DNA of 63,668 nucleotides, counting the filler, from Octopus bimaculoides (taxonomy: Eukaryota), in the NCBI RefSeq assembly GCF_001194135.2. It is 6 parts of 5 records of this genome, joined end to end, with 100 filler letters (N's around TTAATTAATTAA, not from the genome) between each part and the next. Parts side by side here need not be neighbours in the genome. Positions count along the whole stretch, not along the records: positions 43,403 to 62,136 come from NC_068991.1; 5 more parts are not named here. One strand, 5' to 3'. A program made the position numbers and the translations under genes. Below, in pieces: positions 1 to 63,668 of this stretch; positions within the stretch are counted from its first letter, which is position 1, and each line of letters begins with the position of its first letter. The notes under the pieces were generated by a model, which was given only the letters and a program-made list of their open reading frames with translations, did not search any database and had not been told where the DNA came from.

Positions 1-52
1 TATATACATACATACGAAATATATGTATATACATATATATGTATGCATATAT

Positions 53-424
53 ACTCTTTACTCTCTTTTACTTGTTTCAGTCATTTGACAGCGGCCATGC
101 TGGAGCACCGCCTTTAGTTGAGCAAATCGACCCCAGGACTTATTCTCTGTAAGCCTAGTACTTATTCTATCGGTCTCTTGTGCCAAACCGCTAAGTTACA
201 GGGACATAAACACACCAGCATCGGTTGTCAAGCGATGCTGCGGGGAACAAACACAGACACACAAGCACACATATATATATATACATATACCAAATGCACA
301 CACAAGGCTTTGGTCGGCCCGAGGCTATAGTAGAAGACACTTGCCCAAGGTGCCACGCAGTGGGACTGAACCCGGAACCATGTGGTTAGTAAGCAAGCTA
401 CTTACCACACAGCCACTCCTGTGC
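53..424 (-). mobile_element. Near full-length tRNA-derived CORE-like SINE (family B) with an internal microsatellite
   Basis: On the minus strand: A box TGGCTGTGTGG, B-box-like GGTTCAGTCCC, CORE-like CCTTGGGCAAGTGTCTTCTACTATAGCCTCGGG, internal (TA/TG)n, and 3' tail ...GCTCCAGCATGGCCGCTGTCAAATGACTGAAACAAGTAAAAG. Homologous copies recur across the window. Confidence 0.85.
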
Positions 425-959
425 CTATAAATGTATTTTTATTTTTTCAATATTTTTTAATGTATATAGTTATTTATATATTTTTATATGTATGTTTTTT
501 ATGTATCGATTACTCTATATATTTTGTATATCTATATATTTTTGATATGTTTGATATATTCTTACTTTCTTTTATTCTTTTATTTGTTTCAGTCATTTGA
601 CTGTGGCCATGCTGGAGCACCGCCTTTAGTCGAACCAATCAACCGGCTGTAACATTAACAGCAACGATCAGTCAAGACTAAGATAGAATTTATCCATCAT
701 TTACCCAATAGCTTCCTTGGTATCTGAAGTCATGTGATTGTATTAAAAAATATTACACCAACATTATTATTATCATCGTGGATATCATCAATATTGTAGT
801 TATTGTGATAATGAAGATTCACGATATTCATATTATCAGCAGCGTGGTGTGGAGATGGATATTTACGTTTAATGAATTCGTCTTACGCGAGTTTCATTAA
901 CAATAATCTTTGTTATACAAGAAAAGAAAAAAAAAACCCTTATCACCATCAACAATACT

Positions 960-1329
960 ATTGCTATCATCATCATCACCTTAATCATCATCATGATCTT
1001 CTTCTTCTTCTTCTTCTTCTTCTTCTTCTTCTTCTTCTTCTTCTTCTTCTTCTTCTTCTTCTTCTTCTNNNNNNNNNNTTCTTCTTCTTCTTCTTCTTCT
1101 TCTTCTGCTTCTTCTTCTTCTTCTGTATCATCGTCATTATAATCATCATCATCTTAATCAACTCCGGTATCGTCGTCGTCGTCGTCGTCATCATCATCAT
1201 CATCATAATCATCATTAACACCATCATCAACAATATCCTAATCATCACCATCATCATCATCGCCATCGCAGTCATCGTCATCATCATCATAAACATCATC
1301 ATCATTAACACCATCATCAACAATATCTT

Positions 1330-1378
<49 letters not shown>

Positions 1379-1445
1379 GCCATCACAGTCATCATCATCA
1401 TCATCATCATCATCATCACCATTCACGTCATTATTGTCCATCATG
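960..1445. repeat. Compound microsatellite (CAT)n/(CTT)n/(CGT)n with a duplicated spacer
   Basis: Direct reading; spacer ATCATTAACACCATCATCAACAATATC occurs twice (~1211, ~1303). Confidence 0.95.
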
Positions 1446-1869
1446 ACCAACAACGATGGAGTTTCTATCTGGTCACTTGACCTGCTAGTATTAGCAACCA
1501 AATCTCCTTCAAATCATTCGTTGATGTCTTAAAATATATAAATATAATAATTTATCAAAACAAAATAAAAGTTGTTTGTTAATATCTCAGTAGCTTTCCT
1601 TTTTACGAAATATTTGAAAATAAGCAGGGATGGTCAAAGTTGGAGCACCTTTGATCATTAGTCGCTTCTGTTTTGTTTTTTCAGAGAAGACCTCTTTATA
1701 AACAACAACATCCACTTCAATGATGGCATCATCATCATCATCACCATCATCATTACCACCAACATCATCATCAACATCATCATCATCATCGTCGTCGTCG
1801 TCGTCATTATTTCCCTCTATTTTCTCCTTTTCTTTGCTCCCTGACTTGCATTTCCTTTTTTCAAATATG

Positions 1870-1870
1870 C

Positions 1871-1938
<68 letters not shown>

Positions 1939-2132
1939 TAATAATAACAACAACAATAAAAACAATAATGATAATGATGTGGTTATTGTTGTTGTTGTTC
2001 TGGTTAATGATGATAATGATGTTGATGAAGATGTTGATATTATAATTATCATTATTGTTGTTGATACTGTTCTAGTAGTACTTGTTGTTGTTGTTATTGT
2101 TATTGTCATTATTATTATTATTATTATTATTA

Positions 2133-2163
<31 letters not shown>

Positions 2164-2170
2164 CATCAAT

Positions 2171-2201
<31 letters not shown>

Positions 2202-2217
2202 TTATTATTATCATCAA

Positions 2218-2272
<55 letters not shown>

Positions 2273-2274
2273 AA

Positions 2275-2319
<45 letters not shown>

Positions 2320-2360
2320 CATCATCAATATTATTATTATTATTATTATTATTATTAGTT
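1870..2360. repeat. Compound (AAT)n/(GTT)n/(ATT)n microsatellite
   Basis: Direct reading. Confidence 0.95.
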
Positions 2361-2809
2361 GTATATTTATCGATTCGTAGTTCTTCATTTGTTTACCGTT
2401 ATTTACATTGTATTTTTGTGTAAACAACACACACACACACACACATACACAGACACACACGCACACTCACATACAGACACACACATTGAATAAATCAGAC
2501 ACACCAACAACAGCAACAACAACAGGAACAACAGCAACAATAACAGCAAATATATTCCACCAACCCAACCCTATATAAAGATATTTCAATTGGAGAATAG
2601 ATTTCTAATTAGTTAAGTCGCTTCAATGGCGGATTTCAGTTTTTCTTTGTGTTGCTCGTTTTTCATTTTTATTTTATTTCAATCTTTATTTTGCTGTTGT
2701 TTTTTTTATTTTTACAATGAGTAATAATGAACTATTGAAATATTAACGGTAACAACAAGAACATCAACAACAACAACAACAACAACAATAATAGCAACAA
2801 TAATAATAA

Positions 2810-3205
2810 TATTCCTTTCTGCTATAAGCACAAGGCCTGAAATTGGGGATGGGGGGGAGTAGAGGACTAGTCGATAACATCGACCCCAGTGCTTCACTGG
2901 TACTTAATTTATCGACCCCGAAAAGATGAAAGGTAAAAGTCGACCTCGGTGGAATTTGAACTCAAAACGTAAAGACAGACGAAATGCCGCGAAGCATTTT
3001 GCCCGGCGTGCTAACGATTCTGCCAGCTCGCCCCACCTTCGCTGCCTTAATATTAAGAAATACTGATTTCAAATTTTGGCACAAGGCCGGCAATTTCAGG
3101 GGAGGGTACTAGTCGATTACATTGACATCAGTGCGTAACTGGTACTTATTTTATCAACCCCCGAAACGATGAAAGGCAAAGTTGAACTCGGCGGCACTTG
3201 AACAC
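2810..3205 (-). mobile_element. Two tandem copies of tRNA-derived SINE family A
   Basis: On the minus strand: head GGCGAGCTGGCAGAATCGTTAGCACGCCGGGC, B box GAGTTCAAATTCC, central CCTTTCATC(C/T)TTTCGGGGTCGATAAATTAAGTACCAG (resembles, from memory, the Meta/Sauria-SINE central domain), tail CCTTGTGC... Confidence 0.85.
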
Positions 3206-3833
3206 AAAATAATACCCATCTTTATAATATTCTCAATATCGTATTCCTTATAATATTCGCAAACTCTAGAAGGGTTAAGTCNNNNNNNNNNNNNNNNNNN
3301 NNNNNNNNNNNNNNNNNNNNNNNNNNNNNNNNNNNNNNNNNNNNNNNNNNNNNNNNNNNNNNNNNNNNNNNNNNNNNNNNNNNNNNNNNNNNNNNNNNNN
3401 NNNNNNNNNNNNNNNNNNNNNNNNNNNNNNNNNNNNNNNNNNNNNNNNNNNNNNNNNNNNNNNNNNNNNNNNNNNNNNNNNNNNNNNNNNNNNNNNNNNN
3501 NNNNNNNNNNNNNNNNNNNNNNNNNNNNNNNNNNNNNNNNNNNNNNNNNNNNNNNNNNNNNNNNNNNNNNNNNNNNNNNNNNNNNNNNNNNNNNNNNNNN
3601 NNNNNNNNNNNNNNNNNNNNNNNNNNNNNNNNNNNNNNNNNNNNNNNNNNNNNNNNNNNNNNNNNNNNNNNNNNNNNNNNNNNNNNNNNNNNNNNNNNNN
3701 NNNNNNNNNNNNNNNNNNNNNNNNNNNNNNNNNNNNNNNNNNNNNNNNNNNNNNNNNNNNNNNNNNNNNNNNNNNNNNNNNNNNNNNNNNNNNNNNNNNN
3801 NNNNNNNNNNNNNNNNNNNNNNNNNNNNNNNNN

Positions 3834-3873
<40 letters not shown>

Positions 3874-4904
3874 CGACGACGATGATGATGGTGATGGTGG
3901 TGGTGATGATGATGATGATGCCAAAACTAACAATTCAGACAAAAGCATCCACAACAACAATAATGACAACAGTATTGAGAATAGCAGTAATAGCAACAAC
4001 AACAGCAACAACAACAACAACAACAACAACATTAACAGCAACAACAAGAACAACAGCAACAACAACAACAACAATAAACAAATACAAAACAACACCAACA
4101 GCAACAAGTCTTTCACATGAGCCAGTATGCGTATATGATATGAATGGGTTTAAAATGATAGTCTTATAATCTTTTCTACTCTAGGCAGGAGGCTCGAAAT
4201 TTTGGGAGAGGGGGTGGCCAGTCGATTAGATCGACCCCAGTACGCAACTGGTACTTAATTTACCGNNNNNNNNNNNNNNNNNNNNNNNNNNNNNNNNNNN
4301 NNNNNNNNNNNNNNNNNNNNNNNNNNNNNNNNNNNNNNNNNNNNNNNNNNNNNNNNNNNNNNNNNNNNNNNNNNNNNNNNNNNNNNNNNNNNNNNNNNNN
4401 NNNNNNNNNNNNNNNNNNNNNNNNNNNNNNNNNNNNNNNNNNNNNNNNNNNNNNNNNNNNNNNNNNNNNNNNNNNNNNNNNNNNNNNNNNNNNNNNNNNN
4501 NNNNNNNNNNNNNNNNNNNNNNNNNNNNNNNNNNNNNNNNNNNNNNNNNNNNNNNNNNNNNNNNNNNNNNNNNNNNNNNNNNNNNNNNNNNNNNNNNNNN
4601 NNNNNNNNNNNNNNNNNNNNNNNNNNNNNNNNNNNNNNNNNNNNNNNNNNNNNNNNNNNNNNNNNNNNNNNNNNNNNNNNNNNNNNNNNNNNNNNNNNNN
4701 NNNNNNNNNNNNNNNNNNNNNNNNNNNNNNNNNNNNNNNNNNNNNNNNNNNNNNNNNNNNNNNNNNNNNNNNNNNNNNNNNNNNNNNNNNNNNNNNNNNN
4801 NNNNNNNNNNNNNNNNNNNNNNNNNNNNNNNNNNNNNNNNNNNNNNNNNNNNNNNNNNNNNNNNNNNNNNNNNNNNNNNNNNNNNNNNNNNNNNNNNNNN
4901 NNNN

Positions 4905-5210
4905 NNTTTATTGAGCGAAAACACCTAAAGCTCCACGAGGCTCCAGCATGAGGATGGTGGCGAACCCTGCTGTACTCTTTCACCACAACTTTCTCTCACT
5001 CTTACTTCCTGTTTCTGTTGTACCTGTAATTCAAAGGGTCAGCCTTGTCACACTGTGTCACGCTGAATATCCCCGAGAACTACGTTAAGCGTACACGTGT
5101 CTGTGGAGTGCTCAGCCACTTGCACGTTAATTTCACGAGCAGGCTGTTCCGTTGATCGGATCAACTGGAACCCACATCGTTGTAAGCGACGGAGTGCCAG
5201 AGGAGGAGGT
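4905..5210 (+). mobile_element. SINE family C body and 3' end
   Basis: Shares GTGGAGTGCTCAGCCACTTGCACGTTAATTTCACGAGC...CGACGGAGTGCC with copies at 13373, 14025, 14895 and 34880. Confidence 0.8.
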
Positions 5211-5880
5211 GCCAACTAACTATAATTATCTTTAGTCGACTTACTAAACGTTCTCTGCATTAAATATATGTACATTAGTTTAATTTTTAAAATACTTCCT
5301 AGCTTCTCACTTATATCGTTAATTAGTAATTAGCTTGTAAAATAGCTAAATTGTCAAGCAGTAAGATCACTCGTGAAGCCTTTGTACTTATTAGTAAACA
5401 TGCGATTTACCTAGTAATGGCTTCTGTTGGTGGCAATCAAATGACTTGCTTCGGCTAATCAGGAGAACTTTGATAAGATAGTAGAATGGAGCTCGATCTA
5501 ACTAGATACCTAGGTAGCATTGTCGGTATATAGATAGATTGTAGGTAGATACATTTCTTTTATTAGCCACACAGGGCTCAACGAAGATGGGACAAATACA
5601 ATGTAGAGCTTTTCTTTTTGGGAGGGGGAAGGAAGGAAAAAAAAAAAAAAAATTGGTGGTGTCGATCAAAAGGGATCGTAGGAAGGGAAAAAGGGGCAGT
5701 TCGATCAAAAGGGATCGAAAAAAAAAGAAAAGGAAAGGCCGATCAATAGGGATCGTGTATCACACAGTAATGTTCTCGTGTAAAAAGAGGGGAGGACAGT
5801 TTAGGTTTAGCCGTGGAAGGAAAAGCCCACGGAAAAGACCACGGTAACCTTGGTCAATATTCTCATTGAAGAAACTATAA

Positions 5881-5980
5881 NNNNNNNNNNNNNNNNNNNN
5901 NNNNNNNNNNNNNNNNNNNNNNNNTTAATTAATTAANNNNNNNNNNNNNNNNNNNNNNNNNNNNNNNNNNNNNNNNNNNN
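5881..5980. other. Synthetic scaffold linker (44 N + TTAATTAATTAA + 44 N); same linker at 21519-21618, 36379-36478, 43303-43402, 62137-62236
   Basis: Five identical 100-bp structures; TTAATTAATTAA gives stop codons in all six frames, as used in artificial contig spacers. Confidence 0.95.
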
Positions 5981-6117
5981 TCTCTAGCCATCGCTCATCA
6001 TCTCTTTCCAATCAAATCCAGTGGTTAGCCTTCTCCACTGTATTTTGGATATCACTCATGGTGGTATTTACCTTACGATGAGTTAGGCCTAGCGATTACA
6101 TATATATATGTTATATA

Positions 6118-6156
<39 letters not shown>

Positions 6157-6210
6157 TATATATGTGTGTGTGTATATTATACATATATATGCATATTATA
6201 TATATATATA

Positions 6211-6351
<141 letters not shown>

Positions 6352-6370
6352 TATATATATATATGTGTGT

Positions 6371-6534
6371 GTTTGGAAGGATCCCTATGAGATTTTACCC
6401 AAACGATTCCTGGACAGTCCTTCACCCCAGACTTTGTTCAATTACATACCTTTCTCCGCTGGCCCACACAACTGTATTGGACAGAATTTTGCAATCCTGG
6501 AAATGAAAGTAATTCTAGCCAAAATCGTCAGAAA
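6371..6534 (+). CDS. Cytochrome P450 family 4-like exon (PERF region plus heme-binding loop); possibly a pseudo-exon
   Basis: Translates [55 protein letters not shown]: P450 signature FxxGxxxCxG in a CYP4-type PFSAGPxNCIGQxFA-xxEMKV context. Canonical donor AA|GTAAGT at 6535 (phase 2). The 5' side abuts a (TG)n/(TA)n tract; no other CYP exon found. Confidence 0.8.
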
Positions 6535-6634
6535 GTAAGTTTGCTATTTTTCTCTGCTAAATGAAAATTTTCTTGATAGAGTTGATGAATCAGTAGCTTC
6601 ATCAATATCAACATCATCATCATTACTATTATTA

Positions 6635-6845
6635 AGGTGACAAGCTGGCAGAGTCATTAGCACACCAGACGAAATACTTACCAACATTTCATTTGTTTTT
6701 ACGTTCTGAGTTCAAATCCAGCTGAGGGTAACTTTACCCTTCATCCTTTCGGGGTTGATAGAATAAGAACCAGTCGAGACCTGGGGTCACTGTAATTGAT
6801 ATACCCCACTCCTGAAATTGCTGGCCTTGTGCCAACATTTTAAAC
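6635..6845 (+). mobile_element. SINE family A, CpG-decayed copy
   Basis: Head, B box, central domain and tail recognisable; many consensus CG changed to TG/CA. Confidence 0.75.
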
Positions 6846-6945
6846 CATTGTTATGAATATTATAATTATTTATTTGCCTGGGTTATCTGTGTCACATCTT
6901 GGCTCCTTCCTGCAGTTTAAACTCACAAACTGTTCCAAGTAGTTT

Positions 6946-8112
<1,167 letters not shown>

Positions 8113-8310
8113 GAGTGAGAGAACAGTGCATGCCATCAAAGGGACACTGGGGTAAAATATACGAAGCCCAGTATACCCATCATGACTACCCGTCTGATAA
8201 GGGTACACTAGGCACATGCATCACAACCATATATGCACGACATGGTGATCTCATATCAAGATAAACAGTGCATGACCTTGCAAGTGGGGCCCAGTTAGAA
8301 GTTTCTTCAT
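8113..8310 (-). mobile_element. 3' end of a retroposon ending ...CTCTCTCACTC(AAT)n; longer copy on + at ~22750-23290
   Basis: Reverse-complement similarity between the two loci, with an (AAT)n tail in both. Confidence 0.7.
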
Positions 8311-8559
8311 TTTGGCTTACATACAGGTCTTCCACTCTGTTTTACTGCAATCTTTTTGTTTAGGTCCCTCAGCTGCATTTGAACCTTCGACTGAACCGAC
8401 TATATTTCCACACAAAACACTTATGGACATACTTTGAAGAGTCCCATCCATTCTGTGTCAGATTAAGTGAATCTTTTAATCCATGTATCTTTGCCTTTTT
8501 TCATTTGACCTCGAAATGTTACATATGAATTCACTGTAAAAATGTTTTCCCCATAACAC

Positions 8560-9030
8560 CATGTGCTACATTTTGCAATTTAATTATTTTCGGCTTACTG
8601 ACATATTTCTGAGTTTTGTTTTTGGTTTATAATGGTGTCTAGTGTCATTTTAACACTTGTATTTCTCTTTTTTACCTTAAAAATGTCCTCATCATTTTGC
8701 CCTTGCTTTACTTGCAAACAATCTTTACATTCAATTTCCTCTGTGTCGTGTCTCAATGTGACAATCCTTTCACATTCTCCATGCTCTTGCTGTACGCTTA
8801 CATCCTCATCTTCTTCCAGCTTTGCAAGAATTCTAGTTCCAAACTTCTACTTCCTTTTCGATAGTAAGTCCCTGTATAAAAGTCAGGCATATGAACCTAT
8901 CTGGCGCTAATTCATTCAGCTTAAACTTCTCGCTTTCCCTGTTTGCTCTAACAGCTTATGTGATGTAGTCCTTGTCATTGTTTTTCTCTATGTTCAGACA
9001 CTTCCAATGTGTGTTGAACAATGAACTTTT
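8560..9030 (-). mobile_element. Ty3/Gypsy-like gag relic
   Basis: Minus-strand translation with a stop and a frameshift: FSEKSSLFNTHWKCLNIEK...ANRESEKFKLNELAPDRFICLTFIQGL...TRILAKLEEDEDVS...ECERIVTLRHDTEEIE, matching my recollection of invertebrate Gypsy gag. Confidence 0.65.
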
Positions 9031-9479
9031 TTCACTAAAAAAGAAAAAAAAAAACTGTTCAAGCAACAGAATTTCCACATGAATTGTTTAGGAGTGACCT
9101 CCTTTGAATTGAGTTGGATTTGGGCCACAAAACATTAAGATAATCATTTTTGTGAATAATTTCAATTAATATACTAAAATTTATTCAAATATGTTTGATA
9201 ATTCAAGAAGCAAAAGCTCAGGGGTGAACTGAAACTCAGGCTACAGGCATTTTGGGGGTAACCAGTTAGCCTATATATGTACTCACTTGTATCTATACTA
9301 ACATTGCTTATACTAACGCTAGTATAACACCCACATCCAGAGGAGGTAGCAAGGGTAGCATAAATGATGGTGGATTATATGCAAGGACAACTGCTGACAT
9401 GTTTGTTGGCCAATGCTCATTACAACCTTCTTTTCAGATGCTGAAAGCGACAGTTCCCCCTCTCCATGTTACTTCCTGC

Positions 9480-10258
9480 TTCCCTCAAAGTTGATATGGT
9501 GAGATTGCTGAGATGCTTGAAAGGAGACGATGTGTTACATCCACAGGCAAAAGACATAGGTATAAACTCCTCTAGGAGGGCAACTGTAATGGAGTAGGAG
9601 GCAATGATATACTTCTAGCAGAGAAATGGGTACTTAAGCTCAGACTAGTTTTGCTGAATAGCACAGAAACGATCCTCTCTGCCTGTGCCTGCCAAATGAA
9701 CAAAAGGACCACTTTTATGACCCTCTTTTGCAGGCCGCTCCTAAGATAAATGACAGTGACTTTAATCTTCATGGCTGGTATCTTCCATGGAGTGCATGGG
9801 GGCCATGGAATTGGCTCCTGAAATGAGGAGGGAACAAGTTTGCTGGAGTTCTGTGATGCAAATGACCTAATGATTTGCAACACCAACTTCAGCAGACCAG
9901 CCAGTCACCAAATAACCTGTAAATCTGGTGGCCATGCTAGCCAGATCAACTACATTCTCAGGATTCGCAGTTGCTCATAAATGCAAAGTCCTTCCCTGGT
10001 GAAGAGTGTACCCCTCAGCATAGGTTACTCATTAGTGATTTCAAACTGCAGGCACAAAGGATTTCAAGAAGCAAGCCAGTTTGGAAGAGAAGGATCTGGA
10101 AACTTAAGAATCCTTTGAATAGGCAGAGATTTAGAGACATCCTAACTGAAGCGTTTGATGAGAAAGAGGGGGAGTTACAGACTTGCAAAATAGAGGATAA
10201 CTGGGAGTTCCTACAAGACAACTTAGTGAGAGCTGCAGACCAAATTTGTGGGTGGTGC
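9480..10258 (+). mobile_element. RTE-clade LINE apurinic endonuclease region, degenerate
   Basis: GEIAEMLERRR...FHGVHGGHGIGS*NEEGTSLLEFCDANDLMICNTNF...SQINYIL...KSFPGEECTPQHRLLISDF. Confidence 0.8.
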
Positions 10259-10425
10259 AACCCTTTGTCACCAGCAGAGGTAAAAGCTCTCTGAACTTTG
10301 CCCAGGCTATTCTTATTCTAGCAGCTACACTTTCAGCGCACCCTCCCCCACAACTAACTTGGTCACCTAGATATCGGAAGCTATCAACCACTTCTAGTTT
10401 TTCTCCCTGGAATGTTAAGGGATGT
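10259..10425 (-). mobile_element. RTE-clade LINE post-RT fragment in inverted orientation
   Basis: VDSFRYLGDQVSCGGGCAESVAARIRIAWAKFRELLPLLVTKG is typical of the RTE C-terminal RT region. Confidence 0.8.
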
Positions 10426-10433
10426 TGATGATG

Positions 10434-10467
<34 letters not shown>

Positions 10468-10534
10468 CTATCTCTCTCTCTCTCTATATATATATATAGA
10501 TATATATATATATATATATCTATATATATATATC

Positions 10535-10850
10535 ATCATCATCATCATCATCATCATCGTTTAACGTCCGCTTTCCATGCTAGCATGGGTTGGACGATTT
10601 GACTGAGGACTGGTGAAACCGGATGGCAACACCAGGCTCCAGTCTGATTTGGCAGAGTTTCTACAGCTGGATGCCCTTCCTAACGCCAACCACTCAGAGA
10701 GTGTAGTGGGTGCTTTTACGTGTCACCCGCACGAAAACGGCCACGCTCGAAATGGTGTCTTTTATGTGCCACCCGCACAAGCCAGTCCAGGGGCACTGGC
10801 AACGATCTCGCTCGAAAATCCTACAGGAGCCAGTCAGGCGGTACTGGCAA
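10535..10850 (-). mobile_element. Retroposon 3' UTR ending in (GAT)n (RTE-type tail), CpG-intact copy; decayed copy on + at ~15320-15530
   Basis: Minus strand GGTTGGCGTTAGGAAGGGCATCC...CCAACCCATGCTAGCATGGAAAGCGGACGTTAAACGATGATGATG. Confidence 0.7.
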
Positions 10851-11077
10851 CACACACATGAATATACACAATATATACATACATTCCTATACATACAAAT
10901 ATATGCATAATACAAACAGATATACATATATGCACATGTGTATATACACATATATAAGAAGATGAGATGACAAAGGAATAAATGATTATCTTTTGAACTT
11001 ATATGCAGTGAACTTATAGTTAAGTGCCTGAATAGCCTTATAGCTTCATCAGAGCCTCGATTAATGTGCATGCGCAT

Positions 11078-11110
<33 letters not shown>

Positions 11111-11245
11111 CACACACACACACAAATGCACACATATATACACATGCATGTGCATGCACACATACGGATATCATTAATATTCTCTCACCTGTATTCTACA
11201 AGTATTAACTGTCTCTGTTTCTTCTCTCTTCTACAGATATTTCAC

Positions 11246-11389
11246 CAGGTAATGCTATGAAACTTGGTTTCTGGCCTGTGGAACATTTATATTTGTGGCT
11301 GCATGTCTGTGTGTCTCTTAGAGAACATCTGAAAAAATCACTAAATGACATCATTGAGAACACTGAAGAGCAGCCTCCCTCAGAGTAAT
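11246..11389 (-). CDS. Candidate internal exon (144 nt, phase 1-1) of an unidentified minus-strand gene
   Basis: Acceptor ...TTTGTCTCACTGTATTTAG|, donor CTG|GTGAAA; open frame DYSEGGCSSVFSMMSFSDFFRCSLRDTQTCSHKYKCSTGQKPSFIALPG. No recognised homology. Confidence 0.35.
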
Positions 11390-11544
11390 CTAAATACAGT
11401 GAGACAAATATTTTAATTAAGATTTGAATTTTATAAACAGATTTTGAAGTTCAGTAAAAATTAAAATGATTTTATAGAAAAATATACAAAATGTTTTTGT
11501 TATTGATTTCTATTTAACAAGTTATTAAATTCTTATATCTACAC

Positions 11545-11600
11545 CTGTTGTCCAAGAATGAAATTGTTCCTTATATATTGGAAGGAAAAGGCAAAATATG
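11545..11600 (-). CDS. Candidate 56-nt exon (phase 2-1)
   Basis: Acceptor ...GATTTCTATACAG|, weak donor CAG|GTGTAG; IFCLFLPIYKEQFHSWTT; phases link the 19042 exon to the 11389 exon. Confidence 0.25.
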
Positions 11601-11689
11601 CTGTATAGAAATCTGTTATTCTAAATTGAATTTATTCTTCAATTGGGAAATCAATTCATAATACAAAAATAATAATAATAAATGATAAA

Positions 11690-12240
11690 AAATCTTATCA
11701 TATGCATACCATTGTTCTGGAAGAAGTTTAGGTTCATTTTCATTCACAAATACAACCAAGTCTGTGATGTCATAATCTGTCTCTCTTGCTGTCTCTTGAA
11801 GTTAAATCCCTAAATTGATGGTTTGTTTTCAGCAGTCCAGAGCCAGACCCTTGCAAATTTTTGTCTCCCATGGCCAAAACTTGATCCTCAATCTGAATCA
11901 GTTCTTGGTTAAAAATTTCAGGAAACTGAATATTGATATCTGGGTTTGCCTGTTGAACTGCATACTTGTCATGTCCTCATGATGTTTCATTGAAAGCTGT
12001 AGAAGACTACCAAGTTGACACATGTTCAGTATAACTGCAAAAAGGTTACAGAGTTTTTCCTTGGAGAATCTGATATTGATGCTTCAGTCAATGCAAGGTC
12101 CCAATGTTCATAATTTTCTGAAAAAAAAAACCTTGTTGATAGCATGCTCCCCTACAAGTTTCACACACATGACCATCTACTCTCCTCGAATCTTGGAATG
12201 ATTTAGGACAACATACTTCATGCAAAAGGAGGTGTAAGGA
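11690..12240 (-). mobile_element. Helitron Rep/helicase relic
   Basis: Frameshifted minus translation resembling the segment between Rep and PIF1 helicase: LLLHEVCCPKSFQDSRRVDGHVCETCRGAC...ENYEHWDLALTEASISDSP...NPDINIQFPEIFNQELIQIEDQVLAMG...RETDYDITDLVVFVNENEPKLLPEQWYAYD. Confidence 0.75.
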
Positions 12241-12244
12241 GGTA

Positions 12245-12390
12245 CATGACTGGTACTTAATTTATCGACCCTGAAAGGATGAAAGGCAAAGTCTACCTCG
12301 GACGAAATTTGAACTCAGAACATGAAGATGGATGAAACGCTGCTAAGAATTTTGCCCTGCATGCTAAAGATTCTGCCAGCTCTCTGCCTT
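12245..12390 (-). mobile_element. SINE family A, CpG-decayed copy
   Basis: Homologous to the 23570-23700 copy with CG to TG/CA changes. Confidence 0.75.
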
Positions 12391-12589
12391 AATAATAATA
12401 ACTAGCTGGACCCGTGAAAACTTCATGGAATGCATAGAAAAATATAAGCATCTGTAAATGCATAGAAAAAATATAAGCATCTGTAAATTTAGGCAAACAT
12501 AAACAGAATTACTATTTAGCCTTAAAATACATCGTACATATTCAAAGAACCTTCTTGGTTTAGTGGTACAGAATGTTCTTGTGATATTC

Positions 12590-12900
12590 TTTTATTCTTT
12601 TACTTGTTCCAGTCGTTTGACTGTGGCCATGCTGGAGCACCATCCTTTAGTCGAAGAAATCGAACCCTGAACTTATTCCCTGTAAGCCTAGTACTTATTC
12701 TACCAGTCTCTTCTGCTGAAGAGCTAAGTTATGAGGACGCAAACACACCAACATCGATTGTCAAGTGATGATGGTGGGGGGACAAACACTGGCACAAATA
12801 CACACATCTAAATATATACATATATATATAATGGGCTTCTCTCAGTTTCCATCTATGAAATCCACTCATGAGGCTTTGGTCACAGCTCTAGTAGAAGACA
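12590..12900 (-). mobile_element. SINE family B, decayed, 5'-truncated
   Basis: Homologous to 53-330. Confidence 0.75.
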
Positions 12901-13372
12901 CTTTGTTGGCAACTTTTCTCCTCCCATCCATTTTGTAGGGGGTATTACCCATTTTTCTGGGCTCTTTTCACAGCTATGCCCCATTTGAAATTTGCATTAG
13001 CTTTTGTATGAAAAAAAAAGAAAAGGAGAGGGGGTTTGTTTGTAGTGTGTAGAGGAAACATTAAACATGCCTGAAAAAAATGCATGGTCCCCCACCCCCA
13101 ACTAAAAGACAAACTATGAAAGGCGAATAAGTACTGGGTGTGGGGGAAAGAAGAGAGAAGTAACAGTTGATAGTTCTAGAACTCCCAGAATGAAAACGTA
13201 AACACCTGAAAGACTTTCCCTCTCTTCATTACTGAATGCTTTTTCCTCTCCATTGTTAAAAGTAAAGAAGCTAGAAAAGATTGTATTTCAGTCTAATTGT
13301 CATTTTAAATGACTGAGGCTTTCCATTTTAAATGACTGAGGCTTCACTCCTTTTCTCTACAGTTAAGAGAGT

Positions 13373-13695
13373 GAAGGTGTGTGGCTCAGTGGTTAGGGGT
13401 ATTCAGCCCACAATCATAAAGTCGTGAGTAAACCCCCAGTGATGCACTGTGTTCTTGAGCAAGGTACTCTACTTCACCTTACTGCAGTCCACTCAGCTGG
13501 CAAAAATGAGTTGTACCTGTAATTCAAAAGGGCCAGCCTGGTCACATTCAGTGTGAAGCTGAATCTCCCTGAGAACTATGTTATGGTATGCATGTCTGTG
13601 GAGTACTCAGCCACTTGTGCATTAATTTTATGAGCAGACTGTTGCGTTGATCAGATAAACAGGAACCTCATCATCGTAACCGATGGAGTGCCATT
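13373..13695 (+). mobile_element. SINE family C, full-length, CpG-decayed; further copies at ~14025-14165 (+) and ~14895-15200 (-)
   Basis: tRNA-like head GTGGCTCAGTGGTTAGGG, TGTTCTTGAGCAAG body, tail ...GATGGAGTGCC. Confidence 0.75.
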
Positions 13696-14692
13696 TTTTA
13701 AAAAGAGTGAAAGAAAGGGAAATGTTCCATATCATAAGGCAAAAATGTTGTGTGTTTAGTATAAGCAGTGAAAGCTAAGACGAAATGATTGCTATTCCGT
13801 CATGTGGTGACTTGACTCTGGACTCACACTCAGATTAATAACAACAGCCTGCGCATCAGTGTTTATCTGGGGGTTTCGCCCCCAGATCTGTGAGACCCAC
13901 AAATGCCACTTTTAAGACCGGATTAACACCCATAGTGACCCTAACACCTAAAAAGACTTTCCTGCCCCTATATAGGATCTCTTTTCATTTTCTTCCAACT
14001 ACTTGATGGTTCATCTTGCTCCAGTTCACTCAGCTGGCCAAAATGAGTTGTAGCTGTAATTGAAAGGGGCCAGCCTTGTCATATTCTGTGTGAGGCTGAA
14101 TCTCCCTGAGAACTACATTAATGGTGTGCATGTCTGTGGAGTACTCAGCCACTTGCGAGCTAATTTTATCCTCGTGTGGAAAAAAAAATTGAAAGCAACA
14201 TGCAGTATTTGTTGTTATTTGTCTTTGATTTAACAATGTGTCTATGTATCTATGTATCAACTTTTCTTTCAATCTATGTATCGACTGTCTCTCTCACTTT
14301 CTTTCTCACTTCCTCTGTGTCCCTCCTCTCTCCCACTTTTAAATTAACAATGTGTGTATGTATCTATGTATCTACTTTTCTTTTTGATTTATGTATCTAC
14401 CTTTGTTTCAATGTGTGCATCAGTCTACTCTTTAGTTTTGGTTACATAGAAATATGGAAACATCTTTAATTCTTTTTTTTTTCTCTAATGTTATATGGAT
14501 GAGAGACGAAGATGATACCTGAAATAAAAAATGAATAAATAAAAATATAAAAGACAGAATATTCTTTTATATTTAGGATGCTTTTAATCACAGGCCTGGT
14601 TAGTGAGGGCCAACCAAGGGCTAATCGATGACAACAATGGGAAGTCACATTTCTCCATCACAGCTTAATTCAAATGCTAAAAGCAAAGAATA

Positions 14693-14887
14693 AATCCTTT
14701 GTTACCATATATTTGTTGAAATATACCGCTTTTGTTTCAGGTTAATTTTGAAAATAATTTAGGAAACAGAAATTAACATGGAGTTCTGATGGAAGGTTTT
14801 GATTTAGTTCACTTTAAAATAGGAAGCTTTTATCATAGAACCAAGAATAGTGTCAGGTCTCAAGGAGGTTGGGATCAAAAGAGTTAA
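14693..14887. mobile_element. Degenerate piggyBac-like MITE; related copy at ~17070-17340
   Basis: Ends TAAATCCTTTGTTACC ... GGGATCAAAAGAGTTAA; internal segment (ATTAACATG...GATGGAAGGTTTTGAT...TATCATAGAACCA) shared with the 17.2-kb copy, which ends GGTATCAAAAGGGTCAA. Confidence 0.5.
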
Positions 14888-15584
14888 AAAAAAAAACAAC
14901 TGGCACTCTGTCAGTTACAGCGACAAGTGTTCCAGTTGATCTGATCAATGGAACAGCTGGCTCATGAAACTAATAAGTGGCTGGAGCACTCCACAGACAT
15001 GCACACTCTTAACTTAGCTCTCAGGGAAATTTAGCATGACACAGGATATGACAAGGCTGGCCTTTTGAATTACAGCTACAATTATTTTTTTTGCCAGTTG
15101 AGTGAAGTGGAGCAACATGAAATAAAGTGTCTTGCTCAAGGACAATGCACTGCCAGATATCGAACTCATGACCATAAGATTGTGAGCTGAACTTAACCCA
15201 CAAGGGTTAAGTAACAAGACAGAAATTCAATACATACAACTAGACAAAATTCTTCAATCTTTAACATACTGATCTCTTTTCCTTTTTAATTATTTCATTC
15301 TATTATTCCATGCTTGTGCCATGTTAATAGCACTGGTGCTGGTGCTACATAAAAAGCACCCAGTACATTCTGTAAAGTGGTTGGCTTTAGGAAGGGCTTC
15401 CAGCTGCAGAAACCATGCTAGAACAGAAAAAGGAGCCTGGGGCAACCTCTGGCCTTACCAGCTCTGGTCAAACCATCCAGCCCATGCCAGTATGGAAAAT
15501 GGACAGTAAATGATGAGGATAATGATGATATCAGCTTCAGTCAGAGGCTGTGGCCATGCTGGGACACTACCATTTGAGCATACT

Positions 15585-15920
15585 GAAGGCACATGGCCCA
15601 GTGGTTAGAGCGTTAGGCTCACAATCATGAGGTAGTGAGTTTGATTCCTGGACTGGGCTGTGTTGTGTTCTTGAGCAAGACACTTTATTTCACATTGCTT
15701 CAGTTCACTCAGCTGTAGAAATAAGTTGCAATGTCATTGGTGCCAAGCTGTATTGGACTTTGCCTTTCCCTTGGATAACATCAGCAGTGTGGAGAGGGGA
15801 GGCTGGCGTGCATGGGCGATTGCTGGTCTTCCATAAACAACCTTGCCCGGACTTGTGCTTTGGAGGGTAACTTTCTAGGTGCAATCCCATGGTCATTTAT
15901 GACCGAAAGGGGGTCTTTAC
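15585..15920 (+). mobile_element. SINE family D (family C-like head, different tail); CpG-intact copy on - at ~30915-31165
   Basis: Head GGCACATGGCCCAGTGGTTAGAG, body TGTTCTTGAGCAAGACACTTTATTTCAC, tail ...CTTCCATAAACAACCTTGCCCGGA...GGTAACTTTCTAGGTGCA. Confidence 0.75.
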
Positions 15921-17684
15921 CCTTTATGCCGAGATTATTCCTATTTTGAGGATGTATTAAGATTTCTTCATGTCTTGGAATATCTGAAGCTACAAGAAAG
16001 CAGAACAGAAAAAAAGGATAAAGGAAAAAAGACTCCATTTAGGACAGACAAGTTCCAAAATATATTTATTTATAGAAAATTTTCAACAGAAAATACAACN
16101 NNNNNNNNNNNNNNNNNNNNNNNNNNNNNNNNNNNNNNNNNNNNNNNNNNNNNNNNNNNNNNNNNNNNNNNNNNNNNNNNNNNNNNNNNNNNNNNNNNNN
16201 NNNNNNNNNNNNNNNNNNNNNNNNNNNNNNNNNNNNNNNNNNNNNNNNNNNNNNNNNNNNNNNNNNNNNNNNNNNNNNNNNNNNNNNNNNNNNNNNNNNN
16301 NNNNNNNNNNNNNNNNNNNNNNNNNNNNNNNNNNNNNNNNNNNNNNNNNNNNNNNNNNNNNNNNNNNNNNNNNNNNNNNNNNNNNNNNNNNNNNNNNNNN
16401 NNNNNNNNNNNNCCGCATTTAACAAGAAGTCTACTGAACGTTTCATGGAACTGAAATACATGTAAGCTCATTGAGGTGACCCTCTTACTCACAAAACAAA
16501 CAGTAGACCCTCTCTCTCTCTCTCTGTCTTTCTCATACACACATGTACACACATATATATACACACACATATGCATAAAGTAGATCTTTACAAAGGGTTG
16601 TTCTAACCCTCAACACATTCATACACAATTTGACCAACAAGCAAATATAACAAGTTTCTATATGGTGAAAGATTGTCTTAAATTAAAAACCAGAATGGAA
16701 GTTTTGTTTCTGTTCAACCAAAGGAAACATCCCCCCACTCTCAAATACATACAGCATTGAGAATGAAAATTTCTGAGAAACTTTTTTTAACAACCACTTA
16801 TTTTTACGATGTATATATTACATATACTGTGTATATATTTAATATACACACAAATACAGTGTATAATATTAATATTGGTTGAGAATATGCAGATTTTTAA
16901 CTTTTAGTTTTAACAGACATTTTTCAATAATCTGAGATATTGTTCTTTTTTTCCTTTGTTTGGCAAATTTGACTATTTGCATATTGGAAGAAGAGTCTGT
17001 TAAATGGTAGAAAGCCCTTCCTAGTCCAAACCATTCAACTGAAGGATGACATAAATAGTTATAAATAACTTAACCTCACAAAGATTGAGCCAAAAAAAAA
17101 AGGTATGAACTCATTATCAGGAATGTCCTTGTTTTTAGCCTCTTCTTACCAAACTTCTGCCTTTGTCTTGAAAATAATGGAGAATTTAGTAAAGAAAGTT
17201 TGTCATGATTAAGCTGGGTGTTTGGAACATAAATTAACATGAAGTTTTGATGGAAGGTTTTGATCAAAATCTCTTTAAAACAGGAAGTTTGTATCATAGA
17301 ACCAGGATGGTCCCAAGCAGGTTGGTATCAAAAGGGTCAAACCAGAATAATGGATAGATTTCATACAAACAAGCTTTTAATCAGTGTTAATATCAATTGA
17401 GATGTTAAATATTGAAGTCTTATCTAGACACGAAGGATGTAATTTGTTAAGGCTTGATCAGATGGCTTGTAATTCATACACTCTGCCCAGTGTATATTAG
17501 GAATAATTGACTGGTGTTGATCCACTGATAACTGTTGTATTTGTTTGTCAATAAGAAATCAAATTAACACTTGTGAAATTTCAGCTGGGAATTGTATTTT
17601 ATCCAGAAAGTATAGAATCAACTTCCTCTAATGTCTGCACCAAATTGAATTATATTTAATCTCATAAATAAAGTAAATATATAC

Positions 17685-17900
17685 TGATTTCAAATTTTGG
17701 CACAAGGCCAGCAATTTTGGAAGAGGGCATAAGTCAATTGCAACAACCCCAGGGCTCAACTGGTACTTGTTTTATCAACCTTGAAAGGATGAAAGACAAA
17801 GTTGACCTTGGTAGCAGTTGAACTCAGAACGTACAGATGGATGAAATGCTGCTAAGCATTTTGCCCGGCGTGCTATTGATTCTGCCAGCTCTCTGCCTTA
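17685..17900 (-). mobile_element. SINE family A, full-length, CpG-decayed
   Basis: GTCGACCTCGGCGG of intact copies reads GTTGACCTTGGTAG here. Confidence 0.75.
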
Positions 17901-18289
17901 AAGCAAATATATATTGAATTCTTATGATCAAGTAGGCACAAGACCCAGCTTTGTAGAAGAGGAAGAGTGTAGCTGATGAAATAAAACCAGTCATAGTATA
18001 TTACAGATACATATATAAGCTTATTGTATATGAAAAGAAAATTTAATTAAGGCAAGATGTCTACAAAGAGGCATAACAGATTTTAACAACCAAGGGAAAT
18101 AGCCCATTTATTTTGCTAAATCATTTGGTATAAATCAAATTGAGTATGCTTATTTCTTAGTATTTGAAATGTTAGAGTTATTTTGGCAATTTATTCTGTA
18201 CAACCCTTAAACAAGTAAATAGTATTTTCCTAAACGATAGATGCACTTATTTCAGTTAAGGACTTATTCACAAATATACAACACTAGCG

Positions 18290-18660
18290 TCACTGAGGGT
18301 AATATTCTCTGGGAACACACAAAAGCCCTTTTCAGAGTTATTTACTTAGAATTGTTTTTATCTCATATTTGATTAGCCTGTTATTACATATAATGCTTCA
18401 CGATTTTAGTATACATACCTTATTAGTATTTCCTCCTAAGTTCTATATACTCTGGGAACATATCAAAGCCCTTTTCAGAGTTACTTTATTTGAATTATGA
18501 CTATCGGGTAACTAATTTTATGTTATTACATAACTAACTTCACAATTTGGGTATTCATAACTTATTGGGAATTCTTAAAAACAAAATCTTGTGTAAGACA
18601 GTTTAGTATTCTCTGTAAATCCACAAAAAACATTTTAAGGGCGACATACTTTGTATTGTA
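18290..18660. repeat. Degenerate tandem repeat, unit about 145 bp
   Basis: CTCTGGGAACA(C/T)A..AAAGCCCTTTTCAGAGTTA recurs at ~18307 and ~18450, with a weaker third unit at ~18608. Confidence 0.6.
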
Positions 18661-18746
18661 GATATTGTATTAGTGAAACAATTATGAGAATAGAATCAAG
18701 GAATGAGCCCCGCTTTCCCGGGAATTACTGAGTACATCAGCTAGTA

Positions 18747-18788
<42 letters not shown>

Positions 18789-18897
18789 CATATATATATA
18801 CTTATATATATATATATACATACATATACATATATATTCATATATACCTATACATACATACNNNNNNNNNNATATACCTATACATACATACATACAT

Positions 18898-18970
<73 letters not shown>

Positions 18971-19041
18971 TAGATTGATAGATAGATAGATAGATAGATA
19001 GGTATAGTATAGCTTAATTGACACAAAGACTGAAACCTCAC

Positions 19042-19131
19042 CCAACAGCTGAACAACTACATGTAACATTTATCACTAAATGAATACTTTCATTAACTGA
19101 CAATCTAGTTGCACCATATGTAATAGAATAG
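19042..19131 (-). CDS. Exon (90 nt, phase 2-2) of an unidentified minus-strand gene
   Basis: Acceptor AATATTCTCCTTATTAG|, donor GG|GTGAGG; open only in the phase required by the upstream microexon: YSITYGATRLSVNESIHLVINVTCSCSAVG. Confidence 0.55.
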
Positions 19132-19233
19132 CTAATAAGGAGAATATTATTCTTTGTTATAGAGCATGGAATGAGAATAACTTAACCCCTTGTATTCAAT
19201 AAAATGTTTAGTACAAAATATCGAGAATATTAC

Positions 19234-19249
19234 TGATTACAACAGACAC
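19234..19249 (-). CDS. 16-nt microexon (phase 1-2), completing G-VCCN-H
   Basis: Acceptor TTGTAACTTCCAAATTTCTTCAG|, donor CA|GTAATA; needed to reconcile the phases of the flanking exons. Confidence 0.45.
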
Positions 19250-19372
19250 CTGAAGAAATTTGGAAGTTACAATGATTGAAATGTTTGTATCATAAAAACG
19301 AAGAAGAGGAAACTCAACTCCAAGAGATTCAGATAAAATTAAATCACTAATGCTGGAAGGTGAAACACATAC

Positions 19373-19505
19373 CTGTAACATCAGTAGAGTTTTTGGTGAC
19401 TGACTTTATATGTGCCAGCAGATGGATATTAATTCTGTTTTTTTCCTTTTTAGAATGAACAATAGCTGTTGTCTTTAGATGAAATTTTGAAGTGTTTGGC
19501 TCAAT
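19373..19505 (-). CDS. Exon (133 nt, phase 0-1) of the same gene
   Basis: Acceptor ...AAATAAATACTTAG|, donor CAG|GTATGT; IEPNTSKFHLKTTAIVHSKKEKNRINIHLLAHIKSVTKNSTDVT. Confidence 0.55.
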
Positions 19506-20046
19506 CTAAGTATTTATTTGATGATACAAAATGATCATTAAGAGATATAAAAAAAAAACAAACAAAAAACATGGATATTCTCAACTAAAATCTCTGAGTA
19601 CCATGTCATCAAGATAATTAATGTTTAATTGAGAAAGAGAAAGTTTTAATAAGCTGTATCCTGTTCGGCATGAAAGCTTCTGAAAATTATCTCAGAAGGA
19701 ACTTATGTGACAGCACTTCAACACTGGTTCAGGCACAAGTATCCTTCATAAATACAAGAGTACAAGGGTAGTATGATAGGCACAAAATGCTTTACAATTA
19801 ACAAACAAACAAAAATAGGGGGGAAAAAATAGCAAGTATAGTTTCTCACTCTGAAATGTCTATGGCCAAAATATAAAGGGGGAGTCATTATAAATGAAGC
19901 ACCTAATTCAGTGTTTCTCAACCTTTTTGTCTCAAACTCCATTTTGATCCCCCCCCCCCCACAAAAAAAAAACTTGTACCTCATCATAAATGCATAAAAT
20001 ATTTAGAACACACACAGAGTTTCATTTAACATCCATATTCCATGCT

Positions 20047-20091
<45 letters not shown>

Positions 20092-20258
20092 TCATACTAA
20101 ATTTTTGCCCAGTTCAGGAATCGAAATCACAATCTTACTATCACAAGTCCAACATCCTAACCACTAAGCCATGTGCCTCCACCATACATACAAACATACA
20201 TACATGCATATATATATTATTAGAAAATAAATCATATGGTATACACCTGGTAGCTTAC

Positions 20259-20350
20259 TGGTAAAGCACATTCACTTTCACAGTGTTCGTTGGGTATTTG
20301 ATTAATGAGAGATGGAAGAAACATCTTTGTAATCACTTCAAGAGACACAT
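20259..20350 (-). CDS. Exon (92 nt, phase 1-0) of the same gene
   Basis: Donor CCA|GTAAGC, weak acceptor ...TGTTGGTGCAG|; DVSLEVITKMFLPSLINQIPNEHCESECALP; phase matches the 19505 exon. Confidence 0.45.
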
Positions 20351-20874
20351 CTGCACCAACAGATACTCAACCAGTTGTTCAGTATCCCACTCATGAGGGA
20401 TCAATGCTAAATGGGGTCAAAACAATTGTAGTGATCAATAAAGATTCTCTCATCTTCCATCTCTCTCATTAATCAAATATATACATATATATATTTCGCT
20501 TAGGCATTGTGACGTTAATAACCTGGTGTTAGAACTCAATGTACATATGCGTCAGAATGATACATCAGTCAAGTACAGAGTGGTAATAGGGAATTGGGAT
20601 GACAAATTAAATAGACTGTTATGTTATGAACTCTATTAGCTTAACAGCTGTTTCAGTTAAAAGATGCAATGCACTCATTGTTGAATGCTTGAGTATCAGT
20701 CTGTAGCTTCAACGAAGCCTCAAACATGAAGTGCAATTTACTTGGTAAAACATTTACCTTTATGTATAGACACAGAAAAGCATTACCAATAAGCTAACAT
20801 AGTTTATAACATAATTGTCTATTCCTTTGTCATCCTAATATACATACATAATAATATACATACAAGTAAAAGTA

Positions 20875-21110
20875 ATGTTCCTTCCTGTGTCATATAGACT
20901 CATAGGGCTGCTTTCTATGGCATATATATTCCTCACCTGGACAGGATGCCAGTCTGTCGTGGGATTATTAATTTTTTGCCTGATGGGTGAAATGAAATAT
21001 TTTACTCAAGAACACAACACATCGCCCAGTTCAGCAATCGAAACCACAATTTTATGATTTTTTATGATCATGAGTCCAACATCCTAACCACTAAGCCATG
21101 TACCTCCACC
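20875..21110 (-). mobile_element. tRNA-headed SINE, C/D-related head; head fragments also at ~20100-20185 and ~40620-40750
   Basis: On +: CAAGAACACAAC...AATCGAAACCACAAT...CCTAACCACTAAGCCA(C/T)G...CCTCCAC, the reverse complement of a tRNA-like head. Confidence 0.65.
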
Positions 21111-21469
21111 ATACATACATACATATATTGAGAGCTTTTAGGTAAAAGCTTTATCGTAAATTTTATTCACATCTTACTTACATCAGCCCAATTCTGAATT
21201 AACCCACACCCCATCCAAAATACTGCCATGGTCCACATTGAGAAACACTGGTCTAAGCCCCACACTAGAATCAACAGTCTTTCAAACTTTCTAACTTCTA
21301 AGATTTTGGACATGTACTTATCTAGTGAATGATTTAACTGAGACAGTGTTTGAAATTGATTTAATTATATCATGAAAGAATCATTTAATCATCAAACACA
21401 CAGGCTAAGCTCACTTTTAATGTATTTCTTGAGGCAAAAAGATTTTATTACATGACTGTGGCCATGTGG

Positions 21470-21518
<49 letters not shown>

Positions 21519-21719
21519 NNNNNNNNNNNNNNNNNNNNNNNNNNNNNNNNNNNNNNNNNNNNTTAATTAATTAANNNNNNNNNNNNNNNNNNNNNNNNNN
21601 NNNNNNNNNNNNNNNNNNTTGACTCTAAAACCACATTAAATGTTCATAATGTGGTTTTAGAGTCATGCTTTGGCTGCTATTTCCAGCGTGGTGGTATCTC
21701 TTAGATACCCTTAGTTATA

Positions 21720-21804
<85 letters not shown>

Positions 21805-22396
21805 TTGCTTAATATTTATGTATTCATCTTTAGTAGAAGACTTACAGATGCAATATTGAGTACGTATTTAAAGTGTGTTATATTCTGTACAAGTTGACTG
21901 AATGAGTTATATTCTGCACAATTTGACTAATTTACTAATTTAATATAGTTAGGATTCTTAAGCAAATTTGATTATTATTATGGTAAGATTTAGTTTAATC
22001 TATCTCGATATATATTTATGGAAGAGCATATGCAGCAGTATGAATATTTTACCTTACAGCGATAAGGATGGTTTGCTATCTTTATCGGTTTGTCAGGCTG
22101 TGTGTGTGTCTGTGTGTCTGTCTGTGTCTGTTTCTCTCTCTCACTTTTTCTCTATCTATCTATCGATCTATCTGTCTATCTATCTATCTGCCTATATATC
22201 TCTCTATCTCTCTATATCTCTATCTATCCTTCGGTGTACGTATATGTACACAGACAAACAGAAAGATAAACAGACAGACAGACAGACACACGCACACACA
22301 CATCTTTGTATATATGTATATACATATTACACAAATCTAGTTTTCTGTAAGGAGTCGACGAAATTTAAGTTACATGGAGCCGAATCAAACTATTTT

Positions 22397-22557
<161 letters not shown>

Positions 22558-23294
22558 GGCGCAGGATTGGCTTTGTGGTAAGAAACTTGCTTACCAACCA
22601 CATGGCTCCGGGTTCAGTCCCACAGCGTGGCACTTTGGGTAAGAGTCTTCCACTATAGCCTCTTATTATTATTATTATTATTACTATTATTATTATCATT
22701 ATAAAACTAATAATAAATGCCATGAAGCAATACCAGGTATTTGTTCTCATGACTTCTGATCCTAACTGATTGGAAGTGTTATTATGTCCATGTTTTGTTT
22801 TTGGTGTAAAAGATGATCTACAACAAATATTCTACTCAATACCACAAATTTTCTTGTCAGTTGTTTGACCGTAACCAGTTGAGCATGTCTCTTAGTGGCT
22901 AACGATATGTGCATCTCTCATCATGTGCAGGAGCATCATAGCATCATGTGGGGAGCATCATAGCCACGTGTCGAGAGGAATTCTTTGGGGTTTGAATAAT
23001 TCACCTCTGGAAACATGGGTGTTTCGTTCAACATCCTTAAACAAACCTTATTCATGGACCTTTTGAGCGGGATGGGCTACTCAACCAGAAGAAAATTCTA
23101 ACTCGGCCCCCACCTGCAAGGTGATGCGCTGTTTATTTAGATATGAGATCACCATCTCGTGCACATATGGTTGTGATGCATGCGCCTGCTGCATCCTTAC
23201 CAGACGGGTAGTTATGATGGGTATATTGGACTTCATATATTTCTACCCCAGGGTCACTTTAATGGCATGCGCTGCTCTCTCACTCAATAATAAT

Positions 23295-23962
23295 ATTAAT
23301 TTCAAAATTTGGCACTAGGCCAGTAATTACAAGTGAATAGGTAAGTCGATTACGTCGACTGCAGTATTCAACTAGTACTTATTTTATCGATCCCGGGAAG
23401 AAGAAAGGCTAAGTCGACCTTGACGAAATTTCAACTCAGACCGTAAAGACTGAAGCTTTTGCCCGGCGTGCTAACGATTCTTATTTCTTTATTGTCCACA
23501 AGGGGCTAAACACAGAGGGGGAAAACAAGGATAGACAAAGAGATTAAGTCGATTACATCGACCCCAGTGCGTAACTGGTACTTAATTTATCAACCCCGAA
23601 AGGATGAAAGGCAAAGTCGCCCTCGGCGGAATTTGAACTCAGAACGTAACGGCAGACGAAATACCGCTAAGCATTTCGCCCGGCGTACTAACGATTCTGC
23701 CATCCCACCGCCTTTTATAACAACAACAACAACAACAACAACAACAACGATACTTTCTACTCTAGGCACAAGACCTGAAATTTTGTGGGAGGTTGCCAGT
23801 CGATTAGATCGACACCAGTAAGCAACTGGTACTTAATTTATCGAACCCGAAAGGATGAAAAGCAAAGTCGACATCGGCGAAATTTGAACTCAGGACGTAA
23901 AGACAGACGAAATGCCGCTAAGCATTTTGCCCGGCGTTCTAACGATTCTGCCAGCTCGCCAT
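23295..23962 (-). mobile_element. Three head-to-tail SINE family A copies with two different tail types
   Basis: Three GTCGATT..ATCGAC..CAGT...CTGGTACTT...GAAATTTGAACTCAG blocks. The middle copy carries the tail TTCTTTTATTGTCCACAAGGGGCTAAAC instead of the GGCACAAG tail. Confidence 0.85.
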
Positions 23963-24036
23963 AATATATTCATATAATCTCACACACACACACACAAGCC
24001 TACAAATATACTACCACTTAAATTAATAAACATTCG

Positions 24037-24091
<55 letters not shown>

Positions 24092-24159
24092 AAATTTCTC
24101 GTTAGCAAATGACGTTCGTGACAAAATCATTTTCTAGTAGCTGTAGTGGTCCTTATGGC

Positions 24160-24408
24160 TGTTGTTGTTGTTGTTTTTACTGTTGCAGCATTTTCTGAGT
24201 AAAATTGTTGTTGTTGTTGATGTTTATAGGGAGGAAGTGACTAGGAACAAAGTGAACACATGTTATGGTTTGTACACAACGAATCCGCTTGTTTACAACT
24301 TCGTACATTCACCTACGACCGATGTCACGTATGTCTTGCTGTTGCTGTTATCGTTGGTGTTGTTGTTTTTGCAACTGTTGCTGTTGTTAATGGCATTCCT
24401 CATCGTGC

Positions 24409-24440
<32 letters not shown>

Positions 24441-24960
24441 ATGATGATCCATGTTCCTGTTGTTGTTGTTGTTGTTGTAGTTTCTGCTGTTGTTGTTTGT
24501 GTTGTTGTTATCGTTGTTGCTGAGGTTGTTGTTGTTATTACTCTTGCTGTTGCTGTTTCTACTTTTACAGCTGTTGCTGTTGTTGTTGCTGCTGCTGCTG
24601 CCTCCTCCTCCTCCTCGTCCTCCTCGTCCTCCTACTCCTCCTCCTCCCCCCTCCTCCATCTCCTGTTGTTGTTGTTGTTATTATTGTTGTTATTGTTATT
24701 GTTGTTGTTGCTGCTGCCATTCACCATGCTGCTGCTGCTCCTCTCTCCTCCTCCTCCTCCTCCTCCTCCCGTAGTTGTTGTTATTGTTGTTGTTGTTGTT
24801 GCTACTGCTAGCATTCCTCGTCGTGCTGCTGCTCTCCCCCCTCCTCCTGTTGTCGTTGTCGGCGATCTTGCTGCTGTAGTTATTGTTGATGTTGTTGCTA
24901 CCGTCACAGTTAATATTGTTGGTACTACTGCTGCTGATGTTGTTGTTGTTGTTGTTATCT
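24160..24960. repeat. Mosaic trinucleotide array (GTT/GCT/CCT/GAT)
   Basis: Direct reading; low-complexity ORFs in several frames, no splice support found. Confidence 0.9.
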
Positions 24961-25016
24961 ACATTTTATATGTTACCTGAGATATTATCTGTTATCGATA
25001 TCATATATGCTAATAT

Positions 25017-25610
25017 GGCGGCGAGCTGGCAGAATCATTAGCACGCCGGGCCAAATGTTTAGCGGCATTTCGTCCGTCATTACGTTCCGAGTTCAAATTC
25101 CGCCCAGGTCGACTTTGCCTTTCAACCTTCCGAGGTCGATAAAATAAGTACCAGTTAAACACTGGAGTCGATGTAATCGACCTACCCCTCCCTCAACATT
25201 GATGACCTTGTGCCGAAATGTGAAACCAATATGATATATCCTAATAGGGAGGCGAGCTGGCAGAAACATTAGCACCCCGGGCGAAATGCTTAGCGGTATT
25301 TCGTCTGTCTTTACGATATGAGTTCAAATTCCGCCGAGGTCGACTTTGCCTTTCATCCTTTCGGGGTCGATAAATTATGTACCAGTTGCGTACTGGGGTC
25401 GATCTAATCGACTAGCCCCCTCCCGCAAAATTTCGAGCCTTGTGCCTAGAGTAGAAAACAATCGTTAGTACGATGGGCGAAATGCTTACCGGCATTTCGT
25501 CTGCCTCCACGTTCTGAGTTCAAATTCCGCCAAGGTCGATTTTACCTTTTATCCTTTCAGTGTCGATACAATAAGCACCTGTTGAACACTGGAATCGATG
25601 TAATCAATTA
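25017..25610 (+). mobile_element. Three head-to-tail SINE family A copies
   Basis: Heads at ~25017, ~25247 and ~25465 (truncated), each with GAGTTCAAATTCCGCC and the central domain. Confidence 0.85.
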
Positions 25611-26239
25611 TTTCTGTTATCTAAGTTATTCGATTTATTTATGGTTATGATTCTGTTTTATCTATATCTGTTTTTTTTTTGTCTTCTGTACCAGTGTTAT
25701 CTTAAATCTCTGTTCCTTACATTATATATTTTATTTATGAAATAGTTATCTGCTATTTCCGTTACTTAAATCGTTCATAATATTCATGTTTTATGTGATA
25801 TGTGTTATCAGTGATATCTGTTCTATTTATATCATTGGTGTCTGTTATATCATTTATTTATTGTATTTTATTCATGACGTTTCCATCTGCTATTTCTGTT
25901 GTCTTAACTTATTCTTACCATTTATGAAATCTATGCTTTCTGTGAGATCTGTTTTATTCGTGCCATTGTTATCTGTTACGACTGTATTCTGTGTTATCTG
26001 TTTTACTTAAGATATCAGTTTTTGTTATTTCTATTTATCTTACTTGTGACATCTTTTTATATTTACCGTATTTAAGTAACCTAAACTCAGATCTTGTGTT
26101 TATAAGTCAGAGGCTAATTTTCTTACGCAATTTTAGGGCAAAAAATGCACTTCTCAAGCCATTAAATCTCATTACATTGATAAAAAATAAGATTGATACA
26201 ATAATTATTGAATATATTGTAGATGACACACCATATGTG

Positions 26240-26540
26240 TTTTTTTTACCAGCCTCTCGTCTTCTGACCATCGAATACCAGAGCTGGCGCATTAGTGTGC
26301 CAGCCCCTGCAGTTCTAGTATCCACTCCCGTCTCCTGTTTCCTATCACTCGTGAATACGACTCCGAGACTTTTAAACTTTTCCCCTTGTTTTAGTGATGT
26401 TCCACTAACATGCAGAGCACACTGGGAAGACTTTCTAGAGAGGAACAATATCTTAGTCTTCACAACACTAATTCTCTCATCCGTACCTTTCAGCGAAACC
26501 TCTCGGTGCACGCTGCAGATCACCCGATAAGCCATTGTCT
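26240..26540 (-). mobile_element. RTE-clade (Expander/REX3-like) LINE fragment
   Basis: RISVVKTKILFLSRKSSQCALHVSGTSLKQGEKFKSLGVVFTSDRKQETGVDTRTAGAGTLMRQLWYSMVRRREAGKK. Confidence 0.75.
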
Positions 26541-27069
26541 CTGTCGTAATGTAAACTGCTTTAGTTTCAACAGACCAATGCTAGTCATATATCATAGCCA
26601 AACCAGTACAAATCCGAAATATATAATCTCTTATGTAACATAAATAAATCCTACATTATTATGCTGTATCTATATCACATGTTACGTACGTTACACCGCT
26701 TTCATCTATTATATTCTTTATGTTTATTGTTAATATCTAACATTTTCAGCGCTATTCAGTCCTATTTCAATGGATGTCTCATTCTTTTGTGCAAATAATA
26801 GTTCTTTTATCACCAATATCGTCCCGTCTCTCCCTCTTTCTCTCTTTGTGTGTCTCACACTTAAGCTCTCTCTTATTGCCACTTTTATAACATCTCTTTG
26901 CCTTGTTCTCTCTCACCGTCTCTCTCCCATATCGCAATTATTACTTTGTCTCTCTCTTTCTCACACGCATTCTTATTGCAATTATCATCTTTCATCTTCT
27001 CTCTCACGCCACCATTTTATACTGTCTTTCTTTCTCTTTCATTGTAATTGACAACTGTTCTCTCGCCCC

Positions 27070-27255
27070 CTCTGCCTCTCTTTCTCTCTGCCTCTCTTTC
27101 TCTCTGCCTCTCTTTCTCTCTGCCTCTCTTTCTCTCTGCCTCTCTTTCTCTCTGCCTCTCTTTCTCTCTGCCTCTCTGCCTCTCTTTCTCTCTGCCTCTC
27201 TACCTCTCTTTCTCTCTGCCTCTCTTTCTCTCTGCCTCTCTTTCTCTCTGCCTCT
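27070..27255. repeat. Pyrimidine-only-like minisatellite, 16-bp unit CTCTTTCTCTCTGCCT with 8-bp variants
   Basis: Direct reading. Confidence 0.9.
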
Positions 27256-27394
27256 CGCTCCCTCTCCCTCTCTTATTACCATTGTTCTCTCTCTCCCTCT
27301 CTCATGTTGCCATTTTATCTTGTCTCTTTTTCTCTCTCACACTCTTATTAACGTTTTTATCCCCTGTTTATCTGTCTCTCTTAAAATCATTATT

Positions 27395-27443
<49 letters not shown>

Positions 27444-27904
27444 TGCTCACACACACATATTTATTATCATTACCGTTATTGTCCCCTCTCTCTTATCGCC
27501 GTTATTAATGCATCGCTCATTATATCACTACCTCTTCCCTTTCATATCATCAATAATCCAGTGTCTCTGTCTGTCTGCTTGCCTGTCTATCTGTCTGTCA
27601 GTCTAACGTATGTCTGTCTGCGTGTCTGTCTATCTGACTGACTGTTTGTTTGTGTGTCTCTGTGTCTGTGTATCTCTGTGTGTCTCTCTGACTCCCTCTC
27701 TCTCCCCCAAATCTTCTGTTGAAGCCTTCACCATATTGAATCATTAAGACAAAAAGGAGCAAAAATATATTAGATAAACGTCGCATTGAGTACACTATGT
27801 CTGAAAATAGACGAGAAGGTTACAGCTGAGATATATTCGACCATATATTTGATTTAGCTCTTCTGAATTCGGACAAATAATGATAAGACTAATAATAATA
27901 AGAC

Positions 27905-28246
27905 TAATGGTTTCAAATCTTGCCACAACAACAGCCATTTTTTTTTCTTTTTTGGGAAGATGAGTCGATTACATCGACCATGGTATTTTACTGGTACTTA
28001 ATTCATCGACCCCGAAAGTATGAAAAATAATAATACTTTCAAATTTTGGCACAAGGCCAGCAGTTTCAGGGGTGGAGTTAAGTCAATGTCGTTGACCCCA
28101 GTACTCAACTGGTATTTATTTTAATGACCCCGAAAGGAGGAAAGTCAAAGTCGACCTCGGCCGAATTTCAACTCGGAACTTAAAGACGGACGAAATGCCA
28201 CTAAGCATTTTGCCCGGCGTACTAAAGATTCTGGTGGCTCACCGCC

Positions 28247-28248
<2 letters not shown>
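27905..28248 (-). mobile_element. Two tandem SINE family A copies
   Basis: Same diagnostic blocks as other family A copies. Confidence 0.8.
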
Positions 28249-28284
<36 letters not shown>

Positions 28285-28839
28285 NNNNNNNNNNAATAAT
28301 AATAATAATAATAATAATAATGATAATAATAATAATAATAACGACGACGACAGCAACAAACATTCAAACACCATAAAGAAGGCTTCTTCCTGAATTGTTG
28401 AAACGATTTCCATTTTTCTTTTTGTGGTGAGGATTATAGAAGCCATTCTCGACAAGATACCGAGTAACCAGCAATAAAGCTGGCCTCAAGCAGCCATTTT
28501 GTCTTGGGAGTTACAAAAGTAAAAGAGAGGAAAAAATTAAAAAAAAAAAAAAGGTGAGAAATCTAAAAGGAAGAGGCCATAAAAAGCACTAAAACGATCA
28601 ATTCAAGATTTAAAAGTATTAAGATTATATCGGAGGGAAACAAGTTGGAAGAGAGTTCCTTAAGTCAAACGCTCGAAGAAAGAAATTAATTGTGTAGAAA
28701 CTTTTACAAGAAGGCAGGGACAGCACCAGCAATGTGAATTTTACAAGAATTCAATATCAGCATTTCGAAACTATATATAAAAGGAATTCTTACCGAGAGA
28801 AGCCGCCGCAGGTCCTACTGAAGCTTTGTATATTTATTT

Positions 28840-28922
<83 letters not shown>

Positions 28923-30067
28923 NNNNNNNNNNNNNNNNNNNNNNNNNNNNNNNNNNNNNNNNNNNNNNNNNNNNNNNNNNNNNNNNNNNNNNNNNNNNNN
29001 NNNNNNNNNNNNNNNNNNNNNNNNNNNNNNNNNNNNNNNNNNNNNNNNNNNNNNNNNNNNNNNNNNNNNNNNNNNNNNNNNNNNNNNNNNNNNNNNNNNN
29101 NNNNNNNNNNNNNNNNNNNNNNNNNNNNNNNNNNNNNNNNNNNNNNNNNNNNNNNNNNNNNNNNNNNNNNNNNNNNNNNNNNNNNNNNNNNNNNNNNNNN
29201 NNNNNNNNNNNNNNNNNNNNNNNNNNNNNNNNNNNNNNNNNNNNNNNNNNNNNNNNNNNNNNNNNNNNNNNNNNNNNNNNNNNNNNNNNNNNNNNNNNNN
29301 NNNNNNNNNNNNNNNNNNNNNNNNNNNNNNNNNNNNNNNNNNNNNNNNNNNNNNNNNNNNNNNNNNNNNNNNNNNNNNATATATATACCCAACTAATGTG
29401 TTTTGTCTATGCGCTTATAAGTTGCAGAATTTCGTTGGAGGAAAAAAAAAAAAAGACAATAACCTAAAACCAGCCGAGGTATTCAATACTTTTTAACACT
29501 GAACATCTTGACGGGATTTTCCCTGGACGAAATTCCGCAGCCAATACCCAATAACCGTATAAACACAACTCATAAAATTCAGGCATACACACAAACATAC
29601 ATGCATACATGCATACAAAAATACATACATACATACATTCATGTGTGCATACAAGCATACATATATACAAATACACATTAGTACTTACATATATATATAT
29701 ATGAATATGTGTGTGTTTGCGTATGTGTCTATTATAATTATTATACACGTTTTGCATGTATTTTTAAATGTTCATTCTATTAGACATTGTGTTCTAATCA
29801 ACACATCAGTTTATTGCTTCTGTTAACCTACTAATCGATCATTCTGCTATTCTTGTATTCTATGCAGTTAAATTCAGTTAAATTCCGAATGCGTTTTTCT
29901 CATATCATGTAATTTAGGCAGAGTAGCCATTCTATGTTAATATTTATTTTCAGTATTCCTTCACTATCCTGTTTGTTATTCCGATAGATTCTCATTCTTA
30001 TTCTGCCCTTGGTAACAAAAGGAAAGTAATAAAAGTGAAAGAAACTGGTTGCAGGCGAAACACATTT

Positions 30068-30108
<41 letters not shown>

Positions 30109-30277
30109 GAATGAATTGTTGTTTATAGGGTATATGTGTATGCGTTTATAAGTCAGTGTGTGTAGTGTGTGTGTATGTATTTATAAGGGTATGTGACCTC
30201 TTTGTATTGGTTACACGCACACAGGCACAAACACACACACATTTTTACACATACACACATATACGTATATACACATG

Positions 30278-30321
<44 letters not shown>

Positions 30322-30559
30322 CATGCATATATATTTATATACATGTATATATGTATATGCATATGCATATATATGTATATATGTATATGTAGATCCCAAA
30401 CAACACTTATTTAAGTTCTGTTAACACCGCCGGATTGAATGGTACTGGCCAAATGTCGAAACCATAATGACATCTGTGGAGCAGCTGATGATGGAGGTAT
30501 GATGGATTGCTGGTATAGCTGTTTTTGTATATGTGGAATAGTATTATAACACATCCTTT

Positions 30560-30605
<46 letters not shown>

Positions 30606-30607
<2 letters not shown>

Positions 30608-30880
30608 TTTTATTCTTTTTTCTTTTACTTGTTTCAGTCATCTGACAGCGGCTATGCTGGAGCACCGCCTTTAATCGAGCAAATCGACCCCAGGATTTAT
30701 TCATTGTAGGCCTAGTACTTATTCTATTGGTCTCTTTTGCCGAACCATTAAGTTACGAGACGGAAACACACCAACATCTGTTGTCAACCGATGATGGGAG
30801 GACAAACACAAACAAATAACAAATACATACATATATATATACATATACATAAATACAACGGGCTTCTTTCAGTTTCTGTC
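30606..30880 (-). mobile_element. SINE family B, 3' two-thirds
   Basis: Homologous to 53-310. Confidence 0.8.
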
Positions 30881-32793
30881 TAATATATATATATATATAT
30901 ATATATATTGGAGACCCCCATCGGTCACGAATGACCATGGTGCACCTAGAAAGTTACCTTCCGAGACACAAATCCGGGCAAGGTTGTTTATGGAAGATCA
31001 GCAGTTGCCCATGGATACCAGCCTCCTCTCTCCATGTCACTGATGTTATCCACGAGAAAGGCAAAGGCCGATACAGCTTGGCACCAGTTATGTCGCAACT
31101 CATTTCTACAGCTGAGTGAACTGGAGCGACGTGAAATAAAATGTCTTGCTCAAGAACACAACACGCAGAAAAAAAGCCAAGAAAAGAAACAACAACGCGA
31201 GGACGTGGAAGATGCAAAGAATTAATAAGACACTCAGGGAAGGAAAAGAGTTTGTTTTATGTTTCGAGCGCAGCTCTTCTTCAGAAACAGGAGACAGAGG
31301 AAAGTCCAAAAGTAAAGGAAGAAGGAGGAAAAAAAAAATATATATTCATATATGCATATACATATATATGTATATATATATATACCTATAGATATACAGA
31401 TACATATAAGTATATATATATATGCATATACATACACCCACACACCCACAATAAGCACATATATGTTTACAGATGCATACTCTCTCACATACATAACTTT
31501 TTGGTGGTGTGGTGGTGGTCGGGGTGGTCGGGGTAAAGATATTTTCTTTGGAGTATTCCAGCTGGTAACTCACGAAGTCACAAGGTTCTTTTGTTTAGCT
31601 CAATACAGCTCTTGGGGGTTTGTGAATACTTGAATTAGTGAGTGTATATATGTGTGTATAAATGTATATGAATGGACAAACTCGCACTCATGTAGCGGGT
31701 GTGCATGTCATTTTTGTACACAAATAAACAAGCATGTGTTCACATATACATAATACAAATGTATGTATGTATGTATGTGTGTGTGTATGTATGTGTGTGT
31801 GTATGTATGTGTGCGTCTATGTATGTATGTTTGTATGTATGTATGTATGCATGCATGCATGCATGTGTGCATGTATGTATGAGTGTGTTTGTATGTGAAT
31901 GTATGGATGGGTGTGTATATAGATGTATGTATGTACGCATGTATGTATATCTATATATATGTGTGTGTGAGTGTGTGTGTATATGTATACCTATATATAT
32001 GAATAAATGATCGCACACTCTCTTATATGTATGTATGTATGTATTTATGTGCGTACGTAGTACGTATGTATGTATATATTTATGTGTATATGTATGCATG
32101 TATACATGCATGCATTATGTATGTATGTATGTATGTATGTATGTATGTATGTGTACATTGGTAAGTATTTTGCAATGCAGTGCTGCAGACGAACAGAGAG
32201 ATTTAATGAAGAAAATCACGGTATTGATCAGTTGTATGGTTTTTCTGAAATGACAGCCAGCCGCCAGCAAATTCCATGTGTATCGCTTTGAGATAGGTAG
32301 CTACGCACCGCTGTTATCACATTTCCATTCCATTCAGGAATTTACCGTGAGATAAAACGCGTTGCATGTTTATCACACGATATCTCGTGTTGATATCATC
32401 GATAACGACAATGGTGGAAGGTTCGTCAGATTCAAGCTAGCAACTTAAAACAGTGCTGTAACACAATACTTAGTTAATTGATCGTTGTTGCTGTTGTTGT
32501 TGTTGTTGCATGTCACGTTGTTCTCCGGAGCATTCCGACCTAACTTTTACACTTTTATCATTTTACACCGGTAGACAACTAATTTAATTGAATGAGATTA
32601 CCTGATATATTCTATGTATGTATGTATGTATGTATGTATGTATGTATGTATGTATGTATGTATGTATGTATGTGTGTACGCATGCATGCATGTATGTATG
32701 TATGTATGTATGTATGTATGCATAAGACAAGTTACGAAATGAGGCTATGTAAAACGGTGTTATATACATATGAAGTTGCGTAACACAGGTCAT

Positions 32794-32841
<48 letters not shown>

Positions 32842-33574
32842 ACACACACACACACATACGCACACACACACCACACGCACACACATTCAGACATATATCA
32901 GGCGCAAGCATGACTGTCGTTAAGAATTTCGTTTTGCAAAATTGTGGTTATATGAATATATATATATATGTATGTATGTATATATATGTACGTATGTACG
33001 AATGTGAGTATGTATGTATGTACGTACGTACGTATCTTGTATGTATGCATGCATATATGCATGTCATTGTTCAGTTTTATTTCAAGATTTCTTGCTAATA
33101 GAGAAAGAGCCGGTTTCTAACCTAGATCCAAGGCTCCTTCATTGGAATTTCAACAATACTAACAAAGTATTTTTGTATGTATGTATGTATGTATGTATGT
33201 ATGTATGTATGTATGTGTGTATGCATGTATTAGAGCGCCGTGGAGGATGCCTCGTTCCCGCTCTTCGCGCTCTGAGACGAAGTGAATGTCTTTAAGAATG
33301 TATCGTTTATTTATATAATCCAAGGTTTAAAAATTTGTCTTCGACCACTGATGGTTTACAATGGGCTGCAGTGTGGTACTAGTTTGTATTGCATTACACG
33401 ATTGCAGTTCTTTTTGCAAATCAATATGTAAATTTATTAGAAAGCAGTGAAGATGGAAATATCTGTAAGTAGCGTCAAGTTCGAAGCAAAAACAATCGCC
33501 GCGAAGCCGGAAAAACGAAAAAGCTTCAATATGGTCATTCGATCAGCTAGAAATGACAGCGAAATTCTTCCAGA

Positions 33575-33790
33575 TATCGATTTAAAATTTTGGCACAAGG
33601 CCGGCAATTTCGGATCGGCGGTAAGTCAATTACATTGATCCCAGTGTTCGACTGGTACTTATTTTATCGACTCCAAAAGAGTGAAAGGCAAGGTCGACCT
33701 CGATGTAATTTAAACTCAAAACGTAAAGACAGACTAAATGCTGCTTAGCATTTTGTCCGACGTGCTAACGGTTCTGCCAGCTCGCCACCT
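33575..33790 (-). mobile_element. SINE family A
   Basis: Tail, central domain, B box and head present. Confidence 0.8.
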
Positions 33791-34171
33791 TAATTCCTCC
33801 AAATATTAATCACTCATTAAAAAAAAAAAAAAGAAGGCACGCATTGAACATTGTGGCCCCTGATATACACCAAGAAGACAGGATGATGACGGTTGGAATA
33901 ACTTTGAACATGGGTGCACTCGATCAGGGCTGAGCTGGTACCAAATAACTTCTCAGAGTACCAGCTATGCAAAATATTACGATAGGTTAGAAGATATACC
34001 AATTCCACTTGAAGCTGGGTGGGGCTGAGATGAGAGCCCTCGCGTCTACATTTGCAGTCAGCTTCCGCATACCATCAAGATAAGAATGTTAGACTTTCTA
34101 AAAAATATTTGATAAAATCTACGGATGTGTATGTGTGTGTGCACACACATACATAATATGCATACGTATGC

Positions 34172-34223
<52 letters not shown>

Positions 34224-34879
34224 GTATATATATTGAAATATTGAAATATTGCGCTATTTAATATATATGAGTCGTCATATTTTTCTATTATATTACAAAA
34301 ATTTATATATGAATATATATATATATATATGTATGTATTTATATATATGGTTGTGTGTCTATGTGTATATGTGTGTGTTCTCCATCCGAGAACTATATGA
34401 GGTTTTGTTTGGTTAAGACGTAGCTAATATCTGTTGAGCAGTAGACTTTTTCTCTCTCTTGCAGACAGGTCCCTTACACCGACCAACAGCGAAAGGGTGT
34501 TCTTAATCATGATGGCTGACTAACGTCTTCGATTTTAAAATTCTAATGCATAATGAGCTCCAAAAGTTTTCCTATTATTAAATGTATTACTATTTCTAGC
34601 ATTTACGTGACATGTCATTTTCCTTCAATGGTTTTCTCATTAGTTGAGAGAGAAGTTGGGGTTGTTTCATTTCTGTTTCGTATGGAGGTGGATGTAATTA
34701 TTTATCGTTTAGTTTAGTTCTTTCTTTTCATTACCAACGTGTACAATTATTTGACGACCTGCGTATATCTAGTTTTCAACACCATACAGACATTTCAAAT
34801 ATTTGCTAAGTGTAAACATTATTATATCTTGGACCGTCAATACAAAGTTATCACCTCCCTTCTATGATACTAATCAGTG

Positions 34880-35200
34880 AAGGCGCGTGGCTTAGTGGTT
34901 AGGGAAATTCGGTTCTCGATTATAGGGTCGTTAGTTCGATTCCCGGCCGGCGGCGCGTTGTGTCCTTGAGCAATAAAGACACTTTATTTTTCACGTTGCT
35001 CCAGTCCACTCAGCTGGCAAAAATGTGTAGTGCCTGTATTTCAAAGGGCCAGCTTTGTCACATTCTGTGTCACGCTGAATCTCCCTGAGAACTACGTTAT
35101 GGTTACACGTGTCTGTGGAGTGCTCAGCCACTTGCACGTTAATTTCACGAGCAAGCTGTTCCATTGATTGGATCAACTGGAACTCTCGTTGTCGTAAACG
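34880..35200 (+). mobile_element. SINE family C, full-length, CpG-intact
   Basis: A box TGGCTTAGTGG, B box AGTTCGATTCCC, body TGTGTCCTTGAGCAA. Confidence 0.85.
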
Positions 35201-35244
35201 ACATATTACCAGTGATATATATATATATATATATATATTATTCG

Positions 35245-35722
35245 CTTACAAGTGACTGTTAATGCTAAAATCTACAAGCAAATTCTTAGACAGCATGCTC
35301 TTCCACATCTCCGATTCTCGTCAGTTCAACCTCCTACCTTCGTGCAGGATAACGCACCCTGTCACACTGCGAAGAGAGTCAAAGATTTTTTGAATGATGA
35401 AGTGGTTGATCTTATGGACTGGCCACCTCAAGGCCCGATCTCAAACCTATAGAAAACGTTTGGATGATTATTGGAGATGGGGCGCGAAGGAGAAATCCAA
35501 AGAATTAAGATGAATTCTGGGAATTATTGGAAAAAGAATGGAACAATATTACCCCATCATTTTGTCAAGAAATTAATTCAGTGCTGTGGTAACATATTTC
35601 AGGAGGTCATTGGTAGTAAAGGGATGTTCACAAAATATTAATAGTAAGGGTGTTTTTTTTTTTGTTCTTGTTCCAATTTTCATTGTTTATTTAAGTGACT
35701 CTTAACTTTTAGCCGTTGCAGT
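35245..35722 (+). mobile_element. Tc1-like transposase C-terminal relic with probable right TIR
   Basis: VNAKIYKQIL...FVQDNAPCHTAKRVKDFL...DWPPQGPDL..IENVW (second D and E region of DD34E, frameshifted), ending ...GMFTKY; GTGACTCTTAACTTTTAGCCGTTGCAG resembles a Tc1 TIR. Confidence 0.85.
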
Positions 35723-36870
35723 TTGGAAAATTATTTGCTTATTTCCTCATAACTTACGAAATATTTATTCCATTCACTTGAAATTTTCACGAGAGATAGG
35801 TGCTTCAAAATTAACTAAAAGAGATTTGTCGTAAATCAAATTTATATTAATGAGATGTAGGTAATTTTAACTTGTGTATATCTGATATGCTTTTATAATT
35901 ACTGTTGTATTGAATAATTATTGATACATCTAGATTAGCAGCAGCCAGTGCTACTATCCCCAACTCAAAATCTAGGTTACTTAAGGTGAGCCTGGTAATT
36001 GATGGTTTTAAGGTCTTGTTGTCTGTAACTTTTGAGCCATGGTGCAATCAACAAGATGGTAAAATTCCCTGCCATTAATTTGGTGTGGATGGGTAATATC
36101 AAATAATTCAATCACAACATATATTTAAATTAAACATGAAAAAATTGAAATATTATCATCACTTACATGGAAAACTTGAAATATTATCTTTCAGTATTTT
36201 ATAAGGTAAAATCTTAAATTATTAATTGACACATTATTAATTATCTTATAACAGCAATGCCTGGAAAAATCATGGATTGCATGGAAAAATGCGAGCATGA
36301 AAAGTAATATTGCAGCTAAAATTAAAATTTGAATATTAAAAATTATTTTATTATTGTTTACAAATAACACTATACTTANNNNNNNNNNNNNNNNNNNNNN
36401 NNNNNNNNNNNNNNNNNNNNNNTTAATTAATTAANNNNNNNNNNNNNNNNNNNNNNNNNNNNNNNNNNNNNNNNNNNNTATATATATATGTATATATATA
36501 TAGTGTGCAACAGTAAATAATTAACAATTTTATGTGGTCTACTTCAGTGGCATTATACAATCAATGTTGCAATTATTTGAAACATATATGTTTCGTACGG
36601 AGTGCTTGATGTTGTAAACAATCGTAAATATTCTGTAGATAATAGTGTTAAGTCAATCATGTGCGTAGCCATGCATGCAAATATACGGCGAAATAACTTC
36701 GTCTGTATAACTTAGACGTTAAACAAAACACCGCCGCCATAAGAAACACTACATACGTACATGTATGCATACGTACATACATACACACATGCATACGTAC
36801 GTACATACGTACATACGTACATACGTACATACGTACAAACATACATACATACATTCGTGTGCGCTGTGCA

Positions 36871-36907
<37 letters not shown>

Positions 36908-38189
36908 NNNNNNNNNNNNNNNNNNNNNNNNNNNNNNNNNNNNNNNNNNNNNNNNNNNNNNNNNNNNNNNNNNNNNNNNNNNNNNNNNNNNNNNNNNNNN
37001 NNNNNNNNNNNNNNNNNNNNNNNNNNNNNNNNNNNNNNNNNNNNNNNNNNNNNNNNNNNNNNNNNNNNNNNNNNNNNNNNNNNNNNNNNNNNNNNNNNNN
37101 NNNNNNNNNNNNNNNNNNNNNNNNNNNNNNNNNNNNNNNNNNNNNNNNNNNNNNNNNNNNNNNNNNNNNNNNNNNNNNNNNNNNNNNNNNNNNNNNNNNN
37201 NNNNNNNNNNNNNNNNNNNNNNNNNNNNNNNNNNNNNNNNNNNNNNNNNNNNNNNNNNNNNNNNNNNNNNNNNNNNNNNNNNNNNNNNNNNNNNNNNNNN
37301 NNNNNNNNNNNNNNNNNNNNNNNNNNNNNNNNNNNNNNNNNNNNNNNNNNNNNNNNNNNNNNNNNNNNNNNNNNNNNNNNNNNNNNNNNNNNNNNNNNNN
37401 NNNNNNNNNNNNNNNNNNNNNNNNNNNNNNNNNNNNNNNNNNNNNNNNNNNNNNNNNNNNNNNNNNNNNNNNNNNNNNNNNNNNNNNNNNNNNNNNNNNN
37501 NNNNNNNNNNNNNNNNNNNNNNNNNNNNNNNNNNNNNNNNNNNNNNNNNNNNNNNNNNNNNNNNNNNNNNNNNNNNNNNNNNNNNNNNNNNNNNNNNNNN
37601 NNNNNNNNNNNNNNNNNNNNNNNNNNNNNNNNNNNNNNNNNNNNNNNNNNNNNNNNNNNNNNNNNNNNNNNNNNNNNNNNNNNNNNNNATGTATGTATGT
37701 ATGTATGTATGTATGTATGCATGTATGTATGTATGTATGCATGTATGTATGTATGAATGTATGTATGTATGTATGTATGTATGCGTGTATGTATGTATGT
37801 ATGTATGTATGTATGTATGTATGTATGTATGCATGTATATTCATGCATAATAGCACACAGACTGATATATGTTTGCAGGTATTCATATATGCATGCCTAT
37901 AGCAGCATTGTCGTCAATGCAGTTTAATCATGAGACATCGTTATTTTTAATCGAATACATGTGTGTGTGTGTGTGTGTGTGTGTCTTCCTTGTTTTACTT
38001 GCTTTAACCACAAAACTGCGGCCATGCTGGGGCATGGCCTTGAAAAATTTCTGGTCGAAAGAATCAACCCTAGTACTTGTCTTGTTCTTAAGTCACCACT
38101 TATTCTATCGTTTTTTTTTTTTTTTTGCTTAACTGCTAAGTTGCAATGACATAGCATACCAACACAGTAAGTGAATGTAGTATGTTGGC

Positions 38190-39970
38190 ACAGAAAGAAT
38201 ACAGTAAAAGAAGAAGATATGGAGCAACAAAAAATATAATGCTGAATCTTACTGGATAGAACGTGAGAAAGTGAAACTGGATGAAGCTGAAGAGCAGAAA
38301 TGAGAAGCAATAAGAGTAGAAGAGCTAAGATGTGTTCTTAGAATGTCTCATGAATGGAAAACCCCAGGTCCAGACCGGATCCTTAACTTATGGTTGAATT
38401 GTTTGACAGAAGTACACCAACATTTTGCCGCATCCCTAACTGATCTCATCCAGAACTCAGAGCAAATACCTGCCTGGCTGACCGAAGGAATAACATACCC
38501 TTTTTTTTTTTGTACAAAAAACTGAAGACACGAAAAATCCAAAGAACCACCGACAATAACATGTCTCAACATCACCTACAAGATCTTCACATCGATACTA
38601 ACTGAAAGAATATGCACTTTCCTGGAACAGAACTCTATCCTTCCCCAAGGTCAAAAAGGTTGTACAAGGATTTCTTATGGATGCAAAGATCAATTAGTTA
38701 TAAATAAAATGATTGTAGAGAATTGCCGGAGCAAAAAGAAGAACTTGAGTATGGCATGGATAGACTAGAGGAAAGCGTTTGGTAGTGTCCCACATAATTG
38801 GCTACTCAAGGCCCTTGAGATATATAAGATCTCTCCTGTCATCTCCAAATTCTTACGAGGTAGCATGGCCAAGTGGAATACACATCTTCTAAACCATTGT
38901 AATGGGATGAGTCAATCTAACAATATCAAAATGAGGCATCTTTCAAGGTGAATCTCTCTTCCCATTACTCTTTTGCATGGCACTGATCCCACTCTCAAAT
39001 GAACTGAGTAACACCAGGTGTGGGTTCAAAATGTATAATATCATAGTAAACCATCTATTTTATATGGACGATATGAAGCTGTTTGCTAGAAATGACGAAG
39101 AGCTAGTAGGGCTGTTAACAACTGCTAAAGAGTTCAGCAATGACATCGGGATGGATTTTGGCCTTGATAAGTGTGCTAAAGCAACTTTTGTTAGATGCAA
39201 GCTCAAACAAACAGCCTCCATTAAATTAGATCCGGACACTACTATCAAGGAGCTTGACCCACAAGAAAGCTATAAATACCTAGAGATAAACGAAGGAAAT
39301 GGTATACAACATGCTTCTATGAAGGAAAAAATAAGAAAGTAGTATTACGGGAGAGTAAGACCCATACTAAAAACTGAACTCGGCTCTAAAAATCGCATCG
39401 AAGCTACTAACACCCTGTCACTTCCAGTAGTCCAATATAATTTTAACATCATTAACTGGAATCTTACAGAGCTCCAACGCCTGGACAGGAAGACAAGAAA
39501 ACTACCAGCATCTAAGAACACGCACCACCTAAAACCAGACGTTGATTGCCTGTACCTACCTGGAAGTAATGAGGGAAAAGGAATGATGCAGATAGAACTG
39601 TGCTATAAGACCTCCACAATAGCAATGAACAGGTACTTATCTAGTACTGTGGACCGGATGCTGAGGCTTGTGTGCAAACACGAAGGCTGCAAAAAATCAC
39701 ATTCTATTGTCAAGGAAGCTTGCAAATTCGCAAGGGAACTTGGCATTACTTCTGAATTAGATGAAGAGTCTGAAACCACTGCCACCAAACAAGCAAAACG
39801 GATCAAACAGACTGCAAAAAAGAACAGGCAGAAACAAACTGAGGAGTGGTGGAGCCAGAAGCCTCTGCATGGACGGTATATACTTCGAAGTTGAAATGCT
39901 TATGTGGACCAAGCAACAACCCATCGGTGGCTGAGAAGCTCAGGACTGAAAGCAGAGACAGAAAGTTTCG
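38190..39970 (+). mobile_element. R4/Dong-clade LINE reverse-transcriptase pseudogene
   Basis: Collinear, frameshifted: WKTPGPDRI..WL, ITCLNITYKIFTSIL, QKGC...GCKDQLVINK, LSMAWID.RKAF.SVPH, FQGESL.PLLFCMALIPLS, NHLFYMDDMKLFA, FGLDKC, YKYLEINE, KPLHGRY, GLKAETES; truncated by a family A SINE at ~39970. Confidence 0.9.
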
Positions 39971-40230
39971 CCCTCGGTAAAATATGAACTCAGAACGTAA
40001 AGACAGAGGGAATACAGCTAAGCATTTCGCCCGGCGTGCTAACGTTTCTGCCAGCTTGCTGCCTTGAAAGGCAAATAATATATTTATTTCTTTATTGTCC
40101 AAAGGGGGCTAAACATAGAAGAGACAAACAAGGACGGACAAAGGGATTTAGTCGATTACATCGACCCCAATGCGTAACTGCTGCTTATTTAATCGACCCC
40201 GAAAGGATGAAAGGTAAAGTCGACATCAGA
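39970..40230 (-). mobile_element. Two SINE family A pieces, the second with the alternative tail
   Basis: Head at ~40060; TTCTTTATTGTCCAAAGGGGGCTAAACATAG tail at ~40087. Confidence 0.75.
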
Positions 40231-40796
40231 TTCTTTAATTTACGAGATAAAGTAATTGTTTGATCGTAATCAAAATTCAGAGTTGCATCGATACACCAAA
40301 ATTGGAAGCAATCTGAGCAAAATTAAAGGGGGCTTATTCTGTGAATCAGTTTAGCTAGATCCGCAGTATTTTGTCCGGGTCTGCGTTAAGAATTCAAATT
40401 CGCCAAGGTGTATTTAGGTGGAAACTTAACCTGTTGCTCAGTTTAACAACACTATAACATAGAAGCTTGATTGCTTTTATCGAAGTCCCACTTTGTTGCA
40501 AGTATTCTGGCCAGGCTTCCGGTTTGAGGATATATTACCCGCTCCATCTTATCAGCCTCGGATGCCGTGTAAAGGGTCATGGGCTCACCGTGGAGCACAG
40601 GAATTGTGGGACACCAGGTGAGTGGATTGGAGCAACGTGAAATAAGGTGTTTTTTTCAAGAACACAACGCATCGCCCATTTCAAGAATCGAAACCACAAT
40701 CTTATGATCATGAACCCAATACTCTAACCACTAAGCCACGCGCCTCCACTGTAACACAACACCGCTACTATCTTCTATACCGCAACCACCAACCAT

Positions 40797-40828
<32 letters not shown>

Positions 40829-41520
40829 CTACCACCACCACCACCACCACCACCACCACCACCACNNNNNNNNNNNNNNNNNNNNNNNNNNNNNNNNNNN
40901 NNNNNNNNNNNNNNNNNNNNNNNNNNNNNNNNNNNNNNNNNNNNNNNNNNNNNNNNNNNNNNNNNNNNNNNNNNNNNNNNNNNNNNNNNNNNNNNNNNNN
41001 NNNNNNNNNNNNNNNNNNNNNNNNNNNNNNNNNNNNNNNNNNNNNNNNNNNNNNNNNNNNNNNNNNNNNNNNNNNNNNNNNNNNNNNNNNNNNNNNNNNN
41101 NNNNNNNNNNNNNNNNNNNNNNNNNNNNNNNNNNNNNNNNNNNNNNNNNNNNNNNNNNNNNNNNNNNNNNNNNNNNNNNNNNNNNNNNNNNNNNNNNNNN
41201 NNNNNNNNNNNNNNNNNNNNNNNNNNNNNNNNNNNNNNNNNNNNNNNNNNNNNNNNNNNNNNNNNNNNNNNNNNNNNNNNNNNNNNNNNNNNNNNNNNNN
41301 NNNNNNNNNNNNNNNNNNNNNNNNNNNNNNNNNNNNNNNNNNNNNNNNNNNNNNNNNNNNNNNNNNNNNNNNNNNNNNNNNNNNNNNNNNNNNNNNNNNN
41401 NNNNNNNNNNNNNNNNNNNNNNNNNNNNNNNNNNNNNNNNNNNNNNNNNNNNNNNNNNNNNNNNNNNNNNNNNNNNNNNNNNNNNNNNNNNNNNNNNNNN
41501 NNNNNNNNNNNNNNNNNNNN

Positions 41521-41562
<42 letters not shown>

Positions 41563-41765
41563 TTATATATATACCAATCTCTCTCTCTCTCTCTCTCTCT
41601 CGCTCTGTCTATCTATCAACCTACCAATCTCTCTCTCTCTCTCTGTCTATCTATCCATCTATCTACCAATCTCTCTCTATTTCTCTCTCTCCCTATCTAT
41701 CTGTCTATTTATCTATCTACCAATCTCTCTCTATCAATCTTTCTCTATCAAGCTCTCTCTATCAA

Positions 41766-41804
<39 letters not shown>

Positions 41805-41889
41805 ATCTATCTACCTATCTATCTATCCATCATTTATCTATCTACCAATCTCTCTCTATTTCTCTCTCTCTCTCTCCCTCTCTCTCTCT

Positions 41890-41954
<65 letters not shown>

Positions 41955-42204
41955 CTCGTGACAATGACGACGCCTTACCGTTGGCTGTACACTGGCTACT
42001 ACTCTTGACCCGAGCCAACGATATTGTCGCTATTTGATCACTCGACATGGTTAAAATAGCAGCCAAGTCCCTCTCAAGCTACGCCACACCCTACCAAATA
42101 AGGAAACAGAAAGGACATTCTGGTTATTGAGTGCGTGTGAATGCGCGTGAGTGCCTACGTGTGTGTGCGTGCGTGGTGCGCCCGTTAGACTCTTTGTCTA
42201 TTAT

Positions 42205-42575
42205 CCTTTATCTTTTCCTTGTGTCAGTCGTTAGATTTTGGTCATGCTGGAGCAACGTCTTGGAGAGTTTAATCTAGGATATCGATTCCAGTACTTACTA
42301 CGTCCGTCTCGGTTGCCGAACCGCTAAGTTATGAGGACGCAAACTAATCAACACCGGTCGTCAATCGCTGTTGGGAAACAAATAGCATAAAGATACACAT
42401 ACAGGCGCAGGCGTGGGTGTGTGGCAAGAAGCTTGCTGCTGCCCAACAACATGTTTTCGGGTTCGGTCCCACCGCGTGGCACCTTGGGCAAGTGTCTTCT
42501 ACTATAACCTCAGGCCAACCAAAGCCTTGTGAGTGGATTTGGTAGACGGAAACTGAAAGAAGCCCGTCGTATATA
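42205..42575. mobile_element. Family B SINE 3' half (-) abutting a family B 5' half (+)
   Basis: 42205-42390 matches the reverse-complemented tail; 42405-42570 is head plus CORE-like body ending in (TA)n. Confidence 0.7.
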
Positions 42576-42969
42576 TATATATATATATATATAACAATAA
42601 GAAATGGAGGGGAATAGGTGGTATTCATCAACTTGCAGACATTGTATTGTGTCAATTTACCTGCTTATTTGTTTACTAAAAGGACAATAATAACAATTAA
42701 CAAACACTTGCCACATATTATGTCATATCAGTAATTAAAAAAGGACATCCAGTGACAGAAAATGGGATGATAGATATTATTCCTTAGAGGGTTGGATTCA
42801 CAACCCCTAACTTTCTTGGATATATATTGGTATTTAGGCAGTGTGTTACATATCCCAAGGCCCGGTAATTACATGTATGTAAGTATGTATGTATGTATGT
42901 ATGTATGTATGTATGTATGTATGCACGCATGCATGCATGTAAACATTAACATATTTATAAGTGTGCGTG

Positions 42970-43001
<32 letters not shown>

Positions 43002-43216
43002 CATATTCTTTTACTTGTTGCAGTCATTTGACTGCGGCCATGCTGGAGCACCGCCTTTAGTCGATCAAATCGATTTGAGGACTTATTCTTTGTAAGCCTG
43101 GTTTTTATTCTATCGGTCTCTTTCTGCCGAGCCACTATATTACGAGAACGTAAACACACAAACATTGGTTGTCAAACGATGGAGGGGGACAAACACAAGC
43201 ACACAGAAATATATCA

Positions 43217-43274
<58 letters not shown>

Positions 43275-43564
43275 TTATATATCTATCTATCTATCTATAT
43301 ATNNNNNNNNNNNNNNNNNNNNNNNNNNNNNNNNNNNNNNNNNNNNTTAATTAATTAANNNNNNNNNNNNNNNNNNNNNNNNNNNNNNNNNNNNNNNNNN
43401 NNGTGTTAAAAACAATATATATCAGAGAGAGCCCCCCACCCCCCAAAAAATCATCCCAGCAATGTCTAGCGAAAACGCGGGATGCATTTCGGTCCTTTTG
43501 GGCTCTGTCAATAACGTGTACTCGTAGTTATATGCCTGAACGAAATTTGTCGCCTCCGATATAT

Positions 43565-43915
43565 GGGAAGTAGTGTGGCTGTGTGGTAAAAGTTTTGCTT
43601 CCCAATCACATGATTCCGGGTTCAGTCCCACTGCATGGAACCTTGAGCAAATGTCTTCTATCATAGCCCCGAGCCGACCAAAAGCCTTGAGAGCAGATGC
43701 GTGTGTGTGTGTGTGTGTGTGTGCGCGCACACACACACCTTTGTGTATGTACTTGTTCCTCCGCCACTGCTTCACAACCGGTGTTGGTTTGTTTACATTC
43801 CTGTAACTTAATGGTTCGATCAAAAGGACCAGTGGAACAAGTATCAGGCTTAACAACTAAATCGTGCTCCAGCATGGCCGCATTCCAATGATTGAAACAA
43901 GTGAAAGAATTGAAA
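43565..43915 (+). mobile_element. SINE family B, near full-length; other copies at ~43005-43200 (-), ~45990-46295 (+), ~37985-38150 (-), ~47095-47270 (-)
   Basis: Head, CORE-like body, internal (GT)n, tail ending GAAACAAGTGAAAGAA. Confidence 0.8.
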
Positions 43916-44469
43916 AGATAATGCGAATAGCTGCCGGACAGTATGTTCGCCATTGAACCGGAATTAAATTAAAATAGCCACCTATGAATCATACTCAACG
44001 AATATAGACACAATTGACAGAGAAGATAGAGGCGGTTTTCGTCAGATGTCTATACATACATACATACATACATACATACGTACATACATACATACATACA
44101 CACATACACACATGCATATACATACATATACACATAGACATACATACATACATACACACATACATACATAGACATACGCCCACTTAGTATAATTGTATGG
44201 ATATTTCGAAGTTTAATCGAAAATACTTCTCATGCAGTGTTGAGCTAGCGGGTTTAAGTCTCGGATCTAAGGTCTATGTATGTATGTATGTATGTATGTA
44301 TGTATGTATGTATTTTGTATGTATGTGTGTGTATATATGTGTGTCTATGTATGCGTGTGTGTATGTATGCATGTATGTGTATGTGTGTACGTGTGCATAT
44401 GTATGTGTATGAATATATGTATGTATGAATGTATCTGTCTATCTGTCTGTCTGTCTGTCTGCCTATCTA

Positions 44470-44547
<78 letters not shown>

Positions 44548-44759
44548 GTTGGTAAATGCTAATGCACCAAAGCAATCTTCTCTATTTGTAGACATATTAC
44601 CGTTGTTGCTACTAACAGGTAAAGATACACTATCTTAGGTATAAATCTGTTGTATTTAGTACCATCACCCTGCGTTCAACCATCGTAATTTCGTAGATGT
44701 AAGCTTTGGTACAAGTAATATCCTTGATTCGTTATAATCCATTCTAAAAGGGGGAAAAA

Positions 44760-45330
44760 TATATGAGAGCTGTTAGAGTGCCGGACAAATGCCTTGAAGT
44801 ATTTGTTTCGACTCTGAACGTTCTGAGTTCAAATTCCTCCGACGTCAAGCTTTTTGTTCATCGTTCTGTTTTTTTTCTTCGTTTTTGTTCTTTTTCGTCA
44901 ATAAATTAAAGTACCAGTCAGGTACTCAGGTACTGGACCCATTTAATCAGCTAATCCCTTTTTGGCCTTGTGTCTACTTTACGTTAAAACTACCTACTCT
45001 TCTTCTTCTTCTTCTTCTTCTTCTTCTTCTTCCACATACGTACACTGTTATACTACATACACTTTTTTTTCCTAAATCATTCCATTCTATGAAAATCCTT
45101 ACACTTTATTTCTTGTCTTTGCATCGCCTACCCACTCCTCATCCGTCGCTCAGGGTAGAAAATGAAATCACCACGTTTTTACGATCTGGGTTCAAATTCC
45201 GCCGAGGTCGATTTTGCTTTTCATTCTTTAGGGGATCGATAAAATAAGTACCAATTGAGTACTAGGATCGATATAATCGACTAGTCTCCTTCTGCAAAAT
45301 TTCAGGCCGTGTACCTTTTTAGTAGAAAGA

Positions 45331-45340
<10 letters not shown>
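44760..45340 (+). mobile_element. Two SINE family A copies, the second ending in (ATT)n
   Basis: B box GAGTTCAAATTCC / GGGTTCAAATTCC; tail GCCGTGTACC...AGTAGAAAGAATTATT. Confidence 0.7.
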
Positions 45341-45374
<34 letters not shown>

Positions 45375-45754
45375 GGACGATTTTTCTAACTGAAGCGGTA
45401 AAGTGCTATGTCTAGTTGTAACACCTACTTAAGCTTAAATTTCACCAGGATTGTTTTAGTTCCTCATTCTTCCGAGGTTAATGAAATAATTAGTACTGGG
45501 GACGATTTGTTCGACTAAAAACCACCAAGGCGGTGCTCCAGCATGGCCGCAGCAAAATAAAGAGACGAACAATAAATAAAAGTCGAATTGCATAAATCAC
45601 AGTGTTTGACATAGCTCTGCGCGCGCACGTGTGTGTGAAGTAGTGACTTATCTAATATATCAATAAAAACAGCTGTTCGCACTCGTTGGGATTTTCTTAT
45701 ATTTGAAGATACTAGATCTTTACGTACAATATATATTTTAACGCCCTACTTCGG

Positions 45755-45799
<45 letters not shown>

Positions 45800-45895
45800 G
45801 TCTATCTATCTATCTGTCTGTCTGTCTGTCAATTTATCTATCTCTCCGTGTGTCTGTCTATGTATGTATGTATGTATGTATGTATGTATGTATGC

Positions 45896-45936
<41 letters not shown>

Positions 45937-46344
45937 ATTTCTTTATTGCCCACAAGGGGCTAAACATAGAGGGGACAAACAAGGGCAGACACCTTGGACG
46001 AGTGTCTCCCACTATAGCTTCGGACCGGCCAAAGCCTTTTGAGTGGATTTGTTAGGCGGAAACTGAAAGAAGCCCTTCGTATATATATGCTTATGCGTGT
46101 GTGTCTTTGTGCTTGTGATTATCCTCCACTCCACCATCGCTTGACAACCGCTGCTGGTGTGTTTACGTCTCCGTAACTTAGTGGTTCGGTATAAAAGACC
46201 GATAGAATAAGTGCTGGGCTGGGGTCGATTTCTTCGACTAAAATCCTTTGAGGTGGTGCTCTAGCATGGCCGCAGTCAAATGACTGAAACAAGTAATTGA
46301 ATAATATACACACGCACACACACTTATATTATATATACATTAAT

Positions 46345-46377
<33 letters not shown>

Positions 46378-46843
46378 CTGTTTTGCAATCTTTGTGTTTA
46401 TTTCCGCGTTGCTGTCATACGACGTCATTACGTAGAGTCACTGATTTCCCGCCAAATTGCTTTCAGCCTCGTCATATAAACAGATCCATTCAATTGGCGA
46501 TTTGGCTGTCGCCTGATCTCTTGAGCCGAAGTTTCTGTAAAAAAAAAAACCTATCAAAAACAGAAGGAAAAAAAAAACGATGACACTCCTCGTAGCGAAT
46601 CATCCACATTTGACTTTTTAATATACATACAAACATACGTACATACATGTGTGTATATATATGAGTGCAAATCGGCGAAAACAAATATATATACGCTGAT
46701 GCATAAAGTATTACTGATATCTATCTATCTATCTATCGATCGATCGATCTTTTTGTTTTCCTCCCTTCCCCTCCCCAAAAGAAAAGCTCTACTTTGTAAC
46801 TTGTCCCCTCTGTGTTCAGCCCTGTGTGTCTAATAAAGAAACA

Positions 46844-46874
<31 letters not shown>

Positions 46875-47461
46875 AAATGCTTGGAACGAAAATTCCTTGC
46901 TGTATTTATGATTGACGAAGAAAGGGCAGCGATTATGACCGTTTCTGAAAGTGGCGGAAACCACAACTGAAATTATCCTCAGGTTTCGGTGCTTTTGCAA
47001 TGGAGTAAATTCCGCTAGAGTACCCCATCAGCAAGGTGGTGGGTTTTAAAACAGAGCTACAAATTAAAACTATCAATAGAGAATGGGAGCAGGTCACCTA
47101 GCGGTTTCCGTATAGTTTCCGTTAACCAAATTCTTACTCGCATGATTTTGGTTAGCGTAAAAACCATGGCAGAAAACTTCTTGTCCAGTTTGCCACACCC
47201 CGGGATTGAACCCGTAACAACGTTGATAAACAGGAACCTTGTTAGTCACACACAATCATGCCCCCGCCCAATTAGTCACGAACTTTAAACAACATTGATA
47301 TGTTAAAAACCACACACGATATGTNNNNNNNNNNNNNNNNNNNNNNNNNNNNNNNNNNNNNNNNNNNNNNNNNNNNNNNNNNNNNNNNNNNNNNNNNNNN
47401 NNNNNNNNNNNNNNNNNNNNNNNNNNNNNNNNNNNNNNNNNNNNNNNNNNNNNNNNNNNNN

Positions 47462-47500
<39 letters not shown>

Positions 47501-47987
47501 ATATATTTATTTATATATATATATCACATATGTGTGTATGTACATAATGTGTGTATTTATATATGAATGGATACGAGTGTGTATTATTAAACTTCATACA
47601 ACCAGTTGTTAACTTGTATGATGTACACACACGCATGCGCTCTCTGTGGCATATTCACCTACACAAAACATCAGGTTACCTGAGACAAATATATTCATGC
47701 GTTATACAATATACACAAGCGCACATGCAGCAATTAAGTAGGTGTGCCGTTGTGCAACGAACTGAAATCATCTTGGGGGCAAAGTCTCCCTTCTTGGGGG
47801 TAACGAAAAGGTTTGGTGCATTTGTCATTATTTATAAAGAACGCAGATTGTTTTTCTCTCCCCACCAAGAAAGGGATTTTTGCCCCACTAAACGACATAC
47901 CTACGTAATTGTACTTTTTTCGCAATAAACAACACTTTCGTTCAACGCAGGTCTCTACTAGTTCTCGTTGAATTCTGTTCGTGTCTG

Positions 47988-48047
<60 letters not shown>

Positions 48048-51000
48048 ACTGTCTGTCTGTCTGTCTGTCCGTCCGTCCGTGAGTGTTGAAAATGACGTCT
48101 ACATATCGGCGACATTGTGAGTAAAATGTGTGTATATGTAAATGTATATATGTATAATGTGTGTGTGTGTGCATATGTATATGTATATATGTATAATGCG
48201 GTGTATGCATGTGTATATGTATATATATGTATAATGCGTGTGTGTGTGCATACGTAAATTTATATATGTATAATGTGTGTATGTATGTATGTATGTTTGT
48301 GTAGTTATGCGTCTGTGCGTGTGTGTAAAACTTTATTTTCCTGTAACTAAGTAATCGTTGTGTTTATAATAGTATTCACAACAAAGTCGTTTTCCTCACG
48401 CCCCACAAAAATGAAAACTGACGTGTTCAAACATTCACACACACATACATAGCTACACACACACACATACACACACAGAGTCCTGATAACACAATGTATG
48501 TTCATATACCCATCTATCTATCTTTGTATTTTCCCCTGTAGCTGTATCTCCCTCACACACATACATACACGCATATACACACACTTTCTATGACTTGTCA
48601 CCATTTATCTATCACATAACATACACACACACACACACATACTAGCATACACATGGAGTATCGTCGGCGCGTGGACTTGTTTAAACTCATTAGTTCTCCT
48701 CCTCCTCCTCCTTTCTCTGTTCCGTCTATTTCTCCCTCCTACTTCTGTCATATATCTTTTTTCCGTCTTAAGTTTCACTCTCACTCTTACTCCAACGAAT
48801 TCCTCACTCCCACCCAACCTCACTTCCTCTTTATTCATAAACACACACACACACAGAAACGTACCGTATATATGATGTTTATCAGGCGTGTGTATGTATG
48901 TATGAATGAACGTATGCGTATATATAAATGTATGTATATGTATAGATGTATGCATATATATATATAAATATTCATGTAAAGTATGCGTGCATGTTTGTAT
49001 GTGTACACACAGACACACACACGTGTGTGTATAATCAAAGGACACTGTCCTGGGGAAAGGGTAGGGCGAATCTATGTAAACATATATCTGGAAGATTCTG
49101 ATCTGGTGGCATACACACACTCAAACGTACACAAACAAAAAATTACGCGCGCACACTAGTATACATACGCATGCGCGTACGCCGAAGTTAACTTAAGACA
49201 CACCCACAAGACATGCTTGCACTCACACACACACAGAGCGTCAATCGTTTTTGTGTACATAGCTACACATGTGCGTATGTTTACGCACATATAATACACG
49301 CATGTGTTTTACCTTCGTCTCTTTCGATCTTTCCGTCTGTCTGTCTGTCTGTCTATCTGTCTGTCTGACGGACAGAAGAAATACTGTTGCACTCACGCGC
49401 ATGTAACACACATCCATAAACATGCACACACACACAAAACAACGCGCTACACATCAGTAAACAAACGCATGACATTACCATACGCACGAACACTCTCTCT
49501 CTTTCTTTCTGTCTCTGTCTCTGTCTGTCTCTCTCTCTCTCTCACGCGCACGTACATATACACACAACCAGAGAGGGGTACAGAAATATGTGCAATTACA
49601 CATATACATATACACTTATATACACACACACTCACTCACATATACGATGTATACCACTGTAATAAGCAATATACCATCGCTAAATAGCCTATTCCCGCTC
49701 ACTCTCACTTCCCCTCACACACACACACACACACACACACATTCACACACACACACGCACACACATACAAGAGGTACCGCGGCAATAAGCATCACCACCA
49801 CCGCCACCACCACCACCACCACCACCACCACCATCATCGTAATAAGCACATCACTGCCACCACCACTCTATAGCTCTTACTCACATCTGATGACGTAATA
49901 TTTTATTGTTATTTATAGCGTTCCCTACCAATCTGGTTTCATTTGTGATAAGATATTTGTTTGGGAAACTTCTGAGGAAGAAGAAAAAAATAAAAGAAAA
50001 ACCTACGAGAGAAGCATATATTATCATATATATATATATATATATATATTTACATTTTTATATTATCTTACAAAACATAAACCTACAATTATATTTATAT
50101 TTATAAAAAAGTGAAAGAACAATACATGCAATATACATATTATAAAGCGGATAACAAGAAAATAATCACAACATACAACTGAACACCTATTTATTTGTAT
50201 TTATGCACACGCTCTAACTGGATTTAAAAGGAAAGTTTATTGAAGTTGCGCGGACTTGTTATGATTTTAATTTAAAGGGGGAAAAAAAAAGTAAAGTGAC
50301 GTTTTTGGTAATATATTCTACAGAAATCCAAGGATATAAAGGTACATACAAAAATCTCTTCTTGTAAAAGCTTTTACATATGAAAAAAAGAATGCTTTTT
50401 TTTATATTTCGTATGAAAAAAGTTTTCTTTCTACGTTAAAGATATTTTTTTTATCGCCAACATGTATTAATTACAATTATATGTTATCATATACGCGTAG
50501 TTTTTTTGTTTTTGTTTTTACTTTAAACTATATCTCCAGTTGATTTTTTTTTTACTTAAAAAACATTATCGCTTACTAAGTTAATCCATATTAAATATTT
50601 TCTACACGTATGTTTTTGTTTTAAGCTAATTCTTTTTCGCGTGAAAAAAGTTTTTGCTTTTAATTTAAAAATATAGTTGTTACTAAGTGATAGATACATG
50701 TTTTTCAAGTATTTTTTTTAAATCTGAAACTTTTTTTTTTGCTAGAAAAAAGTTATTTTTATTTCGATTTTTTAAGCTTAATATTCGATAAACCCTTTTC
50801 ACGTTTCATTTTATCTTAAAGCTAAAATTTAAACTATGTAATTAGCAGAGAGAAAGTCAGGCGTAGATAGAGATGGGGAAGCATATACATCGGCGAACAG
50901 AAAGAAATTGTTTATTTAGTATATTTTCAATGAATCCAGTTTTATATGTGTTTGTAGACGCTTTTGTGTTAATTCTGTGACGAATTTTAATATTTCTTGG

Positions 51001-51568
51001 GATGGCTGGACGAAAGTGTGCGAAAAAGAGAAAGAGTGCGAGGAAAAAAATCGAAAACTTAGTAAATAAATCTTTTAGGTTACTTTCGAATTCTCTGTTC
51101 ACGCTTTGCTGTTTATCGATGCAAAAAAGACAGCAAGAATCGTTTATCGTAGAATTTGTTTACATTTTCTTATCTCACTAATGTTTATGAAAACATACTA
51201 TGTACAACTTTATGACTTTTAGTCACTGGTCATGCTGGAGCATTAACACACACATACATACACACACATCTATATACGCAACATATATACATGTGAGCAA
51301 ATACATGGTTTGTTTTGCGATTTTGTTCTATCTCCCCTTCTGTCCTTTTCGTGTGTTTTATTTCGTTTTGCCTTTTTTTTTATTAAAGCAGCTACAATAA
51401 ACTTATTTTCAATCTGTCACCGATATATTTATTACCGTTTACCTTTCTTCCTTATTTTTTTCTCTTTATCTATCTATTTATCTATGTATCTATCTATCTA
51501 CCAGCCTGTCTGTCTGTCTATCGATATACCTATCTATAATCTTTCTTTTCTTTTCATATTTCTTTCAG

Positions 51569-51971
51569 AATACAGAGTGGACCCTGAATAAGAAACAGAA
51601 ATTGTGAAGAATTCAGTTGGGAAATTACATCATTTTCAACGTTACGCACACAGACTAAATATACTTATTATTATTTACTTGTTATATTTTTGTTTGCCTT
51701 TTTTTTTTCATTGACAATTCACTGAAGAGAAAAGAAAAGAAAAAAAGGATTACCACTATTCCATTATTATCAGATTAAAGTTTTCATGTTATTGAACATT
51801 GGTTCTTGGCTCTCAAAAAGACAAAGACAAAAAAACTTGTTGCAATATTTGTTTCGCTTCGTTTGACTTACTTTATACTTTTTTTTTGCGGTTTTTGAGA
51901 ACTTGATATTTAACTAAAAGAACTAAAGAATTAAGTGTGAACATTTTTTTTTTTTGCTTCTTGGTTCAATT
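51569..51971 (+). other. Probable 5' UTR part of the large exon
   Basis: Strong acceptor CTTTCTTTTCTTTTCATATTTCTTTCAG| at 51568; ATGATG at 51972 is the first in-frame ATG of the long ORF. Possible upstream donor CAT|GTGAGC at 51293. Confidence 0.4.
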
Positions 51972-53310
51972 ATGATGCAATCTGCTCCAATCAGTGAAGA
52001 ATTATACGATTCACTGAACTCTAACCAAAAACCTACCCAGCCCAAGACAAAAGTTGCCATCGAAGACACAACAATTAGTCCTTTCGAAGACGGTGGAGGC
52101 GACGACGAAGACGACGACGACGACGATTCCATTCGGAACTTGTCCAATATGACCCCTTGCACACCCTCGGTGGGATCTTTTGACAGTAGTTACGCTACTG
52201 ACGACTCCCCTTCTAATATTTCGCCACCTTATCACCATCATCACCACCAACAACAACAACAGCAGAAGGGGGACGAAGAGCATCATCATCTGCAGCAGCA
52301 AGAACAGCAGTACAACTTGTTCCAATATAGTCAACAGCAGCAGCAGCAGCAGCAATTTTGTCGCTCTCTCTGCCGCCGTCAGCGCTTCGAAGGACCGCAA
52401 AACTATCCCCACCGTTACCACAACCAGCAGCAACACCAGCACTCCCATCCTCCCTACTTCCCGCAGCAGCAGGAGCAGCATAATCATCATCTTCAACAAC
52501 AGTTCCAGGCTCTGACAATAGGAAATACAACTGCTGCTATCGGTGCTGTAGGCGGAGGCGGAGACGGTGGTGGTGGTGGTCGTCGTCGTGGCCCAGCTGT
52601 CATATCGACCAGTTTGTGTAGTGTAGAAAGTATGAGCGATTATTACTCGATGCGCGAGAGAAGTTCGAACGACTTTGACGAAAACGACGGCGACGACGAC
52701 GACGACGACGATGATGTCGTCGTTGGCGACGATGACGACGAAGACAAAGACGACGACGACGATAATAACGACGACGTCGATGATGTAGACGAAGTGGTAG
52801 GCGCCGCTGACGACGATGATGAAGATGACGACGACGTCTTCTCCAAAGACGGAGTAAGTGGAAACAGCGCATTTCCGAGTACGCAACGACACGGCGTGTC
52901 TCACAGCCGACCAATACCGATTCGATCGGTTGCCAGAAGAAACAGAACAAATGATTTGAACACGATGAACCACCATCATCACCACAATAACAATAACCAC
53001 AACAACAACAACAACGGTTCTACTTCTTCTTACGGAAGTCCGAGCAGTTTCCCCATGAGCATGGACCATCATTTCATGGCTAACTTCCGCAACAATTTCC
53101 CGCAACATTTCCAAGGACCTCACGGCATGAGTCCTGACTGTTGCCAGGCGGGAAATATTCTGGTATCTTGTAGCTGGGGATCGGAACTACGGCGCACTAT
53201 CGGAACACAAACCTACCCCATGTTTAGAAGAACCAGCACATTGTTTGGGATTCAAACTCCCTGTCACTTACACAACCAGTCTAGTATCCGTGCAATCATC
53301 AGCTCAACAG
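51972..53310 (+). CDS. First coding exon (446 codons + 1 nt) of a low-complexity, probably disordered protein with DDVF, SRPIPI, TIGTQT and GIQTP motifs; Bmf/Bim-like BH3-only protein is a hypothesis
   Basis: 1.3-kb stop-free frame with mixed-codon polyD/Q/H/N tracts and unique segments; donor CAG|GTAGGA at 53311 (phase 1). Downstream exons not found before the 62137 linker. Confidence 0.8.
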
Positions 53311-53403
53311 GTAGGAAAAAAAAACTTTTATTCTCTTTCTTTTGCTGTTCGCTTTTAATTCCATCTTGTTCGCGCTTGTTTTTCCTATCTCTGATTAACT
53401 TAA

Positions 53404-53779
53404 CCTCTTAGCATATATATTTTTTACGTGGATATTGAAAAAAAATGTGCTATTTCTTTATTTATTGTTTATTTTGAATTTGTATATAAGGAAGAATAAG
53501 TACAGAAATTATTTGGGATCAGTTATGATTTAACATAAAGTTACTTCATAGTTACTATGATAGTTACTAACAGTTAACGATAGAAAAACGGTAATTACAT
53601 CATGAACGAAGTATTTCTGGTTAGAAATAAGTGACAAATATCTCAGAAAAAAGTGAACGTATATTTTCGTTCAAATATATTTACTAGACATCTCTGAACG
53701 AAAAAATACGGCATTTCGTTCATATATATATTTACTAGACATCTCTGAACGAAAATATACGGCATAATATGTTAAGAGG
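53404..53779. mobile_element. piggyBac-like MITE (376 bp) with TTAA target-site duplication
   Basis: TTAA|CCTCTTAGCATAT ... ATATGTTAAGAGG|TTAA; 13-bp TIR with one mismatch; TTAA at 53400-53403 and 53780-53783. Confidence 0.8.
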
Positions 53780-56700
53780 TTAAAAACTAACTAAAAAAAA
53801 AAAGAAGAGAAAATAACAAACAGAAAGTAAGAAGTTGAAGAAAGAAAGAAGAAATCAAATATGGGTCGCATGAATGAAAATAGTTTCTGAAAATAGTTGC
53901 TAAGCTTAATTTTTTTGCTAAGATTGCATGGTTTTAATTTTACAAATGAGATGTTGAGGCTTACATTCAGCGTGGAAAAACAAAATAAGAAGACAAAATG
54001 AGTTTAACTCTGTTTTAAATTTAGAACAAAAGAAAAAAAAAGCGTTGAATGAAACAACGAATGTTATGTGCGCATATATATTATATATATATATATATAT
54101 ATNNNNNNNNNNNNNNNNNNNNNNNNNNNNNNNNNNNNNNNNNNNNNNNNNNNNNNNNNNNNNACACACACACACACACACACACATACAAAGCTAGGGA
54201 TTTGGGGACGGAACACTCGATTTTATTCCGACCTCAGAAGGATGAAATTCAAGGCAAACTTTACCCCAGCGGAATTTGAACGCAAACAAGCTGACCTAAA
54301 TGGTCAGTGCTGTTGATGACAATGCAGTGAATTTGACAACAAAATCTCTCTAAAAAAAAAAAAAAAACAAAGAAAAAAAAAAAATAAATGGATGGAAAAA
54401 ACGCGTTCCCAACTTCTAAACGACGATGTATCTCAGTCGACTATTACAGGATTCAGTCATTTGCCAGAAAGATTAACAAAATGAACAGCATAGAAGACTA
54501 TGAACCATTACCGATACAATATCAATGATAATAAATGCAAAAATCTACTTTTTACGAATCCCGAGGTTTTTATTTTTTGTTAGAGCATGAACCATGTAAT
54601 AATAATAACGCGACATGTGTCTGTGTAGCAGTACTAGTTGAATGAGAAATATACGTCACAGTGGTCACACGACAGCAATGGTTAGTTATAATGAAACAAT
54701 GACATAACTTTTACAAGACCACCTTGTTTTAAAGATGTTCGAAGGACCTGCTAAATGTAACAACTAAAATCTCTCTTGAGCCACAGCCTGCAGTCTTTAA
54801 GTAACGAAAGTAATTAGTTATAGATATAGCTCCCACAGCCAGACCAAATCAATGGTCTGAGCCCTATAGTATTTGTTAATTGACTCCAAGTTTTAGATCA
54901 GAATTGGGTTTCTAAACCCGCGTGCCCACTCGGAAAACTTCCCAATGTGCCGTGCCTTAACACGGCATAGGTTGGAATGCTTTCAAAGTACTTACTGCTA
55001 AAGAACAGATGGAGAGAGAGAGAGAGAGTCAAAAATGAAGCCAGCTAATATAACTACAGACAATTTTCCCATGTATGTCACCGCCTCACCCATCCGCACG
55101 TAATTCTCTTGCAGAAAATTGTGTTTTTCAAGGCATGAATGTTACACAAACTCATTTTCCTTCTATGTATGTGCTTGTTGTTATTTCCTACAAAGAAAAA
55201 CAGAAAAAACACACACCGAAGTAACGATCAAAATATTGAAAATGAAGAGAAAAACGTAATGATAGGAAAAAACCCCCCCACAAAACAGTAACGACAAAAA
55301 GTAACCCAAAACTAACGATAAAAAATACCCAAAAAGTAACGATAAAAATATGAAAATAAGAAAGAAAGAAAGATAGATAGAAAGAAAAAAAAACAACGAA
55401 AATCTCGCTTCAACATGTGATATTGTTTTGTAAATAAACCAGCGCGAATGTAAAAGAAGTAGAATGAGAAAGAGAAGCAGTTGTAGGGAACTGTCTAAAA
55501 TGTTTGTCAATTACTATCGTTTCGTTTCGTTTTGCTGATCTTCGTTTCGCTGCTGCTTTTTATAATTATTTATTAATTTTTGCGCGTGTATATTAGCTCC
55601 TAATTTGCCCTGAGAAACTAAATGCATATAGAATATGAGCCTGTATAATATTTATTTATTCATGATCCGTGATTATATATTGGTAGCAGTGTGCATGTGT
55701 ATATAATATGTGCGTGTGTATATATATATATACACACACACACACATGTGCGTGTGTATAATTTTTAATAGGCAGAAATTACACGTTCGAGTGTGCAGGA
55801 ACGCTCTAAGAATGAATGCACATACATACACAAAAAATGACAGTAAATGAAGGTTCGTTTGATAAATCTTATCACATTTATTGTTACAACATAAAAGTTA
55901 AAATAAGTATTGTCTTCTTCGCCTTCATCAGACTGAACGTATATGTATCTACACACGCGGGCGTACAATATATCCGTGTCATATACACACGTTCATTTTT
56001 ATGTACAAGCAACGTAGTTAATTTGTAATAGCAGTGAAGTTGGGGAAACACGAAGTGTTATTTAATACTTATTTCCTAAGCACGTGACTTAAAAGTATAA
56101 GTTAAAAACCTTTGTTGTACGAGGTATTAATCAGAATCGTTTCGCTGGACTTCAAACCAGCCGTCTCTTTCTCTCTCACCTGTGTTTCGATTTTTATTAC
56201 GTGTTATTTTTGTTCTTTAACGCCAAGTCGATTTCTGTCGAGGAGACAGACTTACCTTTAAAAGCATTTAAAGCTGAAGAACCATGCCACGTATTTATTT
56301 GATTTCTTTCTTTCTTTTTTTTTTTTTAAATTTTCTTTCAGTACTTGTGTCACACATCCATGTGTCCTTCTTTTTCTAAAGTCCGTAGAGTGCAGTTTGA
56401 GAGCGATTTGACTGCAATTTCTAGTCGAGCAATCACGAAAAGGGTTCTCTTGTTAGCCTCGTTCATTTTGTATTTTGGCGCCATTCGTATGCAAGGAACT
56501 CGGGGATCATTTTCTGAGAGTGTCACTTGTTATATGATGGACAATTAACTGCTATTTCTAGCAGGGCGAGTTTTTTTTTTTTTTCATTTGAATGCAGAAT
56601 CGGTAGAGCGTTGGACTAAATGTTTCGAGCTATTAACTTGCATAATTTAACATGCCGAGTTCAATATCTGCCTGACTGAATTTTGCTTTTCAACTCCTCG

Positions 56701-57652
56701 AGGCCAGTAAAATATTTAGTTGTTTTTGCCTAGCTCTAATTCGAACCTGACTGAAGAGATTTGCGGTCAAAGATTTTTCAGTCATGACCCTCTTTTTTTC
56801 CCTAGGCATAGTCCACCGAAGAGTACAGTATCCAATGTGTTCTTCCATTGTGGGCCCTAATTCCACAGCGATACTAAAAGCATGAATGCATGTACCCGAG
56901 CATTCATGTGTGTGTGTGTGTACGCGCACACATGAACATATACATCACATGTTGATTACATACGTTCACCTGTATATATTATAGGAACATTATTAAATGT
57001 TATTCAATAAATTAAATCATTAATATCAGTATTTAATGTATCCTTCGATATTTTTTCAGACGATGGGGTGTGATTCGAGGGTGTAGCTTGGGTAACTAAC
57101 TTGGTGCACAGTATCATAGACAACATTCGCTGGTGGTTAGCAACCAACCGGTGTTGGGTGTCAGTCTCCGGATGTTTTGAAGTCCGATTCGTTTGTTTGG
57201 ATCTAGTGTCATTGCGTTCAACATTAGTTAGCAATCTCACGAAGAGCTGGCGCACCTTTATTTATTACTGTACACACATACAAGCTTATGCACCCATAAA
57301 CACACACACACAGAGGCACGGATACATATTTGTATATACACAGATGTTTATGTCACTCTCTCGTGTATGTATGTATGTAATGGGTAATGACATATGGAAT
57401 GGAATAAATTATGCTCGCTTTGATCAGGAAGAAATATATAAAAAAAAAACAAACAAACTCAAGGTGCATTTATCGAGGTCAAAGGAGGCATTCGGTAAGA
57501 TTTGCCTCATCACTTGTCCGCACCTTTGCTAAAATAGAAATAAAGGCAAGTTCGTAAACAACCGCGAACCCTCACATAACTTACTAAGGAGTAATGTTAG
57601 CATTGGTGACAAATAATAATTATATATATATATATATATACACGCACGCATA

Positions 57653-57706
<54 letters not shown>

Positions 57707-58009
57707 GCTTCACCACATACCGATTTTAGAAATAGGAGTTAAAAATTCCTTTTCTACTACTGTAAGAATCTCCCAGACAGTAACACACTTTTTTTACGTA
57801 AGCAAAGAGAAAAATAATGAATCATTGGTAAAATTATTAATTGATTGATTAATTAATTAAATTAATTTATATGCATATATATATATATATATATATATGC
57901 AGAACAAAACAAAAAAAAACCTAGTTTAATCACTTTTCTGCATATATTTTCATATAAGTTTTGCAATAATGTAGGGTCACCAATGGCCCTCTTAAATACT
58001 CTATCTAAT

Positions 58010-58160
58010 AATCCTTTCTAATTTTGGCACAAGGCCAGCAATTTTGAGGGTAGAGGGTATCGAATACATCGAAATCCAGTGCACAACTGTGATACTTTTT
58101 TTTATCGACCCCGAAAGGATGGAAGGAAAACTTGACTTCGGCGTTATTTGAACTCAGTCT
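58010..58160 (-). mobile_element. SINE family A, 5'-truncated; a more degenerate copy at ~54190-54290
   Basis: GGCACAAGGCCAGCAATTTT tail and ATCGACCCCGAAAGGATG centre. Confidence 0.7.
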
Positions 58161-58506
58161 GTATCTAAATAATACAATACAGGGTTACATAGTTCTTACC
58201 TCTTTATAACAGGGCTAGCCAGGGACCCCAAAGATCTAGGGGCCCGATTTTATTCAAAGTATGCTGTGGCTTGCTGTTAATAAACAAACACTATAGGGCC
58301 CAGCACATGGGTTTTATTTAGCCCGAGTCTATAATGATGCTAAGGCGGTATTGATAGCTTGTACTTAACCAATATTGGGTTAGCAATTTCCTTCTTGCAT
58401 GGTCTGTTCCTAACAATACGGGCTGCTATAATCCTTGCAGTCTGTACCGAATAAATGTTTCTAATTTAGCCTCAACCCTAGTACTAGATAGGTATTTAAT
58501 TTTTTC

Positions 58507-58743
58507 GGTAATTTTTCAGATTAACACCCGCACGATCTTCACTAGGGTGTTAGGGTTAGGGTTTTAGGGTCAGGGTTAAGGTTTTAGGGTTAGGGTTAGG
58601 GTTACGGTTAGCGTTTGGGTTAGGGAATTCCGTCCCTAACCGTAAGCGTAACCCTAAACACTAACCCCAACCCTAACCCTAAAACTAACCCTAACCCTAA
58701 CACCCTAGTGAAGATCGTGCGGTTGTTAATCTGAAAAATTACC
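58507..58743. mobile_element. Palindromic MITE (237 bp): 57-bp TIRs, 8-bp TSD, head-to-head telomeric repeats; Merlin-like
   Basis: TIR GGTAATTTTTCAGATTAACA(C/A)CCGCACGATCTTCACTAGGGTGTTAGGGTTAGGGTT with one mismatch; TSD ATTTTTTC at 58499-58506 and 58744-58751; interrupts a family A SINE (~58480-58835, minus). Confidence 0.9.
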
Positions 58744-59300
58744 ATTTTTTCGATCCCGGAGGGATGAAAAGCAAAGTTGGCCTCCATGGGATTTGAACAC
58801 AGAATGTAAAAAATCGAAACAAATACCGCATGACATCTCTCTCCCTTCCACAGATCCCCAAACGAATGATATTGTTACCCTATTGTTAATTTTCTTATGT
58901 AGTCTGTATCAAATTGCGCTCCAAAGTAGTGAGCTTTGTGATAATTAAGACACTGTTCTATATTATACAGTTTAAAATAAACGAAATTCGAAGTGTTAAA
59001 ATACATGCTTTTAATTCTTCATTAGATGTTTGTGTGCGAGTATGTATGCTTAGTTTGAATAAACCAAATATAGAACATGTATTGAGTACTTCCTCGTTTA
59101 TCTGCCAAATCTCAACCAACCTTTGTGTATCTCTCTCTCTCTCTCTCTCTCTTTTTATTTCCATATATTTATATGCGCACTTGTGCATTTGTACAATTGT
59201 TTAATCGATCTAAAATTAATTTGCGTCTCAGTTATTTTTCAGTCAGTTAAGTCTGTAGGTCTGTGTGTGTTATTTCTGGCGTATTTTTAGGATGTGCGGT

Positions 59301-59380
59301 TTGTGGTGTATGCGTTCATGCGGGTAGTGAATGCCGTTGTTTGTGGTGTATGCGTTCATGCGGGTAGTGAATGCCGTTGT
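59301..59380. repeat. Perfect 40-bp tandem duplication
   Basis: TTGTGGTGTATGCGTTCATGCGGGTAGTGAATGCCGTTGT twice. Confidence 0.95.
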
Positions 59381-59499
59381 TATTTAGCCTATGTCACACC
59401 TTTGTTAATAAAAAAGAGCCTTCTAACCAAGACTTACCTCGTCTCTTATTCATTTACAGTGTAACCTGAGATTCTATAACGTATAGCATTTTTGAAAGG

Positions 59500-59890
59500 G
59501 TGTTAGATTCGATTACACGGAACAACTTTTCATCGTTGGCTCCAAATGTGAGGTGTGGTCTGCATATATCTAATGTATGTATTTGTCTGGCCGTTTAGCT
59601 CCTAATCAGCTCTGATCCATCTGAACTATATTCAAAAGGATTTCGGTTTTTAGAAGTGTGTAGGGCTATTGCTTTTCAAAGCTGTTAGAATACCAGTGAA
59701 AAATGGTTTAGCTGCTATTTCTAAAACGACTAGCTCTCGTGTTGAGTCTTCCTCGGCGATATTGTCGGGTGTTGCTCTTTAGCCCTAGGTGACCCATATC
59801 GAGAATCCTAATGTCAGACGTTTTTCAACTGTAGTCACTTTATAGTGCTTGCTTTCATAGTGTCTTTAGGACTAAATTATTCAACGTGTT
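59500..59890 (-). mobile_element. Possible degenerate LINE ORF1 (Tx1/L1-like) relic
   Basis: Stop-riddled frame YESKHYKVTTVEKRLTLGFSI...IAAKPFFTGILTAL...TPHIW; assignment is from vague recollection only. Confidence 0.25.
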
Positions 59891-62269
59891 CTTCCTTTCT
59901 TTGAGGGCAGTAGAGTGTAGATTTTGTATTTCCAGCACATCAAGCGATTGTGTTAAGAATGCATGTGTGCAGTGTACTACATACACACANNNNNNNNNNN
60001 NNNNNNNNNNNNNNNNNNNNNNNNNNNNNNNNNNNNNNNNNNNNNNNNNNNNNNNNNNNNNNNNNNNNNNNNNNNNNNNNNNNNNNNNNNNNNNNNNNNN
60101 NNNNNNNNNNNNNNNNNNNNNNNNNNNNNNNNNNNNNNNNNNNNNNNNNNNNNNNNNNNNNNNNNNNNNNNNNNNNNNNNNNNNNNNNNNNNNNNNNNNN
60201 NNNNNNNNNNNNNNNNNNNNNNNNNNNNNNNNNNNNNNNNNNNNNNNNNNNNNNNNNNNNNNNNNNNNNNNNNNNNNNNNNNNNNNNNNNNNNNNNNNNN
60301 NNNNNNNNNNNNNNNNNNNNNNNNNNNNNNNNNNNNNNNNNNNNNNNNNNNNNNNNNNNNNNNNNNNNNNNNNNNNNNNNNNNNNNNNNNNNNNNNNNNN
60401 NNNNNNNNNNNNNNNNNNNNNNNNNNNNNNNNNNNNNNNNNNNNNNNNNNNNNNNNNNNNNNNNNNNNNNNNNNNNNNNNNNNNNNNNNNNNNNNNNNNN
60501 NNNNNNNNNNNNNNNNNNNNNNNNNNNNNNNNNNNNNNNNNNNNNNNNNNNNNNNNNNNNNNNNNNNNNNNNNNNNNNNNNNNNNNNNNNNNNNNNNNNN
60601 NNNNNNNNNNNNNNNNNNNNNNNNNNNNNNNNNNNNNNNNNNNNNNNNNNNNNNNNNNNNNNNNNNNNNNNNNNNNNNNNNNNNNNNNNNNNNNNNNTAT
60701 ATATATATACATATATACACGTCTACATCTATATACACGTCTACATCAACGCGCACAGGCCATCAGCTGCACTGTAAAAGTTAGAAGAATTCTGAATTTA
60801 TGTCACCTTGAACTCTCTGCTCATTTCACACTATCGCCACCTACGTCTGTATTTTTATATTAATTTATCTCCCCTGCTTTGAAAGTGTCACAAGACTTTT
60901 TCTCCAAATTCTTCCTAATTTCTCTCACTGAAAAAAATTCTTTCTCCTCTGTTAATATCGAAAGGAAAAAAAAAAAAAAAAATCTCAATCTTAATCCCTT
61001 GAATGTTATTTACTTGTTTTCCATCTTCGATTGTTGTTTGCACTGTTACGTTTTTTGTTCTACTAAAATATTTGATTTCATTCTCCATGTAAAAAGAAAA
61101 TATCGATTTAAATTTCCACCCCCACACAAATAAACTTATATATCGGAACAAATATGTCATTTATCTAGGCCATACGTTTTCAACTTCCTAAATAATCGAA
61201 ACATAACATGTTCGTTTTTTCCATTTTGTTTTTCAATGTGATCAGTTTTTATATATAGATATATAAAGCATTTAATTTAAAACTCCAAATACCAGTTGTT
61301 CATTTGACCTTGTCCTCAATAAAATACATGAATTTTATACACCAAGTTTACGTTGGCAAAAATACATTAAAATGCATTTAAATACATTGGAGTCTGTTTA
61401 AATGAAAGAAAAATCGCGTTAAATCATGTTAAATTAACATTTAATTAAAATCACATGAATTAAGTTTGACATAACAGTATGAAAGGAATGACGTGAAAAT
61501 GATAAATGAATACCACTGTCAGCTACCTCATCCATATGGCTTTCTTTTTTAAATATTAACATCAAACTTTAAAATCTTACAAATGAAAAAAAAAAGTGAG
61601 CTTTAAAATATTCCCTCATTTTATGAAAAACTGACTTCGAAGCTATTTATTAATTTAGTCAAGAAAAACAAAGACAAAAAAGAATGAAACAAATGTATGC
61701 TGAATTTCAGGCTGGACATATATGCATACATGTATTTATATATTTATATTTTTTTCTTCAAAATTCTGTTATATTTTCAAAAATAAATGTTTTTATATTT
61801 CCATTGTTTGAAAACAGGAAAATTTATCAAATTTTTAGTTAGTTGTTTCACAGCTATGAGGAACATATTTTTCTTGCCAATTCGGGTGTATAAAAAGTTC
61901 CTTTCCACTTTAGAATCGTGAAATGATACTAAATTCCTTTACAGTTTCGCAAATATTTTCTCCATATTTTCCTGATAGATTCCACATTCCTGTTTCGTTA
62001 ATCGAAAACTCCCCCTAATGTCAACTTGTGGTCCATTATTCTGTTCCTGCATTTCAACGCACAGAAAGCTACTGATAAAAGAGACTAAATACTCATATAT
62101 AGTATGTATGTATATTGTGTGTATATATATATATATNNNNNNNNNNNNNNNNNNNNNNNNNNNNNNNNNNNNNNNNNNNNTTAATTAATTAANNNNNNNN
62201 NNNNNNNNNNNNNNNNNNNNNNNNNNNNNNNNNNNNCACTATGATATTGGTTCCAAGCCGAGTATTTTT

Positions 62270-63130
62270 TATATATATATGTAGGGGATATAGATAATAA
62301 GATGAGGTCAAATCACTAAAGTAGGGAGGGTGGCTTAGCAGTTCAAAGCCAATCACACACAGCAGCCATCGAAACCAATTACTTGTGCACTGGAGTATTT
62401 GTTTCGATGAAAGAAAAACATACTCGACAGTTTTCCTTGCGTTTGGCCTTGATAGCCTTTCGCAACTGCCTTAGAAAGATGGCACAGTACAGCACTCTCC
62501 ATTGATGGTGAGAGCCTTTGAAAGTAGTCAATAAACACGATGCTTTTTGCAATCCAAAATACTGAGGCCATCACCTTCCCTGCAGATTAAACGATATTGA
62601 TGACCTTCATTAGAGTAAGTGTTGAAGAGTGTCTCCACTGTTAGATTATCTCTTATCCTCTAACTCAAAATGATAAACCCAATACATTTAAGGAAACTGG
62701 ATTTGCCTCAAGCAATGTCAGATATTATCGAAATGTGATCAGCCTGGTGCCCTTTTAATCAGGTGTCAGAAGAAGCAACACCCACCAAGCAGAAACTTTC
62801 ATCATGCCAAATTTATTGTGTAGAATATTCTCAGCTCTCACACGTGATATGCTAATAACACTGGTAATTTATTTTTTTTCTTCAGTGGAGGCAGTTGCAG
62901 ACTGTTCAAATCATTAGTCTTCTCAGAATTATCTCTGCTCAAATCAGTTAATCAGCTTTGCACTGTTGATAAAACTGGAGCATCATCCTCCGATATATCA
63001 ACATGTTCTTGGGGACTAAATCCTTTTTCTACAGGTACTTGATAACAAATTTTGTTCATCTTGAAGAGAAGTCACTAATAGTTACTTTTGAAGTTTTCTC
63101 TGAACATTCAAATGTCAGTTTACCAAGAAA
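62270..63130 (-). mobile_element. mariner (DD34D, SETMAR/Mos1-like) transposase relic
   Basis: Collinear degenerate motifs: VIKYL.KKG, DDAPVLSTVQ, ENILHNKFGMMKVSAWWVLLLLTPD (WVPxxL motif), WVYHFE, SAGKVMASVFWIAKSIVFIDY, GFELLSHPPYFSDLTSS (YSPDL motif). Confidence 0.85.
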
Positions 63131-63224
63131 GAAATAATGAAGCTATAAGTAGTGTTAAAATGGAAGTAAGCCGAGTTTTTGCATCACTCCATAATTCACA
63201 CGTATATGAAAAAAGACTGTATCA

Positions 63225-63668
63225 ACATATTCCAAAAGTTTTCCTATGCTCACACGTTTTGTTAATGAGACGTTTCATGAGGATGTGCAGTGTTTTCATC
63301 GTATATTTTTTTATGTACATGCATTATGGCACAATGTGTAAGACGGTGCTGTGTCATTGTGGTACGGAGCCAGGTCTTCAAACGGCAAAGTGCACTGAAT
63401 GTTCTTTCGTTTGATGCAACAGATACAGGTGAAGACAAGACAAGCTGCATTAACGCCAACACTTGTGGCATACTAGAACGAAAAATAGTATCAGACGCTC
63501 TCCATTTTTCAACTATGTCATTAAATGATTTAGGCAAATTTTCCCTTTCCGTCCATAGGCCAGCAAGAAGTTTGATTTGAGATGACAGTAAGAGCAAATC
63601 AAAAGAAGCAGGTAGATGTACATTTTCAAAGTTAAATACTCCACAAGTGACTGCTGACAACAGCAACT
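63225..63668 (-). mobile_element. hAT transposase C-terminal dimerisation domain (ZMYM1-like); runs off the window end
   Basis: MPQVLALMQLVLSSPVSVASNERTFSALCRLKTWLRTTMTQHRLTHCAIMHVH. Confidence 0.85.

What the first reader, a model, noticed from the sequence alone, without database searches (positions are those of the whole stretch)
58499..58751. Palindromic transposon made of head-to-head telomeric repeats (Merlin-like MITE mimicking a telomere fusion)
Seen: a 237-bp element is an almost complete palindrome. It has 57-bp TIRs with one mismatch, then degenerate (TTAGGG)n running inward from the left, (CCCTAA)n from the right, and GGAATTCC at the axis (58624-58631). An exact 8-bp TSD (ATTTTTTC) flanks it, and it splits a family A SINE, so it arrived by transposition. 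Established: TTAGGG is the common metazoan and molluscan telomere repeat; an inward-facing (TTAGGG)n-(CCCTAA)n junction is the classic signature of end-to-end chromosome fusion; 8-9-bp TSDs with GG-starting TIRs typify Merlin DNA transposons, although hAT and P elements also make 8-bp TSDs. Inference: a mobile family could scatter interstitial telomere-like sites able to form cruciforms or G-quadruplexes on both strands, recruit telomere proteins or seed telomerase healing. It would also mislead searches for fusion scars in cephalopod genomes.
Basis: partly seen in the sequence, partly recalled or inferred. Interest (0 to 1): 0.8.

Follow-up and report, generated by a model that had tools for sequence, protein, structure and literature searches.

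The report
Octopus palindromic transposon with telomere-repeat core
A 237-base mobile-DNA insertion in an Octopus bimaculoides intron is almost a perfect palindrome built from two inward-facing runs of telomere-like repeats, so it looks like a chromosome-fusion scar but is a small transposon, and it is one of several transposon families in octopus genomes that carry such repeats.

Summary
A 237-bp element (58507-58743) has 57-nt terminal inverted repeats (one mismatch). Degenerate (TTAGGG)~12 runs in from the left and (CCCTAA)~11 from the right, meeting at GGAATTCC. It has an exact 8-bp target duplication, ATTTTTTC. Removing it restores an interspersed repeat that eight paralogues read straight through, so it is an insertion and not a fusion scar or a fold-back artefact. 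The window is Octopus bimaculoides chromosome CM046611.1, first intron after the first coding exon of LOC106874024.

No second copy of this exact family turned up in about 148 kb of Octopus DNA; no octopus genome could be searched. Three other inverted-repeat families did turn up in O. bimaculoides and O. sinensis. All start GG and end CC. All have 8-bp duplications (nine further insertions, 6/8 to 8/8). Nearly all carry TTAGGG/CCCTAA runs. All 13 perfect two-unit runs in that DNA lie inside such elements.

Best reading: a foldback-type non-autonomous DNA transposon of a GG/8-bp group, probably Merlin. Its arrays most likely expanded from TTAGGG seeds in both repeats. The Merlin label, the copy number and any telomere-related function remain untested. 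It is a new variant of a known kind, of moderate interest.

The parts
58499..58506 (.). Left copy of the 8-bp target-site duplication, ATTTTTTC.
   Evidence: Exact direct repeat of 58744-58751. Paralogous copies of the host repeat have a single TTATTTTATC-type sequence at this place.
58507..58563 (.). Left terminal inverted repeat, 57 nt. It consists of a 36-nt non-repeat part, GGTAATTTTTCAGATTAACACCCGCACGATCTTCAC (58507-58542), followed by TAGGGTGTTAGGGTTAGGGTT.
   Evidence: 98% complementary to 58687-58743. The 43-nt terminal sequence is found only at the two ends of the element, with 0 matches expected by chance.
58543..58625 (+). Degenerate G-strand telomere-like array running inward from the left; it holds 7 perfect TTAGGG.
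   Evidence: Tandem Repeats Finder: period 6, 12.2 copies, 76% matches at 58549-58625. Unit list; hexamer counts.
58624..58631 (.). Palindromic junction GGAATTCC at the axis where the two arrays meet.
   Evidence: Read directly from the sequence. It forms the loop region of the predicted hairpin.
58634..58707 (+). Degenerate C-strand array (CCCTAA)n, the mirror image of the left array; it holds 6 perfect CCCTAA.
   Evidence: Tandem Repeats Finder: period 6, 11.2 copies, 77% matches at 58634-58701. The inner parts of the two arms are about 72% alike (47 of 65 columns), against 56 of 57 in the outer part; Fisher p = 4e-5.
58687..58743 (.). Right terminal inverted repeat, 57 nt, ending ...GAAAAATTACC.
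58744..58751 (.). Right copy of the target-site duplication, ATTTTTTC.
58440..58506 (-). Left-hand part (in window coordinates) of the interspersed SINE-like repeat that the element interrupts.
   Evidence: Joined to 58752-58860, it aligns colinearly with eight paralogues from L002 and L001.
58752..58860 (-). Right-hand part of the interrupted SINE-like repeat. It contains GGGATTTGAACACAGAA.
45176..45266 (-). An uninterrupted paralogue of the host repeat inside the same piece; it serves as a stand-in for the empty site.
   Evidence: It reads GGTACTTA-TTTTATCGATCCCC straight across the insertion point.

Best explanation
The element is a non-autonomous, foldback-type class II (cut-and-paste) DNA transposon. 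It inserted into a SINE-like repeat in the first intron after the first coding exon of Octopus bimaculoides LOC106874024. A transposase supplied by another element would have recognised its GG-initiated 57-nt terminal inverted repeats and made a staggered 8-bp cut at ATTTTTTC.

It belongs to a wider group of Octopus inverted-repeat elements, here called families B, C and D. These share GG...CC ends and 8-bp duplications, which is the signature of the Merlin superfamily. They characteristically carry short TTAGGG/CCCTAA runs just inside their terminal repeats or in their core.

In this element almost nothing except the two long inverted repeats is left. Each repeat holds a TAGGGTGTTAGGGTTAGGG seed. 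The seeds most likely grew by replication slippage into 11-13 degenerate units per arm, which now meet head to head at the axis.

Shown:
- the insertion, the inverted repeats and the duplication;
- the palindrome;
- the existence of sister families;
- the confinement of telomere-like runs to these elements.

Inferred:
- transposase-mediated mobility of this copy;
- Merlin as the source of the transposase;
- slippage as the origin of the arrays.

The element is not a relic of chromosome fusion. Nothing here shows that it has a cellular function.
For: Insertion anatomy:
- The terminal repeats match at 56 of 57 positions and the duplication is an exact 8 bp.
- Removing the element restores a repeat that eight paralogues read through.
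- The largest reading frame over the element is 55 aa (58620-58787). It runs out into the flanking repeat and has no relatives.

Source:
- The piece is 100% identical to GCA_001194135.2 CM046611.1 (L002).
- The element lies 5.1 kb downstream of the first coding exon, inside the gene's range.

Sister families:

| Family | Terminal sequence | Copies and their 8-bp duplications |
|---|---|---|
| B | GGTACTACTAAAGCAG... | L003:2228-2426, GAAAGAAA/GAGAGAAA |
| D | GG[CT]ACTAC...ACAGAGGTCCCG | L003:8238-8408, CTAATTTT 8/8; L005:2629-2763, 7/8 |
| C | GGATCTTT..TTTGA.CGGCA | TAACGTTG 8/8; GGCAATTC 8/8; GGATGCCC 8/8; CAAATGTT/CAAATGTC 7/8; a fifth copy 6/8 |

Family C occurs in both Octopus species.

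Association with telomere-like runs:
- 12 of the 13 perfect runs of two or more TTAGGG/CCCTAA units in 147.7 kb lie in bounded elements that make up 3.2% of that DNA.
- The 13th lies in a C-family copy whose far end was not defined.
- About 0.02 such 12-mers are expected by chance (my own estimate, not a tool result).

Length variation at a homologous place:
- Next to the shared sequence ATTTATG.CATC.TTCGTG.GTTTGTAC, one C-family copy has (TTAGGG)2 and another has about 12 units plus an inverted partner.

Conservation gradient in this element:
- The outer 57 nt differ at 1 position; the inner arrays differ at 18 of 65 columns (Fisher p = 4e-5).
- This is expected if the ends are constrained while the arrays mutate and slip.

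Merlin:
- The superfamily is defined by 5'-GG ends and 8-9-bp duplications (PMC8101967).
- That paper found 191 Merlin-related sequences in O. bimaculoides.
- Merlin transposase genes are present in the genome (P0069, P0073).
Against: - Only one copy with this terminal sequence was seen, so 'family' and 'mobile' rest on anatomy and on analogy with the sister families.
- No autonomous element with matching ends was found for any of the four families. The Merlin gene loci fetched (L003-L006) have no recognisable terminal repeats.
- The terminal sequence resembles those of B and D only weakly: GGTA, then CAG, then CCCG about 22 nt in. I could not show that this exceeds chance.
- Slippage from a seed is inferred from length variation in family C, not from copies of this family.
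- The two arms share a few unit variants in the same order: TTTTAGGG, and TTACGG against TTACGC. That could also mean one arm was copied from the other.
- The assembly derives from a single project, and no reads or second assembly were available to confirm the palindrome.
Confidence: 0.6

Rival explanations
1. Telomerase-filler origin. An ancestral transposon suffered an internal double-strand break or an aborted gap repair after excision. Telomerase extended both exposed 3' ends with TTAGGG, and the two healed ends were joined. That would leave two terminal repeats separated by head-to-head telomeric arrays, and the product would still be mobilisable.
For: - The orientation in this element, G strand 5'->3' inward on both arms, is exactly what extension of both 3' ends predicts.
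- Insertion of telomeric repeats at double-strand-break repair sites is documented in vertebrates (abstracts of PMC7215372 and PMC8537989, seen).
- In one C-family copy (L005:2977-3378), (TTAGGG)2 sits where the left half of the element appears truncated.
Against: - In sister elements B, C3 and the D-family copy at L005:2629-2763 the runs face the other way, C strand inward. Extension of both ends cannot produce that.
- Most runs are only 2-4 units long.
- The arrays here are 23-24% degenerate, and the TAGGGTG variant is part of the conserved terminal repeat on both arms.
Confidence: 0.2
2. The superfamily is not Merlin. The element would be mobilised by a hAT, P, Mutator-like, Zisupton or Novosib transposase, all of which can give 8-bp duplications.
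For: An 8-bp duplication alone is not diagnostic, and no transposase was linked to the element.
Against: - All ten insertions in the four families end GG...CC, except one copy with AG.
- From my own knowledge, hAT ends are typically YARNG and P ends CANRG. ATTTTTTC does not fit the hAT target pattern nTnnnnAn.
- Merlin is unusually abundant in this genome (PMC8101967).
Confidence: 0.25
3. Relic of an ancestral end-to-end chromosome or sister-chromatid fusion, that is, a true fusion-type interstitial telomeric site.
For: Head-to-head (TTAGGG)n-(CCCTAA)n is the classical fusion signature, as at human 2q13 (review PMC6410037).
Against: - The arrays are enclosed by 36 nt of non-telomeric inverted repeat on each side and by an 8-bp direct duplication.
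- The whole unit interrupts a single interspersed repeat that is continuous once the unit is removed.
- It lies inside an intron.
- Similar structures recur at unrelated loci.
Confidence: 0.01
4. Assembly or library artefact: a fold-back chimera, or a ligation at the central EcoRI-like GAATTC.
For: - Perfect or near-perfect palindromes are a known kind of artefact (my own knowledge).
- The axis is GGAATTCC.
- Only one assembly was available.
Against: - The arms differ by 19 of 122 columns, including indels. A chimera would be an exact reverse complement.
- An artefact would not create an 8-bp duplication of the target or leave the host repeat exactly restorable.
- Analogous elements occur in the independently assembled O. 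sinensis genome.
Confidence: 0.03
5. One-off capture of an extrachromosomal palindromic telomeric fragment at a staggered break by end joining, with no transposase involved.
For: Only a single copy is known. Filler DNA can be captured at breaks (my own knowledge).
Against: The precise GG...CC symmetric ends and the exact 8-bp duplication are shared with nine other insertions from three families. That points to one enzymatic mechanism.
Confidence: 0.04

Closest known systems
Merlin superfamily non-autonomous elements (MITEs); Feschotte 2004 as summarised in PMC8101967
   Same: - 5'-GG ends.
- 8-bp (8-9-bp) target-site duplication.
- Terminal repeats within the reported 24-462-bp range.
- No coding capacity.
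- A host genome rich in Merlin transposase genes.
   Different: - No transposase-bearing partner with the same ends has been identified.
- In the papers I could search, no Merlin element is described with a core of telomere-type hexamers.
Foldback elements (Drosophila FB, Galileo and similar); compared from my own knowledge
   Same: The element is almost entirely two long inverted repeats. Their inner parts are tandem sub-repeats, with a unique terminal segment. It forms a long hairpin.
   Different: - It is much smaller (237 bp).
- The sub-repeat is the 6-bp telomere motif rather than 10-31-bp units.
- The duplication is 8 bp, against 9 bp for FB and 7 bp for Galileo.
Fusion-type interstitial telomeric sites such as human 2q13 (PMC6410037)
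   Same: Inward-facing (TTAGGG)n-(CCCTAA)n arrays that meet head to head and are degenerate.
   Different: The arrays are bounded by non-telomeric inverted repeats and a target-site duplication. The unit is inserted within a single repeat copy in an intron, and similar structures recur at several loci.
Short interstitial telomeric sites inserted by telomerase at double-strand-break repair sites (PMC7215372, PMC8537989)
   Same: Short telomere-like runs at internal sites that arose as insertions.
   Different: Those are runs in one orientation, without inverted repeats or an 8-bp duplication. Here the runs travel as part of a transposon.
Telomere-bearing transposons of ciliates (Oxytricha TBE1, Tetrahymena Tel-1); compared from my own knowledge
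   Same: Transposon-like elements with inverted repeats that are physically associated with the host telomere motif.
   Different: In the ciliate elements the telomeric repeats sit at the outer tips. Here they are internal to the terminal repeats and form the core.
Tandem-repeat-carrying non-autonomous elements of molluscs (Helentron-derived elements in oysters, PMC7492417; DINE-1, PMC4067079)
   Same: Short mobile elements of molluscs that spread tandem repeats through the genome.
   Different: From my own knowledge, those are rolling-circle elements without target duplications. This element has symmetric ends and an 8-bp duplication.

Membership tests
Class II terminal-inverted-repeat transposon, MITE type | Terminal inverted repeats at both ends | tested here: met
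   57 nt, 56 of 57 positions complementary; 0 matches expected by chance.
Class II terminal-inverted-repeat transposon, MITE type | Target-site duplication flanking the element, and an empty site that is restored when the element is removed | tested here: met
   ATTTTTTC occurs on both sides. Eight paralogues of the host repeat read through the site.
Class II terminal-inverted-repeat transposon, MITE type | Small size and no coding capacity | tested here: met
   237 bp. The longest reading frame over it is 55 aa; it runs into the flank and has no relatives.
Class II terminal-inverted-repeat transposon, MITE type | Many dispersed copies, each with a different duplication | tested here: inconclusive
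   One copy in 147.7 kb of Octopus DNA. No octopus genome could be searched. Scans of other collections are uninformative, because the control scan with the abundant C-family end found no octopus DNA there. Sister family C does meet this feature.
Merlin superfamily | Terminal repeats beginning 5'-GG | tested here: met
   GGTAATTTTT...AAAAATTACC. Criterion taken from PMC8101967.
Merlin superfamily | 8- or 9-bp target-site duplication | tested here: met
   8 bp, also readable as 9 bp. Nine sister insertions also show 8 bp.
Merlin superfamily | An autonomous partner with the same ends that encodes a DDE_Tnp_IS1595 transposase | tested here: inconclusive
   Merlin transposase genes exist in the genome (P0069, P0073). 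The four loci fetched have no terminal repeats matching any of the elements. A genome-wide search was not possible.
hAT superfamily | 8-bp duplication fitting nTnnnnAn, and ends of the YARNG type (criteria from my own knowledge) | tested here: not met
   The duplication length fits. But the ends are GGTAA, and ATTTTTTC has T rather than A at position 7.
Foldback elements (a structural class) | The element consists almost wholly of long inverted repeats whose inner parts are tandem sub-repeats | tested here: met
   Arms of 121 and 116 nt; period-6 arrays of 12.2 and 11.2 copies; a single hairpin with z = -22.
Fusion-type interstitial telomeric site | Head-to-head telomeric arrays joining two formerly terminal chromosome regions | tested here: not met
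   The arrays are head to head, but the two flanks are the two halves of one repeat copy inside one intron.
Helitron/Helentron-derived tandem-repeat carriers | No target-site duplication and asymmetric ends (criteria from my own knowledge) | tested here: not met
   An exact 8-bp duplication and symmetric ends.
Genuine telomere repeat of the host | TTAGGG is the telomere motif of this species | not testable with these tools
   The only experimentally determined cephalopod motif is TTAGGG, in Amphioctopus areolatus (PMC13218726, PMC6160780). For O. bimaculoides it is assumed.

The most novel reading that the evidence does not exclude
The TTAGGG dimer is a functional part of a whole group of Merlin-like transposons in octopods. 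It would be a binding site for the transposase or for a host telomere-repeat-binding (Myb-type) protein. These elements would then have seeded most interstitial telomere-like sites in octopus genomes, thousands of potential binding sites, hairpins and fragile points. Palindromic forms like this one would arise when nothing but two seed-bearing ends remains, or when telomerase heals an internal break.
Probability: 0.12. Interest if true: 0.8.

Novelty: new variant of a known kind. Interest (0 to 1): 0.5.

Why it matters
Head-to-head telomeric repeats inside chromosomes are routinely read as scars of chromosome fusion. Here a transposon produces the same picture. The fetched Octopus DNA was a small sample (147.7 kb) chosen through Merlin genes, but every telomere-like run in it sits inside a transposon of one structural group. 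If that holds across the genome, most interstitial telomere-like sites in octopods are carried by transposons, and scans for fusion scars or for telomere ends in cephalopod assemblies must mask them. [quoted passage not shown] And it would give a system for asking why one transposon group keeps a telomere motif next to its ends.

Tried and rejected
1. Finding other copies through predicted proteins. I translated the only open frame of the terminal repeat and searched 5.8 billion proteins; nothing was found. Exact look-ups of the 55-aa and 485-aa window reading frames were not on record.

2. DNA pattern scans with the terminal sequence in the metagenome, prokaryote-genome and viral collections gave 0 hits. 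A control scan with the abundant C-family end gave only one non-octopus match, L007. These collections therefore hold no octopus DNA and the zeros mean nothing.

3. The orthologous empty site. The O. sinensis orthologue (P0002, on a 16.9-kb contig) and two other isoforms could not be fetched. The Argonauta hians locus (L001) is too diverged and has no trace of the element.

4. Linking the element to a Merlin transposase. Octopus Merlin proteins taken from the supplement of PMC8101967 were aligned and searched. Four loci were fetched. None has ends like families A-D. An apparent GGGG...CCCC pair around the L005 gene looks, by eye, like SINE sequence.

5. A weak 13-mer match to the terminal sequence at L002:35067-35079 is not a copy.

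6. Rfam and tRNA scans found nothing above the curated thresholds. The sub-threshold microRNA-family hits over 58571-58697 reflect only the hairpin shape.

7. I rejected homology between the ends of this element and those of families B and D as a firm claim. They share only GGTA, CAG and CCCG at similar distances.

8. Literature searches for transposons with telomeric-repeat cores found no description in the held library.
Full report
**1. What is there**

- A 237-bp element occupies 58507-58743. Its terminal inverted repeats are 57 nt long and differ at one position.
- The first 43 nt occur nowhere else in the window, and none would be expected by chance.
- Each terminal repeat starts with 36 nt of ordinary sequence, GGTAATTTTTCAGATTAACACCCGCACGATCTTCAC, then TAGGGTGTTAGGGTTAGGG.
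- The hexamers continue inward. Tandem Repeats Finder reports 12.2 copies (76% matches) on the left and 11.2 copies of CCCTAA (77% matches) on the right. They meet at GGAATTCC, 58624-58631.
- The element aligns to its own reverse complement at 84%. The arms match at 103 of 122 columns.
- As a single strand it would fold into one hairpin of -100.9 kcal/mol, 22 standard deviations below shuffled controls.
- ATTTTTTC flanks it on both sides.

**2. It is an insertion**

After removing the element and one ATTTTTTC, the flanks join to GGTATTTAATTTTTTC|GATCCCGG.
- That junction lies inside an interspersed SINE-like repeat.
- One paralogue in the same piece (45176-45266, minus strand) reads straight across it.
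- So do five more copies in the surrounding O. bimaculoides locus and two in Argonauta hians. None needs a gap at the junction.

This rules out a fusion scar, because the two flanks are the two halves of one repeat copy. It also makes a fold-back assembly artefact very unlikely. The arms differ by 19 of 122 columns including indels, and an artefact would not duplicate 8 bp of the target.

**3. Where it is**
- A 485-aa reading frame in the piece (51954-53411) is 99% identical to an O. bimaculoides protein annotated 'transcription factor mef2A-like', LOC106874024.
- Fetching that gene gave L002, from GCA_001194135.2 chromosome CM046611.1. The piece is 100% identical to L002:1432-20165.
- The element is L002:16536-16772. 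It lies 5.1 kb downstream of that first coding exon and inside the gene's range, so it is intronic.

**4. Is it a family?**

I could not search any octopus genome directly. Indirect routes failed or were uninformative.
- A protein search with the translated terminal repeat found nothing.
- Pattern scans of the metagenome, prokaryote-genome and viral collections found nothing. The control shows those collections hold no octopus DNA.
- In all Octopus DNA I could fetch (147.7 kb without N, from five loci) this terminal sequence occurs once.

The copy number of this exact family is therefore unknown.

**5. Sister families**

To test the Merlin idea I took octopus Merlin-like proteins from the supplement of PMC8101967. 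I aligned them, searched with the profile, and fetched the loci of two O. bimaculoides and two O. sinensis hits (L003-L006). Those loci contain three further families of inverted-repeat elements.

| Family | Terminal sequence | Copies | 8-bp duplication |
|---|---|---|---|
| B | GGTACTACTAAAGCAGCGCGGACCCG... | L003:2228-2426 (199 bp, near-palindrome) | GAAAGAAA/GAGAGAAA, 7/8 |
| B | same family | L005:3649-3862 (O. sinensis relative) | 7/8 |
| D | GG[CT]ACTAC..AAATACAGAGGTCCCG; clearly related to B | L003:8238-8408 | CTAATTTT, 8/8 |
| D | same family | L005:2629-2763 | 7/8 |
| C | GGATCTTT..TTTGA.CGGCA | L004:5575-6284 | TAACGTTG, 8/8 |
| C | same family | L005:2977-3378 | GGCAATTC, 8/8 |
| C | same family | L005:16077-16672 | GGATGCCC, 8/8 |
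| C | same family | L005:12303-14058 | CAAATGTT/CAAATGTC, 7/8 |
| C | same family | L006:14927-15299 | 6/8 |

Together with the finding, that makes ten insertions in two species. All have GG...CC ends (one copy has AG) and 8-bp duplications.

**6. The telomere-like runs belong to these elements**
- Every bounded copy except the O. sinensis B relative carries TTAGGG or CCCTAA runs in its interior.
- All 13 perfect runs of two or more units in the 147.7 kb lie in these elements. Twelve are in bounded copies that make up 3.2% of the DNA. The 13th is in a C-family copy whose far end I could not place.
- None occurs in 94 kb of Argonauta hians.
- Orientation is not fixed. The G strand runs inward in the finding and in the L004 C copy. 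The C strand runs inward in B, in the L005:12303 C copy and in the L005 D copy.
- Run length is not fixed either. Beside the shared sequence ATTTATG.CATC.TTCGTG.GTTTGTAC, one C copy has two units. The L004 copy has about twelve units followed by an inverted partner array.

**7. How it most likely arose and works**

The anatomy is that of a non-autonomous cut-and-paste element. A transposase made elsewhere binds the ends, and integration at a staggered 8-bp cut gives the duplication.
- GG ends with 8-9-bp duplications define Merlin among the known superfamilies (PMC8101967).
- That paper found 191 Merlin-related sequences in O. bimaculoides, the largest count it names among protostomes.
- No partner with matching ends was found. 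Merlin is therefore the best-fitting label but is not demonstrated.

For the arrays, I favour growth by slippage from a TTAGGG-dimer seed that is part of each terminal repeat. Three observations support this.
- The seed lies inside the conserved 57 nt on both arms.
- The inner arrays are much more diverged than the ends: 18 of 65 columns against 1 of 57, p = 4e-5.
- Family C shows length variation at a homologous site.

The main rival is telomerase extension of both 3' ends at an internal break followed by joining. It predicts exactly the orientation seen here. Telomeric insertion at repaired breaks is documented in vertebrates (PMC7215372, PMC8537989). But it cannot produce the C-strand-inward arrangement of sister elements.

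**8. Claims that go beyond the data**
- TTAGGG as the telomere repeat is experimentally known for only one cephalopod, Amphioctopus areolatus.
- A canonical G-quadruplex motif is present only on the + strand.
- Binding of telomere proteins, telomerase seeding and cruciform formation are untested.
- Sub-threshold microRNA-family hits over the hairpin reflect only its shape.

**9. Novelty and score**

Small inverted-repeat transposons, foldback architecture and tandem repeats inside such elements are all known. I found no description of a transposon whose core is a head-to-head pair of telomere-motif arrays. Nor did I find any report of a transposon group that consistently carries the telomere hexamer. 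The library is partial, and repeat databases could not be consulted. [quoted passage not shown]

I rate it a new variant of a known kind, with interest 0.5. It is real and tidy, and it has a practical consequence for reading interstitial telomeric sites in cephalopod genomes. But it is a non-coding transposon copy with no shown function, and the copy number of its own family is unknown.

Noticed in passing
window 51954-53411 (+): A 485-aa open frame rich in poly-Q, poly-H and poly-D. It is the first coding exon of O. bimaculoides LOC106874024. Identity is 99% to the 'mef2A-like' protein, 75% to an O. sinensis protein annotated 'homeobox protein 13-like', and 41% to an Argonauta hians protein. 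It has no Pfam domain, so the annotated names probably reflect low-complexity matches only.
   Followed up: partly
L003:10001-10891 and L006:10001-10891: A Merlin-derived 296-aa gene sits in conserved gene order in O. bimaculoides and O. sinensis. The proteins are 88% identical with no gaps, and neither locus has terminal repeats. It is a candidate domesticated transposase rather than an active element.
   Followed up: partly
L005:12828-14062: A tandem array of 12 copies of a 103-bp unit (96% matches). The unit is the terminal segment of a C-family element and lies inside that element (L005:12303-14058). It shows a small transposon end turning into satellite-like DNA.
   Followed up: partly
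L003:1881-3104: A 1.2-kb foldback element related to family C (arms 1881-2101 and 2886-3104). The telomere-run-bearing element B (2228-2426) sits inside it with its own 8-bp duplication, so these elements are nested.
   Followed up: partly
L006:5995-6080 versus L003:8230-8260: At the orthologous site, O. sinensis has the first 7 nt of the D-family element (GGCACTA) followed directly by a C-family end. The D insertion therefore predates the species split, and C has been active since.
   Followed up: partly
window 59299-59381 and 53665-53765: Two short tandem duplications: a 40-bp unit x2.1 at 100% identity, and a 51-bp unit x2.0 at 94%. Their significance is unknown.
   Followed up: no
window 44050-44550, 45755-45935, 47984-48300, 57653-57705 and elsewhere: The piece is dense in TATC/ATAC/TATG tetranucleotide and TG/CA dinucleotide microsatellites. 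These account for most long reading frames and for the sub-threshold mir-297, mir-466 and mir-3149 hits.
   Followed up: no
window 58571-58697 (-): Sub-threshold Rfam matches to mir-629, mir-331 and mir-744 (26-31 bits against cut-offs of 72-87; E = 0.1-0.4) lie over the palindrome's centre. They reflect hairpin shape only. Whether the intronic hairpin yields small RNAs is untested.
   Followed up: no
L007:2530-2552: An exact 23-nt match to the C-family end in a JGI metagenome contig. The contig has no other similarity to the octopus loci and by eye looks G+C-rich and bacterial. I take it as a chance match.
   Followed up: yes
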